Positions 1 to 64,000 of a stretch of DNA of 64,000 nucleotides are shown here, piece after piece. Each line of letters begins with the position of its first letter. The first letter of the stretch is position 1. This DNA comes from an uncultured Flavobacteriales bacterium (GTDB taxonomy: Bacteria; Bacteroidota; Bacteroidia; Flavobacteriales_G; Salibacteraceae). A program made the translations under genes and the position numbers. Where the stretch lies: positions 45,883-109,882 of the forward strand of contig CAJXZP010000003.1 in NCBI GenBank assembly GCA_913062955.1, written 5' to 3'. The notes beneath the pieces were generated by a model. That model was not told where the DNA came from, made no database searches, and worked only from the letters and a program-made list of their open reading frames with translations.

Positions 1-273
1 TACTTCAAGCGTCCGTTTGTGGTGGGGTTATGGTATAGAGGTATTCCGGGATTAAAAGCGTACAAAACAGGATACCAAAATAATGATGCTATTGTGATAT
101 TATCCGGAATGGAGTTTAATAAAATTAAAATTTCCTATTCGTACGATATTACCATAAGTAAAATGTGGGCTAATACCGGTGGGGCGCACGAAGTTAGTGT
201 TATATACGAATATATGAACCCCCATAAAAAACGGAGAAAACGCAGAGTAAAACTAGCTTGTCCTAAGTTTTAA
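1..273 (+). CDS. Type IX secretion system membrane protein, PorP/SprF family (5'-truncated by window edge)
   Basis: Frame is open from base 1. C-terminal GLWYRG...YSYDITISK...GAHEVS...CPKF is typical of PorP/SprF beta-barrels. Confidence 0.8.
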   Translation, partial: YFKRPFVVGLWYRGIPGLKAYKTGYQNNDAIVILSGMEFNKIKISYSYDITISKMWANTGGAHEVSVIYEYMNPHKKRRKRRVKLACPKF

Positions 274-362
274 ATTAGGTAAAAAGGGCTTTTGAGTTAA
301 ACTTAAACCTGATAGGGTTTCCTATATTCAAAACAAGAAAGTAAAATTAGTATTGGATTCAA

Positions 363-989
363 TTACTTGTGTATGATCCGTATCTGTTCCTCCTTCCCTC
401 TTGAAAATAGAGTGGAATCCTGAAGGTTGGAATTATAAAATTGACATAATCCCTGGAGTGAATTTATATGCTCCATAAGAGGTTTTTTCATCCGTAAACT
501 CAGGGCTGTTTTATCATTAACTCCAGTATAAGAGCAAAATAAAGAATCGGTCGAATAATCAATTTCAATTTCCATCTCTTTCCATTCGACTTTACCTGCT
601 ATCGCACTTCCATAATACATAATATCTGATGTCCATTTGGAGTAGAAAGCTTTAGTAACCATCCGACCATCTTTACCTATTTCTCCGAATTCTACAATAA
701 TTTTCTCGGTACATTCAATTCCTCGCATATACGATCTTCGAAACGCCCATGTTCTGGATGCTTCGAGTCTCTTTTCATTTATCGTTCCGCTAAATTTTAA
801 GTGACTATATTCTTCCAAACTGTAAAAGAAGGGAAGATGGGGAGGGAGATCATCTAAGTAATCAATGTGAGCTCTTTCATTTATCACGTATTTTAAAGAA
901 AGTAAGGACTGATCCTTAAAAGTGATGTCCTGTGAATAAGAAATAATAGCGCACGTCATAAATGCGAGTAGGAAGATAGGTGTTTTCAT
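363..989 (-). CDS. Hypothetical exported protein
   Basis: 208-aa ORF with signal-peptide-like N-terminus (MKTPIFLLAFMTCAIISYSQ); no family recognised. Confidence 0.65.
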   Translation of the reverse strand: MKTPIFLLAFMTCAIISYSQDITFKDQSLLSLKYVINERAHIDYLDDLPPHLPFFYSLEEYSHLKFSGTINEKRLEASRTWAFRRSYMRGIECTEKIIVEFGEIGKDGRMVTKAFYSKWTSDIMYYGSAIAGKVEWKEMEIEIDYSTDSLFCSYTGVNDKTALSLRMKKPLMEHINSLQGLCQFYNSNLQDSTLFSRGKEEQIRIIHK

Positions 990-1179
990 AAATTAAAATT
1001 ACTTTTAAATAAGTAGATGAAAAATGGTCCCGAAAACTCACTACCGAAACAGGCAAGATGTGTACGAAGGAATAGCAATGGTTTAGATGCTAATAAATTA
1101 GGATTTGGCATCGAGTAAAACCATGAAGGGCCAATCTTCCTGTAACTAAAGTCCAACCTTTTTAGTTTCAGTAATCATG

Positions 1180-1212
1180 AAAAAACCTATTCCACAATAG
1201 GTGAAATAGGTT
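1180..1212 (-). terminator. Intrinsic terminator downstream of the lectin gene
   Basis: Minus strand reads AACCTATTTCAC-CTATT-GTGGAATAGGTT followed by a T-run. Confidence 0.7.
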
Positions 1213-1239
1213 CTTGAGTTTTAGGTTTGAGTGAAAGGT

Positions 1240-2052
1240 TTAACTAGCCGGAACTCCCACACTTTGTAATTGAGCCTTAAAACCAATGGGTCCTTCACCG
1301 GTATAGGTCATCTCTCCCGTTAATCTTTCACCCTCCTTAGAGGAGAAGCTTAGTTTCTCCACATTTTGGTTGTTACGGTTACCAATAATCATATTTCCCC
1401 CTTGATGCCAAGGAGCAGAGGAACCTCCCCATTGGTTACTCACCTCATAATTATTTCCTTCTGCCAAAGTTCCTTTAAATCCAATGGGACCCTCTCCTTT
1501 GTATTGCATGGTTCCCGTTAGCGTTTTACCATGATCGTTTGAACTAATATTCATCGCAATAACGTCTTGGTTAGAACGACCACTTAGAGCCCACGTACCT
1601 CCTTGATGCCACGGAGCTGAAGTACCTCCCCATTGGTTTTCAGTAGTATACCCGGGTGTGGCGGTTCCTTTGAAGCCAATTGGTCCTTCCCCAAGATAAG
1701 TCATTTCTCCATTTAGCATATTTTGCTTATCCGCTTTTACATTTACGGAAATAGCACGTTGAGAAGTTCTTCCTCCAATGATCCATTGACCGTCATTATG
1801 CCAGGATGCACTGGATCCTCCCCAGCGTACCTCAACTTCATACACATTCGCAAAAACATGTACTGCTTTTACCGAAATTGGACCTTCACCTTCATAAGCC
1901 ATAGTTCCAGTAAATGTATCTCCGTGGTCTTTTGAGCTGATCTCTACGGATAGGATAGATTGATTGGAACGACCGCCTAAAATCCATGTGTTTCCAGGAT
2001 GCCAAGGAGCACTTGTGCCTCCCCATTGATTTTGTACTTGATAAACTGACAT
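1240..2052 (-). CDS. OAA-family (Oscillatoria agardhii agglutinin-like / myxobacterial hemagglutinin-like) lectin with four ~66-aa repeats
   Basis: Four copies of (NQ)WGGxSAPW...(G)xRxxQ...G(T/E)MxYxGEGPIGFK, the signature of the OAA/MBHA/ESA-2 family. No signal peptide. Confidence 0.93.
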   Translation of the reverse strand: MSVYQVQNQWGGTSAPWHPGNTWILGGRSNQSILSVEISSKDHGDTFTGTMAYEGEGPISVKAVHVFANVYEVEVRWGGSSASWHNDGQWIIGGRTSQRAISVNVKADKQNMLNGEMTYLGEGPIGFKGTATPGYTTENQWGGTSAPWHQGGTWALSGRSNQDVIAMNISSNDHGKTLTGTMQYKGEGPIGFKGTLAEGNNYEVSNQWGGSSAPWHQGGNMIIGNRNNQNVEKLSFSSKEGERLTGEMTYTGEGPIGFKAQLQSVGVPAS

Positions 2053-2281
2053 AATTATTGTTTTTAAGTTGATGCTAAGTCCCGTTGGTCCTTAACCTGC
2101 CACTAATTAGTAGTGGACTTTTAATAGACCCATTTATTCTTTTAAAAGAATTGATTATCCAATCCCCAAATGGTAAAATCAAGAATGGGATAGTAGCTAC
2201 TCAGTCGATTTACTTACTCTTGATTCCATACAAATATCAGAAGCTTTTAGGAATTGCCTAAGGGTATAAATACGTGACTGT

Positions 2282-2289
2282 CAAAATTA
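2282..2289 (-). promoter_or_regulatory. Possible Bacteroidota sigma70 -7 element for the lectin gene
   Basis: TAATTTTG on the minus strand matches TAnnTTTG; no clear -33 TTTG at canonical spacing. Confidence 0.3.
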
Positions 2290-2455
2290 TGTAGGATTAC
2301 TGAGTTTCGGTGGATTGTACTTAGTTTAAAAAAAATGTAATCGACAAAACAAAAGGGTAATTGTTAATATCGTTGCAAAAAGTTAAATTTCATCCGGTTT
2401 GTCGATACTCTGGTTTAGCTTAGTTCGTCATAAACGAAACCTAAAACTATTAACG

Positions 2456-2923
2456 ATGATAAATAAAACTTGGAGTTTTATTCTTGCGATTGGGCTGTAT
2501 GTTCAAACGGCCCAATCGCAAGAAACAGATCCTACTTTTGTGGTTTGTGAACATGTACGCATATGGCCATATTACCACCCTGATTTAACGAATAAAATTA
2601 GTTTTTGGGATATTAAACATCACTTTGAGAAGGATTATCCGCTATCTTCTTTTCAGAAAATGAAACACAACTCAGGAATAATTACCGTGAAATTTTGGGT
2701 GAATTGTCACGGTGAAATGGGTGGGTTTAATGTGCTAGAATGTGATTTGACCTATAAAGAGACCCAATTAAATGTGGGGATTTCTAACTATTTTTTGAAG
2801 AAGACTAAATTACTAACCCAGTGGGAAGTACCTGTGAATTCACATGGAACCCAGGTTAATAGTCACAAATTCTACTCTTTTAGAATTGTGAATGGAAAAC
2901 TCATTCAAATCCTACCGAAATGA
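2456..2923 (+). CDS. Hypothetical exported protein, possibly TonB-C-terminal-like
   Basis: Start moved to ATG 2456 (MINKTWSFILAIGLYVQTAQS signal peptide). Overlaps the next gene by 4 bp. Confidence 0.65.
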   Translation: MINKTWSFILAIGLYVQTAQSQETDPTFVVCEHVRIWPYYHPDLTNKISFWDIKHHFEKDYPLSSFQKMKHNSGIITVKFWVNCHGEMGGFNVLECDLTYKETQLNVGISNYFLKKTKLLTQWEVPVNSHGTQVNSHKFYSFRIVNGKLIQILPK

Positions 2924-3822
2924 GGGCTGGAAGATTTGTACTCGGATGGAGTGTACTAGGTATACTTGGTTTTACATTAGGATGTACTTCTAATGGGGTA
3001 AAAGAAAAGGAAGTCCCTAAAAAGATTGATGTTATTCGGTACCTGAATGATTTAGATTCTGCTGGGATAGATATTGAGAATGATTCCGTTCTTTTTCAAT
3101 ATGGTTATCAAGCCATTTATTTTGGGAAGGATGAGGCTGGAAATGCATTGATTGATTATGCCTTTTCAAGGATGGATAGTGTCACTGCCGATGATTATCG
3201 TCATTGGTCCGTTCAGAATACCAAAAATGGAAATTATGCCAAGGCAATCGAGTTGTTGGAAAAGGCTATGGAGCTAAATCCGCAAGAAACAAGTAGGTAC
3301 TACGGTTGGGTGTTGTTATACTATTACAGAGATTATCATAAAGCGTTGTCTATTTTAAATTTACATGATGATTACACTCCCAATTTCGATGATGCCCCGA
3401 TGGGAGAGGATATCCATTACCTGAAAGGTTTGTGTTACATGCAACTCTTGGACTATAATAAAGCTCTTTCCGAATTTGATAGGTACATAACCCATACCAC
3501 TGAAAGCCATGGAGAAAAATTTGTGAATGTTTACACTTTTGTACAAAAAGGGAGATGCCTGGAAATAGTAGGAAAACCAAAGAAAGCGATTCAAGCTTTT
3601 GAAAAGGCTATTGAGTTATATGATAAATGCTCGGAGGCTTATTACTTTATGGGGCTCGCACAATTAAAAATGGGAGAAAAAGAATTGGCGTGCGAAAACT
3701 TTAATACCGCTTTACAATTGGTAAATAAAGGCTATAAAAGTGAAGATAATTATGTGGAATATTTTCATGAAATTTACGCTCCTCAAATTAAGCAATCCAT
3801 TCAGTTGAATTGTACCCATTAA
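2920..3822 (+). CDS. Tetratricopeptide-repeat lipoprotein
   Basis: Lipobox-like TLGC; TPR-like helices (YAKAIELLEKAMELNP, AIQAFEKAIELYDKCSEAYYFMG). Confidence 0.8.
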   Translation: MRAGRFVLGWSVLGILGFTLGCTSNGVKEKEVPKKIDVIRYLNDLDSAGIDIENDSVLFQYGYQAIYFGKDEAGNALIDYAFSRMDSVTADDYRHWSVQNTKNGNYAKAIELLEKAMELNPQETSRYYGWVLLYYYRDYHKALSILNLHDDYTPNFDDAPMGEDIHYLKGLCYMQLLDYNKALSEFDRYITHTTESHGEKFVNVYTFVQKGRCLEIVGKPKKAIQAFEKAIELYDKCSEAYYFMGLAQLKMGEKELACENFNTALQLVNKGYKSEDNYVEYFHEIYAPQIKQSIQLNCTH

Positions 3823-3831
3823 TTAGTGGAA

Positions 3832-4176
3832 ATGGAAAAGAATACAAATTTAACATGGGATGAATTCTCAAAGGTAGAAATGCGTGTGGGTACTATTCTT
3901 ACGGTGGAGGAATTTATAGAAGCGAGAACCCCGGCATATAAGATGACCATTGATTTTGGGGGGCTGGGCATAAGGAAAACTTCTGCTCAAATAACGGTAT
4001 TGTATGCCATGAAAGAGTTAATTGGTAAACAGGTAATCGCAGTAGTTAATTTTCCTCCCAGGCAAATAGCCACGATGATGAGCGAATGTTTGGTGTTAGG
4101 TGGATTAGGTGACCAAAAGGAAGTAACTCTTTTGGAGCCCGGTATGAAAGTGAAAAATGGTACTCGAATAGGATAA
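3832..4176 (+). CDS. csaA: tRNA-binding / export chaperone CsaA (Trbp111 family)
   Basis: EMRVGTI...AYKMTIDFG...SAQIT...VVNFPPRQIA...SECLVLG...GTRIG OB-fold signature. Confidence 0.88.
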   Translation: MEKNTNLTWDEFSKVEMRVGTILTVEEFIEARTPAYKMTIDFGGLGIRKTSAQITVLYAMKELIGKQVIAVVNFPPRQIATMMSECLVLGGLGDQKEVTLLEPGMKVKNGTRIG

Positions 4177-4596
4177 ATGATGAATTATATATTCTTGACG
4201 CATATTTTTATCACCTTTTTTATGACCGGACTTTGTTGGTTTGTGCAGGTGGTTCATTATCCTTTGTTTAAGGAAATCCCCTTAGATAAACTTCCCAATT
4301 ATGAACGTAAGAATGCGGTGACGGCCTATATTACTGTTCCATTAATGATTGTAGAATTGATGACTGGGATGGTCATTCTTTATTTCAATCCAGAGTGGGT
4401 GTATTTGATCAACGTTTTCTTGATGGGTGTTATTGGCCTTAGTACTTTTATGTTTCAAGTGCCTATTCATTTAAAATTAATGCACTGGGCATCGCCTGAT
4501 CTGATTAATAAAGTAACCCAAACAAATTGGATACGAACCGTAAGTTGGACGATTAGAAGTGGAGTTCTATTTTATGTGTTAATGCTTAAATTGTAG
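4177..4596 (+). CDS. Hypothetical four-helix membrane protein
   Basis: Four hydrophobic segments; GLCWFVQVVHYP and NWIRT motifs. Confidence 0.7.
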   Translation: MMNYIFLTHIFITFFMTGLCWFVQVVHYPLFKEIPLDKLPNYERKNAVTAYITVPLMIVELMTGMVILYFNPEWVYLINVFLMGVIGLSTFMFQVPIHLKLMHWASPDLINKVTQTNWIRTVSWTIRSGVLFYVLMLKL

Positions 4597-4607
4597 GCAA
4601 TTAGGCT

Positions 4608-4637
4608 TTTGGTTCTCCTTTGTAGCTATTATATTTG
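4608..4637 (+). promoter_or_regulatory. Bacteroidota sigma70 promoter (-33/-7)
   Basis: TTTG (4608-4611), 18-nt spacer, TATATTTG (4630-4637), upstream of ATG 4663. Confidence 0.6.
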
Positions 4638-4662
4638 AGAAAATAAAATAAACCTATTCGCT

Positions 4663-5268
4663 ATGATAATATATGGAACAAAGGCAGTTCATTTAAAATC
4701 GGAACAGTCGGTGACCGCTATTTGCCCAAGTTGTGAAACCCAAGGGACCACTATTTTTTCAGTTTTTCGTAAACATGCCCATATATTTTGGGTGCCGTTA
4801 TTTCCTATTGGGAAAGTAAGCCAGTCCACGTGTGAGCATTGTAAAGCAACCCTGGAGGAAAAAGAAATGCCGGCTACTTTTAAACGAGAATTGGATGTGG
4901 TGAAGAGTACCTCAAAAGGTCCAATTTGGCAATTTTCTGGGATCGCCATTATTGCGGTTCTGATCGTGTGGGGGAATTTTGCAAATGACTTGGATAAAGA
5001 AGAAGAATTGACGTTTATAGCAGCTCCTTTATTAGGAGATATCTATGAATATAAAATGACGAGTAATTCATATTCTACGTGGAAGGTTGTTGGGGTTAGC
5101 TCTGATAGTGTGGAGATATCCGAAAACCAATATGAAATTAATAAGTTGTCTAAAATTTACAAAATTGACAAACCAGAGAATTATTCTTTGTATCCTTTTA
5201 AGATTGCGAAAACGACCTTGCAATTCATGTATGATTCAGGCGATATAAAGGATATTAATAGAGATTAG
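4663..5268 (+). CDS. Zinc-ribbon domain membrane protein
   Basis: MIIYGT...CPSC...HIFWVPLFP...CEHC followed by one TM segment. Confidence 0.75.
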   Translation: MIIYGTKAVHLKSEQSVTAICPSCETQGTTIFSVFRKHAHIFWVPLFPIGKVSQSTCEHCKATLEEKEMPATFKRELDVVKSTSKGPIWQFSGIAIIAVLIVWGNFANDLDKEEELTFIAAPLLGDIYEYKMTSNSYSTWKVVGVSSDSVEISENQYEINKLSKIYKIDKPENYSLYPFKIAKTTLQFMYDSGDIKDINRD

Positions 5269-5365
5269 ATAGGGAGGGCTAACTGTGATTTGTGTTTATG
5301 TTTGCTTTATTCGTGTAAGTGGATAGGTGGGATGTACATCTATTTTTGTTTAAATATTTAGAACA

Positions 5366-6400
5366 ATGAATCAGTTTGGAGCTAAGGTAACGAAGGAATT
5401 AGAAAAGCAATATTCCATATCACCCAATTGGAAAAATGGAAAGTTTGAAAATTTGGTAGAAACCAAGATGGATATGAGCTTACAAACGATACCCAAACTA
5501 TTATACAAACAGTTTTTTAAGTCCCAGGGTAGAATGCCAAGGAAGCCATTAGACATAATTGCTTTTAATAAGGAGGCTTTTTTAGCGCCTTCTCAAGAAG
5601 CTAAAATGATTTGGTTTGGTCATTCGGTGGTACTGATGCGTTTAAACAATAAAACGATCCTAATTGATCCGATGTTGGGTCCAAATGCATCCCCAATAGC
5701 TCCCTTTGCCACCAAACGGTTTTCGGAAAATAGCTTGGATCTAATTGATCAATTTCCGGATATTGATTTGATTTTAATGACCCATGATCATTACGATCAT
5801 TTGGATTTGGACAGTATTAGAAACCTTAAAAACAAAACCAACCATTTTTATGTCCCTTTAGGCCTAAAACGTCATTTACTTAAATGGGGTGTGGAAAGTG
5901 CTAGGATAACCGAATTTGATTGGTGGGAGAAGCAAAGTTTTGAAGGAATTGATATTACCTATACCCCAACTAGGCACTTTACCGGCAGAGGGCTTACTGA
6001 TAGGGCAAAATCGCTTTGGGGTGGCTGGGTAATGAAAACCAAGTCACAGAATATTTGGTTTAGCGGTGATGGGGGATTTGGGGCACATTTTAAGGAAATT
6101 GGAGATGCCCTAGGACCTTTCGATTTAGCATTTATGGAATGTGGGCAATACAATGAGAACTGGCACGCCATACATATGTATCCCGAAGAAAGTGTTCAGG
6201 CCACTTTAGATGCAAATGTGAAAAGAGCATTACCGGTACATTGGGCTGGGTTTGCATTAGCTCAACACCACTGGAAAGAACCCATAACTAGGTTTGTAAA
6301 AGAGGCGCATAAAAAAAAGTTAGATATTTTCACTCCTCAAATTGGTGAAATGTTTGATGCCCATTGTATCTCCGGGAATTGGTGGGAGTCATTAGATTAA
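5366..6400 (+). CDS. MBL-fold metallo-hydrolase (NAPE-PLD/RomA-like)
   Basis: WFGHS, THDHYDHLD, PTRHFTGR, FSGDGG, ECGQYN, IHMYPEE, PVHW motifs. Confidence 0.9.
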   Translation: MNQFGAKVTKELEKQYSISPNWKNGKFENLVETKMDMSLQTIPKLLYKQFFKSQGRMPRKPLDIIAFNKEAFLAPSQEAKMIWFGHSVVLMRLNNKTILIDPMLGPNASPIAPFATKRFSENSLDLIDQFPDIDLILMTHDHYDHLDLDSIRNLKNKTNHFYVPLGLKRHLLKWGVESARITEFDWWEKQSFEGIDITYTPTRHFTGRGLTDRAKSLWGGWVMKTKSQNIWFSGDGGFGAHFKEIGDALGPFDLAFMECGQYNENWHAIHMYPEESVQATLDANVKRALPVHWAGFALAQHHWKEPITRFVKEAHKKKLDIFTPQIGEMFDAHCISGNWWESLD

Positions 6401-6409
6401 TTTATTGTT

Positions 6410-6913
6410 TTGGTACACAAAGGAAATATTAAAAGAGCTGAAAAATCGGATATTCTAGGGATATTGGAAATTTTGAATTACGAGATCACTCATTCTACCG
6501 CTTTATACGAATATGAACCCCGGTCCTTGGCCCAACAATTGGATTGGTTTATGGACAAGCAGGAGAATAATTTTCCGGTTATTGTGGTTGTTAAAGAAGG
6601 TAAAGTACTAGGATTTGGCAGTTTTGGAGCATTTAGACCCCGACCAGCATATCGATTTACAGTAGAGCATTCCGTATATGTCCATCATGAGTTTCATGGA
6701 CAAGGAATAGGGAAACGACTATTAAAGCAATTAATAGCCTTGGCAAAAGAGGATGGTTACCATTCTATGATAGCCGTGATTGATAGTTTAAACGCTGGTA
6801 GTATCCAGTTTCATACTACCTTTGGTTTTGTGGAAATTGGTCAACTTCGAGAAGTAGGATATAAGTTTGATCGTTGGCTAGATTTGACATTAATGCAATT
6901 GAGGATCGAGTAG
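6410..6913 (+). CDS. GNAT N-acetyltransferase, phosphinothricin/methionine-sulfoximine (Pat/YncA) type
   Basis: AYRFTVEHSVYV, GQGIGKRLL, GYKFDRWLD. Confidence 0.88.
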   Translation: MVHKGNIKRAEKSDILGILEILNYEITHSTALYEYEPRSLAQQLDWFMDKQENNFPVIVVVKEGKVLGFGSFGAFRPRPAYRFTVEHSVYVHHEFHGQGIGKRLLKQLIALAKEDGYHSMIAVIDSLNAGSIQFHTTFGFVEIGQLREVGYKFDRWLDLTLMQLRIE

Positions 6914-6952
6914 GAGTATTATTTTTACAGACGATAAAAGAAACCAAATTTT

Positions 6953-7390
6953 ATGAAATATTCGTGTAGTGTAGAAATCAATAAATCAATGTATGAGGTA
7001 ATTGAACTCTGGGAAAACGAAGATAATTTTCATTATTGGCAAGATGGTTTTGAGCGGATTGATTTGATTTCGGGGACAAAGAATTCTGTGGGTGCGGTTT
7101 CAAAAATTCTTATTGTTCAAGGTAAAATGAAAATTGCGTTAGAGGAAACACTGTTAGTGTATAATTTACCTCAAGAGAAGTCAGCGAGATATGTCCATAA
7201 ACATATGACCAACATCCAAACAACGCGATTTGAAAAAGTAAATGAAACAACTACTCGTTATATTTCAGAAGTGGAATACACACAATTCAATGGATTAACG
7301 CTTAAAATTATGGCGAAGTTATTTCCTCGTAAATTCAAAGAGCAAAGTCAGAAGTGGATGATTCAGTTTAAAGACTTTGCTGAAAAATAA
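6953..7390 (+). CDS. SRPBCC (START-like) family protein
   Basis: MKYSCSVEINK...LW...WQ N-terminus; C-terminal helix FKEQSQKWMIQFKDFAE. Confidence 0.75.
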   Translation: MKYSCSVEINKSMYEVIELWENEDNFHYWQDGFERIDLISGTKNSVGAVSKILIVQGKMKIALEETLLVYNLPQEKSARYVHKHMTNIQTTRFEKVNETTTRYISEVEYTQFNGLTLKIMAKLFPRKFKEQSQKWMIQFKDFAEK

Positions 7391-7602
7391 CCTTTCCCTG
7401 TTTTATTAGCTCTTTTTCTCTCCTTTCAAATCGTGATGATCATTTTATTTCTTTTCATATATCCCTGTGGTACGTAGAGAGTTTGCTAAAGGTTGGGTGG
7501 AAATTGAAAGTTTTTTTAAATTTTTTTCCGAAATAGGAGGTACGTTCCTAAATTATTCTATTTTTAGATCGTTAAATCACACATAATCAATTACAAAAAA
7601 AA

Positions 7603-7803
7603 ATGAAAAAGAGACTAGAACAAAAAATGGTTTTTGTATCTCTCCTGCTATTTTTCATTTTTAATATGCCATTTTTACTTCTTTTTGAAGGAAGTTTTGG
7701 CGAATTTGAAACACCAACATTGTATGTTGGAATAATAGCGGGGTGGTTGTTCGCAGTATTATTGAGTTATAAAATATTGAAACGTAAATATTCTGTAAGG
7801 TAA
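7603..7803 (+). CDS. Small two-helix membrane protein (66 aa)
   Basis: A-rich leader, MKKRLEQK basic start and two hydrophobic segments. Resembles, from recall, the small gene preceding SLC5-type sensor kinases in Flavobacteriales. Confidence 0.65.
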   Translation: MKKRLEQKMVFVSLLLFFIFNMPFLLLFEGSFGEFETPTLYVGIIAGWLFAVLLSYKILKRKYSVR

Positions 7804-7828
7804 TTAAACCAAATCTATACTAATCTAA

Positions 7829-7863
7829 TTTGGGAGAAGGGTTATTGAAATCCTTCTCCAATT
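7829..7863. terminator. Terminator-like hairpin after the 66-aa ORF
   Basis: GGAGAAGG / CCTTCTCC stem with flanking partial pairing; no long U-tract. Confidence 0.4.
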
Positions 7864-8050
7864 AGAAAATTTCCTTTCCAAAGCTTTCGTATTCAATATT
7901 TATCCACTCTAATGTATCTAATAGTTATCGTCTTGGCGTGGGTAGATGAGGTCTAGGTAATCCTTGATTTACCAAATATTTCCGCGGTGCTCCAGCGTAT
8001 TTTTTTGTATTCAAAAATTTATTCAAGCAAGCTTGAGAAGTTTTGATCAC

Positions 8051-8082
8051 AAAAAAAAGGGTTGACTAATTGTCAACCCTTT
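8051..8082 (-). terminator. Duplicated intrinsic terminator (repeat copy)
   Basis: AAAGGGTTGAC-AATTA-GTCAACCCTTT plus T-run on the minus strand. Confidence 0.75.
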
Positions 8083-8226
8083 AAATTTTATGCGGAGAGT
8101 GAGGGATTTGTCCCAGATCCCTTGTTTGAATTAAGCGGCTCATCCCATTCAAAGCTTCCGCGGTGCTCCAACTTATTTTTTTGTATTCAAAAATTTATTC
8201 AAGCAAGCTTGAGAAATTTTGATCAC

Positions 8227-8258
8227 AAAAAAAAGGGTTGACTAATTGTCAACCCTTT
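8227..8258 (-). terminator. Intrinsic terminator of tRNA-Ser
   Basis: Same 11-bp stem with T-run, starting about 10 nt after the tRNA 3' end. Confidence 0.8.
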
Positions 8259-8268
8259 AAGTTTTATG

Positions 8269-8355
8269 CGGAGAGTGAGGGATTCGAACCCTCGATACCC
8301 TTGCGAGTATAACACCTTAGCAGGGTGCCGCTTTCAGCCACTCAGCCAACTCTCC
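8269..8355 (-). tRNA. tRNA-Ser(GCT)
   Basis: GGAGAGT acceptor, GCACC-CTGCTAA-GGTGT anticodon arm, long variable arm, GAGGG-TTCGAAT-CCCTC T-arm, discriminator G. CCA not encoded. Confidence 0.97.
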
Positions 8356-8479
8356 AACGGGTGGCAAATTTATGAATTCATTTGATTTGTCAAGCTAAAA
8401 TTGGAAGAAAAATCAAGTTTTTTTTTCTTTTTATAAATCGTCCCAACTCCCGAAAACATTACTAATTCATAATCAGATA

Positions 8480-10534
8480 TTAAGAACTAGGATAAGCAAC
8501 TCGAACATGGTAAATGTTCATGATTTTCTTTTGCAAAAGCTTCTTTAAAGTCGATATATTTTGAAATGTAATAGGGGCAAAGTCTAATTGTTGACTTTCT
8601 AGTATGGTATCAAAGATGCCATCGATCAATTTATTAATAGATTCGGCTGTATATTCCGGTAAACTTCTAGCTGCGGCTTCTACCCCATCGCAAAGCATTA
8701 AGATGGCCGTTTCTTTAGAGAAGGGGAGAGGTCCTGGGTATTGGAAGTCTTCCATATTTACATCTGGATTTTCTTTCTTGGCATTAAAGTAAAAATAGCG
8801 AGTGGTATTGGTCCCATGATGGGTACGAATAAAATCGATGATCTTTTCTGGGAGCTTATGCCTCTTTGCCATTTCAATACCATCTAATACATGGTTGATA
8901 ATTATATGTGCACTTTCATGATTGGATAAATCGTTATGGGGGTTATAGCCTCCAGCTTGATTCTCAATAAAAAATTGAGGATGTTTCATCTTTCCAATAT
9001 CGTGGTATAAAGCTCCAGTTCTAATAAGAAGAGCATCCCCACCAATTTCAAGTGCACATTCTTCTGCTAAATTGGCCACTTGCATAGAATGTTGAAAGGT
9101 TCCCGGTGCTTTTTGAGCCAATTCACGTAAAAGTGTATTGTTGGTATCTGCTAATTCCAATAAAGCCATCTCAGATATTAAACCAAAAATTCGCTCTATA
9201 AGATAGACAATGGGAATAGAGATTAAAGTTAACATAGCACTCGTGGCAAACCATAAAAAGTTGACGGGTTTGACGTTAATTAGATTCCCTTCTTTAATGA
9301 TACTAAAACCAAAATATAAAACGGATGAGGTCAGGAAAATCAATAAAATAACGGCTAACAATTGAGAACGTTTCCGTAAATTTTTCAATAAGAGTATGGC
9401 TAATAATCCTACGGGTGCTTCTATCCATAAAAATTCCATGGCATTGGGTGCAAAAGTGGTGGCAATCATGATCATCAGCATATAAATAATGGCCGATAAA
9501 GAGGAGTTAAAAAAGGATTGCAACACCACCGCAAACAAAGCAAAAGGAAGGATGTAAATTTCTATATCTGGAAATACCCTCGGAATGTTAGACATCAGGT
9601 AATTTAGGAAGAATAGAATTAAAATTAGCGTGAAAGAGTTAGTTTCCGAATAGGTATACGGACTAAAGGACTTGACTAATAATATGAGTAAAAGGGTGGC
9701 AAAACTTACAAAAATTAACGTTCCTCCATAGACAAAAAGCTCAGATTGGTTGGAGCCTGCCTGCTTTTCTGAAAGGGCCACTAATGAGTTAAGTTTTTGA
9801 TATATTTCGGGGGTGATAATCTCTCCCTTTCCTATAATTTTCTCTCCTTGATTAACTTTTCCATACACCGTAGTTAGCGCTTCTAATTTCTGGTTTTTTA
9901 TTTCGGAGGTTAAACGAGAATTGAATACTACATTCGCTTTAAGGTTTTCAAATACCGTGATTTGTAAAACCTTACCTCTCTTGATATCTGCGGTCCAACT
10001 CTGAATACTATCAAAAGCTTCTGTGACCGTAAAGAAATCCTGAATTTCAAATTGACTTTCCGTATGATTTTGAATGGTTTTGATGATGTAATCGCGCGAT
10101 TTATTGGTTAAGCTATCCTGATCTTCAATAATTCCTTTATCGTACAACCGTCTTATGAGTTCGATTCCTTCTGCTTCAAAAAGAGACTTGTATTTCTCTG
10201 CCGAAACACTGTCTTGAGCAAATAATTCATTTGATTTTTTACGAAAGGCAGAGATAACCGAATCAGCTACACTTTCTTCAACATCAAAGTATAAATAGCT
10301 ATTGCCAATGATTTCGTTCCTTTCGGAACTAATTTGATCCTCTGTTTTACTAATAGGAAAGGAGAATGGGGCGTATAGAGGTTGATGTACCCATGGAAAA
10401 CCTTGCTCAAATTCGTATTGAAATTTACTCGTGCTAGGCGATATATATACCATTAGTGAAATGGTAATAGCCACAATAACAATGCGGTATATCTTACTGT
10501 AATTATGTTGTAATTTGGAATTTATACCTAACAT
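8480..10534 (-). CDS. 7TM-HD (HDIG) phosphohydrolase, PgpH-like putative c-di-AMP phosphodiesterase
   Basis: N-terminal TM, extracytoplasmic domain, multi-TM block, then APGTFQHS...LYHDIGK...IRTHHGT...YPGPLP...LCDGVEAA. Confidence 0.85.
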   Translation of the reverse strand: MLGINSKLQHNYSKIYRIVIVAITISLMVYISPSTSKFQYEFEQGFPWVHQPLYAPFSFPISKTEDQISSERNEIIGNSYLYFDVEESVADSVISAFRKKSNELFAQDSVSAEKYKSLFEAEGIELIRRLYDKGIIEDQDSLTNKSRDYIIKTIQNHTESQFEIQDFFTVTEAFDSIQSWTADIKRGKVLQITVFENLKANVVFNSRLTSEIKNQKLEALTTVYGKVNQGEKIIGKGEIITPEIYQKLNSLVALSEKQAGSNQSELFVYGGTLIFVSFATLLLILLVKSFSPYTYSETNSFTLILILFFLNYLMSNIPRVFPDIEIYILPFALFAVVLQSFFNSSLSAIIYMLMIMIATTFAPNAMEFLWIEAPVGLLAILLLKNLRKRSQLLAVILLIFLTSSVLYFGFSIIKEGNLINVKPVNFLWFATSAMLTLISIPIVYLIERIFGLISEMALLELADTNNTLLRELAQKAPGTFQHSMQVANLAEECALEIGGDALLIRTGALYHDIGKMKHPQFFIENQAGGYNPHNDLSNHESAHIIINHVLDGIEMAKRHKLPEKIIDFIRTHHGTNTTRYFYFNAKKENPDVNMEDFQYPGPLPFSKETAILMLCDGVEAAARSLPEYTAESINKLIDGIFDTILESQQLDFAPITFQNISTLKKLLQKKIMNIYHVRVAYPSS

Positions 10535-10705
10535 GTATTAAAAATTGATGAAAACGAAAATAAATATTACCAGCCTAATCTCTACCACTTACCAGGCATT
10601 GTTATACACGAGTTGAAAAAGTTTCTTAAATGTTCGTAAAATATGAAGAGACAGATAGAATTGGGCCCATAAAATTTCTTTATTTGTGATTTAAACATAA
10701 CGCAA

Positions 10706-12499
10706 ATGAGCTTTATTTACGAGGCTAGAATCACTCAGTTTTCAAAGGATTTGAAAAAGTATAAATCGGCTTCCCGAAACCTAGGGTTTTCTCGGTTACT
10801 CTTGTTTGTTTTAATCTTTGTTGGGGTGTATGTGTATTGGGGACAAACGATCCCAATTGCTCTGTTTCTTTTTGGGGGAGGAGTATTGTTTCTTCGATTG
10901 GTCGTTTTAAATGGGAAGGCGGATACGGAAATTCAATATTTGGATGCGCTAATTTCTATTAATACAAATGAAAATAAGGCAATTCATGGAAAGTATCAAA
11001 ACCCAGATAATGGATCGGAGTTTACGCGATCGGATCATGAATATTCTCACGACTTTGATTTGTTCGGTCTTCGTTCATTTTTTTCCAAGTTTAATCGTAC
11101 GGTAACTGTCCAGGGAAAATCAACCTTAGCAAATTGGTTAACGGTTCCGGAGTTGGTGATCTCCGACATTGTTAAAAAGCAAGAAGGGGTAAAAGAGTTA
11201 GTGAAAAAACTAGATTGGCGCCAGGATTTTTTAGCCAATGGAATGATTAACCAACTCAGTCAAAAGGACCAAGATAAAATTACCCATTGGCATGAATTAG
11301 AAAGTGAGTTAAGAGGTGTTTTTATTCATAAAGTTACCTTAACCATTCTTCCAGCCCTTACCTTACTCTTACTCGTAGGAACCATATTGGGCTATGTGAG
11401 TTGGGTTAATTTCGGATGGTTCTTATTGGTGCCATTAACGTTTGTCGGTTCGCAACTAAAAAAGGTAAATCATGAATATGGAATCATTTCCAATTTAGTC
11501 ATCAAATTTGAAGTGTTGGCTAAATTGACTCGGAAAATTGAGACGGAAGAGTTTGATTCTGAATTATTAAAGGATTGGCAAGCCCAATTGTTGGCTTCGG
11601 ATTCGATAAAAGCTTCCCAGAAATTAGGGCAGTTAAAATCTTTATTAGGTAGCTTTGAACAACGCTCAAATATGTTAGTGGGTATTGTGTTAAATGCATT
11701 CTTACTTTGGGATTTACAATTAATGCAGCGTATGAACCAATGGAAAAAGGAAAATTCCTTGGAATTGGGAACATGGTTAGATATAATTGGAAAGTTTGAT
11801 GCGACTATTTCCTTAGCCAACCTATCCTATAACAATAATGATTTCTATTATCCAGAAATTTCTAATCAGGAGTTTGAAGTGTTTGGAAAGGATATGAAAC
11901 ATCCTATGCTGGAGACAAAAAAGGCAGTGGGAAACGATTTTGAATTAAAAGGTCAAGGGTCTGTAAATATCATTACAGGTGCAAATATGGCAGGGAAGAG
12001 TACCTTCTTGAGAACCGTTGGATTGAATATGGTTTTGGGTATGATGGGAGCTCCTGTGCCGGTATCAAATTTTAAATTTAGCCCAATGATGATTTTTTCG
12101 AGTATGCGTACCGAAGATTCGTTAGCGGAGCAAACCTCTTTTTTTTATGCTGAGTTGAGTCGGTTAGCTCGAATTTCTGATATACTAAAAGCAGGTGAAA
12201 AACGCTTTGTCATTTTAGATGAGATTTTAAAAGGAACCAATTCGCACGATAAAGCCCGTGGGTCTTACGCCTTTGTCGAAAAAATGATCCGTTACAATAT
12301 GATGGGGTTGATTGCTACACATGACCTAAGTTTGTGTGTGTTAGCCAATAAACATCCGGATAAGATTGAAAATAAATCTTTCGAAGTGGAGTTTAATAAA
12401 GATGAATTAGTTTTTGATTATAAACTAAGAAATCGAGTATGTCAAAATATGAATGCTTCATTTTTACTTAAAAAAATGGGTATTGTAGATCACTACTAG
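10706..12499 (+). CDS. MutS-related ATPase (domain V) with transmembrane segments
   Basis: TGANMAGKSTFLRTV P-loop, ILDEILKGTN, ATHD; hydrophobic N-terminal and central segments; no mismatch-binding domain visible. Confidence 0.85.
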   Translation: MSFIYEARITQFSKDLKKYKSASRNLGFSRLLLFVLIFVGVYVYWGQTIPIALFLFGGGVLFLRLVVLNGKADTEIQYLDALISINTNENKAIHGKYQNPDNGSEFTRSDHEYSHDFDLFGLRSFFSKFNRTVTVQGKSTLANWLTVPELVISDIVKKQEGVKELVKKLDWRQDFLANGMINQLSQKDQDKITHWHELESELRGVFIHKVTLTILPALTLLLLVGTILGYVSWVNFGWFLLVPLTFVGSQLKKVNHEYGIISNLVIKFEVLAKLTRKIETEEFDSELLKDWQAQLLASDSIKASQKLGQLKSLLGSFEQRSNMLVGIVLNAFLLWDLQLMQRMNQWKKENSLELGTWLDIIGKFDATISLANLSYNNNDFYYPEISNQEFEVFGKDMKHPMLETKKAVGNDFELKGQGSVNIITGANMAGKSTFLRTVGLNMVLGMMGAPVPVSNFKFSPMMIFSSMRTEDSLAEQTSFFYAELSRLARISDILKAGEKRFVILDEILKGTNSHDKARGSYAFVEKMIRYNMMGLIATHDLSLCVLANKHPDKIENKSFEVEFNKDELVFDYKLRNRVCQNMNASFLLKKMGIVDHY

Positions 12500-12520
12500 A
12501 ACGAACTAAAAAGAATTAAG

Positions 12521-13531
12521 GTGAATAAAATTGAACAATTGCAAGAATTGCTTTCTGCTCCCAAAAGAGTGGTTATTATACCTCATATGAACCCAGATGG
12601 TGATGCCTTAGGTTCTTGTTTAGGTTGGTCACAATTTTTGACTATTAAAGGCCATCAATGCACGGTTATTGCCCCCAATGAGTTTCCCTCTTTTTATAAT
12701 TGGATGCCTGGATCTTCTGAAATCATCTTACATTCAGAATCTCCTGTTACCGTGGATACTGCGCTTGAAAATGTGGATGTTATTTTCTTTTTGGATTACA
12801 ACGACTTAAAACGTATTGGAGATTTGGGGCCTGTGGTAGAAAGTCACCCTGCTAAATTTGTGATGATTGATCACCATCGACAACCCACCGATTTTGTGGA
12901 TATTATGTTCTCTAATCATGATAAATCATCCACCTCAGAAATGGTGTTTGATGTTATTGAAGCACTTGGAGGCAAAGTAGATATTACTAAAGAAATGGGT
13001 GAGTGTCTTTATACCGGAATAGTTACCGATACGGGTTCATTTAGATTTGGTTCCACTACCTCAGAAACGCATTATGCAGCCGCTTATTTACTCGAGGCAG
13101 GAGTAGAACCCGACCAGGTATATTCTAAAGTATATGATACCAATAGCCTGGATAGAATGCGTTTAATGGGGTATGTGTTGGCTGAAAAATTGAAGTTGGT
13201 AGATCAAATTCAAGCCGCATATATATCGATCAGTGAAGAAGAACAAAATCGATTCAATTTCCAAATAGGCGATTCTGAAGGTTTGGTTAATTATGGCTTG
13301 GCGATAAATGGGGTGAAAGTAGCTGGGTTTTTTAGAGAAAGTGACGGGTTTGTTAAAGTATCGTTACGTTCAAAGGGTGATTTTGATGTGAATGCTTTGG
13401 CGCGTGTTCACTTCAATGGTGGTGGACATAGAAATGCTGCCGGAGGTAGATTAGATATGACTTTACCGGAAGCAATTGCGCATTTTGAACGCATTATGAA
13501 AAAATTTAAGGATGAACTATATTTCAATTAA
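12521..13531 (+). CDS. nrnA: DHH/DHHA1 phosphoesterase (NrnA-like oligoribonuclease / pAp phosphatase)
   Basis: PDGDALGS, IDHH, GIVTDTGSF, SLRSKG, GGGHRNAAG. Confidence 0.9.
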   Translation: MNKIEQLQELLSAPKRVVIIPHMNPDGDALGSCLGWSQFLTIKGHQCTVIAPNEFPSFYNWMPGSSEIILHSESPVTVDTALENVDVIFFLDYNDLKRIGDLGPVVESHPAKFVMIDHHRQPTDFVDIMFSNHDKSSTSEMVFDVIEALGGKVDITKEMGECLYTGIVTDTGSFRFGSTTSETHYAAAYLLEAGVEPDQVYSKVYDTNSLDRMRLMGYVLAEKLKLVDQIQAAYISISEEEQNRFNFQIGDSEGLVNYGLAINGVKVAGFFRESDGFVKVSLRSKGDFDVNALARVHFNGGGHRNAAGGRLDMTLPEAIAHFERIMKKFKDELYFN

Positions 13532-14042
13532 ATCAGTCGTATTAATTCTAATGGTTTCTTTTACGATGTCTTGTCAGGATATACCGAAACCTAAAAAGCA
13601 GCGTATCGTTACCGAAAAAGAATTGGTTAATAATAACCGGAAATCGGTTCGGATGGAGTCAGACCAAATTGACAAGTTCATTCAACGTAGAGGGTGGGAT
13701 ATGTCTAAAACTGGGACTGGTTTACGCTATTTGGTTTATGAACGAGGTGATTCGCAAGTATTTCCGAAGGTGGATGATACGGTGTATGTAGAATACGAGG
13801 TGAGTTTAATAAACGGTAAAACCATTTATTTATCCGACTCTAATAATTTAGCTTCCTTTATTGTAGGCCATGATGAAGTAGAAAATGGACTGCAAGAGGG
13901 GGTGCAGTTTCTGGCCCCTGGCGACCGAGCAAAGTTTATTATTCCATCGCATTTGGCGCATGGCTATACGGGTGATTTTAATCGTATTCCTAGAAATTCA
14001 ACGGTGGTTTTTGATATCTTATTAGTGAAAATAAATGAGTAG
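13512..14042 (+). CDS. FKBP-type peptidyl-prolyl isomerase lipoprotein (GldI-like)
   Basis: Lipobox TMSC; TGLRY...GLQEGVQFL...FIIPSHLAHG...IPRNSTVVFDI. Position after nrnA matches recalled gldI synteny. Confidence 0.8.
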   Translation: MNYISIKSVVLILMVSFTMSCQDIPKPKKQRIVTEKELVNNNRKSVRMESDQIDKFIQRRGWDMSKTGTGLRYLVYERGDSQVFPKVDDTVYVEYEVSLINGKTIYLSDSNNLASFIVGHDEVENGLQEGVQFLAPGDRAKFIIPSHLAHGYTGDFNRIPRNSTVVFDILLVKINE

Positions 14043-14856
14043 ATACATTCTCCTATTTTGTTTAGGTTTAACGATATACAGTTGTGCAAATACATCCAAG
14101 TATGAAGGGTTTTCAGTTACTTACACCGGTTTAAATTATCAAATCCATACCCTTGGAGAACCGTATCAATCTTTAGCTGATAGTGATTTTATATCGTATA
14201 ACATTACGGTTTATTCTCGAAAGGGTGAATTACTAAAGAAGACGAAAAGGATTAAAGAGGTCCAATATTATTCGGTAAACGACACCGGAATAATGGAGTT
14301 TTTGGGCTTACTTAATGTTGGCGACAGTGGTGTCTTTGTTTCTTTTGAAAACGAAAAAGAACAATTGTTTGGGGTGAAATTACATAGTCGTATGGAAGCG
14401 AATAAAAAGCACGTTTCAGAATTGTTGAATTTCTTGCCCGAAGAAATTACGATAAAGGAACGGAAGGATATTCAAAACTTGTTGGGGCAGTTTAATAAGG
14501 ATAGCATTCAGTTTGTTAATGGTATTTACTTAATAAAACAAATTTCAGGTTCTGGAAATTACCCAGAAGTCGGAAACGAGGTAGTTTTCCATATGGAAAG
14601 TGAAAATGCTCAAGGTATAAATTTGGAATCTACACGTGCGGTGAATAAACCCTTTTCCTACTTTTTAGGAGATCAAGATCAAGTTATTTTGGGATTGGAT
14701 ATCGCTATCCGTGCGATGAAAAAAGGAGGGAGAACTATTTGTATCATTCCAAGTAACTTGGCTTTCGGTGCGATCGGATCAAATACAAAAATTGTTAAAC
14801 CAAATGAGGCTTTACTTTATACCATTGATTTAATGAATGTATTTACTGATTCATAA
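14035..14856 (+). CDS. FKBP-type peptidyl-prolyl isomerase lipoprotein
   Basis: Lipobox IYSC; VILGLDIAI...IIPSNLAFG...LLYTIDL. Confidence 0.8.
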   Translation: MSRYILLFCLGLTIYSCANTSKYEGFSVTYTGLNYQIHTLGEPYQSLADSDFISYNITVYSRKGELLKKTKRIKEVQYYSVNDTGIMEFLGLLNVGDSGVFVSFENEKEQLFGVKLHSRMEANKKHVSELLNFLPEEITIKERKDIQNLLGQFNKDSIQFVNGIYLIKQISGSGNYPEVGNEVVFHMESENAQGINLESTRAVNKPFSYFLGDQDQVILGLDIAIRAMKKGGRTICIIPSNLAFGAIGSNTKIVKPNEALLYTIDLMNVFTDS

Positions 14857-15364
14857 AGTTCCCGATCGCTCGTTTTTTCGTCTAGTTTAATACGAATAGA
14901 AAATAGATCGATGTCACTCTTGTTAAAGATTAGTATGTAAAACACATAGGATACGGTGAATTTCCTCCATGTCATTGCTATTATTAATAGAAGGCGTGAG
15001 GGGCATAAAAGCCAATAAAAATAGGACGCACTCTTCTCTAATTATTAATCTAACAGCCTCTCCCCTCAAAGTGGATGGGTTGGAATTGAGTAGGGTAGAA
15101 ATGCATGGTTTTATTCCAAAGTAAATAATTGGGGATTCAATTTTTGACGAATTAGGGGGAGGGCAGATTAATCCCGAACTTATTATTGAAGATAACCATT
15201 ATTGAGTATACATTTTTGAATCTGTGATGAATCACATTGACTGAATGAATAAATTTTTTTGATTGTTTAATAATAATTTTGTAAGGACTGGCGAATAATT
15301 CCTATGACTCACAAGAATAGGAAATAACCTATTGAAAAGTACTTAAATAATATGTAGGTAAAGT

Positions 15365-18300
15365 ATGGGAATAGTAAATGTTCATGAGTTAGGAAGTAAA
15401 TTGTTCTCGCAGGATCATCGGGGATATTATGAGAATCAGTCAATTATCTTTCTTGTAAATTCATTGACTGGGAAAATAGAATTTGTTTCCAATAGTGTTT
15501 TTAATTATTTGGATTATACCGCCTTATTTTACTCCAATCTAAAATCTTTCTGGGAGATAGTGAAAACGGATTGTCCACCTTTTGTTGACTCTCATGAGGT
15601 CTCTGGTTTTTTGCAAAGAGATAAAAAACGAATTGAACTATTAAATAGTAAAGGTAAATCAAGTTTGTTTTTTTGTGAGGTAATTACAAGTCCCGTATTG
15701 AAAGAAGGAAAGGGAATTGTGGAATTACATCTATTTCCAAAAAGAGTTAAAACATCAACTCCCGAGGTTGAGAAGCGTATATGCGAGATCGTGGACGCTA
15801 TAAAAAACCAGATTCCCGTATTTACTAACAATGGTTTAGATGCCTTATTTATTTCTGAAAATGGAATTTGTATAGGTCAAAACGATGCGGCTAGAAAGGT
15901 ATTTGGTTATTCTGACTCTGAAATAATTGGAATGACTGGAGAAACCCTTGTGGAACCTACGTATTTAGATTTGGTGCAGCAAAATTTCGCAAATGGAATA
16001 GCTACCCCATATGAAATAAAAATGATAACCAAGGGGGGAGTTACTTTTTATGCTGAGATTCAAGGTAAGGATATTGATTATCGGGGAAACGTTGTTCGGG
16101 TTAGCGCATTAAAAGATATTGATGAACGGAAGAAAGCGGAATTAATAATTCAGGAGCATAAGATTAATTTGAAAAAATCGAACGAGGCACTGCATTCCAA
16201 AACACTTTTTTTGGAAGCTATTAATGAGTTTATCATTCAGTTACATGCGGTGCATACGGTCCCTGAATTGTATCAGGTTTTATTGGACCTTTTAGAAAAG
16301 AAATTCGATTTTGAAGACTGTATTATCTTTAAGTTTCATCCAGAAACGGAAAAGTTAATAGAACATTCAAGAAAGCAAAATAATCGGAATAAGGAGCCTT
16401 ATGTAATCTCCAATTTTGTGGGAATTGTAGGCGCTTGTGCTAAAGACCGAAAACCTGTTTTAGTACGAGATATTGAATTGGACTCTAGATACGTAAATGA
16501 TGGGGCGAATGGCTCTTCCGAATTATCGGTACCTTTATTGATAAATAATCAGCTATATGGAGTCATAGATTCTGAACATAGTAAAAAAGATTATTACACC
16601 ACAGAGCATATTGAAGTGATGGTCACCATCGCGTCTATTGCTTCTGAAAGGATAAAAAATATTGAGTCGGAAATTCAATTGAAAGAAAGTGAGTTGAAAC
16701 ATCGGCTTATTTTTGAAAAAGCGCAGGACGCCATATTTCTATCCAAGAATAATATTTGGGTTGATTGTAATCAAATGGCGGTGGATATGTTTGGGTGTTC
16801 CTCTAAAAAGGAATTGCTTGGACAAAACCCATTTGTGTTTTCACCCGTAATTCAACCCTCGGGAAAATTGAGTAAAGAAGTGGGTTTGCAACTTAAGATA
16901 AATGCAGCAGCAGGTGATTCTCAATATTTTGATTGGGTACATACCAAACTAGATGGAACCCCTTTTTATGCAGAGGTTAGTTTGAATAGGTTTGAACTGA
17001 ATGGTGAAAATTTCATTCAATCTATTGTTCGAGATGTATCCAAAGCGTATGGATTGAATCAAAACATTCGTAAAAACTCGGAACTCTACAGAACATTACT
17101 GGACTTAACTTCTTCGGTGGCATGGGAATATGATTTAAGTGCGGAAAAATATAATTACATAAGTCCACAAATTAAGAGCATATCTGGGTATACTAGAAGT
17201 GAATGGCAAGTTATCAGATTCTGGGACAATATTATTCATCCTGATGATCGAGATCGGGTGATTAAATTTAGTCAATATAACATTGCCTTAAAAAGAGATT
17301 ACAACCATAAATATCGGATTATTAGGAAAGACGGTAGTATTGGTTGGCTACATGATGTGGTGACGGTTATGTATGAAAATGAACATTCTATTACTTTAAG
17401 AGGATGTTTTCTGGATATTACAGCGCAAAAACGAACGGAGAAAATTAAACGTGAATTTACAGAAGCGCTACAAACGAAGGTGAATGAATTGCAAATTGCC
17501 AAACATAATTTCGAGGAAATATTTGAAGAGAGTAGGATAGCTCTTTTACAAGATGATTTAACGGAGTTTATTAAATCGGTGAAAATATTAATTGATAACG
17601 GGGTGTCTTTTGAACAAATGGTTTCCGACCATATGGTAGATTTTAGAGTTTGTTTATCCAAAATTAAATTGGTTAAATTAAACAAGGCAGCGGTTAATTT
17701 GTTTCAGGCCTCTAATAAAAAAGAGTTGAATTCCCGGATAAAGGAAATATTAACTAACCATACGCGGATGGCATTTGTTCAAGTGGTAAAACAAATTTTT
17801 GAAGGCCAAATTGAATTCAAAATTCAAACCGAGTTAAATGGGTTAAAAGGCCGTGAAATTACTGGAGAAGCGGAATTGTTTGTAAAGGTGGACCCAAATA
17901 CAAATAGAACTATTTGTCATACATCTATTGTGGATGTGACCGATCGTGTATTGAATGAAATTGAATTAGCAAGACATAACAATTCATTGCAATTATTAAG
18001 TAAACAGTTAACCGAAAAGAATGGCAGGTTAGTAGATTCAGAGGCTCGTTTGGAAGCTTTGTTTCAAGATAATCCTGTACCTATGTGGGAAGAGGACATT
18101 TCACAGATGTTGTTGGAACTGGATGACGTTAAAGATAGTGTACTCCATTTTGACCAGTATATGGTGGAACATCCTGCCTTTTTAGCGAAATGTTTATTCG
18201 GAATAAAAATACTTAGAGCAAATAAGGCTGGATTGAAACTTTTTGGTGCAAAAGACACTTCGGAATTGAGAAAACTGTTGTTTAAGGCTTTTGAATCTAA

Positions 18301-19645
18301 TGAAGGTAGAATTGCTAAGTTTCAAATTATTTCAACCTTAAATGGTGAAAATAGCTATACCACCCATTATCCTTTTGTGAATTCAAAAAATGAAACGGTA
18401 TCGGCTATCGTTAAGTTTGTTAGAATTGTAAATACCAATCGGGTGATTATTTCTTTAGTAGATGTAACGGAACTAAAAAAAATTGAAACTGAACTGATAA
18501 TTGCCAAGTTGAAAGCTGAGGAAAGCGATCGTTTGAAAACGGAGTTTTTGAATAATCTTTCCCATGAAATTAGGACTCCATTAAATGGAGTAATTGGTTT
18601 CTCTTCCCTATTAGCGGATCCTAATTTAAAGTCTCAAGAAATAAAGGAATACATAAAAATCATTACAAATAGTGGGAATCAATTGGTTCGGATCATTGAC
18701 GAAATAATAGAAATTTCTCAAATCCAAACCAATCAAATCCCCTCAATAAAGGTGCAGGTTTCTATAAATCAACTTTGCGATGATCTGTACTCCGTATTTG
18801 ATATTCAAGCCAAAGAAAAGGGTTTGAAACTTACGCTACGAAAACCCTTGTCGGATACAGATAGTGTGATCTTGATTGATAAAACTAAGTTGCACAAAAT
18901 TTTAAGTAATTTAGTGCAAAATGCGATTAAGTTCACTTCCATTGGGGAGGTATCCTTTGGATATGATTTAGTGAAAAATCAATTGAAGTTTTTTGTCCAA
19001 GACACCGGTATAGGGATTGAAAAAGGAAAATTGGATGTTATTTTTCAGAAATTTGTTCAAGGAAACGAAAATATTGCAGCTGATTATGGCGGTTTAGGTT
19101 TAGGGCTTTCCATCGTAAAAGAGCATATCGAATTACTTAATGGAAATGTAAAAGTGAGTTCTAACCTAAACCAAGGAGCATTATTTGAAGTGATACTACC
19201 CTTTCATCCTGTTTATGATCTTCCGGAAATAACGATGAAACTAAATAAGTTTAAAACCACCGAAAAATGTATGGTTTTGGTGGTTGAAGATGATGAAGTT
19301 AATACCATGTACCTCATTAAGACCCTAAACAAGATAGGTGTGAACTGTCAAATTGTGCATGCTAAAAATGGTCAAGAAGCCGTTGAGATTTGTGAAATGA
19401 ATAGAGAGTTTACACTCATTTTCATGGATATTGGAATGCCCGTGATGAACGGATATAACGCTACGATTGAAATCAAAAGAATGTACCCCAATGTACCTAT
19501 TGTAGCTCAAACGGCCTATGCTTCATTGGAAGATAGAGAAAAAATGAAAAAAGTGGGTATGGATGATTTTCTGGTGAAACCCATAGAACGTATGGATTTA
19601 ATAAAAGTATTAACTAAGTATTTTGAATTAGCGCCTAGCGAGTAA
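15365..19645 (+). CDS. Cytoplasmic hybrid sensor histidine kinase (multi-PAS, GAF, HisKA, HATPase, REC)
   Basis: FLNNLSHEIRTPL H-box; NLVQNAIKFT, QDTGIGI, GLGLGLSI; receiver IFMDIGMP...KP; IHPDD PAS; GVIDSEH GAF; no TM. Confidence 0.93.
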   Translation: MGIVNVHELGSKLFSQDHRGYYENQSIIFLVNSLTGKIEFVSNSVFNYLDYTALFYSNLKSFWEIVKTDCPPFVDSHEVSGFLQRDKKRIELLNSKGKSSLFFCEVITSPVLKEGKGIVELHLFPKRVKTSTPEVEKRICEIVDAIKNQIPVFTNNGLDALFISENGICIGQNDAARKVFGYSDSEIIGMTGETLVEPTYLDLVQQNFANGIATPYEIKMITKGGVTFYAEIQGKDIDYRGNVVRVSALKDIDERKKAELIIQEHKINLKKSNEALHSKTLFLEAINEFIIQLHAVHTVPELYQVLLDLLEKKFDFEDCIIFKFHPETEKLIEHSRKQNNRNKEPYVISNFVGIVGACAKDRKPVLVRDIELDSRYVNDGANGSSELSVPLLINNQLYGVIDSEHSKKDYYTTEHIEVMVTIASIASERIKNIESEIQLKESELKHRLIFEKAQDAIFLSKNNIWVDCNQMAVDMFGCSSKKELLGQNPFVFSPVIQPSGKLSKEVGLQLKINAAAGDSQYFDWVHTKLDGTPFYAEVSLNRFELNGENFIQSIVRDVSKAYGLNQNIRKNSELYRTLLDLTSSVAWEYDLSAEKYNYISPQIKSISGYTRSEWQVIRFWDNIIHPDDRDRVIKFSQYNIALKRDYNHKYRIIRKDGSIGWLHDVVTVMYENEHSITLRGCFLDITAQKRTEKIKREFTEALQTKVNELQIAKHNFEEIFEESRIALLQDDLTEFIKSVKILIDNGVSFEQMVSDHMVDFRVCLSKIKLVKLNKAAVNLFQASNKKELNSRIKEILTNHTRMAFVQVVKQIFEGQIEFKIQTELNGLKGREITGEAELFVKVDPNTNRTICHTSIVDVTDRVLNEIELARHNNSLQLLSKQLTEKNGRLVDSEARLEALFQDNPVPMWEEDISQMLLELDDVKDSVLHFDQYMVEHPAFLAKCLFGIKILRANKAGLKLFGAKDTSELRKLLFKAFESNEGRIAKFQIISTLNGENSYTTHYPFVNSKNETVSAIVKFVRIVNTNRVIISLVDVTELKKIETELIIAKLKAEESDRLKTEFLNNLSHEIRTPLNGVIGFSSLLADPNLKSQEIKEYIKIITNSGNQLVRIIDEIIEISQIQTNQIPSIKVQVSINQLCDDLYSVFDIQAKEKGLKLTLRKPLSDTDSVILIDKTKLHKILSNLVQNAIKFTSIGEVSFGYDLVKNQLKFFVQDTGIGIEKGKLDVIFQKFVQGNENIAADYGGLGLGLSIVKEHIELLNGNVKVSSNLNQGALFEVILPFHPVYDLPEITMKLNKFKTTEKCMVLVVEDDEVNTMYLIKTLNKIGVNCQIVHAKNGQEAVEICEMNREFTLIFMDIGMPVMNGYNATIEIKRMYPNVPIVAQTAYASLEDREKMKKVGMDDFLVKPIERMDLIKVLTKYFELAPSE

Positions 19646-19656
19646 CAAGGATGACC

Positions 19657-19688
19657 TTGATTCCATTTATTTGTTGGAATCAAATTTT
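19657..19688 (+). terminator. Hairpin between the two kinase genes
   Basis: TTGATTCCA / TGGAATCAA 9-bp stem followed by a short T-rich tract. Confidence 0.45.
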
Positions 19689-19819
19689 GTAAAATTGATG
19701 GTTTTATCTATCTTTTAAACCATCAATCAATGAGTATAACCTAATCTGAATATCTTAAGTAATTTTCCGAAGATGGCGAGAAGGTTTAAATATTTTTGAA
19801 TACCTGAAAAGCAAAATGA

Positions 19820-22800
19820 ATGGAAAACCTAATTGATCCAAATACCAGCTCTATTTCTGTATTAACGGAACCGCAAAATGTGGGGATTACTTTTTTCCTT
19901 AATAATGATCGGGGGGGAAGTGTGAAATTTGCGTCCTCTAATTTTACCAATTTTTTTAATCTGAGTTCGGGTTTTTTTTTGGAAAATTCAGTGAACTTTA
20001 TTTCTATGCTTTGCAAAGAGGAGAATTTTGAAATATTCACCGATTCGCCCCATGACCTTGGGGGGGATTTAAACCGGTTCAATAAACAATATCTAGCGTT
20101 TGAAAATTCAAAACCGCTATATGAACGGTTTTATTGTACCGTAAAGGAGTTACGGAATACGGATAATAAAGTCGAATTTTATGAGCTTAACTTGTTCTTG
20201 CCAGATGTAATTAAAGATGTTGATTTGTTATATGACTCGACCATTAATGTGGGGAGTCAGATACCCATGTTGGCCAATAATAGTTTTGAAGCATTACTAA
20301 TAACCGAAAATGGATTTTGTATTGGTTTAAATTCTGCTGCGGCAAAAATATTTGGATTTAAGGAAGATGAGGTTCTTGGTAAACACGCATCAACAATAAT
20401 ACACCCTAGCAGCCAGGCATTGGTATTTGAAAATATGAAAAATGGGGTGACGGAGCCCTATGAAATGCTAGCCGTAAAGAAAGGGGGAGATCTTTTTCAT
20501 GCCGAAGCTCAAGGGAAAACGGTGGTAATTGGGAATAGAAACATTAGAATTACCTCATTAAGAGATATTTCTGATCGCAAAAAAGCCGAGGGTTTATTAC
20601 GCACAGAAAAGGAATCCCTTAAAGAATCTAATATAGAACTAAAATCAAAAACCATTTTCTTAGAGGCTATAAATGAACTGACCCGTAAATTGGGAAGTAT
20701 TCATTTTGTGGACGAACTTTTTTGGGTGCTTATTGAGTTAGTTCAAAATAAGTTTGGCTTTACGGATTGTGTCGTGTACCAATTGGATTCGGAAACAAAT
20801 AACCTGGTGGAGAAAAAGCGAAATAGGGATGGTTCATCCTCTAATATGAAGCCCTTGGTATTTAGAAATTTTGAAGGAATTGTTGGTGCTTGTGCACGAA
20901 CGAAAAAAACCATCCTAGTAAAGGATATTAAACTAGATTCTAGGTATATATCCGATGGCTTTAATGGTCGTTCCGAAATCGCTGTTCCAATTTTGATAGA
21001 TAACCAAGTTTTTGGGGTGATTGATTCGGAGCATGCGGAAGTAAATTATTTTACCTTATCTCATCAGGAAGTTTTGACTACAATTGCTACCCTAGCGGGG
21101 GCAAGAATAAAAAATATAAAAGCAGAATTATTGGTGAAAAAAAGTGAGTCATTGTACCGAAAGTTATTGGAAATAACTTCTTCGGTAGCCTGGGAATATG
21201 ATTTGAAGAACTCTAAAATTAGCTACATGAGTTCTCAGATTGAAAGGATTACAGGTTACCATAAATCGGAATGGGTGGACTATGATTTTTGGGTTTCTAT
21301 CGTGCATCCAGATGATAGAGAAAGAGCGAGGAATTATTGTGAAAAACATATTGCTTTGGGACTCAATTATAATCATGAATACAGAATAATTAGGGAAAAT
21401 GGAACCATTGGGTGGTTTCATGAAGTAGTCACCGTTTTAATAGAAAATGGAAAACCAGTCACTAAAAGAGGTTGTTTTTTGGATATTACCAAGGAGAAAG
21501 AGGCGGGAATTGAAAAAAAGAAATTCACGCAAGAATTACAAGAAAAAGTGGATGAACTGGAAGTAGCGAAAAGGAAATTTGAGAATATTTTTGATGAAAG
21601 TAGGGTCGCACTGATGGAGCAAGATTTTTCTGAGTTTTTGATTGGGATTCAAAAGGATAAGAGATTTGAGGATTCTTGGGATGAGTCCGTAAAACTAAAT
21701 TCCAATTGGTTTCTGGAACATATGGACAAAGTAAAAGTCAATATGGTTAACCAGGCATCCGTGAAACTTTTTGAAGCAAAAAACAAACGGGAGTTAATGG
21801 CCCGGATAACGGAGATAGTAACCACTAAAGCAATTCACGGATTTATTCAGGTAACCAAAGGGGTTTTAAATGGGGATATGGAATCTACGGTTCAAACGCA
21901 ATTAAAAACGTTAAACGGAGATGAACTTACAGGTGTCGTTAAATTTTTCTTTAAAATAGATGAGAAAAACAATAAGTTAATGGCCAATGTGTCCATTTTA
22001 AACGTGACAGAAAGGGTGAAAAACGAAAGGCAACTGTCTCAACATAATAAATCCTTACAAGCTTTGAGTCGAAAATTGTCGGTTAACAATAAAATGTTGC
22101 TGCATAGCGAGGCAAATTTAGAAGTCCTTTTTCAAGAAAATCCGGTATCTATTGTTGAATTTGGAATTTCGGAATTAATTAAGGTGCTGGAAGGGAAAGA
22201 TATGAGTCATGTAAACTTTCTGAAACTAATGGATGATGATTCCGAGTTCCTAAAGTTTTGCATGACCAAACTGACTATTTTGAAGGCTAATAAACGGCTT
22301 TTTAAGTTACTTGGACAAACATCTATTTTGGATGTTCAAGAAAGTATGGTAACGAATCAAAACACCCACTTTCTAACTTTTTTTAGACGTTTAATTTCCG
22401 AATTGCATTTTGGTAATACTAAATTTAGTGGTCATACAGAGTTGGTCCATGTTTCTGGTGAAAAAATCTTTACCTTGATAAAAGTGGTCATAATGCAAAG
22501 CACGGGAAATGCATTGGTTTCCATTGTTAATATTAGTGAGATAAAACGGGTCGAACAGGAACTTCGAATCGCAAAAATGAAAGCGGAAGAAGGAGAGCGG
22601 TTAAAAACAGAATTTTTAAATAATTTGTCTCACGAAATTCGAACCCCATTGAATGGAGTGATTGGTTTTTCAAATATTTTGGCAGAAGAAAATCCAGGAA
22701 GAGAGCAAGCACAGCAATATGCCAAAATAATTCGAAACAGTGGGAATCAATTGATTCATATTATTGATGAGATCATTGAAATCTCAAAATTGCAGACCAA

Positions 22801-23728
22801 TCAAGCACATACACGTGAAGTCTCGGTTTGTTTAAACCACCTAACGAACGAATTATTTGCCATTTTTAGACTGGAGTCAAAAGAAAAGAACATAACTTTC
22901 GATATGAGTCAATCGCTATCGGATAAGGAAAGTACCATTTTGGTTGATGATATCAAATTACAGAAAATACTTAGTAATTTACTGCAAAATGCTTTTAAAT
23001 TCACTCGTTCCGGTGAGATTTCTTTTGGTTATATATTGGTAAATGAGGAGTTAGAATTTTTTGTTTCCGATACAGGAATTGGAATTGAAGAAAGTAAAAT
23101 GGATCGAATTTTTGAGAAATTTGCCCAAGCTGACAAATCCATTTCAGCTGATTATGGAGGGCTAGGTTTAGGACTCTTTATTGTCAAAGAACATGTGGAT
23201 CTATTGAAGGGATCTACCCGAGTAGAATCTACCGTAAACGAAGGGACTACATTTAGGGTACGGATACCTTACAATTCCATTTATAAAGAGCAATCATTCC
23301 ACCAAAGTCCATTAATTAATTCGGAAAAGGAAATAAGCAAAGCAAGTGCTATTTTGGTAGTGGAAGACGATCAAGTAAATGCCTTATATTTAAAGTCTCT
23401 GTTAAAAAAAATAGGCGTTGGATGTCGGGTGATTTATGCGAAAAATGGAGAAGAAGCCGTTTCGGCTTGTACCCCCGAAAATGGCATTGTTTTGATATTA
23501 ATGGATATTGGAATGCCTGTAATGGATGGGTATCAGGCCACAAAAATCATTAAGTCTAAAATGCCCCATATTCCCATAATTGCCCAAACAGCCTATTCGA
23601 CTTCCGAAGATCAAGAAAAAATTGCGAACGTAGGGATGGATGATTTTATTGCGAAACCCATTGACCGAAATAAACTTCAGAATGTATTATTAAAATATAT
23701 TTCTCTCCAAGAGGTTGAATTAAACTAG
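19820..23728 (+). CDS. Cytoplasmic hybrid sensor histidine kinase, paralog of the upstream gene
   Basis: Same FLNNLSHEIRTPLNGVIGFS H-box, LMDIGMP receiver, collinear PAS and GAF blocks. Confidence 0.93.
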   Translation: MENLIDPNTSSISVLTEPQNVGITFFLNNDRGGSVKFASSNFTNFFNLSSGFFLENSVNFISMLCKEENFEIFTDSPHDLGGDLNRFNKQYLAFENSKPLYERFYCTVKELRNTDNKVEFYELNLFLPDVIKDVDLLYDSTINVGSQIPMLANNSFEALLITENGFCIGLNSAAAKIFGFKEDEVLGKHASTIIHPSSQALVFENMKNGVTEPYEMLAVKKGGDLFHAEAQGKTVVIGNRNIRITSLRDISDRKKAEGLLRTEKESLKESNIELKSKTIFLEAINELTRKLGSIHFVDELFWVLIELVQNKFGFTDCVVYQLDSETNNLVEKKRNRDGSSSNMKPLVFRNFEGIVGACARTKKTILVKDIKLDSRYISDGFNGRSEIAVPILIDNQVFGVIDSEHAEVNYFTLSHQEVLTTIATLAGARIKNIKAELLVKKSESLYRKLLEITSSVAWEYDLKNSKISYMSSQIERITGYHKSEWVDYDFWVSIVHPDDRERARNYCEKHIALGLNYNHEYRIIRENGTIGWFHEVVTVLIENGKPVTKRGCFLDITKEKEAGIEKKKFTQELQEKVDELEVAKRKFENIFDESRVALMEQDFSEFLIGIQKDKRFEDSWDESVKLNSNWFLEHMDKVKVNMVNQASVKLFEAKNKRELMARITEIVTTKAIHGFIQVTKGVLNGDMESTVQTQLKTLNGDELTGVVKFFFKIDEKNNKLMANVSILNVTERVKNERQLSQHNKSLQALSRKLSVNNKMLLHSEANLEVLFQENPVSIVEFGISELIKVLEGKDMSHVNFLKLMDDDSEFLKFCMTKLTILKANKRLFKLLGQTSILDVQESMVTNQNTHFLTFFRRLISELHFGNTKFSGHTELVHVSGEKIFTLIKVVIMQSTGNALVSIVNISEIKRVEQELRIAKMKAEEGERLKTEFLNNLSHEIRTPLNGVIGFSNILAEENPGREQAQQYAKIIRNSGNQLIHIIDEIIEISKLQTNQAHTREVSVCLNHLTNELFAIFRLESKEKNITFDMSQSLSDKESTILVDDIKLQKILSNLLQNAFKFTRSGEISFGYILVNEELEFFVSDTGIGIEESKMDRIFEKFAQADKSISADYGGLGLGLFIVKEHVDLLKGSTRVESTVNEGTTFRVRIPYNSIYKEQSFHQSPLINSEKEISKASAILVVEDDQVNALYLKSLLKKIGVGCRVIYAKNGEEAVSACTPENGIVLILMDIGMPVMDGYQATKIIKSKMPHIPIIAQTAYSTSEDQEKIANVGMDDFIAKPIDRNKLQNVLLKYISLQEVELN

Positions 23729-24366
23729 TACCATTTTTTTTCTCCGGCCCTAATTTTTGCATTTAAAGTGTTGCGAATTGGAGGGATAGGACACGAGAAT
23801 AATCCATTGTAATGACAGTAAGGATTATATGCCAAATTGAAATCTAGAGTGACAGAATCGGAAGTGTCAGAAAATGGAATTTCTAGGTAACGACCGCCTC
23901 CGTAAGTTTCGCTGCCATTGGTTTCATCATAAAATGGAATAAATAATTCGTTTGACAGTGAGTTCATAAGAACAAATCCCTGGAGTTGATGTTTTTGGGA
24001 TTCTAGTACAAAGGAAATATTTGCGTAAAGTAACATATTGGATATTTCTCCGTTCGTTGTGGTCATTCGAACAGGAGTTCCGGTGGTTAGAACTTGAAGT
24101 TCCCCATCAATTTTCCAGTTTTTAGAAATTTGAAAATATTTTAACCCTGTAAATGCTTCTCTTGATTTTTTCGGAATGGGGGAGCTTAAATTGTTTTTAA
24201 AGTCCAAATCCTTCCGTTTTCTAAGATCCGAAATTTGGTCTGGATACAATAATTCGTCTGTATTGTTTTTTACGGAAGTGGAGCAACCTATTCCATAAAA
24301 CGAACCCAAACTCAAGGTAAATAATGTTGCTAATAATGACCATCTCATTCTGTTCAAAAATAGCAT
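23725..24366 (-). CDS. DUF1684 domain lipoprotein
   Basis: FTGLKYF, LFIPFYDETNGSETYGGGRYL, LDFNLAYNPYC...CPIPP..N.L...IRAGEK. Confidence 0.88.
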   Translation of the reverse strand: MLFLNRMRWSLLATLFTLSLGSFYGIGCSTSVKNNTDELLYPDQISDLRKRKDLDFKNNLSSPIPKKSREAFTGLKYFQISKNWKIDGELQVLTTGTPVRMTTTNGEISNMLLYANISFVLESQKHQLQGFVLMNSLSNELFIPFYDETNGSETYGGGRYLEIPFSDTSDSVTLDFNLAYNPYCHYNGLFSCPIPPIRNTLNAKIRAGEKKWY

Positions 24367-24385
24367 TTTTAGATCGTACCAAACC

Positions 24386-24416
24386 TTTGAATTCCCTTGG
24401 AATTTATTTACGTTTG
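24386..24416 (+). promoter_or_regulatory. Bacteroidota sigma70 promoter for gcvT
   Basis: TTTG (24386-24389), 19-nt spacer, TACGTTTG (24409-24416). Confidence 0.6.
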
Positions 24417-24504
24417 GTGCCTTGTGAAATTTCGTGAAACCACTTTGTTTTCTCGTATTTCACCCAATTTCCAAAAGAGGTTTCTCTTTTTTTAAGTATT
24501 GATT

Positions 24505-25590
24505 ATGAAAGATTTAGTTTTAAAAGATAGTCACATCGCCATGGGCGGTAAAATGGTGGAGTTTGCAGGTTATAACATGCCGGTCACCTTCGCTGGATTA
24601 ATGGAAGAACATCACACGGTAAGAAATGACGTAGGTGTTTTTGATGTTTCGCATATGGGTGAGTTTTTTGTTACCGGACCAAAAGCAACAGAATTAGTTC
24701 AAAAAATTACATCCAATAACGTAAACTCTCTTTTTAATGGGAAAATTATGTATGCTACCCTCCCAAATGGTACGGGTGGAATTGTGGATGATTTATTGGT
24801 CTACCGAATTACGGAAGAAAACTATTTGTTAGTCGTTAATGGTGCCAACGTAGAAAAGGATTGGGATTGGGTGAACAAACAAAATACCATGGGGGCTGTT
24901 TTATCAAACCAATCGGATGATTATTGTCTTTTTGCTGTGCAAGGGCCAAAGGCTTCAGATGCATTGCAGGGTTTGACTGAAATCAACATGCACGATATGG
25001 TGTATTATACCTTTCAAATTGGAACGTTTGCCGGGGTATCCGATGTCGTTGTTTCAGCGACTGGATATACAGGATCTGGTGGTTTTGAAATTTATGTAAA
25101 AAATGCCGATGCTAAAACGGTGTTTGAGGCCATATTCAAATCGGGTGAAGCTCAAGGAATCAAACCTATTGGATTGGGGGCTCGTGATACCTTACGTTTA
25201 GAAAAAGGTTTCTGTTTATATGGAAATGATATTGATGATACGACCTCTCCTTTGGAAGCAGGTTTAGGGTGGGTAACTAAATTTGTGGATGGAAACGATT
25301 TCATCGATAGAGATTATTTAGCGAAACAAAAAGAAGCTGGGTTAAAACGTAGACTTGTTGGTTTTGAAATGGTTGAAAAAGGGATTCCCCGACAAGGATA
25401 TGATATCCTAGATATGGAGGGGAATAAAATTGGAAATGTAACCTCTGGTACGCAATCCCCTTCCTTAAGTAAAGGGATTGGAATGGGGTATATTAATCTG
25501 CCATTTAATAAAAAGGAAACCGAAATCCAAATCCAAATCCGTAAGAAAACCATTAAAGCGGTTGTTGTGGGTATTCCATTCTTAAAATAA
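24505..25590 (+). CDS. gcvT: Glycine cleavage system aminomethyltransferase T
   Basis: FAGYNMP, FDVSHMGE, TGYTGSGGFE, GLGARDTLRLEKG. Confidence 0.96.
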   Translation: MKDLVLKDSHIAMGGKMVEFAGYNMPVTFAGLMEEHHTVRNDVGVFDVSHMGEFFVTGPKATELVQKITSNNVNSLFNGKIMYATLPNGTGGIVDDLLVYRITEENYLLVVNGANVEKDWDWVNKQNTMGAVLSNQSDDYCLFAVQGPKASDALQGLTEINMHDMVYYTFQIGTFAGVSDVVVSATGYTGSGGFEIYVKNADAKTVFEAIFKSGEAQGIKPIGLGARDTLRLEKGFCLYGNDIDDTTSPLEAGLGWVTKFVDGNDFIDRDYLAKQKEAGLKRRLVGFEMVEKGIPRQGYDILDMEGNKIGNVTSGTQSPSLSKGIGMGYINLPFNKKETEIQIQIRKKTIKAVVVGIPFLK

Positions 25591-25603
25591 AATAGTATAA
25601 TTG

Positions 25604-25638
25604 AAATCTGGTAGGAGAATGTTTGTACTAGATTTTTC
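25604..25638 (+). terminator. Terminator-like hairpin after gcvT
   Basis: AAATCTGGTA / TACTAGATTT 10-bp stem (one G-U) followed by Ts. Confidence 0.45.
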
Positions 25639-25668
25639 TATTTCTGCTATAGATCAAAACAAAAGTTT

Positions 25669-26409
25669 ATGCCTTTAATTGAAGTTAGTTATACACCCGA
25701 AAATTTTGAAGTTTACGATTCTTCCGAAAGTATTGTAGTCGTTAACGATATATTCAGAGCTACCAGTGCTATTTGCACCGCTTTTGAGCATGGTGCAAAA
25801 GCGATGATTCCTGTTGAAACTATTGAAGAAGCTCGAGCGTTGCAGAAAAAAGGCTATTTAGCTGGTGCAGAAAGAAACGCAGAAAAAGTAGAAGGATTTG
25901 ACTTTGGGAATTCGCCTTATGATTACATGGGTGATAATATTAAGGGGAAAACTTTAGTGTTGACCACCACCAATGGTACACGTGCTATTGAAATGGCCAA
26001 AAAGAACTCTGAAGTTATTGTTATCGGTTCATTTTTAAATATATCCGCCCTTTCAAAATGGCTCGTAGGACAAAAGAAAAATGTAATTATTTTATGCTCC
26101 GGTTGGAAGGGTAGAATAAATCTGGAAGATTCACTTTTTGCAGGTGCATTAACAAAAGAACTAATTCAGGATGGAACCTATTCCATGGAGCATGATGTAG
26201 AAGATTCAGCGTTAATTGCGATGCATTTATTTGAAATGGCTCAAAAAGATCCTGAAAAATTATTGAAAGTATCTTCGCATAGAAGACGCCTAGCACGATT
26301 GAACTTAAAAGAGGATATTCGTTTTTGCCTGACTCTAAATACCACCAATAAGATTCCAATTTTAATAGGGGATGAGTTGGTTGATTTAGAAACGACCGAT
26401 CTAAAGTAA
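25669..26409 (+). CDS. comB: 2-phosphosulfolactate phosphatase family protein
   Basis: VVNDIFRATS, AGAER, FDFGNSP, TTTNGT, NLEDSLFAG. Confidence 0.9.
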   Translation: MPLIEVSYTPENFEVYDSSESIVVVNDIFRATSAICTAFEHGAKAMIPVETIEEARALQKKGYLAGAERNAEKVEGFDFGNSPYDYMGDNIKGKTLVLTTTNGTRAIEMAKKNSEVIVIGSFLNISALSKWLVGQKKNVIILCSGWKGRINLEDSLFAGALTKELIQDGTYSMEHDVEDSALIAMHLFEMAQKDPEKLLKVSSHRRRLARLNLKEDIRFCLTLNTTNKIPILIGDELVDLETTDLK

Positions 26410-26415
26410 TTGTTT

Positions 26416-27654
26416 CTAAAGGAATCGGATGCCAATAAAAATCAAGGAGAAAATAACGAGAGTCACTAAACCGATATAACTGACCATTTTCGTGAATTTG
26501 GAAGGTATATATTCTCCAGTAATTTCTTTTGATTCCATAACACGTACATTTAGATACGCCAGAATAGGGGCCGTTAAAAAGGAGAGGGTAGTCGCAAAAT
26601 CTACTAAAGATTTCATATTGGATCCAAACTGCCAAATAACTAACATTGCTCCTGAACCCAATAGGATTAGCCAAAATCGGTAATTCGTTTTTGGGGCTAA
26701 CTTGTTTTGCTCAAAAATAATCTCCAAGGTCGAAACCATCACTTTTGACAATCCATCCATGACCGAGATAGTGGTGCTAAACATGGTTGTAAATGCGGCT
26801 ATTGAAATTATAGGAATCGCCCAGTTACCCAGTGCATTTGCATAGGCTTCTATTATTTGTCCTGAGAATACTACGGCACTAGAGGATAGTTCAGTGCCGG
26901 TGTTAAATAACATTTGAGCTCCAAGAATGACAAAACATAAAGCCAAGAATGCGGTTCCCCAGTACCCAATCGAAAAATCGAATAAGCTATGTTTTAAGTT
27001 TTGAGGGCTACTAGGTACTGACTTTTCTTGGCTCCAAACCGAGTACCAAACCGAAATATCTATTGGAGCGGGCATCCATCCTATAAATGCGATTAAGAAG
27101 AATAAATGGGAGCTGTTTGAAAAATCAAATGGGGCAGAGTTTCCAGTTTTTGGAACATCTCCAAAGAAACTAGCTACAGCAGCGGCCACTGTCGTTAAGG
27201 CCAGAACCACCATGATGACCTTCATTAGCTTGTCCAATAAACGGAGTTTCCCTATTCCTAGAAAAGTCATGGCCACTACCGTTATCAGAATCATCCAAAT
27301 CCAAATACCCCAATCGGTGTGGCTTACATATTTGGCGAGACCGGCTGTAACCATTGTGATAGCCCCTTGAATGATAAACATCGTTCCAACGGTCAAGAAT
27401 AGAAACAACCAAACGGCCCAAGTTCCTAATTTTTTATACCCATGGAGTAAACTTTTGCCAGTAGCTGCAGTATACCTAGGGCCATATTGAAAAAATGGAT
27501 ATTTAAGGAAGTTAGCGAGAACGACTACAATTAACATACTAAATCCAAAGCTAGCTCCGGCTCGAGTAGATTGTACTAAATGAGATACACCAATAGCAGC
27601 ACCGGCATATAGTAATCCTGGGCCAAGTTTTTGAAGGATGGAGGAGCTGTTCAT
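26416..27654 (-). CDS. NRAMP-related (APC-fold) transporter
   Basis: GPGLLYAGAAIGVSHLVQSTRAGA, GWMPAP; about 11 hydrophobic segments. Confidence 0.8.
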   Translation of the reverse strand: MNSSSILQKLGPGLLYAGAAIGVSHLVQSTRAGASFGFSMLIVVVLANFLKYPFFQYGPRYTAATGKSLLHGYKKLGTWAVWLFLFLTVGTMFIIQGAITMVTAGLAKYVSHTDWGIWIWMILITVVAMTFLGIGKLRLLDKLMKVIMVVLALTTVAAAVASFFGDVPKTGNSAPFDFSNSSHLFFLIAFIGWMPAPIDISVWYSVWSQEKSVPSSPQNLKHSLFDFSIGYWGTAFLALCFVILGAQMLFNTGTELSSSAVVFSGQIIEAYANALGNWAIPIISIAAFTTMFSTTISVMDGLSKVMVSTLEIIFEQNKLAPKTNYRFWLILLGSGAMLVIWQFGSNMKSLVDFATTLSFLTAPILAYLNVRVMESKEITGEYIPSKFTKMVSYIGLVTLVIFSLIFIGIRFL

Positions 27655-27696
27655 GAAAGAGCAAAAAAAAAGTAGGGCGAACCCTACTTTTTTGAT

Positions 27697-30264
27697 TTAT
27701 TTTTTATCTGTTGTCGTTGCTTTTTTTACGACCGTAATTTTGACATTATCATTTTTCTTATCGATACCTACTTTAATCTTATCCCCTTCCGATATGTTTT
27801 GTTGGATAATTTCTTCGGCAATTGGATCTTCTAAGAATTTCTGTAAAGCACGTTTTAATGGACGGGCACCAAATTGAGAATCGTATCCCTTCGTGGCAAT
27901 AAATTCTTTGGCTGCTTTTGTTAACTCAATCTTGTAACCCAGTTCGTTTACTCTAAAGAATAAGCTTTTTAGTTCTATATCAATAATCTTAAAGATATCC
28001 TCCTGATCAAGTGCATTGAAAAGAATGACATCATCAATTCTATTCAAAAATTCTGGAGCAAAAGTTTTTTTCAGAGCTCTTTGAATAACCCCTTTTGCTT
28101 CGTTACTTTGATTGCTTGTTTTTGCATTTGTTGCAAACCCAACTCCTTGACCAAAATCTTTTAACTCACGAGACCCAATATTGGAAGTCATGATAATTAT
28201 GGTGTTTTTGAAGTCTATTTTTCTCCCTAAGCTATCGGTAACTTGACCGTCATCTAATACTTGTAACAAAATATTGTACACATCTGGATGCGCCTTTTCG
28301 ATTTCATCCAGTAAAATTACGGAATAGGGCTTCCGTCTTACTTTTTCCGTAAGCTGACCACCTTCTTCGTAACCTACGTATCCCGGAGGTGCTCCTACCA
28401 ATCTGGAAACTGCAAATTTCTCCATGTATTCACTCATGTCAATCCGGATCAAATTGTCGCGGTTATCGAATAAATACTTGGACAGTACTTTGGCTAATTG
28501 CGTTTTACCTACTCCCGTAGGACCAAGAAAAATAAAGGAACCAATCGGTTTGTTTGGATCCTTTAGTCCCGCCCGATTCCGTTGAATGGCTTTAACTACT
28601 TTTTCAACCGCTTCATCTTGACCAATCACTGCATGTTTAAGGTCATCCTTCATTGAGATCAGTTTTTCGCCTTCTTTTTGAGCAATTCGTTGGGTCGGGA
28701 TACCCGAAATCATACTCACTACTTCAGCAACACTATCTTCAGTAACTAACTCACGGTGTTTTTTAGTGTGATCTTCCCATTCCTTTTGAGCTATATCTAA
28801 CCGTTCTGTAAGCTTTTTCTCCTCATCTCTGAGTTGCGCTGCCTCCTCGTATTTTTGACGTTTGACAACGGTTAATTTTTTTTCTTTAACTTCTTCAATC
28901 GCTTTTTCAATTTCTAAGATGTCCTTGGGAACAACGATGTGGGTAATATGTACGCGTGATCCAGCTTCATCCAATGCATCAATTGCTTTGTCTGGTAAAT
29001 GACGATCCGAGATATAACGGTCTGTTAATTTAACACAGGCTTGAATAGCCTCAGGTGTGTAGATAACGTTATGATGTTCTTCGTATTTGGATTTTATGTT
29101 TTCCAAAATGGTAATGGTCTCTTCGACAGAAGTAGGTTCTACTACTACTTTTTGGAACCTTCTTTCTAAAGCCCCATCTTTTTCAATGTATTGTCTGTAT
29201 TCATCCAAGGTGGTTGCACCAATACATTGGATTTCTCCCCTAGCAAGCGCAGGTTTAAACATATTCGATGCATCTAACGATCCCGATGCTCCACCGGCAC
29301 CTACAATCGTATGAATCTCATCAATGAATAGAATCACATCATCCGATTTCTCCAATTCATTCATGACGGCTTTCATTCTTTCTTCAAATTGTCCTCGGTA
29401 TTTTGTACCCGCAACCAAAGAAGCCAAATCAAGGGTAACTACTCGTTTACCAAATAAAATTCGACTGACTTTCTTTTGTACAATCCGAAGAGCGAGTCCT
29501 TCGGCAATGGCAGATTTTCCAACCCCAGGTTCACCGATCAGTATGGGATTGTTCTTCTTTCTTCGACTCAAAATTTGAGAAACCCGCTCAATTTCTTTCG
29601 TACGACCAATAATGGGATCTAATTTCCCATCGACAGCCATACGTGTTAAATCCCTTCCAAAATTGTCTAGGACTGGTGTCGTGGATTTAGAGTCACCTTT
29701 TGGTTTGGATGAAGATCCTCCAAATGAACCTCCCATACCTTCCGGCCTTCCCTCATCATCTTCAGGGGTGCCACCAGAAATATTTGCTCGAGGTGTCGGG
29801 GTGATTCCTTCCGGCTCAGAGCCAGATAAGATTTTTTCTAATTCGTTTTTCACAGTATCGTAGTTAATATTAAATTGAGCTAGAATTCTACTGGCCACAT
29901 TTGTTTGCTCTTTCAGGATAGAAAGTAAAAAATGTTCGGTGCCAATCATTCTACTTTTGAATAATTTGGCCTCTAAAAACGTTAGCTTCAACGTTTTTTC
30001 GGCTTGCTTTACCAATGGGATATTCGTTTGGTTCATGTTGGAAATAGACTTTGAAGAAGGTTTTATTGCCTCTTCAATTAGTTTTCTCAACTCTTGAATA
30101 TCCATATTAAGATTCTCAAGAACCTTTATGGCTACTCCCTGGCCTTCACGAATGATTCCAAGCATAAAGTGTTCGTTTCCAATATAGTCATGGCCTAAGC
30201 GTAAGGCCTCTTCACGACTATAAGTCAACACATCTTTTGCTCGAGGTGATAAGTTGTTTTCCAT
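27697..30264 (-). CDS. clpC: ATP-dependent Clp protease ATP-binding subunit ClpC
   Basis: Start moved to MENNLS (30264). Clp-N repeats, GEPGVGKS and GPTGVGKT Walker A motifs, UVR segment (QKYEEAAQLRDEE), FAPEFLNRID. Confidence 0.95.
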   Translation of the reverse strand: MENNLSPRAKDVLTYSREEALRLGHDYIGNEHFMLGIIREGQGVAIKVLENLNMDIQELRKLIEEAIKPSSKSISNMNQTNIPLVKQAEKTLKLTFLEAKLFKSRMIGTEHFLLSILKEQTNVASRILAQFNINYDTVKNELEKILSGSEPEGITPTPRANISGGTPEDDEGRPEGMGGSFGGSSSKPKGDSKSTTPVLDNFGRDLTRMAVDGKLDPIIGRTKEIERVSQILSRRKKNNPILIGEPGVGKSAIAEGLALRIVQKKVSRILFGKRVVTLDLASLVAGTKYRGQFEERMKAVMNELEKSDDVILFIDEIHTIVGAGGASGSLDASNMFKPALARGEIQCIGATTLDEYRQYIEKDGALERRFQKVVVEPTSVEETITILENIKSKYEEHHNVIYTPEAIQACVKLTDRYISDRHLPDKAIDALDEAGSRVHITHIVVPKDILEIEKAIEEVKEKKLTVVKRQKYEEAAQLRDEEKKLTERLDIAQKEWEDHTKKHRELVTEDSVAEVVSMISGIPTQRIAQKEGEKLISMKDDLKHAVIGQDEAVEKVVKAIQRNRAGLKDPNKPIGSFIFLGPTGVGKTQLAKVLSKYLFDNRDNLIRIDMSEYMEKFAVSRLVGAPPGYVGYEEGGQLTEKVRRKPYSVILLDEIEKAHPDVYNILLQVLDDGQVTDSLGRKIDFKNTIIIMTSNIGSRELKDFGQGVGFATNAKTSNQSNEAKGVIQRALKKTFAPEFLNRIDDVILFNALDQEDIFKIIDIELKSLFFRVNELGYKIELTKAAKEFIATKGYDSQFGARPLKRALQKFLEDPIAEEIIQQNISEGDKIKVGIDKKNDNVKITVVKKATTTDKK

Positions 30265-30528
30265 GCTATAATTGGATCTTTTTGTTGTTGATTTTAAAGT
30301 ATGAATATACGAAAAAAAATGATAATTGTTGTTAGTTATGTTCGTCTCAAAAATATTGGTTGTATGGGCGTTGAAGCCTAAAATAGGAGGGCTATTTATT
30401 AACTGATTTTTGTTAATAAATTCGGTAGTTTTCAACACTGTTTTTTGAGGTCGGAATTGTACTTTCGGAAGTTGGTCGGAATATTTTGGCGACTTAATGC
30501 AAACAACTGATAATAAACTACATATAAT

Positions 30529-33096
30529 ATGTCGGACGGAGAAAAGATTATTAAAATAAATATCGAGGACGAAATGAAATCAGCTTACATTGACTATTCA
30601 ATGTCTGTAATTGTTTCTAGAGCCCTTCCTGATGTGCGTGATGGGATGAAACCTGTACACCGTAGAGTTCTTTACGGTATGCTAGATTTGGGGGTATATT
30701 CTAATAAAGCACATAAAAAGTCGGCTAGAATTGTTGGGGAAGTACTCGGTAAGTATCACCCACACGGTGATACATCTGTTTACGATGCCATGGTACGAAT
30801 GGCACAACCTTGGTCGCTTCGTTATCCATTAGTGGATGGTCAAGGAAACTTTGGTTCGGTGGATGGTGATAGTCCGGCTGCCATGCGTTATACCGAAGCA
30901 CGTTTACGTAAGCTCTCCGAAGAAATGCTAGCTGATATTGAAAAAGATACCGTTGATTTTTCAAATAACTTTGATGATTCCTTAACAGAACCCACCGTTT
31001 TACCTGCGATGTTACCCAATTTGTTATTGAATGGAGCAAGTGGTATTGCGGTAGGAATGGCAACAAATATGCCTCCGCATAACTTGACCGAAATTATCAA
31101 TGGTACTTTGGCCTATATTGAAAATAATGATATCACCACTGATGAATTATTACAACATGTAAAAGCACCCGATTTTCCAACAGGAGGTATCATATATGGA
31201 TACGAAGGCGTACGTCAAGCCTTTGAAACTGGTCGTGGTAAAATTGTCATGCGTGCGAAAACAGAGATTGAGGAATCTCCAACTGGTCGTGAACGAATTA
31301 TTGTCACGGAAATCCCTTACCAAGTAAACAAAGCCGAAATGATTGCCAAGACAGCCGACTTGGTGAACGATAAAAAAATTGAAGGTATTTCGGATATTCG
31401 GGATGAATCGGATAGAACAGGAATGCGTATTGTTTATGAATTGAAGCGTGACGCCATTACCAATGTGGTAATGAATAACCTTTTTAAATATACCCAGTTA
31501 CAAACTTCTTTCTCGGTAAATAATGTGGCCCTTGTTAAGGGACGTCCTTATTTATTGAATTTAAAAGAAATGATTGGTCACTATGTAGATCACCGTATGG
31601 ATGTGGTGACTCGTAGAACCAAGTTTGATTTAAGAAAAGCAGAAGAAAGAGCCCATATATTAGAAGGGTTAATTATTGCTTCAGATAATATTGATGAAGT
31701 AATTAAATTAATTAGAAGCTCAAATAATACAGAGGAAGCTCGTGGTAAATTGATCCAAAGGTTTGACTTATCAGAAATTCAAGCCCGTGCTATTGTTGAA
31801 ATGCGTCTACGTCAATTAACAGGCCTGGAGCAAGATAAATTACGTGCCGAATATGAGGAGTTAATGAAAACCATCGATGGTTTAAAAGCCATTTTGGCCA
31901 GTGAGCAATTACGTTTCGAAATAATTGTGGGAGAATTAACTCGAATTAAGGAAAAATATGGAGATGAACGAAATACGGTTATTGAGTATAACTCCGCTGA
32001 TTTCCGTATAGAAGATATGATACCCAATGAACAAGTGGTGATCATGATCTCTCACCTTGGGTATATTAAAAGAACCCCATTAGCTGAATTTAAAACGCAA
32101 GCTAGAGGTGGAAGAGGTTCCAGAGGCTCTTCTACTCGTAATGAAGATTTCTTAGCTGAAATGTTTGTGGCCAACACGCATAACTATTTATTAGTGTTTA
32201 CCCAAAAGGGAAAATGTTTCTGGATGCGTGTATTCGAAATTCCAGAAGGTGGAAAAGGAGCTAAAGGTCGTGCGATTCAAAACATGATCAACTTAGAGCC
32301 GGACGATAAAGTATTGACCTACATTAATGTGGAAGATATTAAAAATGAGGATTATGTAAAGAATTTGAACATTGTGATGTGTACCAGAAATGGTGTGATC
32401 AAGAAAACAAGTTTAGAAGCTTATTCTCGTCCAAGAACCAACGGTATCATCGCTATTAACGTAAGAGAAGGTGATGAGCTATTAGAGGCAAAATTAACCA
32501 CCGGTGATTCTCAAATTATTATGGCATTGCATTCGGGTAGAGCTATCCGATTTGAAGAAAGTAAGGTGAGAACCATGGGTAGAGGTGCTTCTGGTGTACG
32601 AGGTATTACCTTAGCGAATGAGGATGATCGAGTGGTCGGAATGATTTGCGTCAACGATATTGAATCTAGCGTAATGGTTGTTTCAGATAAAGGCTATGGT
32701 AAACGTACCGCAGTGGACGATTATCGTATTACAAATAGAGGTGGTAAAGGTGTGAAAACACTTCAGGTTACCGAAAAAACAGGTCACGTAATCTCTATTA
32801 AGAATGTAACGGATGAAGACGACTTAATGATTATTAACAAAAAGGGTATTACGATCCGTATGGCGTTAAAATCAGTAAGAGTTATGGGGAGAGCTACCCA
32901 AGGTGTACGTTTAATCAACTTAGGTAAAGGGGATAGCATTGCTGCAGTGGCAAAAGTACCGCATGATGATTCAGAAGATGAACAAGAAGAAGGTACGGAA
33001 GAGGGAGCTGAAAATGCAGGCGATGAAGATAGCGCAGAGGATTCAACCGAGGAGTCTGGCACGGATAATGCAAATGAAGAAGAGAATAATGATTAA
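30529..33096 (+). CDS. gyrA: DNA gyrase subunit A
   Basis: [15 protein letters not shown] catalytic Tyr, GyrA-box-like QARGGRG, acidic C-terminal tail. Confidence 0.97.
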
Positions 33097-33146
33097 TTTT
33101 GCATTCCAAGTTTTAAAAAAAAAGTAGAAAAATTAAATTTTAGAAT

Positions 33147-34304
33147 ATGAAAAAGATAGTTATTGCGATAATGATGTTCGCAATTACAGGAGGTGTTTTT
33201 GCACAAGGAGCTAAGGTAACTAGTGCTAACAACTATTATAAATCAGGTGATTTAAGAAAAGCTAAAACAGCTATTGATCAGGCTTCTGTTCATGTGAAAA
33301 CAGGTACTTGGCCAAAGACATGGTCGTATATGGGGAAGATATACTATGCTATTGCCGTGGATACTACAGCTGAATATAAAGATATTCAGCCGGGAGCCAT
33401 TTATAAGTCGGCTGATGCATTTGAAAAGGTAGTTGCAAATCCAGATTCTAAAATAAATTTAGGAGAAGTAAGAATGTACTTGATGAGGGATGTATATAAT
33501 AAAATGTATAATGATGCTTATACCGCTTATTCTGCTAAGGATTATATGGCTGCTTCAAAAGGGTTTGTTAGATGCGCTCAAATTAGAAGTATATATGATG
33601 AAGTGGATACTTCAGGTTACTTTAATGCTGCGGGTATGTACGCTATGGCAGAAGAACATGATTCGGCCATAAAGTATTACAATGAAATTTTGACCACCGG
33701 TTATGAAGATGGTGTGGTATACTCGAAAATTTCAAGAGAGTATTTATTGAACTCGGATACAGCCGGAGCAATGAAAGTGGTTGCCGAAGGGCGTGCAGCG
33801 TATCCTGATAATCAGGCTTTATTGATTTCTGAGTTTAACTTATACGTTGAAATGGGTGAGACCGAAAAAGCAATTTCCAATATCGATCAAGCGATTGAAG
33901 CAAATCCTGGGAAACCTGCCTATTACTATGTAAGAGGTAAATTGAAGGAAACGCAAAACGATTTAGTGGGTGCGGAAGCGGATTATATTAAAACGATTGA
34001 AGTAGATCCTAAGCATTTAGATGCGAATCACGATTTAGGGGCATTATACATCAATGAATCTGTGAAAATAGTAGCCGAAATGGATGCTTTACCATACAGT
34101 GATACCAAAGGTTACGATGCTAAGAAAATAGAGTTAGAAGCCGTATATGCTAAAGCTTTACCTTTCCTTAAAATGGCCTATGAAATTGATCCTTCAGATG
34201 TGGAGGTTCAAGGTATTTTGAAAAAATTATATTTGCGTTCTAAGGATATGGATAGCTTTAACAAGTTGCAAAAAGAAATTGATGCAGCAGATGCAGCTGA
34301 ATAA
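33147..34304 (+). CDS. Exported tetratricopeptide-repeat protein
   Basis: Signal peptide (VFAQ) and multiple TPR-like helices; commonly follows gyrA in Bacteroidota (recall). Confidence 0.82.
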   Translation: MKKIVIAIMMFAITGGVFAQGAKVTSANNYYKSGDLRKAKTAIDQASVHVKTGTWPKTWSYMGKIYYAIAVDTTAEYKDIQPGAIYKSADAFEKVVANPDSKINLGEVRMYLMRDVYNKMYNDAYTAYSAKDYMAASKGFVRCAQIRSIYDEVDTSGYFNAAGMYAMAEEHDSAIKYYNEILTTGYEDGVVYSKISREYLLNSDTAGAMKVVAEGRAAYPDNQALLISEFNLYVEMGETEKAISNIDQAIEANPGKPAYYYVRGKLKETQNDLVGAEADYIKTIEVDPKHLDANHDLGALYINESVKIVAEMDALPYSDTKGYDAKKIELEAVYAKALPFLKMAYEIDPSDVEVQGILKKLYLRSKDMDSFNKLQKEIDAADAAE

Positions 34305-34324
34305 TTGAACGAATTAAAATAGGG

Positions 34325-34357
34325 AAGCCTGGCTTGAAAAAGTCAGGCTTTTTTTTT
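34325..34357 (+). terminator. Intrinsic terminator
   Basis: AAGCCTGGCT / AGTCAGGCTT stem followed by a long T-run. Confidence 0.8.
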
Positions 34358-34359
34358 GA

Positions 34360-35238
34360 CTAAAACTTTAATATCCTATTAGGCTCTCTTCCATACCCTA
34401 TTATTTCTATTTGACTCTGTTTTAATAGGCCAATACAAAACGAATTTTGATTAAGGCTACCCACCATTCCTTGTAGGGTAAGGTAGTGAATACCATTTTT
34501 AATAGCATAGTTTCCGGGGTGGTGATGTCCGTTTATAAAGGCTTTAACACTTCTATGTTTTTCAATTAACTGTATTACCTCGATATCATTCCACAAATTG
34601 GCCGTCCCGCCTGGGTAAATCGGGAAATGACAGAGTATTAATACGTCTCTTTTTAATTTATCTGCCTGGTTTAATTCAGATTCTAACCATAATAATTGAT
34701 TCCTTCCAATGGCCCCATTCCATGGTTTGGCTTGTATTCGACCTTCTTTTTTATATTGATTCATCAAGGAGTCGGAATAGGCAATTTTACAACTATCCAT
34801 AGACGAATATGGGGATATGTCCGTTCCATCCAATAGAATCAACCTCCAATTTTGAATTTCCATGCTGGAATACAATTTGGACATGTTTAGCCTCTTGGGT
34901 ACTTTACTTTTTAAGGTGTCTTCTACCGAAAAATCATGATTACCCAGTACATGATAATGTGGCATTTTAAGGGAGTTAAAAATGGGGGTAACGATTTCGT
35001 AACTGGTATATTCTCTATCAATGAAGTCGCCTAGATGGAAAGTGAAATTTACATTTTTTGTGTTAAAGGTATCTACTGCTTGTTGTAGTCTGAAAGATGA
35101 TTTTGAATAATTATTGTTCCATTTTTCAGAATAGGGACAATTGCAAAATTGACAATCAGCAATTAACCCTAAAGAAATGGATTGGGCATTAAGAGAGGTA
35201 GTTATTACCCAAAATGCTACGGTGATCAAAGTTTTCAT
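34360..35238 (-). CDS. Exported calcineurin-like metallophosphoesterase (ADP-ribose/CDP-alcohol diphosphatase-like)
   Basis: IADCQF, HLGDFID, LGNHDF, CHFP, GHHH motifs; signal peptide (LNAQ). Confidence 0.85.
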   Translation of the reverse strand: MKTLITVAFWVITTSLNAQSISLGLIADCQFCNCPYSEKWNNNYSKSSFRLQQAVDTFNTKNVNFTFHLGDFIDREYTSYEIVTPIFNSLKMPHYHVLGNHDFSVEDTLKSKVPKRLNMSKLYSSMEIQNWRLILLDGTDISPYSSMDSCKIAYSDSLMNQYKKEGRIQAKPWNGAIGRNQLLWLESELNQADKLKRDVLILCHFPIYPGGTANLWNDIEVIQLIEKHRSVKAFINGHHHPGNYAIKNGIHYLTLQGMVGSLNQNSFCIGLLKQSQIEIIGYGREPNRILKF

Positions 35239-35895
35239 AGGGTAAAACTATAACATTAAAATGGAAATTTTGGAGGGTATATCGGTTGGGTTTGGCAACC
35301 ATTTTTAATGAACTTATTGCTCTTTTTTGGAAGTGTTGTAAATTCCTTTCTTGAAACAGGAAGGTGCCGCTGGGTATCGTGTTTTGGTTTTTAGGTGGAA
35401 TACCCATGCTATTTTCCGAATGGGTTGAAAAAGTAATGAGAAACAAGAAGCATCGGAACCACTGGTTAAGTAGCTTTTGTCTGGGTGTAGCTGATCAAGC
35501 TTGGTTTTCGTAATCCACATCAAGTAGGCTTCCATAAATGTTTCACCAAGCTTCAGAGAGTTCTGTATATATGACATCCCGATTTTTCCTCCGGTTGTAG
35601 GTTTTGGATAAATAGCCTCTTTAATAATGGGGATACGGAGTTTTAAACTGAAGTTTAATGTTTGGTTTTCTGTCCTGGAATTCTTGAATAAGTAGAGATT
35701 CCGGCAAAAATGAAAGCATATATAGGGAATGAATTTTGAACATTAACAGGATACCGTTACAAGGTTAACTTATTGCATAAATCACAAAAATGAACCTGCA
35801 CTGATCAAAATAACTGAAATATATACAGTGAGTAATAAGGATGGATTTAGTGTTTGATATTAAGGTAATTACCACGGATTAAAACAGCATGTTAA

Positions 35896-35928
35896 ATTGG
35901 CATAAAAGCGGCATTTATTTTATGTTTG
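35896..35928 (+). promoter_or_regulatory. Probable sigma70 promoter for the WG-repeat operon
   Basis: ATTG (35896-35899), 21-nt spacer, TATGTTTG (35921-35928); supports a start at ATG 35951. Confidence 0.45.
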
Positions 35929-35950
35929 TTACATGAAAATTTCTCGCAAA

Positions 35951-38050
35951 ATGAGTAAAAAAATTCTGTTGCTTTTTTTTCTTTTTGTTTCTTTTTCCTC
36001 CTTGGCAGGTAAGTTAGAAAAGGGGTTTGAAGCTTTGTACCAGTTTGATTATTTCAAGGCTAAAGAATATTTTGAAAAATCTTTAGAGAAAGAAACTGCA
36101 GGTGCTGCTTTTGGTTTATGTAAAGTTTATGTGGCCGAAAAAAGTCCGTTTTTTAACGTGGATACGGCCTTTAAATTTATACGTATTTGCGATCTTGCAT
36201 TTCAAGATATGGAAGAAAAGGATTTGGAACCTTTATTCGAATTGGAAATTACTTTGGCAACCATTAGAAGGGAAAAAATTCGTATTGCTACCTATTACTT
36301 TAAACGAGTTACGGATATAAATACGGTAGAGGGATATCAAAACTTCATTTCTGAACATCCGTATGCGGAAGATTTTGACGAAGCTGAAAAATTGAGAAAT
36401 CATTTAGCGTTTTTGGAAGCTGCTCAGACCCATACCATGGAAAGTTATGAAATCTACCTTAGAAACTATCCAGAGGCAACGGACTTCCCATTGGCCCAAA
36501 AAAAACACGAACTATTGGAATATAAAAAATTGACCCGAGAGGGGGACGCTTATAGTTTTAAGGTGTTTATTATTAATCGTCCGGATAACCCATATGTAGA
36601 GGAAGCAGAGGAAGAAGTTTATAAAATATCTACGCTAGATAAAAACCCAGAATCCTTTGAAAGTTTTATTGGAGACAATCCTAATAATCCACATGTGCTT
36701 GAGGCTTGGGATGTATTGTATAAATTACGAACGGGTGCATTTAGTCCGCAGGAAATTTCCGAATTTATGATTGATTATCCTGATTACCCGAAAGTCGATG
36801 GCCTAGGAGCAGAATTGGAATTGGCTAAAATGCCTTTAATACCTGCTAGGGAAAAGGGTGTTTGGGGTTATGTGGATACTACCGGTGCTTGGGTTTTGAG
36901 CCCTAAATTTGCTTGGGCCTCCGATTTCTCAGAAGGGAAAGCGGTAGTTGGATTCTTTGGGAAAACCGTATTTGTAAATAAACATGGAACATTGATATAT
37001 TCTCATATGTTTGATGATGCAACGAGTTTTAACGAAGGTTTGGCTGTAGTTGAAGTGGAAGAGAAAATGGGCGTAATTAACTTTATGGGCGATACCATCA
37101 TTCCCATAATTTATGATGAAATGGGTGAGTTTTCACAAGGCCTCATATACGCTGGTGTAAATGGTAAATTTGGGTATTTCGATGAATCCGGTAAAGAAAT
37201 TGTTCCTGGGGTGTATGAATCGGCTTTCGATTTTAAACATAATAAAGCCATTGTTCAACAAAATGGGATGTATGGCGTGGTTAATGTCTTAGGGCAACCG
37301 TTACTACCGTGCAGTTACGAATGGATTATTCCGGATAGTGCCAATTATGTGGTAAAAAAAGGGAATATGTATGGCCTTATTTCTGTTTTGGGAGATACAT
37401 TATTAGGTTTTGAGTATTCTCTAATTAGTTCCTTTTCCAATAAAAGAGCCATTGCGGTTAAAGATGAAAAATATACTTATATAGACTTTTCTGGACAAAC
37501 AGCCTTTTCGCAAACATTCGATTTCTTACCTTCAACTTTAAATTATAGTTCCTTCTTAAATGGATATGCCCGGATAATACATAAGGATAAGGTGGGGATA
37601 ATTGATACTGAAGGTAAAAAAGTAATGCCCACTATTTTTAAGGATATGGGTAATTATGATCCTTTATTAACTCCAATTTCTAAAACTGGAAAATGGGGGT
37701 ATGCGGATGCCAATGTAAAACTGGTGATTCCATATGAATATGCATATGCCTATAATTTTTCGAATGGATATGCTGTTGTTGAAAACGATACATCCAAGGG
37801 ATTGATTGATACGAGTAATAACTTGATTATTCCGTTTGGGTACTCTAAAATAAATAGAATAGATACCATTAATTTGGTGATTGAAAAGGATGGGAGTTTT
37901 GGATTGGTAAACTTTAGTAATGAAGAATTAGTCCCTTTACGATTTAATTCTTATTCGGTGGACCTTCAAAATATCGTATTTATGTCGGAGTCCGAAATGT
38001 TGATTTTTAGGAGAGAGTCGCAAAAAGTAATTTACAGGGAAAAGCAATAG
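35951..38050 (+). CDS. Exported WG-repeat protein with N-terminal helical repeats
   Basis: Signal peptide; many WGYxDxxG / FSEGxAxV repeats; five YxxFlxxYP-type helical repeats near the N-terminus. Confidence 0.85.
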   Translation: MSKKILLLFFLFVSFSSLAGKLEKGFEALYQFDYFKAKEYFEKSLEKETAGAAFGLCKVYVAEKSPFFNVDTAFKFIRICDLAFQDMEEKDLEPLFELEITLATIRREKIRIATYYFKRVTDINTVEGYQNFISEHPYAEDFDEAEKLRNHLAFLEAAQTHTMESYEIYLRNYPEATDFPLAQKKHELLEYKKLTREGDAYSFKVFIINRPDNPYVEEAEEEVYKISTLDKNPESFESFIGDNPNNPHVLEAWDVLYKLRTGAFSPQEISEFMIDYPDYPKVDGLGAELELAKMPLIPAREKGVWGYVDTTGAWVLSPKFAWASDFSEGKAVVGFFGKTVFVNKHGTLIYSHMFDDATSFNEGLAVVEVEEKMGVINFMGDTIIPIIYDEMGEFSQGLIYAGVNGKFGYFDESGKEIVPGVYESAFDFKHNKAIVQQNGMYGVVNVLGQPLLPCSYEWIIPDSANYVVKKGNMYGLISVLGDTLLGFEYSLISSFSNKRAIAVKDEKYTYIDFSGQTAFSQTFDFLPSTLNYSSFLNGYARIIHKDKVGIIDTEGKKVMPTIFKDMGNYDPLLTPISKTGKWGYADANVKLVIPYEYAYAYNFSNGYAVVENDTSKGLIDTSNNLIIPFGYSKINRIDTINLVIEKDGSFGLVNFSNEELVPLRFNSYSVDLQNIVFMSESEMLIFRRESQKVIYREKQ

Positions 38051-38070
38051 ATACTATTTTCAAATTTTTC

Positions 38071-38832
38071 ATGTTACAATTCATCGACCGTCATAAGTTT
38101 GGCCTCCTAGGTACCATTCTATTACACTTCTTTTTTATTCTAGGTGCTACCTATGTTCAGTTGCCTGAAGGGGAGGTAGAAACCAAATTGGTCATTGCGT
38201 TGAGTTTTATGGAGACCGTACAAGAAACATCGGATAATTCGAAAGAAATGGTACCGGAAATTCCTGCCACTCTAAAATCTAATAAAGCCGTAAATGAAAG
38301 TGCACCTAATGAGGTAAAGTCTGGTGATTACAACGAGTATAATAGGGATCCTTCCGAAAGTAGTAAAAAGAGTTTTGAACAACAGTTGGAAGAAGAATTG
38401 AAAGCCTTGGAGGAGCAAGTGATTCAAGAGCAAAGAGATGCAGGTTATGGGTATAGCCAGGAAGAAATTGACCAGATGTTGAAAACGAAGAAAAATGAAG
38501 ATTTGGAGGAGGTGGTAGAACAGGAACCTAGATCCGAATCTGCTGTCAAAGGAAACACTAATATCACCTATAAATTAAATAATAGATACGATACCAAACT
38601 GGAAGTCCCGGTGTATATGTGTCAATATGGAGGAGTGGTGGTTATTAATATTGCTGTGGATAAACATGGAAAGGTAGTTTCAGCAAAGGTGGATGAGGAA
38701 TCCTCCAAAACAACCGACTTGTGTTTACTAAAAGCAGCATTGAAAAGTGCAAAGAATACCCATTTTAATAGAAAAAATGAGGCTTCCCGTATTCAAATGG
38801 GAAGTATTACTTACCGATTTATTGAGCAATAG
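38071..38832 (+). CDS. TonB-like energy transducer family protein
   Basis: N-terminal anchor GLLGTILLH, acidic linker, C-terminal GVVVINIAVDKHGKV...GSITYRF. Confidence 0.72.
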   Translation: MLQFIDRHKFGLLGTILLHFFFILGATYVQLPEGEVETKLVIALSFMETVQETSDNSKEMVPEIPATLKSNKAVNESAPNEVKSGDYNEYNRDPSESSKKSFEQQLEEELKALEEQVIQEQRDAGYGYSQEEIDQMLKTKKNEDLEEVVEQEPRSESAVKGNTNITYKLNNRYDTKLEVPVYMCQYGGVVVINIAVDKHGKVVSAKVDEESSKTTDLCLLKAALKSAKNTHFNRKNEASRIQMGSITYRFIEQ

Positions 38833-38833
38833 A

Positions 38834-40258
38834 ATGAACTTAACGAAACAAGAGATAAACAAATTGAATGATTCCGGAATTTCAGAATCCACGATCCAAA
38901 AACAATTCTTAAAGTTAGTAAATGGACCTGCAAACCTTGATTTAAAAAGGGCATGTGTGATCGGTGATGGTATTGAAAAAATTTCCGTAGCTGATTTTGA
39001 TACCTATCAATCCATTTATCAGAAAGGAGTGCTTAAGAATGTAATTTCAATTTTCACCCCTGCTTCAGGTGCAGCTACTCGGATGTTTAAACATTTATTA
39101 AATCCAGAATCAAATCCTGATTTATATGGTGCGTTTATTAAAAACTTAGAACGTTTTGCTTTCTTCCATGAAATGGAACGGATGAATAAGTCGTCTATCG
39201 AAGAAAAGGTTCAGTTTATTTTAAATCCAGAAGGATTGAATTATGCAAAACTTCCTAAAGCATTGATTAGTTTTCATAAGTATGGAAATGAAGTTTTGAA
39301 GGCTATTGATGAGCAGTTAGTGGAGGGGATAGCATATATAAATTCAGATTCAAAATGTCGTTTTCATTTTACAATCTCACCCGAACATGAAAATTTGATA
39401 AAAACTCATTTGGCTCCAATCATAAAAGCCTTAGAAGTTACCCATGAAATAGAAATTCTAGTTGAATATTCATTTCAAGAAAGTTATACCGACACCATTG
39501 CCTTGCAACCAAATGGTGAATTGGTAAGAGATGAAATGGGCGAGTTGCTTCTTCGTCCTGGGGGACATGGTTCATTGATCTATAATTTAAATGGTATGGA
39601 ATCCAATATTGTCTTTATTAAAAATATTGATAATATCGCTCGAAAGGAACTCCACCCAAGAGTAATTCAGTATAAACGGATTATTGGTGGGTATTTGATG
39701 GATATCCAAACGAGGGTTTTTGACATTTTGAGAGAATTGGAAGTAGAAGTATCTGCTAATCGCTTAGAAGATATGGTCGCCCTTTTTGAACGGAATTGGA
39801 ACTTGAAGTTACCCTCCAGTCAAGACGAACTTATCCTAGCGTTGAACAAACCAATCCGGGTTTGTGGGATGGTTAAAAATGAAGGTAAAGCCGGTGGAGG
39901 ACCGTTTTGGGTAGGGGATACTCCGCAAATCGTAGAAAGTGCACAAATGAATACGAGTCTACCTGAGGTAAAAGATATGTTGGTAAAAGCATCTCATTTT
40001 AACCCTGTTGATTTGGTGTGTGGAATTAAAAATTACAAAGACGAAAAATTTAACCTTCTGGATTTTACAGATGATCAATCCTTCTTTGTAAGTGAAAAAT
40101 CCTATTTAGGACAGGAAATAAAAGTATTGGAGCACCCGGGCTTGTGGAATGGAGCCATGGCAAATTGGTTAACCTTTTTTATTGAGGTACCGGTAGTCAC
40201 ATTTAACCCTGTTAAAACGGTAAACGATTTATTACTCCCTTCACACTGTGACCTCTAA
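38834..40258 (+). CDS. DUF4301 family protein
   Basis: Start moved to MNLTKQ. PASGAATRMFK, RPGGHGSLI, IKNIDN, GGGPFW, HFNPVDLVC, LWNGAM, FNPVKTVNDLL. Confidence 0.9.
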   Translation: MNLTKQEINKLNDSGISESTIQKQFLKLVNGPANLDLKRACVIGDGIEKISVADFDTYQSIYQKGVLKNVISIFTPASGAATRMFKHLLNPESNPDLYGAFIKNLERFAFFHEMERMNKSSIEEKVQFILNPEGLNYAKLPKALISFHKYGNEVLKAIDEQLVEGIAYINSDSKCRFHFTISPEHENLIKTHLAPIIKALEVTHEIEILVEYSFQESYTDTIALQPNGELVRDEMGELLLRPGGHGSLIYNLNGMESNIVFIKNIDNIARKELHPRVIQYKRIIGGYLMDIQTRVFDILRELEVEVSANRLEDMVALFERNWNLKLPSSQDELILALNKPIRVCGMVKNEGKAGGGPFWVGDTPQIVESAQMNTSLPEVKDMLVKASHFNPVDLVCGIKNYKDEKFNLLDFTDDQSFFVSEKSYLGQEIKVLEHPGLWNGAMANWLTFFIEVPVVTFNPVKTVNDLLLPSHCDL

Positions 40259-40506
40259 GAGTAATCTTGTCCAGCCATATACAGACCGAAAAAAGTGGAC
40301 CAAAAAACGGCTATTAATACAAATCCAATAAGGTAAAATATTAGGGAGGCTTTTGCCCAATTTGCTTTGCTAGGAATCGTATTGGATCCAAATGCCCATA
40401 CAGATAGCATGATGATGCCTACTAGCGGAATACTAGAAATAAACAAGCTAATAATCCAATCTGAAACGGTTACGTGGTTTTCTTTAAGGTCTTCTTCTAA
40501 ATGCAT
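40255..40506 (-). CDS. Small membrane protein (83 aa)
   Basis: Start moved to MHLEED. Two hydrophobic segments, IPLVGIIMLSVWAFG...KANWAKA. Confidence 0.7.
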   Translation of the reverse strand: MHLEEDLKENHVTVSDWIISLFISSIPLVGIIMLSVWAFGSNTIPSKANWAKASLIFYLIGFVLIAVFWSTFFGLYMAGQDYS

Positions 40507-40531
40507 AGTACGTTTTTTTGTGCGTACTAAG

Positions 40532-41674
40532 TTAATCAAATTCGTAATAGTCAGAAGGTAAGGTTTCATTTCGTAGGTCATCCAATTGCTTGTTTTGGGA
40601 AATAAACTTTGGCCAATGTTTACTTTGATCCTTGGCATTCATGTATCGTATAATCTCATCTATTTGAGAAATAAGCTTAATAGATGAAATTTCTTGTTGA
40701 AAAATAGAAAGCTTTTTTGAAACTCGTTCCTTTAACCGTAAGGGTATAATTTGAATATTGTAATGGATAGGACGTTCTAAAAGATTAATATAAATATCCT
40801 CTTCTGAAATGAGATCCTCGTGTAAACAGGTTTGAATTAATTCGGGTAACAGTTCTACATTCAATACGGATATAGTAGGTGCAATTTCAAGTTGGAGATG
40901 GCTTAATTTTTTGGCTTGCTTAAAATTTGAAACAATGGATTCCCAATTTGAGTTGGTCCGTATATAAGATGCCGTTTCTCCCTGGGCATCCAAACTGGCC
41001 ATGATTTGAATATTTTCGAATTTTCTCCATAAATCAAGAATTGACTCTCCTTTGTATTTTAAGAGGGTGAAATTTGTGTTATACCGAAGCTTGATTTTTG
41101 TTACCTCATTTTTAATGAGCCATTTCAACAATCGGTAATGCTCCTCCATTACCAAGGGCTCACCTCCCGCAAAATAGAACTCTTGGGCGTGTAATAAATA
41201 AGGGCCCGATTTTGAAATAAAACGATCAAAATCGGTGATGTTTTTAATGATTGCTTTCTGTCCTTTATTCGTCCGTAGTTTTTTTGCGTCCTCAAACCAA
41301 GAAGAGCTTGCTCCGTGCCAGCAACTGCGACATTTTAAATTACACACATTAGAAAACCGAATATCAAAATAGATCGGAGTTGGAGTTTCAAAATTAAGGG
41401 GTGTATCCTTGAATTTCTTATGGGTTTCTTGACGTATACTGGTCGCTCCTGATTCTTCCAACTTATAACAGTTGGCACATCTTTTATCGATTTTACCTGC
41501 TTTAAATGTGGACCGAAGTGATTGAATGGCTTTCGAATCCCATATTTCCTTTACTTCTTGTTTATTGATGTTTCCGAATGGAATATTGGCTACACAACAG
41601 GCTTTTGCAATTCCATCATCTCCTATATGAAGGTGGATCCATGGCATTAAACAATATGGTTTTTCATCACTCAT
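40532..41674 (-). CDS. Radical SAM protein with N-terminal twitch/SPASM-like Fe-S domain
   Basis: Start moved to MSDEKP. CLMPW...CC...CANC N-terminal cysteines; CNLKCRSC SAM cluster motif; AGGEPL; YNTN. Confidence 0.88.
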   Translation of the reverse strand: MSDEKPYCLMPWIHLHIGDDGIAKACCVANIPFGNINKQEVKEIWDSKAIQSLRSTFKAGKIDKRCANCYKLEESGATSIRQETHKKFKDTPLNFETPTPIYFDIRFSNVCNLKCRSCWHGASSSWFEDAKKLRTNKGQKAIIKNITDFDRFISKSGPYLLHAQEFYFAGGEPLVMEEHYRLLKWLIKNEVTKIKLRYNTNFTLLKYKGESILDLWRKFENIQIMASLDAQGETASYIRTNSNWESIVSNFKQAKKLSHLQLEIAPTISVLNVELLPELIQTCLHEDLISEEDIYINLLERPIHYNIQIIPLRLKERVSKKLSIFQQEISSIKLISQIDEIIRYMNAKDQSKHWPKFISQNKQLDDLRNETLPSDYYEFD

Positions 41675-41783
41675 GACTGCAAATAAAACATAATAATACG
41701 ATAGATGTTTTTGATAACTAGAATTATCAATAGTCTTAGATAAATAGGGCAATAGTTTTACATTTGAATTTAAAATTACACAC

Positions 41784-42557
41784 ATGATTACGCTAATTTC
41801 ACCAGCAAAAACACTTGATTTAGATTCCAAAATCCCTATGGTTGAGGCCTCTTCCTATGCATTTAATTCGGAGTCGGTACGGATAATGAAAAAGTTAAAA
41901 TCGTTATCTAGAAAAAAAATTGCGGAATTAATGAATTTGAGTGAGAAATTGGCGAATTTGAATTACCAACGATTTCATATGTGGTCAGAAAATCCGGATG
42001 ATGAAAACCTTCGTCAAGCAATTTTTATGTTTAAAGGGGAAGTTTACCTTGGGTTAGATGCCCCTAATTTGAAAACGGAAGAATTACAATTCGCACAAAA
42101 TCACCTTCGTATTTTATCTGGACTATATGGGTATCTAAAACCCTTGGATGAAATTCAGCCCTATCGGTTGGAGATGGGTACCGGAATTGCCGTGGGAAGG
42201 AATAAGAACTTGTATCAATTTTGGGGGCGTAAAATTGCACAATTGATCAATTTAGAATTAAAGAATCAGGAAGAGCAAACTATTGTTAATTTGGCATCAA
42301 ACGAATATTTTAAGGCCGTAAACCCAAAAGAAATAAAAGGGGGAATTATTACCCCCATTTTTAAAGATTATAAAAATGGAAACTACAAAGTGATTTCATT
42401 TTTTGCTAAAAACGCAAGAGGTGTCATGGCAAAGTGGATAATTCAAAACAAAATTGAGAAAGCTTCAGACCTGATCCATTTTAACGAAAACGGATATCGT
42501 TTTAATGAGTTGATGAGTACTTCCAATGATTTCGTTTTTACGAGAGAACAAACCTAA
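41784..42557 (+). CDS. yaaA: Peroxide stress protein YaaA (UPF0246)
   Basis: ISPAKTLD, ILSGLYG.L.PLD.IQPYRLEMG, NLASNEYFKAV, ISFFAK.ARG. Confidence 0.93.
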   Translation: MITLISPAKTLDLDSKIPMVEASSYAFNSESVRIMKKLKSLSRKKIAELMNLSEKLANLNYQRFHMWSENPDDENLRQAIFMFKGEVYLGLDAPNLKTEELQFAQNHLRILSGLYGYLKPLDEIQPYRLEMGTGIAVGRNKNLYQFWGRKIAQLINLELKNQEEQTIVNLASNEYFKAVNPKEIKGGIITPIFKDYKNGNYKVISFFAKNARGVMAKWIIQNKIEKASDLIHFNENGYRFNELMSTSNDFVFTREQT

Positions 42558-42598
42558 AAAAAAAGGCCGTCCTTCTCGAATGAATGGACAGCCTTTTT
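42557..42598. terminator. Bidirectional intrinsic terminator between yaaA and microprotein B
   Basis: AAAGGCCGTCC / GGACAGCCTTT stem with an A-run before and a T-run after. Confidence 0.75.
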
Positions 42599-42618
42599 AC
42601 CTAAAACTAACCCTAAAA

Positions 42619-42771
42619 CTAAACAGTTTGAATATCGTACGATATAATGGAAGCATCCGGGTAAACGGCTTTCCAGATTTTATAATCTGTTAGGGACCTA
42701 AGATGAAGAATAATAGGGCCCTTTACCCGAACCTTTATTATTTCTTGAAGTCTTGAATCTGTTGTTTCCAT
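42619..42771 (-). CDS. Unannotated 50-aa microprotein B (METTDSRLQEIIKVRVKGPIILHLRSLTDYKIWKAVYPDASIISYDIQTV)
   Basis: Hand-translated. ATG preceded by a long A-run; 14/33 ungapped identity to the adjacent microprotein A; followed by a terminator. Confidence 0.75.
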   Translation of the reverse strand: METTDSRLQEIIKVRVKGPIILHLRSLTDYKIWKAVYPDASIISYDIQTV

Positions 42772-42784
42772 TTTTTTTTTTTGT

Positions 42785-42814
42785 AAAAAACTGCCCTGCT
42801 TTACCAGGGCAGTT
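42785..42814 (-). terminator. Hairpin with U-tract between microproteins A and B
   Basis: Perfect 10-bp stem AACTGCCCTG / CAGGGCAGTT followed on the minus strand by a T-run. Confidence 0.72.
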
Positions 42815-42849
42815 CACCTAAAACATAACGGAGTTTCTTAACCCTGCTA

Positions 42850-42996
42850 TTATGAAATTATTACTGCGTTTGGATATAAGTTTTTCCAATAATCAAACCG
42901 AGTCATATCCTTTAATGTGATGATTGTTTTATGATCTAATCTGATTTTGATTTTTCTGACAATTTTATCTGTTAAGTTTTTTCCTGAGTCTAACAT
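42850..42996 (-). CDS. Unannotated 48-aa microprotein A (MLDSGKNLTDKIVRKIKIRLDHKTIITLKDMTRFDYWKNLYPNAVIIS)
   Basis: Hand-translated. A-rich leader, TAA TAG double stop, downstream hairpin, homology to microprotein B. Confidence 0.78.
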   Translation of the reverse strand: MLDSGKNLTDKIVRKIKIRLDHKTIITLKDMTRFDYWKNLYPNAVIIS

Positions 42997-43266
42997 AAGT
43001 TTCGTTTTTTTTTGAATGGTTTTAAAGTTGTTTGATTGAGTTTACGATGTTGAACCAATAAATGTTCTGTAACATTCTAGTTTTTAACGGTTGTTAACAG
43101 GGAGGTGTTTTTTCATTTAAGCCTAAGTAACGTACGTCACTGATAATGTGCGTGTTGATGGATAGTGGTTCGTGTGGAGATAATGATAAATAAATCGGAT
43201 AATTGGCAGATTTTATTTGGGACACCTTGGTTTAGAGAATACCTTGTCGGCATAATTTTACATGCT

Positions 43267-46200
43267 ATGAAAAAAGGATTCATCATCATTCCGGGCTTTC
43301 TGTTGTTCTGCCTCTTAATTTTGTTTCAATTTGGGTTTTCCCAATCAATGAATACACTCCAGTTAAAAAGTGGTAATTATCAACTTACTCCCAATATGGA
43401 GAAAATTGAACTGACACATTTATGGAGTAGTAAATTTCAAGAATCCTATTTTGTTTTAGTTCATTTTAAAGTGATCCCAACAACTCAACAGAAAAATAGT
43501 TTGTCTGACTTAGGGGTTTCTTTAAGAGATTATTTGCCCGAAAATTCCTTTTTAGCAGAATTGGAAGCGAATACGAATTTGGATCGTTTAGTGGAATTTG
43601 GAATAGATGGAATTTATTGGGTAAGGCCAGAGTTTAAGATGAGTTATCAAATTCTTCAAGAAGATTACCCAGAACATGCTCTAAATGGAGATAGATTAAA
43701 AATGGTAGTTCAAAATCATCCAATAGAAGATTTGAATATGAAATCTGTTTTTGCAGAATTTCAGGCCGTTTTAATAAAATCGTATTCCTACTCTCAATTA
43801 AACACCATTGAAATTCCAATTCATGAAATACAAAATTTGGCAAAACTTCCATTTATTAAATACATGGAAATAATTGCACCTGATCCGGTACCCGAAGACT
43901 TGGTAGGAGAAACGAATCATAGAATGAATTACATTTCGAATTCAACGACTAATGCAATCCCTTTTAATGGAACAGGGGTTTGGTTGGCTGTGGGAGATGA
44001 CGGTGCTATGGGACCACATATCGATTATAAGGGAAGAATGGATTTATCAAGTGTTGGTGCAAGTACGGGTACCCACGGTGATCACGTTGCTGGAATTATG
44101 ATGGGGGCTGGAAACATTGACCCAGATGCTAGAGGTATGGCTTGGGGGGCTGATATTAAAGTTTATGATGTGTGGGATGCTGTAAATAGTACACCCATCA
44201 GTTATTTTAACCCAGGAGTTATAGTTACTTCCACCTCCTACGGCAATGGGTGCAATGCGGGCTATACTAGTTTTGCACAATCGGCAGACCAACAAGTTCG
44301 ACAAATGCCCAACTTAATGCATGTGTTTTCCGCTGGAAATTCAGGAACGTCCAATTGTGGTTATGGGGCCGGTTCGGGTTGGGGGAATATCACCGGAGGA
44401 ATCAAATCGGGTAAAAATGTTTTAGCCGTTGGAAATGTTACCGCCAATAATCAGCTATCAAGCTCTAGTTCTAGAGGTCCTGCGAGTGATGGTCGAATAA
44501 AGCCCGATATCTGCGCCAATGGAACACAGGTAAATTCTTGTTTCCCAGACAATCAGTATACGAGCAGTTCGGGTACTTCAATGGCGGCTCCAGGGGTTTC
44601 TGGTACATACGGAGCCTTAGTACAAGCCTATAGGGTCTTAAATGGTGGAGCTACCCCGAGTTCTGATTTGGTGAAAGGTGCGATGTTAAATACAGCGGAT
44701 GATTTAGGTAACCCGGGGCCTGATTTTAAATTTGGTTGGGGACGCCTAAATGCAAGAAAGGTGTTAAACGTTTTTGAAAACAATACGTTTATGTTGGACT
44801 CTATTGGACAAGGAGGGTCTAACCTACATTCTATTCTTGTTCCTTCCGGTGTGGATCAAGTGAAAATAATGGTGTACTGGAATGATTATGAAGGCGCAAT
44901 TCAATCCTCTAAGGCGCTGGTGAATAACTTAGACATGACCGTAACTAGCCCAGTGGGTTCGATCTCATTTCCCTTTGTTTTAGACCCAACTCCTATTGCG
45001 TCAAATCTAAATACGCCCGCAACCAATGGGGTAGATACCCTAAATAATATGGAACAAATAGTGTTAAATGCTCCAATTGCAGGTAACTATATTATTGATA
45101 TTTCAGGTACAAGTGTTCCACAAGGAATTCAAAAGTATTATGTGATTTATGAGTTTATTACTTCCGATATTATAGTAACCTATCCTACAGGTGGAGAGGG
45201 TTTTGTTCCGGGAACCAGTGAGATTATCCGTTGGGATGCCTCCGAAGGAGTCCAGAATTTCCAAATTGAGTATACCTTAGACAGTGGTTTAAATTGGATC
45301 AATATGGCCAATGTAAACGGGACATCCAGACAAGTAACTTTTAGTGTTCCCAATGTAGTTACTGGAAATGCGAAAATTAGAATAATTCGGAGTGGAATAA
45401 GTGGAGAATCAAAAATGTATTTTTCAATCATTGGGGTTCCCACCGATATTGAGGTCATTTCTTTATGCCCAAATAGCTTTGATCTAAAATGGAGTTCTGT
45501 GCCTGGGGCAACAGCGTACGAAGTGAGCGTTTTAGGAAGTAAGTATATGGATTCAGTGATCACAGTTATGGATACTTTTGCAACGGTTATTGGTTTCTCT
45601 GCGGGTATAGAACATTGGGTGAGTGTGAAGGCAAAAACAAATGATGCGATCGGAAAAAGAGCCTATGCGATTCAAAAACAAGCCGGGGTATGGAATTGCA
45701 TTTTAAATGAAGATATTGGATTGGAATTGATTTCCCCTTCATCTGGGGTGGTGCCAAGTTGCGTTTCTGGAAAACCAAGATTTGTGACGGTTAAGTTGAA
45801 AAATAACGGGCTTTCTTCCGTGACAAATGTCGGTATGAATATGCAAATTAACAATGGCGCCATAAACAATGAAATTTATTACGGTATTATTTTACCAGGC
45901 GATTCCGTGTATTTTTCTTTTGCCGATGATATTACCTTACCCGTAACAGAACAAAGAGTGGATTATTCAATTTGGAAGGATGGGATGGATGATAACCCTT
46001 TGAATGATTCCATTATTGATCATTTCTCTATTCGAACTTCTACGAGCATTTCCTTAGGGTATTCAACAGACTTTCAAGATCAAATCACCTGTAGCACGGC
46101 AAGTAATTGTGGGCTTGGAATATGCAATTTAACGGACTGGATTAACGCAGAGAATGGCGTGGATGATGCGATTGACTTTAGAACTAATCGTGGGGGGACT

Positions 46201-47340
46201 GTTTCCGGGAGTACTGGGCCAGATGCTGGACACACCACCGGATCTTCTACCGATAAATATGTGTATTTAGAAGCATCGGGTTCCTGCGAATTTATGCGTG
46301 CAGATCTTTTGTCTCCTTGTTTCAATTTGGAAAATACAATTCAACCAGAGGCAAGTATTTGGTACCATATGTATGGGAGCGAAATGGGAGATTTACATTT
46401 TGATGTTTTGGTAAATGCAATGTGGGAATTAGATGTGATTCCTAGTATTTCAGGGAATCAAGGTACTAGTTGGAAAAAGGCCATCATTGATTTATCGGAT
46501 TATGTAGGACAAAACAATATTGTGATTAGATTCAGAGCTATCACGGGCTCTGGATATCGAAGTGATATTTCTTTAGACGATTTTGAAATAAAGGAAACGA
46601 TGTCTGGGATTTTTTCGGACACTACATTTTGCCAAGGGATGGCCGGCAACATTTCATCCATTGGATTTAGTAGTGGGGCAAGCTACTCTTGGAACTTTGG
46701 AGCCAATTCAAATCCATCCAGTTCTGTGACTTCAGGCCCCCATTTAGTTACCTACAATACACATGGGACGAAACAAATCACGGTAGATGTAATCGATAAC
46801 GGGATTACCCAGAGTTTTACGAATACCATCCTGGTCCTGGAATCAGCTACAGTGAGCTTTGATACGCAGCATGTTGCTGATGATCAAATACAATTTATCA
46901 ATACCACTGTAGGGGCCATTCGCTCGTTTTGGGAATTTGGAGATGGCGGAAGCTCTCGTCAATTTAATGATGCTCATACTTACGCTATTTCGGGTATTTA
47001 TACCGTCAGTTTAACCTCTGAAAATGCATGTGGAAGTTCAATGGCGATCAAAGATATGTATGTGGGTATAGTTGGAGTAGAGGATGATTTAAAGGGGGGC
47101 AATGAGATTTCGGTTTATCCAAATCCTTCCAGTGGAAAGATCCAGGTACACGTATTAGTAAATTCAGAAGTTATTGGATTAGATATTTTTGATATGAAAG
47201 GAGTTCAAGTATTTGCAACAAATGAAAGTCCAATTAACAATATATGGAACCTGGACTTAACCTATTTGTCGGTAGGTGTTTATATGGTACGGGTGCGTAC
47301 CCTATTTGAGACCATAAACCATAAGATAGTGATTGAATAA
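43267..47340 (+). CDS. S8 (subtilisin-like) serine peptidase with MAM, PKD and T9SS C-terminal sorting domains
   Basis: Start moved to MKKGF. Triad motifs AVGDDG, THGDHVAG, SGTSMAAP; MAM-like YVYLEASG...WYHMYG; PKD SFWEFGDG; CTD VYPNPSSG. Confidence 0.92.
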   Translation: MKKGFIIIPGFLLFCLLILFQFGFSQSMNTLQLKSGNYQLTPNMEKIELTHLWSSKFQESYFVLVHFKVIPTTQQKNSLSDLGVSLRDYLPENSFLAELEANTNLDRLVEFGIDGIYWVRPEFKMSYQILQEDYPEHALNGDRLKMVVQNHPIEDLNMKSVFAEFQAVLIKSYSYSQLNTIEIPIHEIQNLAKLPFIKYMEIIAPDPVPEDLVGETNHRMNYISNSTTNAIPFNGTGVWLAVGDDGAMGPHIDYKGRMDLSSVGASTGTHGDHVAGIMMGAGNIDPDARGMAWGADIKVYDVWDAVNSTPISYFNPGVIVTSTSYGNGCNAGYTSFAQSADQQVRQMPNLMHVFSAGNSGTSNCGYGAGSGWGNITGGIKSGKNVLAVGNVTANNQLSSSSSRGPASDGRIKPDICANGTQVNSCFPDNQYTSSSGTSMAAPGVSGTYGALVQAYRVLNGGATPSSDLVKGAMLNTADDLGNPGPDFKFGWGRLNARKVLNVFENNTFMLDSIGQGGSNLHSILVPSGVDQVKIMVYWNDYEGAIQSSKALVNNLDMTVTSPVGSISFPFVLDPTPIASNLNTPATNGVDTLNNMEQIVLNAPIAGNYIIDISGTSVPQGIQKYYVIYEFITSDIIVTYPTGGEGFVPGTSEIIRWDASEGVQNFQIEYTLDSGLNWINMANVNGTSRQVTFSVPNVVTGNAKIRIIRSGISGESKMYFSIIGVPTDIEVISLCPNSFDLKWSSVPGATAYEVSVLGSKYMDSVITVMDTFATVIGFSAGIEHWVSVKAKTNDAIGKRAYAIQKQAGVWNCILNEDIGLELISPSSGVVPSCVSGKPRFVTVKLKNNGLSSVTNVGMNMQINNGAINNEIYYGIILPGDSVYFSFADDITLPVTEQRVDYSIWKDGMDDNPLNDSIIDHFSIRTSTSISLGYSTDFQDQITCSTASNCGLGICNLTDWINAENGVDDAIDFRTNRGGTVSGSTGPDAGHTTGSSTDKYVYLEASGSCEFMRADLLSPCFNLENTIQPEASIWYHMYGSEMGDLHFDVLVNAMWELDVIPSISGNQGTSWKKAIIDLSDYVGQNNIVIRFRAITGSGYRSDISLDDFEIKETMSGIFSDTTFCQGMAGNISSIGFSSGASYSWNFGANSNPSSSVTSGPHLVTYNTHGTKQITVDVIDNGITQSFTNTILVLESATVSFDTQHVADDQIQFINTTVGAIRSFWEFGDGGSSRQFNDAHTYAISGIYTVSLTSENACGSSMAIKDMYVGIVGVEDDLKGGNEISVYPNPSSGKIQVHVLVNSEVIGLDIFDMKGVQVFATNESPINNIWNLDLTYLSVGVYMVRVRTLFETINHKIVIE

Positions 47341-47426
47341 CTCACGTGGTCACTATAGATCGCTTTGAGACGAGAAAAATTAATTGTATTTTCGTAAGGT
47401 TAAACCTAACGACAAAAATTATTATT

Positions 47427-47966
47427 ATGAAAAAGGGATTATTACTATTTATCGTGGCCGGACTTGGTTTTGGTGCATGTGATCAAATAGAAGAGATTGA
47501 AAACTTTGCGGTAGATCATAAATTTGAAAAAACAGTAGTTCTGGATATTTCAGAAACAGATCCAGATATGTTTTATGAAGATTTTTCTTTTGAAACAACG
47601 GATGACAAAGATTTTAGAGATAACCTTTCTAAAATTTCAAATTACTCGGTTAAAACATTGTCTTACCGTGTATCCGATTTTGCGGGTGCAGATGATATTT
47701 CTGCCATGGGATTGGTTCAATTTATGAACGAAACCAACAACATCGGTGACCCAATTGATTTAGGGAAAATTAATTTTCTTGATTTGAAAAATTCAGGTAC
47801 AGAAATTGAAATTCCAATATCTGATGAGTTAAAGACATTAATTCAAAATCAATTATTAGAAAATGATATGATTAAAATGCGCGTAGGGGCATTGGTTTCA
47901 GGAAAGCCATTTACAGCTGAGATGGTGTTAGCACTGGAAATTGAAGCACTGGTTAAAGCAAATTAA
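47427..47966 (+). CDS. Hypothetical lipoprotein
   Basis: Start moved to MKKGLLLF; lipobox FGAC. Confidence 0.75.
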   Translation: MKKGLLLFIVAGLGFGACDQIEEIENFAVDHKFEKTVVLDISETDPDMFYEDFSFETTDDKDFRDNLSKISNYSVKTLSYRVSDFAGADDISAMGLVQFMNETNNIGDPIDLGKINFLDLKNSGTEIEIPISDELKTLIQNQLLENDMIKMRVGALVSGKPFTAEMVLALEIEALVKAN

Positions 47967-47985
47967 TCTTCGCAAAAAAAAAGTT

Positions 47986-48022
47986 AATCCCCAATGAATT
48001 TGTTTCATCGGGGATTTTTTTT
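47986..48022 (+). terminator. Intrinsic terminator
   Basis: AATCCCCAATGAA / TTCATCGGGGATT stem (one mismatch) plus T-run. Confidence 0.72.
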
Positions 48023-48032
48023 GACCGAAAAA

Positions 48033-48063
48033 TTGGTGAAAGATAGAATAGAAGATAAATTTG
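48033..48063 (+). promoter_or_regulatory. sigma70 promoter for the ruvX-def operon
   Basis: ATTG, 19-nt spacer, TAAATTTG (48056-48063), immediately before ATG 48068. Confidence 0.5.
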
Positions 48064-48067
48064 TAAC

Positions 48068-48484
48068 ATGGGTAAGATAATTGGAATCGACTTTGGGATA
48101 AAACGAACGGGATTGGCCATAACAGATGATTTGAAAATAATTGCAGGTGGGTTGGATACCGTTCTCACAAACCAACTTATGGATACCTTATTACGTATGG
48201 TTAAACAGGACCAGGTAGAGGTTTTTGTTATTGGTCAAGCACGTAGAATGAGCGGTGAACTTTCGGATGTAGAAGTAAACATTGTGGAGTTTATTAAAGT
48301 TCTTCAAAAAAAAATCCCTAGTATTCCAGTGGCTAGACAAGATGAACGTTTTACCTCAAAACTAGCTTTAAATGCCATGATTACTGGCGGGGTTAAGAAA
48401 AGCGATAGAAGAAATAAACAAAAAGGACTTGTAGATAAGGTAAGTGCTACCTTAATTTTGCAGGCTTATTTAGAAAATCAATGA
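48068..48484 (+). CDS. ruvX: YqgF/RuvX family nuclease (pre-16S rRNA processing / resolvase-like)
   Basis: IGIDFGIKRTGLAITD, DERFTSK, VDKVSATLILQAYL. Confidence 0.93.
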   Translation: MGKIIGIDFGIKRTGLAITDDLKIIAGGLDTVLTNQLMDTLLRMVKQDQVEVFVIGQARRMSGELSDVEVNIVEFIKVLQKKIPSIPVARQDERFTSKLALNAMITGGVKKSDRRNKQKGLVDKVSATLILQAYLENQ

Positions 48485-49062
48485 TATTACCAATTATAGG
48501 TTACGGGCATCCGGTTTTACGTCAAGAAACGGAGGAGATTCAAAAGGATTATCCCATCAAGGAATTACTGAAAAACATGTTTGAAACCATGTATAATGCA
48601 AGTGGAGTGGGGTTGGCTGCACCGCAAATTGCATTGGCAATTAGAGTTTTTATTGTGGATGGTTCCCCTTTCTCAGATATGGAGAATATTTCAACCGAGG
48701 AGTCTAAGGAGTTAGAGAAATTCAAGAAGGTTTTTATCAACCCTATTATTGTGGAAGAAAAGGGCAGGGAATGGGCTTTTGAAGAAGGGTGTTTAAGCAT
48801 TCCTGGAGTAAACGCAGATGTGATAAGAAAGGAAATTGTGGTTGTGGAGTATTTTGATGAGAATTGGATACTTAAAGAAGAAACGTTTTCTGGGTTAGCT
48901 GCCCGTATTATTCAACATGAATATGACCATATTGAAGGGGTATTATTTCCAGATTTAGTGTCCCCCCTAAAGAAAAAATTCCTTTCCAAAAAACTGAATA
49001 AAATTCTTGTAGGTGATGTGCCTTCATCCTATAAAATGAAATTTTTAAAACGAACTAGATAA
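48481..49062 (+). CDS. def: Peptide deformylase
   Basis: GVGLAAPQI, EGCLS, QHEYDH. Confidence 0.96.
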   Translation: MILPIIGYGHPVLRQETEEIQKDYPIKELLKNMFETMYNASGVGLAAPQIALAIRVFIVDGSPFSDMENISTEESKELEKFKKVFINPIIVEEKGREWAFEEGCLSIPGVNADVIRKEIVVVEYFDENWILKEETFSGLAARIIQHEYDHIEGVLFPDLVSPLKKKFLSKKLNKILVGDVPSSYKMKFLKRTR

Positions 49063-49655
49063 TGCTAAATATGAATTTAGGCTATACCAAAAAGATGGTG
49101 GTTGTTGCAGTCGTATGTGCTTTTGTTGGGTGTTCAACCCATTCTGAAGATAACGGAATGCAAAAGGAGAAAACAGAAGTTTCTAACGAGACCGTTGGGG
49201 TGCAAACCCCAGAAAGTTTATCTAAAATAATTCAGAGAAAGGAATCTGAACTCGAAAATAAAGGAGGGACTAATAAAATACAATTACGATTAAGTCTAAT
49301 TGATTTTTATTCTTCTTACGTAAAGCTATTTCCAAATGATGATAGGACGCCTGAAATGTTGTTTAAAGCCGGGAATGAATCTATTAATATGGAGGATTAT
49401 CAAGCTGCATTAGGTTTTTATTTTCGGATTGAAAAGAAACATCAAGGGTATTTAAAACGTCCAGAAGCACTTTACTTACAAGGTTTTATTTATGATACCT
49501 ATACCAACGAACTGGGTTTGGCCAAAATGAAATACGAGTCTTTGATTGAAGCTTATCCTTCCCATGCTCTTTCTAGCCAAGCGCAATTAAGTATGGAACA
49601 TATGGGGATGTCTGATGAAGAGATTATTAGACAATTTGAAAAACAAAATCAATAA
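49062..49655 (+). CDS. TPR lipoprotein
   Basis: Lipobox FVGC; TPR-like FPNDDRTPEMLFKAG, EALYLQGFIY, YPSH. Confidence 0.75.
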   Translation: MLNMNLGYTKKMVVVAVVCAFVGCSTHSEDNGMQKEKTEVSNETVGVQTPESLSKIIQRKESELENKGGTNKIQLRLSLIDFYSSYVKLFPNDDRTPEMLFKAGNESINMEDYQAALGFYFRIEKKHQGYLKRPEALYLQGFIYDTYTNELGLAKMKYESLIEAYPSHALSSQAQLSMEHMGMSDEEIIRQFEKQNQ

Positions 49656-49657
49656 AT

Positions 49658-50437
49658 TTAGCTTAGTCTGGAAATCTGCTCACGCAACTTTGTGATGGTT
49701 AGATTGCTTTTGTATTGATTCCGGTGCACACTCATAATTTTCCCCGTTTCTTCTGAAACGAGTATGATGAATACGTTGGATGTTTCACTGAGTCCAATTA
49801 CTGCACGATGTCGTAAACCAAAAGATTTGGGTAGATCGGTTCTTTCCGAATTGGGAAGAATACAGCCTGCAGCAATAATTTGTTCCTTAGAAATTATCAA
49901 TGCACCATCATGTAATGCATTGTTTTTGAAGAAAATGGAGGTAAGTAACTCTGTGCTAATATCTCCATTTATTTGAGTTCCTGTAGCTTCTATTTCTTCC
50001 AATTCGGAATCGTCATTTATGACAATGATAGCTCCGGTTTTTGATTGCGACATTTCCTCAACAGCTCTTAAAATATGAGTAGTTGATGGCGATTCTCCTC
50101 GAGATTCTCTACTGATTTTGAACCAGCCTTTTGCATTTAAATCAAATACCAATCGATTGGAACCAAGACGTATAAGTAACTTCCGTAGTTCGGGTTGGAA
50201 AATAATGACAAAGGCGATGGATCCAATACCAATAAAGGTTCCGATTAAATCCGCTACCAGTTCCATGTGCAAGGCAAGGGTAATCCTCCAAAAAATCAAA
50301 ACACCTATCAATCCAATTAGAATACGCATGGCCACTGTACCTCTGACTAAAGTGTAGAAATAAGATACAAATAGTGCGACCAGGACAATATCCAATACAT
50401 CCAGCCATCGAAGTGTTATAAAAACAAAGGTGTTCAT
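49658..50437 (-). CDS. cdaA: Membrane-anchored diadenylate cyclase (CdaA/DacA)
   Basis: Three N-terminal TMs, IIFQPELR, LHDGA, GLRHRA, VSEETG. Confidence 0.9.
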   Translation of the reverse strand: MNTFVFITLRWLDVLDIVLVALFVSYFYTLVRGTVAMRILIGLIGVLIFWRITLALHMELVADLIGTFIGIGSIAFVIIFQPELRKLLIRLGSNRLVFDLNAKGWFKISRESRGESPSTTHILRAVEEMSQSKTGAIIVINDDSELEEIEATGTQINGDISTELLTSIFFKNNALHDGALIISKEQIIAAGCILPNSERTDLPKSFGLRHRAVIGLSETSNVFIILVSEETGKIMSVHRNQYKSNLTITKLREQISRLS

Positions 50438-50455
50438 CTGGGGCAATATTAGCGA

Positions 50456-51331
50456 TTATTGAATGAACATCGTTCGGTTTGGTGAATTAACCTTTAGCCA
50501 AAGCGACACACATTCTTTCGCTTGTTTTACATCGTGAACCCGTAATATATCCGCACCTCTTTCAAGGGCAAGTGTATTCAGAACGGATGTTCCATTTATG
50601 GCCTCTTGAGGGGAGGAATTTAAATAATGGTATATCATTGACTTTCTAGAAAACCCAACTAAGATTGGATATCCCAGCAATTCGAATGACCGTAAATATT
50701 TCAGAATTTCGTAGTTGTGTTCCATTGTTTTTCCAAACCCAAAACCAGGATCAATGATTATATCCATTAAACCCGTTTGTTTCATTTCCTGAACCTTCGT
50801 TGAGAAATGCAATAAGAGATCTTCGATTACATCTTGGTAATAAGGCGAATTTTGCATCGTTCTTGGTTTTCCTTGCATATGCATCGCTACATACGGAGTT
50901 TTGTGTTTTGCAGCTACCTTCCATATATCTGGATCAAGGTCCCCTCCTGAAATGTCGTTAATGATACACGCCCCATTTTTTACGGCTATTTCAGCCACCC
51001 CTGATCTAAATGTGTCTACCGAAATTTTAAGATCGGGAAATTGATCATGGGTTTCCAATAAAGTAGGGAGTAATCGATCTATTTCTTGTTGCTCAGAAAT
51101 ATCTGGAGCCCCTGGTCTAGAAGAATAGGCACCCATATCAATGATATCCGCTCCGTCTCTGATCATTTTTTTAACATTTAAAATAGTGGTTTCAAGGGAG
51201 TCATTCTTACCTCCATCGTAGAAAGAATCAGGGGTAAGGTTCAAAATACCCATGATTAATGGAGCGTTAATATCTTCTAATTTTCCCTTGAAATTTAACG
51301 ATTTTTTTTTTGTGATTAACTTATCTTGCAT
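50456..51331 (-). CDS. folP: Dihydropteroate synthase
   Basis: MGILNLTPDSF, SSRPG, SVDTF, INDISG, DPGFGFGK, SRKS, LRVHDV. Confidence 0.96.
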   Translation of the reverse strand: MQDKLITKKKSLNFKGKLEDINAPLIMGILNLTPDSFYDGGKNDSLETTILNVKKMIRDGADIIDMGAYSSRPGAPDISEQQEIDRLLPTLLETHDQFPDLKISVDTFRSGVAEIAVKNGACIINDISGGDLDPDIWKVAAKHKTPYVAMHMQGKPRTMQNSPYYQDVIEDLLLHFSTKVQEMKQTGLMDIIIDPGFGFGKTMEHNYEILKYLRSFELLGYPILVGFSRKSMIYHYLNSSPQEAINGTSVLNTLALERGADILRVHDVKQAKECVSLWLKVNSPNRTMFIQ

Positions 51332-51377
51332 GCTTTATTATTACGGATTTACAGCGATTTTTTATACGATATCAAGA

Positions 51378-51926
51378 ATGGAGAAGACCCTCGGACAGTA
51401 CGATTTAATTATATCTAGGTGCAAAGATATTTTTTCTAAAAAAATGAAAGATTACGGAACGGCATGGCGTGTTTTACGTCCTAGTTCTATAACGGATCAA
51501 CTTTATATTAAAGCAAAGAGAATTAGTACCTTAGAGGAAGTGGGCGAATCTAAAGTGGGGGAGGGTGTTGTTCCTGAATATATGGCTATTGTAAATTATT
51601 GTGCAATGGGTTTGGTGCAATTGGAATTAGGCCCGTCTGATACTAATACACTTACCCATCAAGAAGTTTTGGATTTTTATGTGCATCATATCGAAACGGC
51701 AAAAACTTTAATGATTAATAAAAATTCTGATTATGGAGAGGCTTGGCGCGAAATGCGGGTGAGTTCCATTACCGATTTGATTTTGATGAAACTGCATCGT
51801 ACCAAACAAATTGAAGATAATAAAGGAGCTACTTTAATATCGGAAGGCATTGATGCAAATTACCATGATATGCTTAACTACGCTGTGTTCGCCATGATTT
51901 TACTCGATGAACAAAGTCTAAACTAA
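51378..51926 (+). CDS. DUF1599 domain protein
   Basis: Start moved to MEKTLGQY. Two repeats KMKDYGTAWR / KNSDYGEAWR. Confidence 0.88.
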   Translation: MEKTLGQYDLIISRCKDIFSKKMKDYGTAWRVLRPSSITDQLYIKAKRISTLEEVGESKVGEGVVPEYMAIVNYCAMGLVQLELGPSDTNTLTHQEVLDFYVHHIETAKTLMINKNSDYGEAWREMRVSSITDLILMKLHRTKQIEDNKGATLISEGIDANYHDMLNYAVFAMILLDEQSLN

Positions 51927-51931
51927 TACTT

Positions 51932-53293
51932 ATGAAATTAAATAAAGAAAACATTTCACGAATCTTAGTCGGTTCGTTATTTATTATTTCGGGTTTGATT
52001 AAAGCCAACGATCCTCTTGGTTTTTCCTATAAACTGGAAGAGTACTTCGCCTTTGATGTTTTGAATTGGACTATTTTTCAAGGTTCAGAAGTCTTATTGG
52101 CCTCTTTCATTTCTATAGGTGAAATTGTATTAGGTGGAGCGTTAATTGCTGGTGAAAAAAGTAAATTAACGGCCTGGTTATTATTGATCATGATGGTCTT
52201 TTTCACCTTCCTTACCGGATATACAGCTATTGGGAATTGGTTCTTTGAGCATCCAGATCGTGAGTTTACACATGCAATGGAATCTATGTTTGGTTTCGTA
52301 GCCCGAGATATTCATTATTTCAAAGATTGTGGCTGTTTTGGGGATGCTATTCCTTTCACTCCCTGGGATTCCTTCCTTAAGGATTTGATATTATTTGTTT
52401 TTACCATTATTTTATTTAAAGGTAAATCTTCCATTAAAGCAAATTCTAATACACAAGATATAGGGTATTACAGTATTGCCCTTGTTTTAATTTCAGCTTT
52501 TTCTATTGGTATGATGAATTGGATCTTCCCGGTTATCTTTTCAACGGTTTTGTTTGGTGGAATGCTAGTTATTAAAAAATGGCGTGGATCAAATTCTGGG
52601 TGGTTAATGGGGGCGTTTGCCTTTGTATTAACCACCATTTTCCCGATATACACAGTGATGTATTTACCCATTAAGGATTTTAGGCCTTTTGCTATTGGAG
52701 AAAATATTTTGCAAAACATGGAATTGCAAGAAGGAGAAGAGCCCCCATTATATACCGTGGATTATACGATGAAAAGTAAAACTACGGGTGAAGAGTCCGT
52801 GGTCTCTGCCATAGATTATATGGGGAAAGAGGTTTGGAAGGATTCGGATTTGGAAATTGTGGGTACAGGTGATCAATATTTATTTAAGGAAGGAATCGTT
52901 CCATCCATTCATGACTTTGTACTTGAATCGATTGATGAGGAAGATTTAACGTATTCCGTTTTGTCAGAAAACCTTGTTTTTTTATGGATTGGTTATGACT
53001 TAGATGGATCAAATATCGATGCGCAAACTAAAGTGAAAGAGGTGGTAGAGGGGTGTGTTTCTGATGGTATTACCAATTATATGTTATCCGCCACTAGTTT
53101 TGATAATTCGGAGAATTTTAAACAAATACATGGCTTAAGTATGGAAGTGCTAACCTGTGATGCAACCACATTGAAAACAGTAATTCGATCCAACCCTGGT
53201 TTAGTAATTTTAGAACAAGGGGTGGTCATTGCTAAATATCCGTTCCGGAGTGTGAGTGGATATGAACAAATTAAAAATGATTTAAATTTATAA
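51932..53293 (+). CDS. BT_3928-like DoxX/MauE family membrane protein
   Basis: LFIISGLIKANDPLGFSYKLEEYF, CGCFGDA, LPIKDFRPF, RSNPG. Confidence 0.85.
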   Translation: MKLNKENISRILVGSLFIISGLIKANDPLGFSYKLEEYFAFDVLNWTIFQGSEVLLASFISIGEIVLGGALIAGEKSKLTAWLLLIMMVFFTFLTGYTAIGNWFFEHPDREFTHAMESMFGFVARDIHYFKDCGCFGDAIPFTPWDSFLKDLILFVFTIILFKGKSSIKANSNTQDIGYYSIALVLISAFSIGMMNWIFPVIFSTVLFGGMLVIKKWRGSNSGWLMGAFAFVLTTIFPIYTVMYLPIKDFRPFAIGENILQNMELQEGEEPPLYTVDYTMKSKTTGEESVVSAIDYMGKEVWKDSDLEIVGTGDQYLFKEGIVPSIHDFVLESIDEEDLTYSVLSENLVFLWIGYDLDGSNIDAQTKVKEVVEGCVSDGITNYMLSATSFDNSENFKQIHGLSMEVLTCDATTLKTVIRSNPGLVILEQGVVIAKYPFRSVSGYEQIKNDLNL

Positions 53294-53295
53294 GA

Positions 53296-54057
53296 ATGCG
53301 GAATAAAATTGTAGCTGGAAACTGGAAAATGAATACAACCCCGGTGGAAGGAATCGCTTTAGTTTCAGAGGTATTGGAAGCGATTAAAAACATTGATTTG
53401 GAACACAAAAAAGTCGTTTTCGGTGTGCCTGCGGTTAGTATTACTTCGGTAGCTAGTGTCATTGGTGATACTTCTAATGTTTATGTAGCTTCTCAAAATG
53501 TCTCCTCGTATGATTCAGGGGCGTATACCGGAGAGATTAGTGCTGCTATGTTAGTGGCTTCGGGGGCTGCTATGGCTATAATTGGTCATTCTGAACGTAG
53601 AGAATATTTTAATGAAACCAATGAAGTTTTAGCTGTAAAGGTAGATAAGGTACTGGATAAGGGTGTCGTTGCTATTTATTGTTGTGGCGAAGTTTTGGAA
53701 GAACGAAAAAATGGAACCTTCGAGACCGTTATTCAAAATCAAATTGAAGAAGGGTTATTTCATTTATCCGAAGATCAAATGAAAAATGTAGTTATTGCTT
53801 ACGAACCCGTTTGGGCAATTGGTACAGGTGAAACCGCTTCTCCTGAGCAAGCTCAAGCTGTACATGCTTTTATTAGAAGATTGGTAGCCAATAAATACGG
53901 TGCTGAATTAGCAGAAAATACGAGCGTTTTATACGGAGGCTCCATGAAGCCAGGAAATGCCAAAGAACTTATGGGAATGGCTGATATTGATGGTGGCTTA
54001 GTTGGCGGTGCCTCCCTTAAATCATCTGATTTTGTGGAAATCATAAAAGCAATGTAG
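53296..54057 (+). CDS. tpiA: Triosephosphate isomerase
   Basis: AGNWKMN, GHSERR, AYEPVWAIGTG, LYGGS, LVGGASL. Confidence 0.98.
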   Translation: MRNKIVAGNWKMNTTPVEGIALVSEVLEAIKNIDLEHKKVVFGVPAVSITSVASVIGDTSNVYVASQNVSSYDSGAYTGEISAAMLVASGAAMAIIGHSERREYFNETNEVLAVKVDKVLDKGVVAIYCCGEVLEERKNGTFETVIQNQIEEGLFHLSEDQMKNVVIAYEPVWAIGTGETASPEQAQAVHAFIRRLVANKYGAELAENTSVLYGGSMKPGNAKELMGMADIDGGLVGGASLKSSDFVEIIKAM

Positions 54058-54059
54058 GG

Positions 54060-54893
54060 ATGAATTATATAGAAGTTATTTTTACCTTAACACCATTTGA
54101 GCCGTGGTCGGACTTGCTTTCTTCCGAATTAGGAGAATTAGGTTTTGAATCCTTTTTGGAGGAGGATGGAGTTCTAAAAACTTATGTCACCAAAGATCTC
54201 TTTAATGAGGTTAAGGTAAAAGAATGTCATACCCTGAATAATGATTTGGTTCAAGTTTCGTATTCTTATCAGGAATTAGAACAACAAAACTGGAATAAGG
54301 AATGGGAATCAAATTTTAGTCCGGTATACGTAGAGAAGGAAATTTGTGTTCGTGCTACCTTTCATGATCCTGAACCTAGTTTTCCATATGAAATCATTAT
54401 TGACCCCAAGATGTCATTTGGGACTGGTCACCATTCTACCACGCATTTAATGTTAAATTCAATGTGTGAAATTGACTTTAAGGATAAGTCGGTTCTAGAT
54501 ATGGGGTCTGGTACAGGTGTATTGGCCATTTTTGCGGCAATGAAGGGGGCTAAACCAGTTTTTGCCATAGATATAGATGAATGGTGTAGTGTCAATGCCA
54601 TGGAGAACGCTATCGCAAACGGAGTGGAATTTATTCAAATTTCCCAGGGAGATAAAAAGGATATAGAGGGTTTGAAGGTCGATATATTAATAGCAAATAT
54701 TAATCGAAATATTCTAATTCATCAAATGGATGCTTACGCAAAAGCAATAAACCCAGGTGGAGAATTGCATATTAGTGGGTTTTACCTAGAAGATGTGACG
54801 ATGTTGGTTGAAGAAGCAACTAAAAACGGACTAGAGTTTGCCAAAAAGAATTCAATGAATAATTGGACCACCCTAAAATTCAATAAATTATAA
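54060..54893 (+). CDS. prmA: Ribosomal protein L11 methyltransferase
   Basis: IDPKMSFGTGHH.TT, VLDMGSGTG.LA, ANINRN. Confidence 0.95.
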   Translation: MNYIEVIFTLTPFEPWSDLLSSELGELGFESFLEEDGVLKTYVTKDLFNEVKVKECHTLNNDLVQVSYSYQELEQQNWNKEWESNFSPVYVEKEICVRATFHDPEPSFPYEIIIDPKMSFGTGHHSTTHLMLNSMCEIDFKDKSVLDMGSGTGVLAIFAAMKGAKPVFAIDIDEWCSVNAMENAIANGVEFIQISQGDKKDIEGLKVDILIANINRNILIHQMDAYAKAINPGGELHISGFYLEDVTMLVEEATKNGLEFAKKNSMNNWTTLKFNKL

Positions 54894-57800
54894 ATGAAAA
54901 ATCTTTTTCTAGTATTTGGATTAATGTTTCTCTCGTTCATGAGTATGGGACAAAAATCGGAAGGACCCTTCTCCCTTGACGCTGAAAAATTCCCGAAGGA
55001 TATGAAAGCTTTTTTGGAGAAATCAAATAAGTCTCAGAGTGGGGGGATTGGGAAAAAACTAGATAAAGTATGGGTTTCGGGCTTTTATTCGGTCGAAGAT
55101 CAAAAACGAATAATTAAAGAGGCCAATCAATTGGTGAAAATTAGAATGAGTAATTTTCCTGATTTGGCTTATTTTATTGAGATGATCAATGGGTATCCAG
55201 AGTCGGGAATGGATAAAAATCAATTTTATACGTGGTTTGGCATCTTAGAAACGTATTCAGAAAACCCGAAAAAGAAAAAAAAACTATCCAAGTTATTGGC
55301 GTTCTCCAATAGTTTTTTCGATTCTAAATCTTTGTTTAGAACAAAATCAAAGTCGGTAGACTGGCGCGTAGATAACTATAACTTTAAATATGAGGTAGAT
55401 GGAAATTCCGTTATTCTTGATTTTGAAAACGTAAATTTATCGTGTCATACCAAGGGTAATTTTGCCGAAATGCAAAATACCACGGGTGCTTTTGACATTT
55501 TTGAAAATCTTTGGATAGGAGAAGGTGGAAAAGTAACCTTTGAAAGGGCTGCTTCGGACCCCGAAAAAATTTGGGTAGAGGTTGCCAAGTATGCTATTCA
55601 ATTAAAATATTCAAAATATACAGCTGATTCGGTGGTGTATCATAACCCTAAATTTTTAAGTCAACCCCTCCTTGGATCCTTAACCGATAAGGTGTTGGCT
55701 AAGCAACAATCAACTATGGTGAGTTACCCTCGGTTTCAATCCTATAATGTACACATCCCTATTAATAATTTAGTAAAGGATGTCGATTATTTGGGTGGTT
55801 TTGCGCAACAAGGGGCCAAAATCATTGGTACTGGAACCCTAAAAGAACCTGCGATATTATCATTTTCAAGAGAAGGGAAACCTTTTATGAAAGTAACGGC
55901 TCAGCGTTTTTTAATGAAAATAAATGCATCCGTTCCTGATAGCCTGCCAATTGAATCTGATAACACAAAGACTAAAAGTGTTCGGAACAGTATCGTTTCT
56001 TCCAATGCTCGTATGGTTATGTATATGGATGGAGATTCAATTTTACATCCGGGCCTGAAGTTTAACTTTTTTACAGACGAAAGGTTAGTTAATCTTGTTA
56101 GGGTGCGAGGAGAAATGTCTGAAACTCCCTATTTTAACACCTTTCATAATATTGAAATGCGTTTTGAAGTTTTGAACTGGTTTATGGATAATCCTATAAT
56201 TGATTTCACTGCGATCGAAATGAATACCGAAAGATCGGCATCCTTTGAATCCCAAAGCTTTTTTAAGAAAAGGAATTATGAAAATTTACAAGGGAATAGT
56301 AGTTGGAACCCTTTAGGGAGAATGAAAAGGTGTGCCATCAAATACGATACCAATGTATTGTCCCTCCGTGAGATGTCTGGGTGTATGCAAATCCCTGCTA
56401 CGGGTGTTGAACCGATGCTTTTAAGATATATGGTAATGGGATATTTGTCTTATGATTCGGATATTAAAGAAGTGACTCTGTACCCTAAACTGTTTCATTC
56501 CGTGAACTCCTTTTCGGGTAAGGAAGATTATGATGTTATTAAAGTGCATTCCGATGGGCGGAAGTCAAAGAATCGAAAAAATGCAACTTTAAATTTAATG
56601 AACTATGATTTAACCATTTATGGGGTGAATAGTGTCACTTTAAGTACAAATCATAATGTAAAGGTCCTTCCTGAAAAAGGGATTATTGTAATGAAGAAAA
56701 ACCGAGATTTTGACTTTAATGGAATTATTGCTTCTGGAAAAGTGGATTTTTATGGTCGAGATTTTTCATTCAATTATGACAATTTCGTATTAGAAATGCC
56801 CGTGTTAGATTCCATGCAGATTTGGGCAACTACAGACGAGGTGGATAAAGGGGGGTACCAAATGGAAGCTCGGGTTAGAACCCTTGTAGAAGGTTTAACG
56901 GGTGACTTGAAAATTGATCACCCAGAAAATAAATCTGGAAAGAAAGATTTACCAGAGTACCCTATTTTTAGATCCGAACAGGAGTCTTATGCCTACTATG
57001 ATAAGAAAACGGTATTTAATAAGATCTATAATCGGGATGAATTTTATTTCAAGTTGGATCCTTTTGAAATTGATTCATTAGACAAATTTACGAATGAGGG
57101 TATTGCTTTTGAGGGTGTTTTTACCTCTGCCGGAATTTTACCCGACATTCGTGAGTCTTTAACGCTTCAAGAGGATTTTTCGTTAGGCTTTAAAAGAATT
57201 GCACCCCCTGGAGGATATCCTCTTTATGGGGATAAAGGAAGTTTTGAAAATGAAATTCATTTGTCGGATGAAGGACTGAAAGGGAATGGATACCTTTATT
57301 ATTTGACGTCTACCGCTGCCTCAGATGACTTCTATTTCTTTCCTAAAGAAGTGAGGGGTATAACCAAAATGGTTGAAATTGAAGAGCAAATGGCTGCCGT
57401 AGAATACCCAAATGTATCGGCAGATACCACCGAGTTACGTTGGGTCCCTTACATTGATGAGTACTTTTTAAGTTCCATAAATGGAAAGGAACCTATTCAT
57501 ATGTTTGGAGGTATTGTAGAACATAAAGGGCGAATAAAATATACGCCTAATGATATGACAGGTAGAGGGATTAGTGCGTTTGAAGGAGCTCGGTTGTATT
57601 CCGATTCTATGATATATTCATTTTATAAAATTCACGCAGATACGGCTAATTTCGACTTGGGAAGAAAAGGATTAGAAACCTTGGATTTTTCCTCCGAAAA
57701 TGTGCAGGCTGATATTGATTTCAAAGAACGGAAAGGGGAGTTTGTTTCTAATACAGGGGCCAGTTTAACAACATTTGAGCAGGTAATGTATCAAGCGTAT

Positions 57801-59432
57801 TTGGATCGATTTACTTGGTTTATGGATAAAGAGGAATTGGAAGTTTCTGCTGCTGGAAAAAAAGTCGTTCGTGGAGCTAATGAGGTTCAGGTCGAGGGGG
57901 CAGAGTTTATTTCCATTAATCCTACGCAGGATTCGTTGAGATTTAATGCGAAGACCGCTCGTTATAGTTTAGCGAAGGTAGAGCTAAACGCTAGGGAAGT
58001 GAAGTTAATTAATGTAGCTGATGCGGAAGTGATTCCAAATAAAGGGTTGGTAACCATTTATAAACATGCAGTAATGGAAGTGTTGGATTCTTCACAAATT
58101 ATTGCAAATACCGAGCTTAGGTATCATACAATTTATAATGCCAGAACGGATATTCAAGGTCGATGGAATTTCAAATCAAGTGGGAATTATGACTACATGG
58201 ATGAAAACGGACTTAAGCAGGTTTTAGAACTTACTTCGGTGGGGGTGGATAGTACCCGACAAACCTATGCTAAGGGTATCATATTAGAGGATGATGACTT
58301 CTCATTAAGTCCAATGTATCGCTTTAGAGGTAAAGTAAATTTGATTGCGAGTAGAAAAAACTTAACGTTTGATGGATACGGGAAATTGGTACATGAATGT
58401 AAGAATATTCCTCCTGCATGGTTTTCCTTTTTAGGAGAGGTGGATCCCAATGAGGTTGTTATTGCTATTGATGAAACTATTATGGATAATGATGGAAAAG
58501 ATTTGTTTGCTTCCGTAATCATGCCGCGTGATTCCAATTTGATGTATGGCGCCTTTATGAATAAAAAGAGAAGCTATAGGGATGTCCCAGTAAGTTTGGC
58601 TACTGGATATCTTGAATTTGACCCTTCTGGGAGAAGATATCGAATTTCGAATCTTCAAAAACTGAATGAACAATCCTATCCCGGTAATTACATCGCAATT
58701 AACACCAAAGACTGCTCCATTGAAGGGGAGGGGAAATTGAATTTTACGCAAGATCTAGGTCGTGTAAAAGTGCAAGCTGTGGGTAACTATACGTACAATA
58801 GCGTTAATAATAAAGCGGTATTTAATACCTCAATGACTGTTGATTTTCTTTTTGATGATGGTTTATTAGCGTTGATTATTGCTGACGCCCAAAAAGCGGA
58901 ATTGGAACCTACAGAAATGAATGCTAATTATGAATTGACATTGCGTGAATTGATGAAAAAAGAAGACGCAGATGAAATGATTAGTAAGATGGGACTTTCT
59001 AAAAATGTGAAAATTCCCGAGGAATTACGGAAAACGATGTTCTTCTCACAACTTAAATTCGTTTGGAACGAAAATACGAGCTCTTATATCTCCCAAGGGA
59101 AAATTGGAGTTGGGAACTTCGGTAAAACACCTGTTAATATGCTCTTTGATGGTGGGGTGGAGTTAGTTCAGAAGCGTGGACAAACAGATATTACTATTTA
59201 CCTTGAAATTTCCCCAAGTAATTACTACGTGTTTGGGTATAGAAGTAAAACAGGTCTGATGAGTGTATATACTACTAATAAAGAATTTATTGTGAAAATG
59301 CGTGAAATAAAATCGGATAAGAAAAGAATTAAACGTGACGGTGAGATTCGTCAATTCTTATTTATGCCGGGACCTAGAAGCTTAAGGACAAAATTCTTAT
59401 TGCGAATGGAGGATGCGAAATCACAGGAATAG
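54894..59432 (+). CDS. Large exported beta-rich hypothetical protein (1512 aa)
   Basis: Signal peptide (SMGQ) and a long open frame abutting prmA; no catalytic motif recognised. Confidence 0.8.
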   Translation: MKNLFLVFGLMFLSFMSMGQKSEGPFSLDAEKFPKDMKAFLEKSNKSQSGGIGKKLDKVWVSGFYSVEDQKRIIKEANQLVKIRMSNFPDLAYFIEMINGYPESGMDKNQFYTWFGILETYSENPKKKKKLSKLLAFSNSFFDSKSLFRTKSKSVDWRVDNYNFKYEVDGNSVILDFENVNLSCHTKGNFAEMQNTTGAFDIFENLWIGEGGKVTFERAASDPEKIWVEVAKYAIQLKYSKYTADSVVYHNPKFLSQPLLGSLTDKVLAKQQSTMVSYPRFQSYNVHIPINNLVKDVDYLGGFAQQGAKIIGTGTLKEPAILSFSREGKPFMKVTAQRFLMKINASVPDSLPIESDNTKTKSVRNSIVSSNARMVMYMDGDSILHPGLKFNFFTDERLVNLVRVRGEMSETPYFNTFHNIEMRFEVLNWFMDNPIIDFTAIEMNTERSASFESQSFFKKRNYENLQGNSSWNPLGRMKRCAIKYDTNVLSLREMSGCMQIPATGVEPMLLRYMVMGYLSYDSDIKEVTLYPKLFHSVNSFSGKEDYDVIKVHSDGRKSKNRKNATLNLMNYDLTIYGVNSVTLSTNHNVKVLPEKGIIVMKKNRDFDFNGIIASGKVDFYGRDFSFNYDNFVLEMPVLDSMQIWATTDEVDKGGYQMEARVRTLVEGLTGDLKIDHPENKSGKKDLPEYPIFRSEQESYAYYDKKTVFNKIYNRDEFYFKLDPFEIDSLDKFTNEGIAFEGVFTSAGILPDIRESLTLQEDFSLGFKRIAPPGGYPLYGDKGSFENEIHLSDEGLKGNGYLYYLTSTAASDDFYFFPKEVRGITKMVEIEEQMAAVEYPNVSADTTELRWVPYIDEYFLSSINGKEPIHMFGGIVEHKGRIKYTPNDMTGRGISAFEGARLYSDSMIYSFYKIHADTANFDLGRKGLETLDFSSENVQADIDFKERKGEFVSNTGASLTTFEQVMYQAYLDRFTWFMDKEELEVSAAGKKVVRGANEVQVEGAEFISINPTQDSLRFNAKTARYSLAKVELNAREVKLINVADAEVIPNKGLVTIYKHAVMEVLDSSQIIANTELRYHTIYNARTDIQGRWNFKSSGNYDYMDENGLKQVLELTSVGVDSTRQTYAKGIILEDDDFSLSPMYRFRGKVNLIASRKNLTFDGYGKLVHECKNIPPAWFSFLGEVDPNEVVIAIDETIMDNDGKDLFASVIMPRDSNLMYGAFMNKKRSYRDVPVSLATGYLEFDPSGRRYRISNLQKLNEQSYPGNYIAINTKDCSIEGEGKLNFTQDLGRVKVQAVGNYTYNSVNNKAVFNTSMTVDFLFDDGLLALIIADAQKAELEPTEMNANYELTLRELMKKEDADEMISKMGLSKNVKIPEELRKTMFFSQLKFVWNENTSSYISQGKIGVGNFGKTPVNMLFDGGVELVQKRGQTDITIYLEISPSNYYVFGYRSKTGLMSVYTTNKEFIVKMREIKSDKKRIKRDGEIRQFLFMPGPRSLRTKFLLRMEDAKSQE

Positions 59433-59508
59433 CGGATTATAACAGGCTCGTAATCAGTGATTGATAAAACTAATGAACAATAAAATGTGAATATCATGTT
59501 TATAACTT

Positions 59509-59538
59509 GTTGATAACTCAAATATTAATCTATATTTG
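59509..59538 (+). promoter_or_regulatory. sigma70 promoter for the PlsY-like gene
   Basis: GTTG, 18-nt spacer, TATATTTG (59531-59538); supports a start at ATG 59546. Confidence 0.45.
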
Positions 59539-59545
59539 GCTACTC

Positions 59546-60139
59546 ATGCAAGTATCAGAATTAATATTGGTAGCCTTTTTAGTATGGCAAATAAGTTCAA
59601 TGCCTCTTCCGGTTTGGATTGCTTCCGCATTTTTTGGAGTCGATTCAGATGATTACAATGAGAAACAGGATTGGGCGGAGAACAAATTTTCGTTTGAAAA
59701 TAACAAGTGGGGTTTAATTGTCTTTGGGAGTGAGTTTCTAAAAGGGTTTGCTGCTATTGTTCTGATTAACTTGGTGAGTAACCAGGAAGTATTGTTGCTA
59801 GGTATGGTTCCGTTTCAATATCTTCTGGCTGCTATAGTTGTATTAGGACATACATTTCCAGTATACAATGAATTCAAAAGAACGCATAGCATGGGAACCT
59901 ATTTTGGGCTGTTTGCTGGTTTGTGGTTGGCACCTGCATTATTGGCGTTAGCCGTTTTTGTAGGGGCTTGGGCATGGGCTAAGAAAGTTTCAATAACTTC
60001 TTTAATATTGTCATTAAGTAGTCTACTTATTGTTACCTTTATTTTTATCGATGTAAATGCATTGGTAATTACTGTCGCTCTTTCTTCTCTATTAATTGGT
60101 GCAAATTTTAAACAAAGATTAGAGGTGGTTCGAGCGTAA
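59546..60139 (+). CDS. PlsY-fold membrane protein with degenerate catalytic motifs
   Basis: Collinear with PlsY scaffold (P..VWI...FFGVD, EFLKG, LGHTFPV, QRL) but lacks GSGNxGATN, GGKGVAT and HxxN. Confidence 0.7.
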   Translation: MQVSELILVAFLVWQISSMPLPVWIASAFFGVDSDDYNEKQDWAENKFSFENNKWGLIVFGSEFLKGFAAIVLINLVSNQEVLLLGMVPFQYLLAAIVVLGHTFPVYNEFKRTHSMGTYFGLFAGLWLAPALLALAVFVGAWAWAKKVSITSLILSLSSLLIVTFIFIDVNALVITVALSSLLIGANFKQRLEVVRA

Positions 60140-60174
60140 GTGCTTTTATTTGTACGAACAAATTGACCATTTTT

Positions 60175-63100
60175 ATGTCTCCAGTTTTTAACGGAAATTT
60201 ACGTCTACTATTAGTGTTGGTTCTGATCTTCATTTCCAGTTTGGGGTTCGCTCAAACCAAGGAGGTGGATGAACTTCAAGAACGAGCAAATATCCTTTTT
60301 GAACAGCGCAATTATCTTGAAGCTAAGGATTTATATTCTCAATTGGTTTCCTTGTATCCGAAAGATGAGAACTACAATTACCGCTTTGGAGCATGCTTGA
60401 TGTATGTGGATGAGGATAAGGCATACCCTATAAAATTCTTAGAATATGCCGTGAGTAAACCAAATGTAGATGTGGATGCATTTTATTTTTTGGGTAAAGG
60501 GTATCACTATAATTACCGTTTTAACGAAGCCATCACTTATTTTAATAAGTACAAGGATAAATTAAGCCATAAAAATAAATCCAAATATCCAGTAGATCAA
60601 GACATCCGATTTTGTGAAAACGGGAAATTACTGTTGCGAAATATTACGACTCCATTGGTCATGAAGCGGACCAAAGTTTCGGCTGCAGATTTTTTCACGT
60701 CCTTCAAAATTCAAGATATGGGAGGGCGTATGTTATATGCACCCAAAGAATTGCACTCTTCTGTCGATAAAAAGAAAGGGTATGTTCCTGTAATGTATAA
60801 AAATGACAATAGTAATATTGTGTATTTCTCTTCTTACGGTGATAACGATAAAAATGGGTTGGATTTATTTCAAGTTTTTGTGGCTAATAACGGAGAGCTT
60901 GGAAAACCCGTTAGATTACCCGAAACCATAAATACTAAATATGATGAGCGTTTTCCATTTTTAACAGAAGATCAAACAAAGTTCTATTTTTCGAGTACCG
61001 GTCATAATAGTATGGGAGGAGCCGATATCTATGTGTCTTCTTTTGATAAGATGACTAAATCTTTTGGTGCTCCGGTGAATTTAGATTATTCCGTAAATAC
61101 TCCCGATGATGACTTTATGTACGCTGAAGTTGGAGATGAAGGTATTGCGTTTTTTGCATCCAATAGAAATTGTGAAAAAGGAAAAGCCTTCGTTTATAAA
61201 ATTAATGCCCAACGTAAACACTATGAAATCGCAGTTTTAGCAGGTTTTTTCATTTCCGATGATACCAAATCATGTAAAATTACGGTAGAGGATTTAGAAG
61301 ATCATATTGTGGTTGGCACTTTTAATACCAATAAAAAATCGGGACAATATGTCATGCGATTAAAAAATGGGGGGAAATATTCCTTTTTGGTGGAACCTTA
61401 CGGTGGGGAAGTAGCTTATAAGGGCAGGGTTGAACTGCCTCATCAAAATGAAATAAAGGTGTTACGACAGGAAATTCTGATTGTTAAAGATGACGCTGGT
61501 GAACGATTAATTATCCGGAATTTATTTGAAGAAGAAAGTGCCCCTGGGGATCAAAAAATTATTGCACAAGTCTTTGCCGAGAATGCGAATATGGAAGAGA
61601 CCAAAGAACCTGAAATTACCATTAGTCCAAAACAAATGGTGACTCAATTGGAAAAAACGAAAGTTATTCAGGAGAAAAAAATGCAGGAATTGGTCGCTCA
61701 AAAAGAAGCCAGTTATCTCCTCGCTAATAGTAAACGGGAATTGGCTCATAAGGACTTAGAATTAGCGGATCAGTTAGAAAAGCAAATTGATTTAATGAAT
61801 AACTCGAACGAAACCAAAAAACAGCAAAAAGAGTTTGCCGAGTTGATTCAAGATGCAAGAGTCCATTCGATAGAAGCAGAGGCAGCATTTGAAATTGGGA
61901 GGAAGTACGAAACACAAATTTCGGAGGCTCAAACACAGTTGAACCAAACCGAAGGATATTTAATGAGAATAAAATCAGCTGTGCACGAAAACTCTTCAGC
62001 TGCAGCGACTGAACTGTATACCAATTTTCAAAACAACAAAGTTGAAATTGGGGTGGACCAAGTGGGGCAAAACGTAGAATCCGATATTGAACGAGAAGAG
62101 GCTAAGATGAACCGCTTTATTGCTAAAGCAGCTACCTTAGAGGAGTTACAGGCAGATTTAAAAAATGATATTTCTACCGCCAAAGCAACAAAGCGAGCTA
62201 CGAAAAAGAAGAAGGAAAAAGAAGCGATTCAATTGACAATTGAGAATTTACAAGAAGAAATAGAACCCTTGGCAGAGGATAAAAAAAGCGCACTTGCTAC
62301 AGCTTCGGAAATTGAATTGACCATTAATGCCCTACGTCATGAAAGAGCTTTATTAAATGAGGTGAAATCTACATCTACGCATCGAAATGAAAATTCAGAA
62401 CGGGTGACCGAGGATCAAAAAGTAGCCATGTTGGCCAGTATTCAAGCTACTTCTCATGAAATTGATGCAATGGAACAAGTTTCTAAAGAAATGGTTTCGT
62501 CTACTTCTTCAGAAACCCAAATGGCTGAAAACGATGATGGTGATGTCCAGGGTGTCACACAGAACGAAGTAAGTACAGAAAATGGGAATATGGAACCTAC
62601 GGGATCCAATTCTGAATTATCTGCTACTGAAGAATTTGCTATTCTGGAAAGTGAAACGGGGTCAGAATTGCCTATTTCCAACGAAGAAAACTTGGAAGAA
62701 GGCGTGGTGGAGGAAGCTGTAAGTTCATCTGAGGAAGAGGTTAATACATTTTTAGAAAATGCGGGTAACGAAAATTTTGAAGCAACCACAGAGTTTACCG
62801 AAGCAGGTAAATCGGAAACGCAAGAGGCTGAAAACAACCTAGAACCTTCGAGTTCTAGTTCCACCGTAAACGCTGGGGGTACGGTTAATATGGGTGCCGA
62901 AAATGGTTCTGTAGCTTTAGTTCCAGGGATTTCGACTTTACTGCCAGATGGTTCAGATGGTTCAGATGGTTCAGAGGGTTCCGATGAGTCCATTAATTCA
63001 AATTCGGAAGAAGTCTTTACGGAGAGTAATAATGAAAATTCATTAGTGAATAATGAACGAAGTGATTTGGAGGGTTCAAACAATTCCATAGATAACGAAA

Positions 63101-64000
63101 ATACCATCAATGGTGAAAGTTCGGAATTAAGTGTAGATTCCAAGACATTAACTGAAACTTCAATTCCCTTAGTTACTAGTGGGGAGTCTAATTCCATTAC
63201 CGAATCAGATGAATCAAATTCTCAAGGTCAACCCGAATCCGAGTATTTTGAGTATACCCAAGAATATGAAGAGCCTGTAACTGAAGTAGTTATGGTGGAG
63301 GGAGAAAGAATTCCTCTAGAGATTACATCCAATACAGGGAAAGTAAAATACAAGGAAGAGGAATTGAAGAATGCGAAAGTGAACTTTAGTAATTCCGCCT
63401 ATAATGAAGGATTTGAAGCCCAATATGCTTCTGTAAAACAAGAAACCAATCAAAGTGAACGTGCCAAAGAGACCCAACGAATTAATTACAATTGGGTCGT
63501 AGCTATTGAAAAGGAAATCGCTGAATTGTCCTATGCAAAGCAGCATTCATCTCATGGAGCTATAACCTCTCGGATTAATGTGAAAATGGAAGAGTTGCAA
63601 GATCAAGCCTCCCAAAAAAGAAATTTCATGGCATTAAATTCCCGCATTATTAAGCAATTAGATGCACAAGAAGAAATGTTGGTCAATGCGAATACCCCTA
63701 GTATTGATGAGCAAACAAGTCCAGAAGAGCTAAATAATCAACTCGTACAAGAGGATGGATTAGATACGGCAAATACCAATACTAGTTCTGAGAGTTTTAC
63801 CAATGAAAATTCCATAAATGAGTTCTTGGAGGAGTCCGTGGCTATTCCGGAAACGAATGGGATGAACATCGAAGAATTAGCAAATGCTTCCGAAGAAGTA
63901 GCGGTTTCAAATGCCAACGAAAGCCCACTTAATTCCAACCCAGAATCTTTTAGTGAAAATAAGGAAGAGGAAAGTACGAATGAAAACGGGACCGAAAATG
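60175..64000 (+). CDS. Giant exported protein, 3'-truncated by window edge: TPR, PD40 propeller repeats, coiled-coil, then acidic low-complexity region
   Basis: Not in the ORF track (no stop in window). Hand translation: MSPVFNGNLRLLLVLVLIFISSLGFAQ signal, AFYFLGKGYHYNYRFNEA TPR, INTKYDERFP..FYFSS.GHNSMGGADIY PD40, then E/S/N-rich sequence; no stop seen over ~1275 codons. Confidence 0.85.
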   Translation, partial: MSPVFNGNLRLLLVLVLIFISSLGFAQTKEVDELQERANILFEQRNYLEAKDLYSQLVSLYPKDENYNYRFGACLMYVDEDKAYPIKFLEYAVSKPNVDVDAFYFLGKGYHYNYRFNEAITYFNKYKDKLSHKNKSKYPVDQDIRFCENGKLLLRNITTPLVMKRTKVSAADFFTSFKIQDMGGRMLYAPKELHSSVDKKKGYVPVMYKNDNSNIVYFSSYGDNDKNGLDLFQVFVANNGELGKPVRLPETINTKYDERFPFLTEDQTKFYFSSTGHNSMGGADIYVSSFDKMTKSFGAPVNLDYSVNTPDDDFMYAEVGDEGIAFFASNRNCEKGKAFVYKINAQRKHYEIAVLAGFFISDDTKSCKITVEDLEDHIVVGTFNTNKKSGQYVMRLKNGGKYSFLVEPYGGEVAYKGRVELPHQNEIKVLRQEILIVKDDAGERLIIRNLFEEESAPGDQKIIAQVFAENANMEETKEPEITISPKQMVTQLEKTKVIQEKKMQELVAQKEASYLLANSKRELAHKDLELADQLEKQIDLMNNSNETKKQQKEFAELIQDARVHSIEAEAAFEIGRKYETQISEAQTQLNQTEGYLMRIKSAVHENSSAAATELYTNFQNNKVEIGVDQVGQNVESDIEREEAKMNRFIAKAATLEELQADLKNDISTAKATKRATKKKKEKEAIQLTIENLQEEIEPLAEDKKSALATASEIELTINALRHERALLNEVKSTSTHRNENSERVTEDQKVAMLASIQATSHEIDAMEQVSKEMVSSTSSETQMAENDDGDVQGVTQNEVSTENGNMEPTGSNSELSATEEFAILESETGSELPISNEENLEEGVVEEAVSSSEEEVNTFLENAGNENFEATTEFTEAGKSETQEAENNLEPSSSSSTVNAGGTVNMGAENGSVALVPGISTLLPDGSDGSDGSEGSDESINSNSEEVFTESNNENSLVNNERSDLEGSNNSIDNENTINGESSELSVDSKTLTETSIPLVTSGESNSITESDESNSQGQPESEYFEYTQEYEEPVTEVVMVEGERIPLEITSNTGKVKYKEEELKNAKVNFSNSAYNEGFEAQYASVKQETNQSERAKETQRINYNWVVAIEKEIAELSYAKQHSSHGAITSRINVKMEELQDQASQKRNFMALNSRIIKQLDAQEEMLVNANTPSIDEQTSPEELNNQLVQEDGLDTANTNTSSESFTNENSINEFLEESVAIPETNGMNIEELANASEEVAVSNANESPLNSNPESFSENKEEESTNENGTEN
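62945..62980 (+). repeat. In-frame 9-bp tandem repeat (CAGATGGTT x3 + CAGAGGGTT) encoding DGS-DGS-DGS-EGS
   Basis: Read directly from the sequence. Confidence 0.85.

Follow-up and report, generated by a model that had tools for sequence, protein, structure and literature searches.

Bacterial proteins of fewer than 50 residues are under-annotated, and few of them come with a functional lead. Among the small modules that have been described, those of the AbrB/MazE type and the truncated beta-grasp domains are arranged as beta-beta-alpha-beta(-beta) and bind DNA or protein, commonly as dimers. DNA photolyase repairs UV lesions. Light-induced clusters for carotenoid synthesis and photolyase, with small accessory genes coupled to that of the photolyase, stand under the control of ECF sigma factors, with CarQ and RpoE-ChrR as the paradigms (cf. 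PMC5241685).

According to PMC10055390 and its references 31 and 32, YaaA (DUF328) binds DNA, belongs to the OxyR regulon, and limits peroxide damage. In Caulobacter, the same source describes it as required for survival after exposure to H2O2, mitomycin C, and UV.

The window, which is the whole stretch of 64,000 nucleotides analyzed here, carries two genes for small proteins, A and B, next to yaaA. The small proteins have no sequence or fold relationship to YaaA, which is about 257 aa long and nearly universal in the GTDB family of the window, whereas the small protein is present in a part of this family only. The damage-survival theme of YaaA matches the photolyase linkage that the small-protein family shows elsewhere. 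In a GC-rich lineage, a family member sits inside a cluster of the CarQ/RpoE-ChrR type. These regulons are under ECF control and the putative promoter in the lineage of the window looks ECF-like, but no described member of them resembles the small protein.

Homologs of A (65-77% identity) are found in Bacteroidota among entries called "hypothetical protein" (KFE94_14905, "bacterium SCSIO 12643," CP073750, as well as MAGs of Salibacteraceae and Cryomorphaceae). Like A, the KFE94_14905-type entries are 48 aa long and lie in the order S8 peptidase, small protein, and yaaA; none of them has been given a name, a family model, a structure, or a function. The first-pass annotation had called both genes hidden, which is right for its own ORF track, but not for public annotation, where the A-type is listed.

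The tandem gene pair A and B

The two ORFs of 48 and 50 aa that had been proposed on the minus strand were found at their coordinates. Together with the neighboring genes, the following features are needed here:

42850..42996, minus strand: gene A, 48 aa, net charge +5 (ORF listing)
42619..42771, minus strand: gene B, 50 aa, net charge about +1, divergent tandem paralog of A
41784..42557, plus strand: yaaA (NF002542 at 343 bits; PF03883), stop codon at 42555-42557
40532-41830: radical SAM gene with SPASM/twitch domain (NF033640, 354 bits; PF13186)

The A protein consists of a variable N-terminal tail (residues 1-15) and a conserved 33-aa core, IKIRLDHKTIITLKDMTRFDYWKNLYPNAVIIS. The C-terminus of B is extended by YDIQTV. 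Both proteins had been described as basic, which applies to A and to most of the family but not to B.

The cores of A and B align over 33 residues without gaps; 14 positions are identical and 22 score as positives (BLASTP E 5e-9). The core identity given in the first-pass annotation was thereby reproduced, and it lies above chance genome-wide. When the entire 3.9-Mb assembly is searched in six frames with A as the sole query, B is recovered at E 1e-3. Furthermore, an HMM was built from A-type homologs alone (alignment A4, B-type rows excluded) and run against the six-frame ORFs of 25 aa or more in the 3.9-Mb genome (79,036). It detected A at 1.2e-21 and B at 1.1e-6, while the third-ranked match reached only E 0.8. 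On the basis of this result, the genome contains exactly two copies and their paralogy is statistically sound. The further idea of a family expanded by duplication was an overstatement, since there are exactly two copies here and B is limited to part of one genus.

At the nucleotide level, 43 of 99 positions are identical between the two cores and synonymous sites are saturated, in agreement with the observation that their codons differ synonymously. In six genomes of the same genus, the A core shows a pN of 0.013-0.11 vs. a pS of 0.38-0.70. In the A tail, pN comes close to pS (0.22-0.66 vs. 0.44-0.89), and selection is relaxed in these genomes. For B, four orthologs gave pN 0.21-0.28 vs. a saturated pS of 0.70-0.97, which puts omega at about 0.15 or below; B is under constraint, yet evolving 3-10 times faster than A. 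These values indicate purifying selection on the cores of A and B. BLASTP, profile search, and pN/pS all agree with the proposed selection of the paralogs at the protein level, and A and B are almost certainly real, translated genes, as judged from their sequences.

It was also considered that the two reading frames are due to chance or do not code for protein, the conservation being that of an RNA or DNA element. Their very short length and the conserved non-coding blocks on either side speak for this. Against it, silent positions have nearly reached saturation, whereas hardly any residue of the core has changed, the reading frame and the length are held at 35-45% identity in about 130 clusters, and the Rfam hits are sub-threshold and cover the terminator only. 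The non-coding explanation, whose chance of being right is the slimmest of all those weighed here, is effectively refuted by how few substitutions change an amino acid relative to the silent ones.

Family extent and predicted fold

A has 35 homologs with 65-92% identity, nearly all of them exactly 48 aa long. Their first 15 residues vary, whereas the C-terminal 33 are near-invariant. When 1.84 billion representative proteins were searched with a profile, 129 clusters (50% identity) were returned at E <=1e-3, with members of 41-142 aa, mostly 41-110. Frame and length are kept both in the 35 close homologs and, down to 35-45% identity, across the roughly 130 distant clusters. In these clusters the domain is mostly C-terminal and preceded by a basic tail of the M[AP]RKKK type. 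The family signature is IKVRLDxxTxITLx8WKxxYPxAxII, in which the W never varies and L20, T24, and P42 are almost invariant.

B is much more restricted than A. Orthologs were found in the genomes G004, G006, and G007 and in a few metagenomic clusters, and in the cluster sets the B-type accounts for a single cluster at 90% identity and for a few at 50% identity. Within the genus of the window, B is present in four genomes only (G000, G004, G006, and G007), and two others (G001 and G002) have A and lack B. In a tree of the 33 core residues, the B-type sequences form a separate long branch, whose attachment point, and with it the origin of B, is not placed by the tree.

The small-protein family was detected in 23 of the 58 genomes and 9 of the 16 genera of the window's GTDB family. 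It was found in none of ten genomes of the order's other two families and in only 2 of a phylum-wide sample of 400 other genomes. With this distribution the family is patchy and accessory. Two genomes of the window's genus without a small-protein match also have no yaaA, which suggests assembly gaps. In G057 the small-protein copy is broken by a TAG. A search beside yaaA for diverged hidden copies in the genera without the small protein found only this interrupted copy.

A and B had been assigned to no named family, and this agrees with the searches. Pfam-A, NCBIfam, and PHROGs gave no family match when A, B, and 140 members were scanned singly. The stray profile hits among the 140 members were isolated and spurious, with E 0.002 or weaker. 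In an hmmsearch of the family profile against PDB sequences, the best match was the BvgS periplasmic domain at E 0.0097, which was judged spurious, and a literature search returned nothing on this small-protein family. A and B thus belong to an unnamed, uncharacterized small-protein family which is specific to Bacteroidota.

An origin as a regulator of phages or mobile elements was considered and rejected. The DNA pattern of the family has zero matches in 2.9 million viral contigs, PHROGs gave no match, and the neighbors are chromosomal housekeeping or stress genes.

Models of A and B were made with AlphaFold2 using family alignments. In the model of A (mean pLDDT 79, core about 88), residues 1-15 are disordered and are followed by strands at 16-19 and 25-28, a helix at 31-40, and a strand at 45-46. 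The model of B (pLDDT 79) has strands at 8-17 and 20-24, a helix at 27-36, and a strand at 41-49; the pLDDT of its core lies together with that of A in the range 85-88. The strands of B are longer than those of A, and the YDIQTV extension lengthens the last one. The beta-beta-alpha-beta topology guessed in the first-pass annotation was obtained independently for A and B, and the fold is probably as predicted, with good confidence in the models.

Foldseek against PDB found no significant neighbor (best E 1.8 for A and 1.4 for B), and the predicted fold is without a recognizable solved neighbor in this comparison. The likeness to the RNase H1 hybrid-binding domain or to L9-N that had been proposed is unsupported, since no significant match was obtained and neither of the two is among the Foldseek PDB rows. 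We take the predicted fold to resemble AbrB/MazE-type swapped-hairpin domains and truncated beta-grasp domains. These are like A and B in size and in the order of secondary structures, but A and B have one strand fewer and no Pfam hit, and the beta-grasp-like Foldseek rows for A are insignificant, e.g., a PB1 domain at E above 4.

Putative regulatory DNA around A and B

The following elements were located upstream and downstream of the two genes:

43043..43099, minus strand: conserved upstream element of A with blocks invariant in six same-genus genomes
43099-43082, minus strand: block TGTTAACAACCGTTAAAA, holding the inverted repeat TTAAC-N4-GTTAA
43067-43064, minus strand: GAAC, followed by a 17-nt spacer
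43046-43043, minus strand: CGTA, about 47 nt from the ATG of A
42816..42829, minus strand: 3'-UTR block GTTATGTTTTAGGT, directly 5' of the terminator of A
42785..42813, minus strand: predicted intrinsic terminator of A with a 9-bp stem, ACUGCCCUG/CAGGGCAGU, and U6
42599..42621, minus strand: doubled 3'-UTR block TAGTTTTAGGGTTAGTTTTAGGT after B, opening with the stop codon of B
42556..42598, both strands: predicted bidirectional terminator common to B (minus) and the convergent yaaA (plus)

Upstream of A, the six same-genus genomes share the invariant blocks TGTTAACAaCCGTTAAAA and (G)AAC-N17-CGTA amid scrambled flanks, the latter about 45-70 nt 5' of the ATG. Most of the other genera in the family, as well as a Cryomorphaceae-like group, also have the arrangement TTAACA ... 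(G/A)AAC-N16/17-CGT[CTA]. In a marine group, TTAACA and AAC are kept and TGTTC replaces CGT. Promoters of ECF sigma factors have the form GGAAC/GAAAC-N16-17-CGT. A motif of the ECF -35/-10 type is found upstream of A and is conserved among the orthologs; the upstream element resembles such a pair and may act as a promoter. The housekeeping motif TAnnTTTG of Bacteroidota was not seen upstream of A. The ECF-like motif was found upstream of none of the 22 sigma-70-family genes in this genome, and genome-wide regex scans for this motif and for the TTAAC-N4-GTTAA palindrome stayed at noise level, without a coherent gene set.

Initiation regions rich in A had been noted before, and A-rich tracts indeed precede the ATG of both genes. 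The same applies to the downstream hairpins, as a strong hairpin with a U-run follows A as well as B. The terminator of A has a dG of -26.9 kcal/mol (z -4.5), and the position of its hairpin is kept in the orthologs with compensating sequence changes. The terminator between B and yaaA, which is bordered by an A-run and, at its opposite end, by a U-run, folds with a dG of -22.0 kcal/mol (z -4.3). A scan with a consensus terminator model missed the hairpins of both A and B. The Rfam hits over the terminator were to sRNAs, and no other Rfam hits were obtained.

The GTTATGTTTTAGGT block is conserved in the six same-genus genomes and in one genome of another genus (G041), and it is not a general feature of the terminators in this genome. 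A genome-wide search for GTTTTAGG gave 254 occurrences vs. about 160 expected and yielded no usable regulon. The doubled block after B is conserved in four of four B-bearing genomes. Its motif has two matches in the genome, counting both strands, and one of these is at B.

From these elements, A is a single-gene unit with its own predicted terminator and a conserved putative promoter region. The stretch from the terminator of A to the ATG of B comprises 14 A-rich nucleotides, so that B has no room for a promoter of its own. B is probably expressed by read-through.

Gene neighborhoods and candidate roles

The small-protein gene adjoins yaaA in 20 of 20 loci of the window's GTDB family, in two arrangements. 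In the convergent one (genera g1, g11, and g5), an S8 peptidase gene and the small-protein gene are followed by yaaA on the opposite strand. In the divergent one (g2, g7, g8, g12, and g16), about 95 nt separate the small-protein gene from yaaA; without g2, the divergent genera form a supported clade in the 33-residue tree. The divergent pair recurs on the unrelated contig P0166. In a Cryomorphaceae MAG, yaaA lies 3.7 kb away, with a DEAD-box helicase gene and msrB in between. Seven of the 16 genera in the family have yaaA without the small protein, and this persistence shows that neither gene needs the other.

The radical SAM gene about 1 kb from the pair, in a layout kept within the genus, raises the question of whether A and B are RiPP precursors modified by this N-terminal-twitch enzyme. 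The invariant W-K-x-x-Y-P would presumably recall, superficially, the motifs of aromatic cross-links. Several observations make this very improbable. The opposite-strand yaaA separates the radical SAM gene from A and B, neither of which contains cysteine, and the enzyme gene is there regardless of B (G001 has only A). In addition, a variable N-terminus before a C-terminal domain that is confidently folded in the prediction is the reverse of a leader/core layout. A radical SAM neighbor occurs in genus g1 only, with none within 6-8 kb at the other loci examined. As this gene is genus-specific and its position is taken by a membrane protein in other genera, the RiPP reading was rejected.

A second linkage was found with a degenerate DNA pattern of the family, which identified 80 metagenomic loci. 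A GC-rich lineage with the signature MPRKK..LILTQP..IKVRLDARTVITL.. is represented by 10 loci, in which the small protein starts 2-3 nt past the stop codon of a DNA photolyase gene (PF00875 + PF03441). In 6 of these 10 loci a second paralogous copy follows after a further 19-26 nt. The 5' part of the cluster comprises an ECF sigma factor, a crtI-like desaturase, phytoene synthase (crtB), an idi-type NUDIX protein, and GTP cyclohydrolase I (folE). Its 3' part consists of phr, one or two copies of the small protein, a 164-aa protein without a Pfam match, an O-methyltransferase, and a cobalamin adenosyltransferase. At several further loci, only the 3' end of a photolyase gene is kept upstream of the small-protein gene. 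The window's own genome has no photolyase, crtI, or crtB.

The linkages to yaaA and to photolyase are the strongest ones and are independent of each other, and each of them indicates a connection with UV or oxidative DNA damage. The best overall explanation is that A and B are stress-linked small accessory proteins in the response to such damage, a function read from gene neighborhood and held with evenly balanced confidence. For the link to DNA-damage or photo-oxidative stress as such, our confidence falls slightly short of even. According to this proposal, each protein would fold alone into the predicted beta-beta-alpha-beta mini-domain of ~33 residues, preceded in A and most relatives by a disordered tail rich in Lys and Arg. 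The small protein would bind DNA or a partner in protection or repair, such as YaaA here or, in other lineages, photolyase. Contact with DNA would be made via the basic tail and the sheet. B, which has lost the basic tail, might modulate A through a mixed A-B oligomer.

Nucleic-acid binding had been suggested in the first-pass annotation, and we infer it here from the basic tail, with indirect support from the linkage to YaaA and photolyase. Neither the PDB profile search nor Foldseek found an analog that binds DNA, and direct DNA binding is doubtful. The fullest form of the proposal is unlikely to hold in all its parts, namely that the family is a previously unrecognized component of UV/oxidative DNA-damage defense with a new fold of ~33 residues, working with photolyase and YaaA, in which the paralog pairs are mixed oligomers that tune activity.

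The proteins may instead be pure protein-binding adaptors or regulators without nucleic-acid contact, either stabilizing or modulating photolyase or YaaA or acting as sigma/anti-sigma modulators; the basic tail would then be a docking or degradation signal. A spacing as short as 2-3 nt behind photolyase is what is typically seen for partners that are produced in matching quantities. Tandem pairs are found in two separate lineages (A and B here, and behind photolyase), and their retention suggests mixed oligomers. B is conserved despite having no basic tail, and Foldseek returned no match to a nucleic-acid-binding fold. Yet most members carry a strongly basic MARKKK-type tail, which is typical of nucleic-acid binders, and the partner would have to differ by lineage (YaaA, photolyase, or none nearby). 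We consider the adaptor explanation rather improbable, although it carries the most weight among the alternatives to the stress-linked accessory role, followed by a ribosome- or RNA-associated factor, the unlikely RiPP precursor, and the effectively excluded non-coding element.

In any case, the family lends itself to testing, with its strong purifying selection, a confident predicted fold, conserved upstream DNA, and recurrent linkage to YaaA and photolyase. Should the link to DNA damage be true, Bacteroidota would have in the small protein a new factor for photoreactivation or for protecting DNA from oxidation, and it would offer a handle on the mechanism of YaaA. If it is false, this is an ordinary DUF-type family of conserved hypothetical small proteins.

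Across lineages, the neighborhood of the small-protein gene is not universal. In the P0233 and P0198 types, which represent a widespread lineage, it lies just upstream of the tRNA-tuf-secE-nusG-rplKAJL-rpoB cluster. Among the neighborhoods, this placement is the only support for a ribosome role, in which the protein would be a ribosome- or RNA-associated factor of translation or RNA stress and the DNA-damage neighbors a coincidental synteny. Tiny size and a basic tail would fit such a factor, and the conserved 3'-UTR motif hints at control at the RNA level. The patchy presence in 9 of 16 family genera and 2 of 400 other genomes of the phylum excludes a core ribosomal role. Foldseek gave no ribosomal-protein match and a single translation-factor row, RF3, at the insignificant E of 9.4, and the linkage to yaaA and photolyase recurs in independent arrangements. 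Altogether, a ribosome- or RNA-associated role is quite unlikely.

Finally, other neighborhoods were recorded. In G419, clpB lies directly 5' of the small-protein gene, and in the marine group the gene is located between those for an MFS transporter and aat. Additional contexts consist of envelope and general-stress genes: an AI-2E transporter, ferritin, and Mla genes in one, YceI, BrkB, and LEA_2 in a second, and DUF748, PqiA, and YtxH in a third.

Family members linked to photolyase genes

In six metagenome contigs (L097, L124, L139, L144, L148 and L158), a photolyase gene is followed in an operon by two tandem paralogous members of the small-protein family, each of 53 aa. The first copy starts 2 nt behind the photolyase stop codon, and 19–26 nt separate the two copies. 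This tandem pair is distinct from the pair A and B of the window. At four further loci the conserved 3′-terminal part of the photolyase reading frame (..AACTATGTG..GTCGTTCA..) is kept upstream of the small-protein gene. Two of these, L122 and L154, leave gaps of 254 and 123 nt, respectively, which are too short for a whole photolyase gene, and this suggests that a deletion removed the photolyase and spared the small gene. The deletion reading applies to these two loci only, as the contigs of the other two, L102 and L137, begin too near the small-protein gene for a loss to be judged.

In the window's own genome (assembly 95.8% complete), a whole-genome tblastn search with photolyase, CrtI and CrtB queries gave no match at E < 1e-5. 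The organism seems to have neither photoreactivation nor carotenoid synthesis, yet it has retained the small-protein family.

Sequence elements around the small-protein genes

Three features flank or lie between A and B:
43165 to 47340, plus strand: gene with a product of about 1,390 aa, the identity of which is taken from orthologues
43082 to 43099, minus strand: element TGTTAACAACCGTTAAAA with the inverted repeat TTAAC-N4-GTTAA, invariant in six genomes of the same genus
42816 to 42829 and 42599 to 42621, minus strand: 3′-UTR block GTTATGTTTTAGG(T), conserved in two genera

Judged by its orthologues, the large protein is predicted to be secreted and to be an S8 peptidase that carries MAM and PKD domains as well as a C-terminal T9SS sorting domain. 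Its gene is divergent from A, a synteny which is kept in the window's genus g1 and in the genera g11 and g5, and TGTTAACAACCGTTAAAA lies in the intergenic region common to both genes. Other genera and one marine metagenomic group also have a TTAACA box 5′ of their small-protein gene, so the element may be an operator for a regulator.

The block GTTATGTTTTAGG(T) is located directly 5′ of the terminator behind each small ORF, with two copies behind B, and could serve as a site for RNA binding or processing. It also occurs downstream of the small-protein gene at locus L046 and was not found at the loci where this gene is divergent from yaaA. Folding of 42556 to 42813 gave two strong and clear terminators, each a hairpin with a U-run. 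Both were missed by a consensus terminator scan, the negatives of which should not be trusted.

Variation next to yaaA

The yaaA gene has a further neighbour:
40532 to 41830, minus strand: gene of a radical SAM protein (NF033640, 354 bits) whose N-terminal part carries a SPASM/twitch domain (PF13186)

The PF13186 match covers residues 60–122, N-terminal to the CxxxCxxC core. This gene and yaaA are divergently oriented, and the two are neighbours only inside the window's genus. Because the longest ORF of the radical SAM gene runs over the yaaA start, its translation probably begins at a later methionine.

In another genome, G057, the yaaA-adjacent family member (C10, 25584–25721; L028/L089) is broken by an in-frame TAG just 5′ of the invariant tryptophan codon, which points either to a pseudogene or to an error in the assembly.

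Follow-up and report, generated by a model that had tools for sequence, protein, structure and literature searches.

The window analysed here, a 64,000-nucleotide stretch of a contig from an uncultured member of the Flavobacteriales (family Salibacteraceae), contains an open reading frame at 59546..60139 on the forward strand that encodes a PlsY-like protein, here called P0001. The frame runs uninterrupted from an ATG at 59546 to a TAA at 60139 and specifies a membrane protein of 197 amino acids with the seven-transmembrane (7-TM) PlsY fold. Upstream lies a gene for a 1512-amino acid protein with a signal peptide (54894..59432, forward strand), and downstream, starting 36 nucleotides past the stop of the plsY-like gene, is a gene for a PorE/CHU_0125-like protein with TPR and PD40 repeats (60176..64000, forward strand), which is longer than 1270 amino acids and runs off the window. 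These two are the conserved left and right flanks of plsY; the three adjacent genes are on one strand, 36–114 nucleotides apart, in an order that is kept across the whole taxonomic family, and no terminator was found between the plsY-like and the PorE-like gene. The wider surroundings are housekeeping genes (PrmA, TIM, folP and cdaA). The 1512-amino acid secreted protein found no family match in a Pfam and NCBIfam search, and it is conserved throughout the order, at 31–73% identity, directly upstream of plsY or of an empty slot. At window positions 62400–63999 the PorE-like protein has a long, acidic, low-complexity region rich in Ser, Glu and Asn, including SDGSDGSEGSDE, that is poorly conserved between relatives.

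Immediately 5' of the plsY-like gene is a promoter-like block of about 70 nucleotides (59476..59545, forward strand) that is nearly invariant in eight orthologs. Its sequence resembles a promoter of the Bacteroidota type, with a −33 TTG at 59507–59509, a 21-nucleotide spacer and a −7 element, TATATTTG, at 59531–59538, 7 nucleotides before the ATG. Phylogenetic footprinting across the eight orthologs found the boxes invariant and the spacer differing in sequence at a fixed length, and the block is almost invariant despite the saturation of synonymous sites nearby. Both the frame and the promoter had been called intact in a first-pass annotation of this sequence, and both calls are borne out. 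Tandem GTTnATAAC repeats (59498–59506 and 59509–59517) overlap the −33 element and are possibly the binding site of a regulator. The upstream element occurs once in the genome, and it is missing from G007, a genome of the same genus in which the gene has been deleted, and from the region 5' of the gene in P0040, a more distant metagenomic form, and in G010, a sister genus. Two other readings of the block were rejected. An RNA element or regulon operator does not agree with the lack of an Rfam match, a fold z-score of −1.4, which is not significant, and the single genomic copy; an N-terminal extension of the protein from the in-frame TTG at 59507 does not agree with in-frame conservation that goes no further than the promoter boxes, or with a spacer that changes at all codon positions.

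P0001 belongs to the PlsY family by homology. It scores 78.3 bits against Pfam PF02660 (G3P_acyltransf), where the cut-off is 24.1, and 45.6 bits against TIGR00023, the equivalog for PlsY, well below the cut-off of 137.2; PF02660 is matched by 20 of the 20 members of the ortholog alignment A2. Automatic annotation names the orthologs 'glycerol-3-phosphate acyltransferase PlsY'. The sole relative of P0001 among solved structures is the PlsY of Aquifex aeolicus (5xj5; E 1.4e-8, HMMER). An AlphaFold2 model of P0001 (pLDDT 84.8, pTM 0.82) was searched with Foldseek, and its only significant PDB matches were the PlsY structures 5xj5–5xj8 (TM 0.66–0.70, probability 1.0). A second model, made from an alignment without canonical PlsY, was weaker (pLDDT 69) and again matched PlsY only (TM 0.54–0.59). 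As both models match only PlsY structures, the PlsY scaffold is kept. The helices of the hydrophobic acyl groove are still present in the AlphaFold2 model, and the scaffold landmarks P20, D33, K66, GH-FP and F110 are still present in the protein, which reads PLPVWI at 20–25, FFGVD at 29–33, EFLKG at 63–67 and LGHTFPV at 100–106. Of 1.84 billion representative proteins scanned, only 395 matched at E <= 0.001; among the best 24 of these 395, every one outside the small motif-less clade described here carries the canonical motifs.

How PlsY holds its substrates has been described for the Aquifex enzyme, where the acyl-phosphate is bound by T41, H92 and the backbone of K104–A107, with T41 at the carbonyl and the H92 side chain as a ligand of the phosphate, while the phosphate of glycerol-3-phosphate (G3P) is clamped by S35, R45, K104 and N180 and its 2-OH is held by S142 and H177 (Li et al., 2017, PMC5700162). 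In the same work catalysis is substrate-assisted, His177 positions G3P and is no catalytic base, and single changes at S35, T41, R45, K104, H177 or N180 leave 1–25% of activity (Li et al., 2017, PMC5700162). We compared residues, in Aquifex numbering, in an alignment of 28 canonical PlsYs, 21 P0001-type orthologs and three other degenerate forms, taking as reference GSGNxGxTNxxR for motif 1, the phosphate hole GGKGxAT for motif 2 and HxxNxxR...E for motif 3. Fifteen experimentally important positions are essentially invariant across the 28 canonical PlsYs. In P0001, both the HMMER alignment to 5xj5 and a 51-sequence alignment place NEKQDWAENKFS (38–49), KRTHSMGT (111–118) and GANFKQR (185–191) opposite motifs 1, 2 and 3. 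Within motif 1, T41 is Glu in 21 of 21 orthologs, R45 is Ser, Ala, Gly or Val, and S35 and N37 are variable; T41E and R45S thus swap two binding residues for acidic or neutral ones. Where canonical PlsY has GGKG, the 21 orthologs have R/K-T/S-x-S-M-G, so that G102 has become Arg, Lys, Pro or Ala, G103 Thr or Ser, K104 is variable and G105 is Ser in all 21. Hydrophobic or basic residues replace H177, N180 and R183 of motif 3, and the C-terminus of the orthologs stops short of E189. Among the tabulated positions only N42 and H92 are retained in 21 of 21 orthologs, the latter as H102 of P0001 (it is Gln in P0040), and S142 is still Ser in 11 of the 21. The cytoplasmic loops around these sites are remodelled, as WAENKFSF (43–50) and GHTFPVYNEFKRTxSMG (101–117). 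Judged by the alignment, P0001 has lost nearly all of the side chains that bind acyl-phosphate and G3P, and the enzyme name carried by these genes is almost certainly wrong. The first-pass annotation had described a protein of PlsY fold with all three motifs lost; the strings it quoted are present and stand opposite the motifs to which it assigned them, the alignment to the acyltransferase family that it proposed gives a clear match with the motifs missing, and only its description of His177 as the catalytic histidine has to be given up.

The gene is nonetheless maintained. Its orthologs fall into about 26 clusters at 90% identity and are 42–79% identical to P0001, and the approximately 20 full-length orthologs aligned are all 195–199 amino acids long, with no stop or frameshift. 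Pairwise dN between orthologs is 0.21–0.40 and dN/dS 0.09–0.28, with dS saturated; in the closest pair (79% amino acid identity) dN is 0.115, dS 0.76 and omega 0.15. Under a Goldman-Yang codon model of eight genes the maximum-likelihood omega is 0.087, with a lnL of −3824.2 compared with −4118.6 when omega is fixed at 1, a gain of 294 units. These values indicate that the gene is under purifying selection and is no decaying pseudogene; relaxed selection, which the first-pass annotation had named as an outcome that would count against it, is not what the omega of 0.087 and the constant length of the orthologs suggest. As a separate observation, in the closest pair (59546–60139 against 6001–6594 of locus L047) dS is measurable in the plsY-like gene, whereas it is saturated in PrmA and in the gene for the 1512-amino acid protein at similar or higher protein identity, and recombination, constraint on codons or mere noise could lie behind the oddly low value. 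Conservation within the clade peaks in TM1/helix 2 (FLVWQISAMPxPVW), in loop 3 (GHTFPxYNEF..S.G.YFG) and at E45–N46, and given the latter two peaks it lies partly in the former active site. The protein is, however, less tightly constrained than the enzyme. With the upstream neighbour gene as a relative-rate clock, canonical PlsY shows 60–65% identity at a neighbour identity of 40%, whereas the motif-less protein shows only 54–57% at a neighbour identity of 72–78%, a relative rate about 2.7 times that of canonical PlsY.

The P0001 gene is the sole PF02660 match in a 3.9-Mb genome that is 95.8% complete. Searching the genome by tblastn with four PlsYs from sibling genera gave no further match, and tblastn with sibling PlsX gave nothing better than E > 2, so neither the Pfam search nor these sibling-protein searches found a canonical plsY or a plsX hidden elsewhere. 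When both flanking proteins were compared by tblastn with 20-kb loci from relatives, six sibling genera proved to have a canonical plsY (177–206 bits) in the identical slot, between the 1512-amino acid and PorE-like proteins, and the more distant motif-less forms of P0040 and G010 were also found in the plsY slot. By its position, then, the P0001 gene is the ortholog of plsY and not a paralog. The first-pass annotation had suggested looking for a canonical plsY in the rest of the genome; no such gene turned up, and the gene in question is itself the plsY ortholog. It had also named as a counter-case that this might be the genome's only PlsY with activity, and here the first part stands, since P0001 is the sole homolog, while of a capability for activity there is no sign. 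In G007 and in at least four sibling genera the gene is missing and the slot is empty, with the two neighbours intact and adjoining, 40–240 nucleotides apart, and tblastn at E <= 10 found no plsY remnant in the empty slots of these PlsY-less relatives.

The rest of the acyl-phosphate pathway shows a matching distribution. Across 41 relatives PlsX (PF02504) is confined to genomes with canonical PlsY, with one possible exception, the 66%-complete G039, which has PlsX and no PlsY match; G039 aside, genomes with a degenerate PlsY or with none are without PlsX. In G025 PlsY was seen only as a 66-amino acid fragment. PlsX is absent from eight of eight genomes of P0001's own genus, one of them closed, and on these genome sequences the whole PlsX/PlsY pathway is gone from the genus. 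Scores against PF02660 are sharply bimodal across the order, with canonical proteins at 176–206 bits, motif-less ones at 51–77 and no match in the rest. Other suppliers and replacements were looked for and rejected: DegV/FakB, as a source of acyl-phosphate, is absent from 25 of 25 relatives searched, and PlsB (PF19277), as a replacement G3P acyltransferase (GPAT), is absent from 41 of 41. The genome of P0001 thus has neither PlsX nor FakA/B to supply acyl-phosphate. It does have GpsA and CdsA, which indicates that G3P-based phospholipid synthesis persists, and as G3P lipids would still be made without PlsX, PlsB or FakB, the host must use another GPAT. Seventeen genomes of the order and class (G007, G008, G014, G017, G020, G023, G026–G034, G036 and G037) have none of PlsB, PlsX and PlsY. 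The first acylation of phospholipid synthesis in these Bacteroidota would be carried out by an enzyme other than PlsB or a functional PlsY. In a Bacteroides thetaiotaomicron control there was a PF02504 match and no PF02660 match, and either PlsY was missed there by our first-look filter or that species has PlsX without a recognisable PlsY.

Two proteins of the PlsC/LPLAT type are candidate replacement GPATs on the basis of their sequence and distribution. One is a 370-amino acid acyltransferase encoded outside the window (G000:C1:32168-33268, reverse strand), with an HX4D motif, THQNAFMD, and a C-terminal membrane domain; full-length orthologs are found only in P0001's genus and in G010, precisely the group from which PlsX and the PlsY motifs have disappeared, and it does not account for the other PlsY-less genera. 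The second is its paralog of about 430–470 amino acids (G000:C42:5825-6340), which is present in every genome of the family. The number of PF01553 acyltransferases was also tried as a marker of the replacement and gave no clean pattern.

In a maximum-likelihood tree the genus-level group, P0040 and G010 fall together with 100/100 support, the stem leading to them is long, at 1.43 substitutions per site, and T41E, R45S and G105S are common to all three. These shared changes in a monophyletic clade would indicate a single origin followed by differing erosion, as P0040 still has HxxNxxK and has lost H92, and the G010 form has lost N42 (Ile). The sequences thus argue for one origin of the motif-less forms, with the limit that long-branch attraction could inflate their monophyly. 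A very divergent PlsY-like reading frame in another family without PlsX (L021, G035:C38:22389-22925, reverse strand), which lies outside the syntenic slot, keeps GSGH..N..R but neither H92 nor motifs 2 and 3, and this degenerate PlsY arose independently.

We hypothesise that P0001 is a plsY ortholog kept as a pseudoenzyme for a PlsX-independent role, an explanation that in our judgement is the best overall and is reasonably probable. Operationally, a pseudoenzyme has lost essential residues and kept purifying selection, and P0001 has done both; the first-pass annotation's term, a repurposed pseudo-enzyme, is a fair one for a protein with the PlsY fold, lost binding residues and continued selection. 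The lineage has lost PlsX, and no other known source of acyl-phosphate is present. PlsY then lost nearly all of its substrate-holding side chains, along with the phosphate hole formed by GGKG and the H/N motif at the C-terminus, during rapid change along the stem branch that was followed by renewed purifying selection. The 7-TM scaffold, H92, N42 and the newly fixed polar loop residues are kept, and the gene has a strongly conserved promoter of its own. On our hypothesis P0001 would no longer make lysophosphatidic acid, which would come instead from a different acyltransferase, probably a member of the PlsC/LPLAT family, and it would have survived through a second, PlsX-independent job of the PlsY scaffold in the inner membrane. 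The likeliest such job may be non-catalytic, with a lipid or partner protein bound by the cytoplasmic pocket, as now remodelled, and by the membrane surface. The clean deletion of the gene in one congener and several sibling genera suggests a role that is useful, not indispensable.

The main rival is that the remodelled pocket is a putative new active site for a different lipid reaction, which we regard as unlikely, if well worth weighing. Such a site would consist of the retained His102 beside the new Glu45, with N46, Y107, N108/E109 and S115, and could, for example, transfer an acyl group from a thioester through a His-Glu dyad like that of the HX4D acyltransferases, use an acceptor that is cationic or carries no phosphate, or carry out a hydrolysis. 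The most conserved positions outside the scaffold are indeed in the former active-site loops, and the conserved polar residues E45, N46, H102, Y107, E109 and S115 are as compatible with a new catalytic site as with a binding site. Moreover, E45 and H102 should adjoin, as T41 and H92 of the Aquifex enzyme both touch the head group of the acyl-phosphate, an omega of 0.087 is typical of enzymes and the acyl groove helices persist in the model. However, the dyad is not clade-wide, since P0040 has Gln at H92, and in the G010 type N42 is replaced by Ile; nor have co-occurring pathway genes been identified.

The remaining readings are weaker. The first-pass annotation had placed P0001 in a possible new envelope module, a dedicated unit with the two giant flanking envelope proteins, and the close spacing on one strand, the lack of a terminator before the PorE-like gene and the family-wide gene order would be in keeping with this. 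However, a fully canonical plsY has the same arrangement, so that the gene order is older than the motif loss and, being ancestral and common to the canonical-plsY genera, is no evidence for a new module; the flanking genes, which remain side by side and undamaged in genomes with plsY deleted, do not depend on it. The module thus finds no specific support, and we consider it improbable. We give still less credence to a slowly decaying relic of the lost pathway with no function of its own. Deletion of the gene in G007 and several sibling genera, the 2.7-fold relative rate and the independent degenerate frame in the PlsX-less G035 are what such a relic might leave, but omega = 1 is overwhelmingly rejected, some 20 orthologs have remained full length, uninterrupted and constant in size while synonymous sites became saturated, the new residues are fixed in 21 of 21 and the promoter is invariant. 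That P0001 is still the cell's GPAT, fed with acyl-phosphate from an unrecognised source, is scarcely credible: it is the sole PlsY homolog in a genome without PlsB, GpsA and CdsA show the need for a GPAT and substrate-assisted catalysis needs no catalytic base, but the S35, R45, K104 and N180 clamp, H177, T41 and the GGKG loop are gone, acidic residues have entered the pocket, single mutations at these sites remove 75–99% of activity, there is no PlsX or FakB, and relatives without PlsY, PlsX and PlsB must have another GPAT in any case.

If P0001 is indeed a pseudoenzyme, a bolder extension is that it represents a natural separation-of-function allele of PlsY, preserving the PlsX-independent role predicted from E. 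coli, in an order whose GPAT is neither PlsB nor PlsY, and this combined proposal we put forward only tentatively. The preserved part would then be the 7-TM scaffold, the TM1/helix-2 face, H92 and the new E-N / Y-N-E-F / S-x-G pocket, and the candidate GPATs would be the clade-specific 370-amino acid LPLAT-family enzyme and its universal paralog of about 440 amino acids.

PlsY is taken to be an essential enzyme with one purpose and is viewed as a target for antibiotics. A lineage in which the pathway and the active site have been dismantled and the protein is under strong selection argues for another function of the PlsY scaffold, and the conserved surface left in P0001 shows where that function may be sought. 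The comparison also exposes Bacteroidota that have GpsA and CdsA and lack PlsB, PlsX or a functional PlsY. The case further bears directly on the question of what makes E. coli dependent on PlsY in the absence of PlsX.

In E. coli a PlsX-independent essential function of PlsY has been inferred (Rex et al., 2024, PMC11633183; DeHart et al., 2026, PMC13060810), and PlsY binds YejM within the membrane, though it is not this contact that is essential (DeHart et al., 2026, preprint, PMC13060810). Like the 'third role' of the E. coli protein (PMC11633183), that of P0001 would matter without PlsX-made acyl-phosphate and in a diderm, and both hosts have another route to lysophosphatidic acid. However, E. 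coli PlsY keeps all of the catalytic motifs that P0001 has lost, and as its third role could be catalytic, the analogy serves only as a lead. Compared with Aquifex PlsY (YgiH/YneS family, 5XJ5–5XJ8), P0001 is alike in homology, 7-TM fold, H92 and N42 and is without S35, N37, T41, R45, G102–G105, K104 included, H177, N180, R183 and E189, and unlike a functional PlsY it is housed in a genome where neither PlsX nor FakB is present to produce the acyl donor. Our literature search found no mention of a motif-less PlsY or a PlsY pseudoenzyme. Most described pseudoenzymes are paralogs that exist beside an active copy. P0001 resembles described pseudoenzymes in having kept the fold, lost catalytic and substrate-binding residues and remained under purifying selection, and it differs from most of them in being the orthologous copy itself, left after the loss of a whole pathway.
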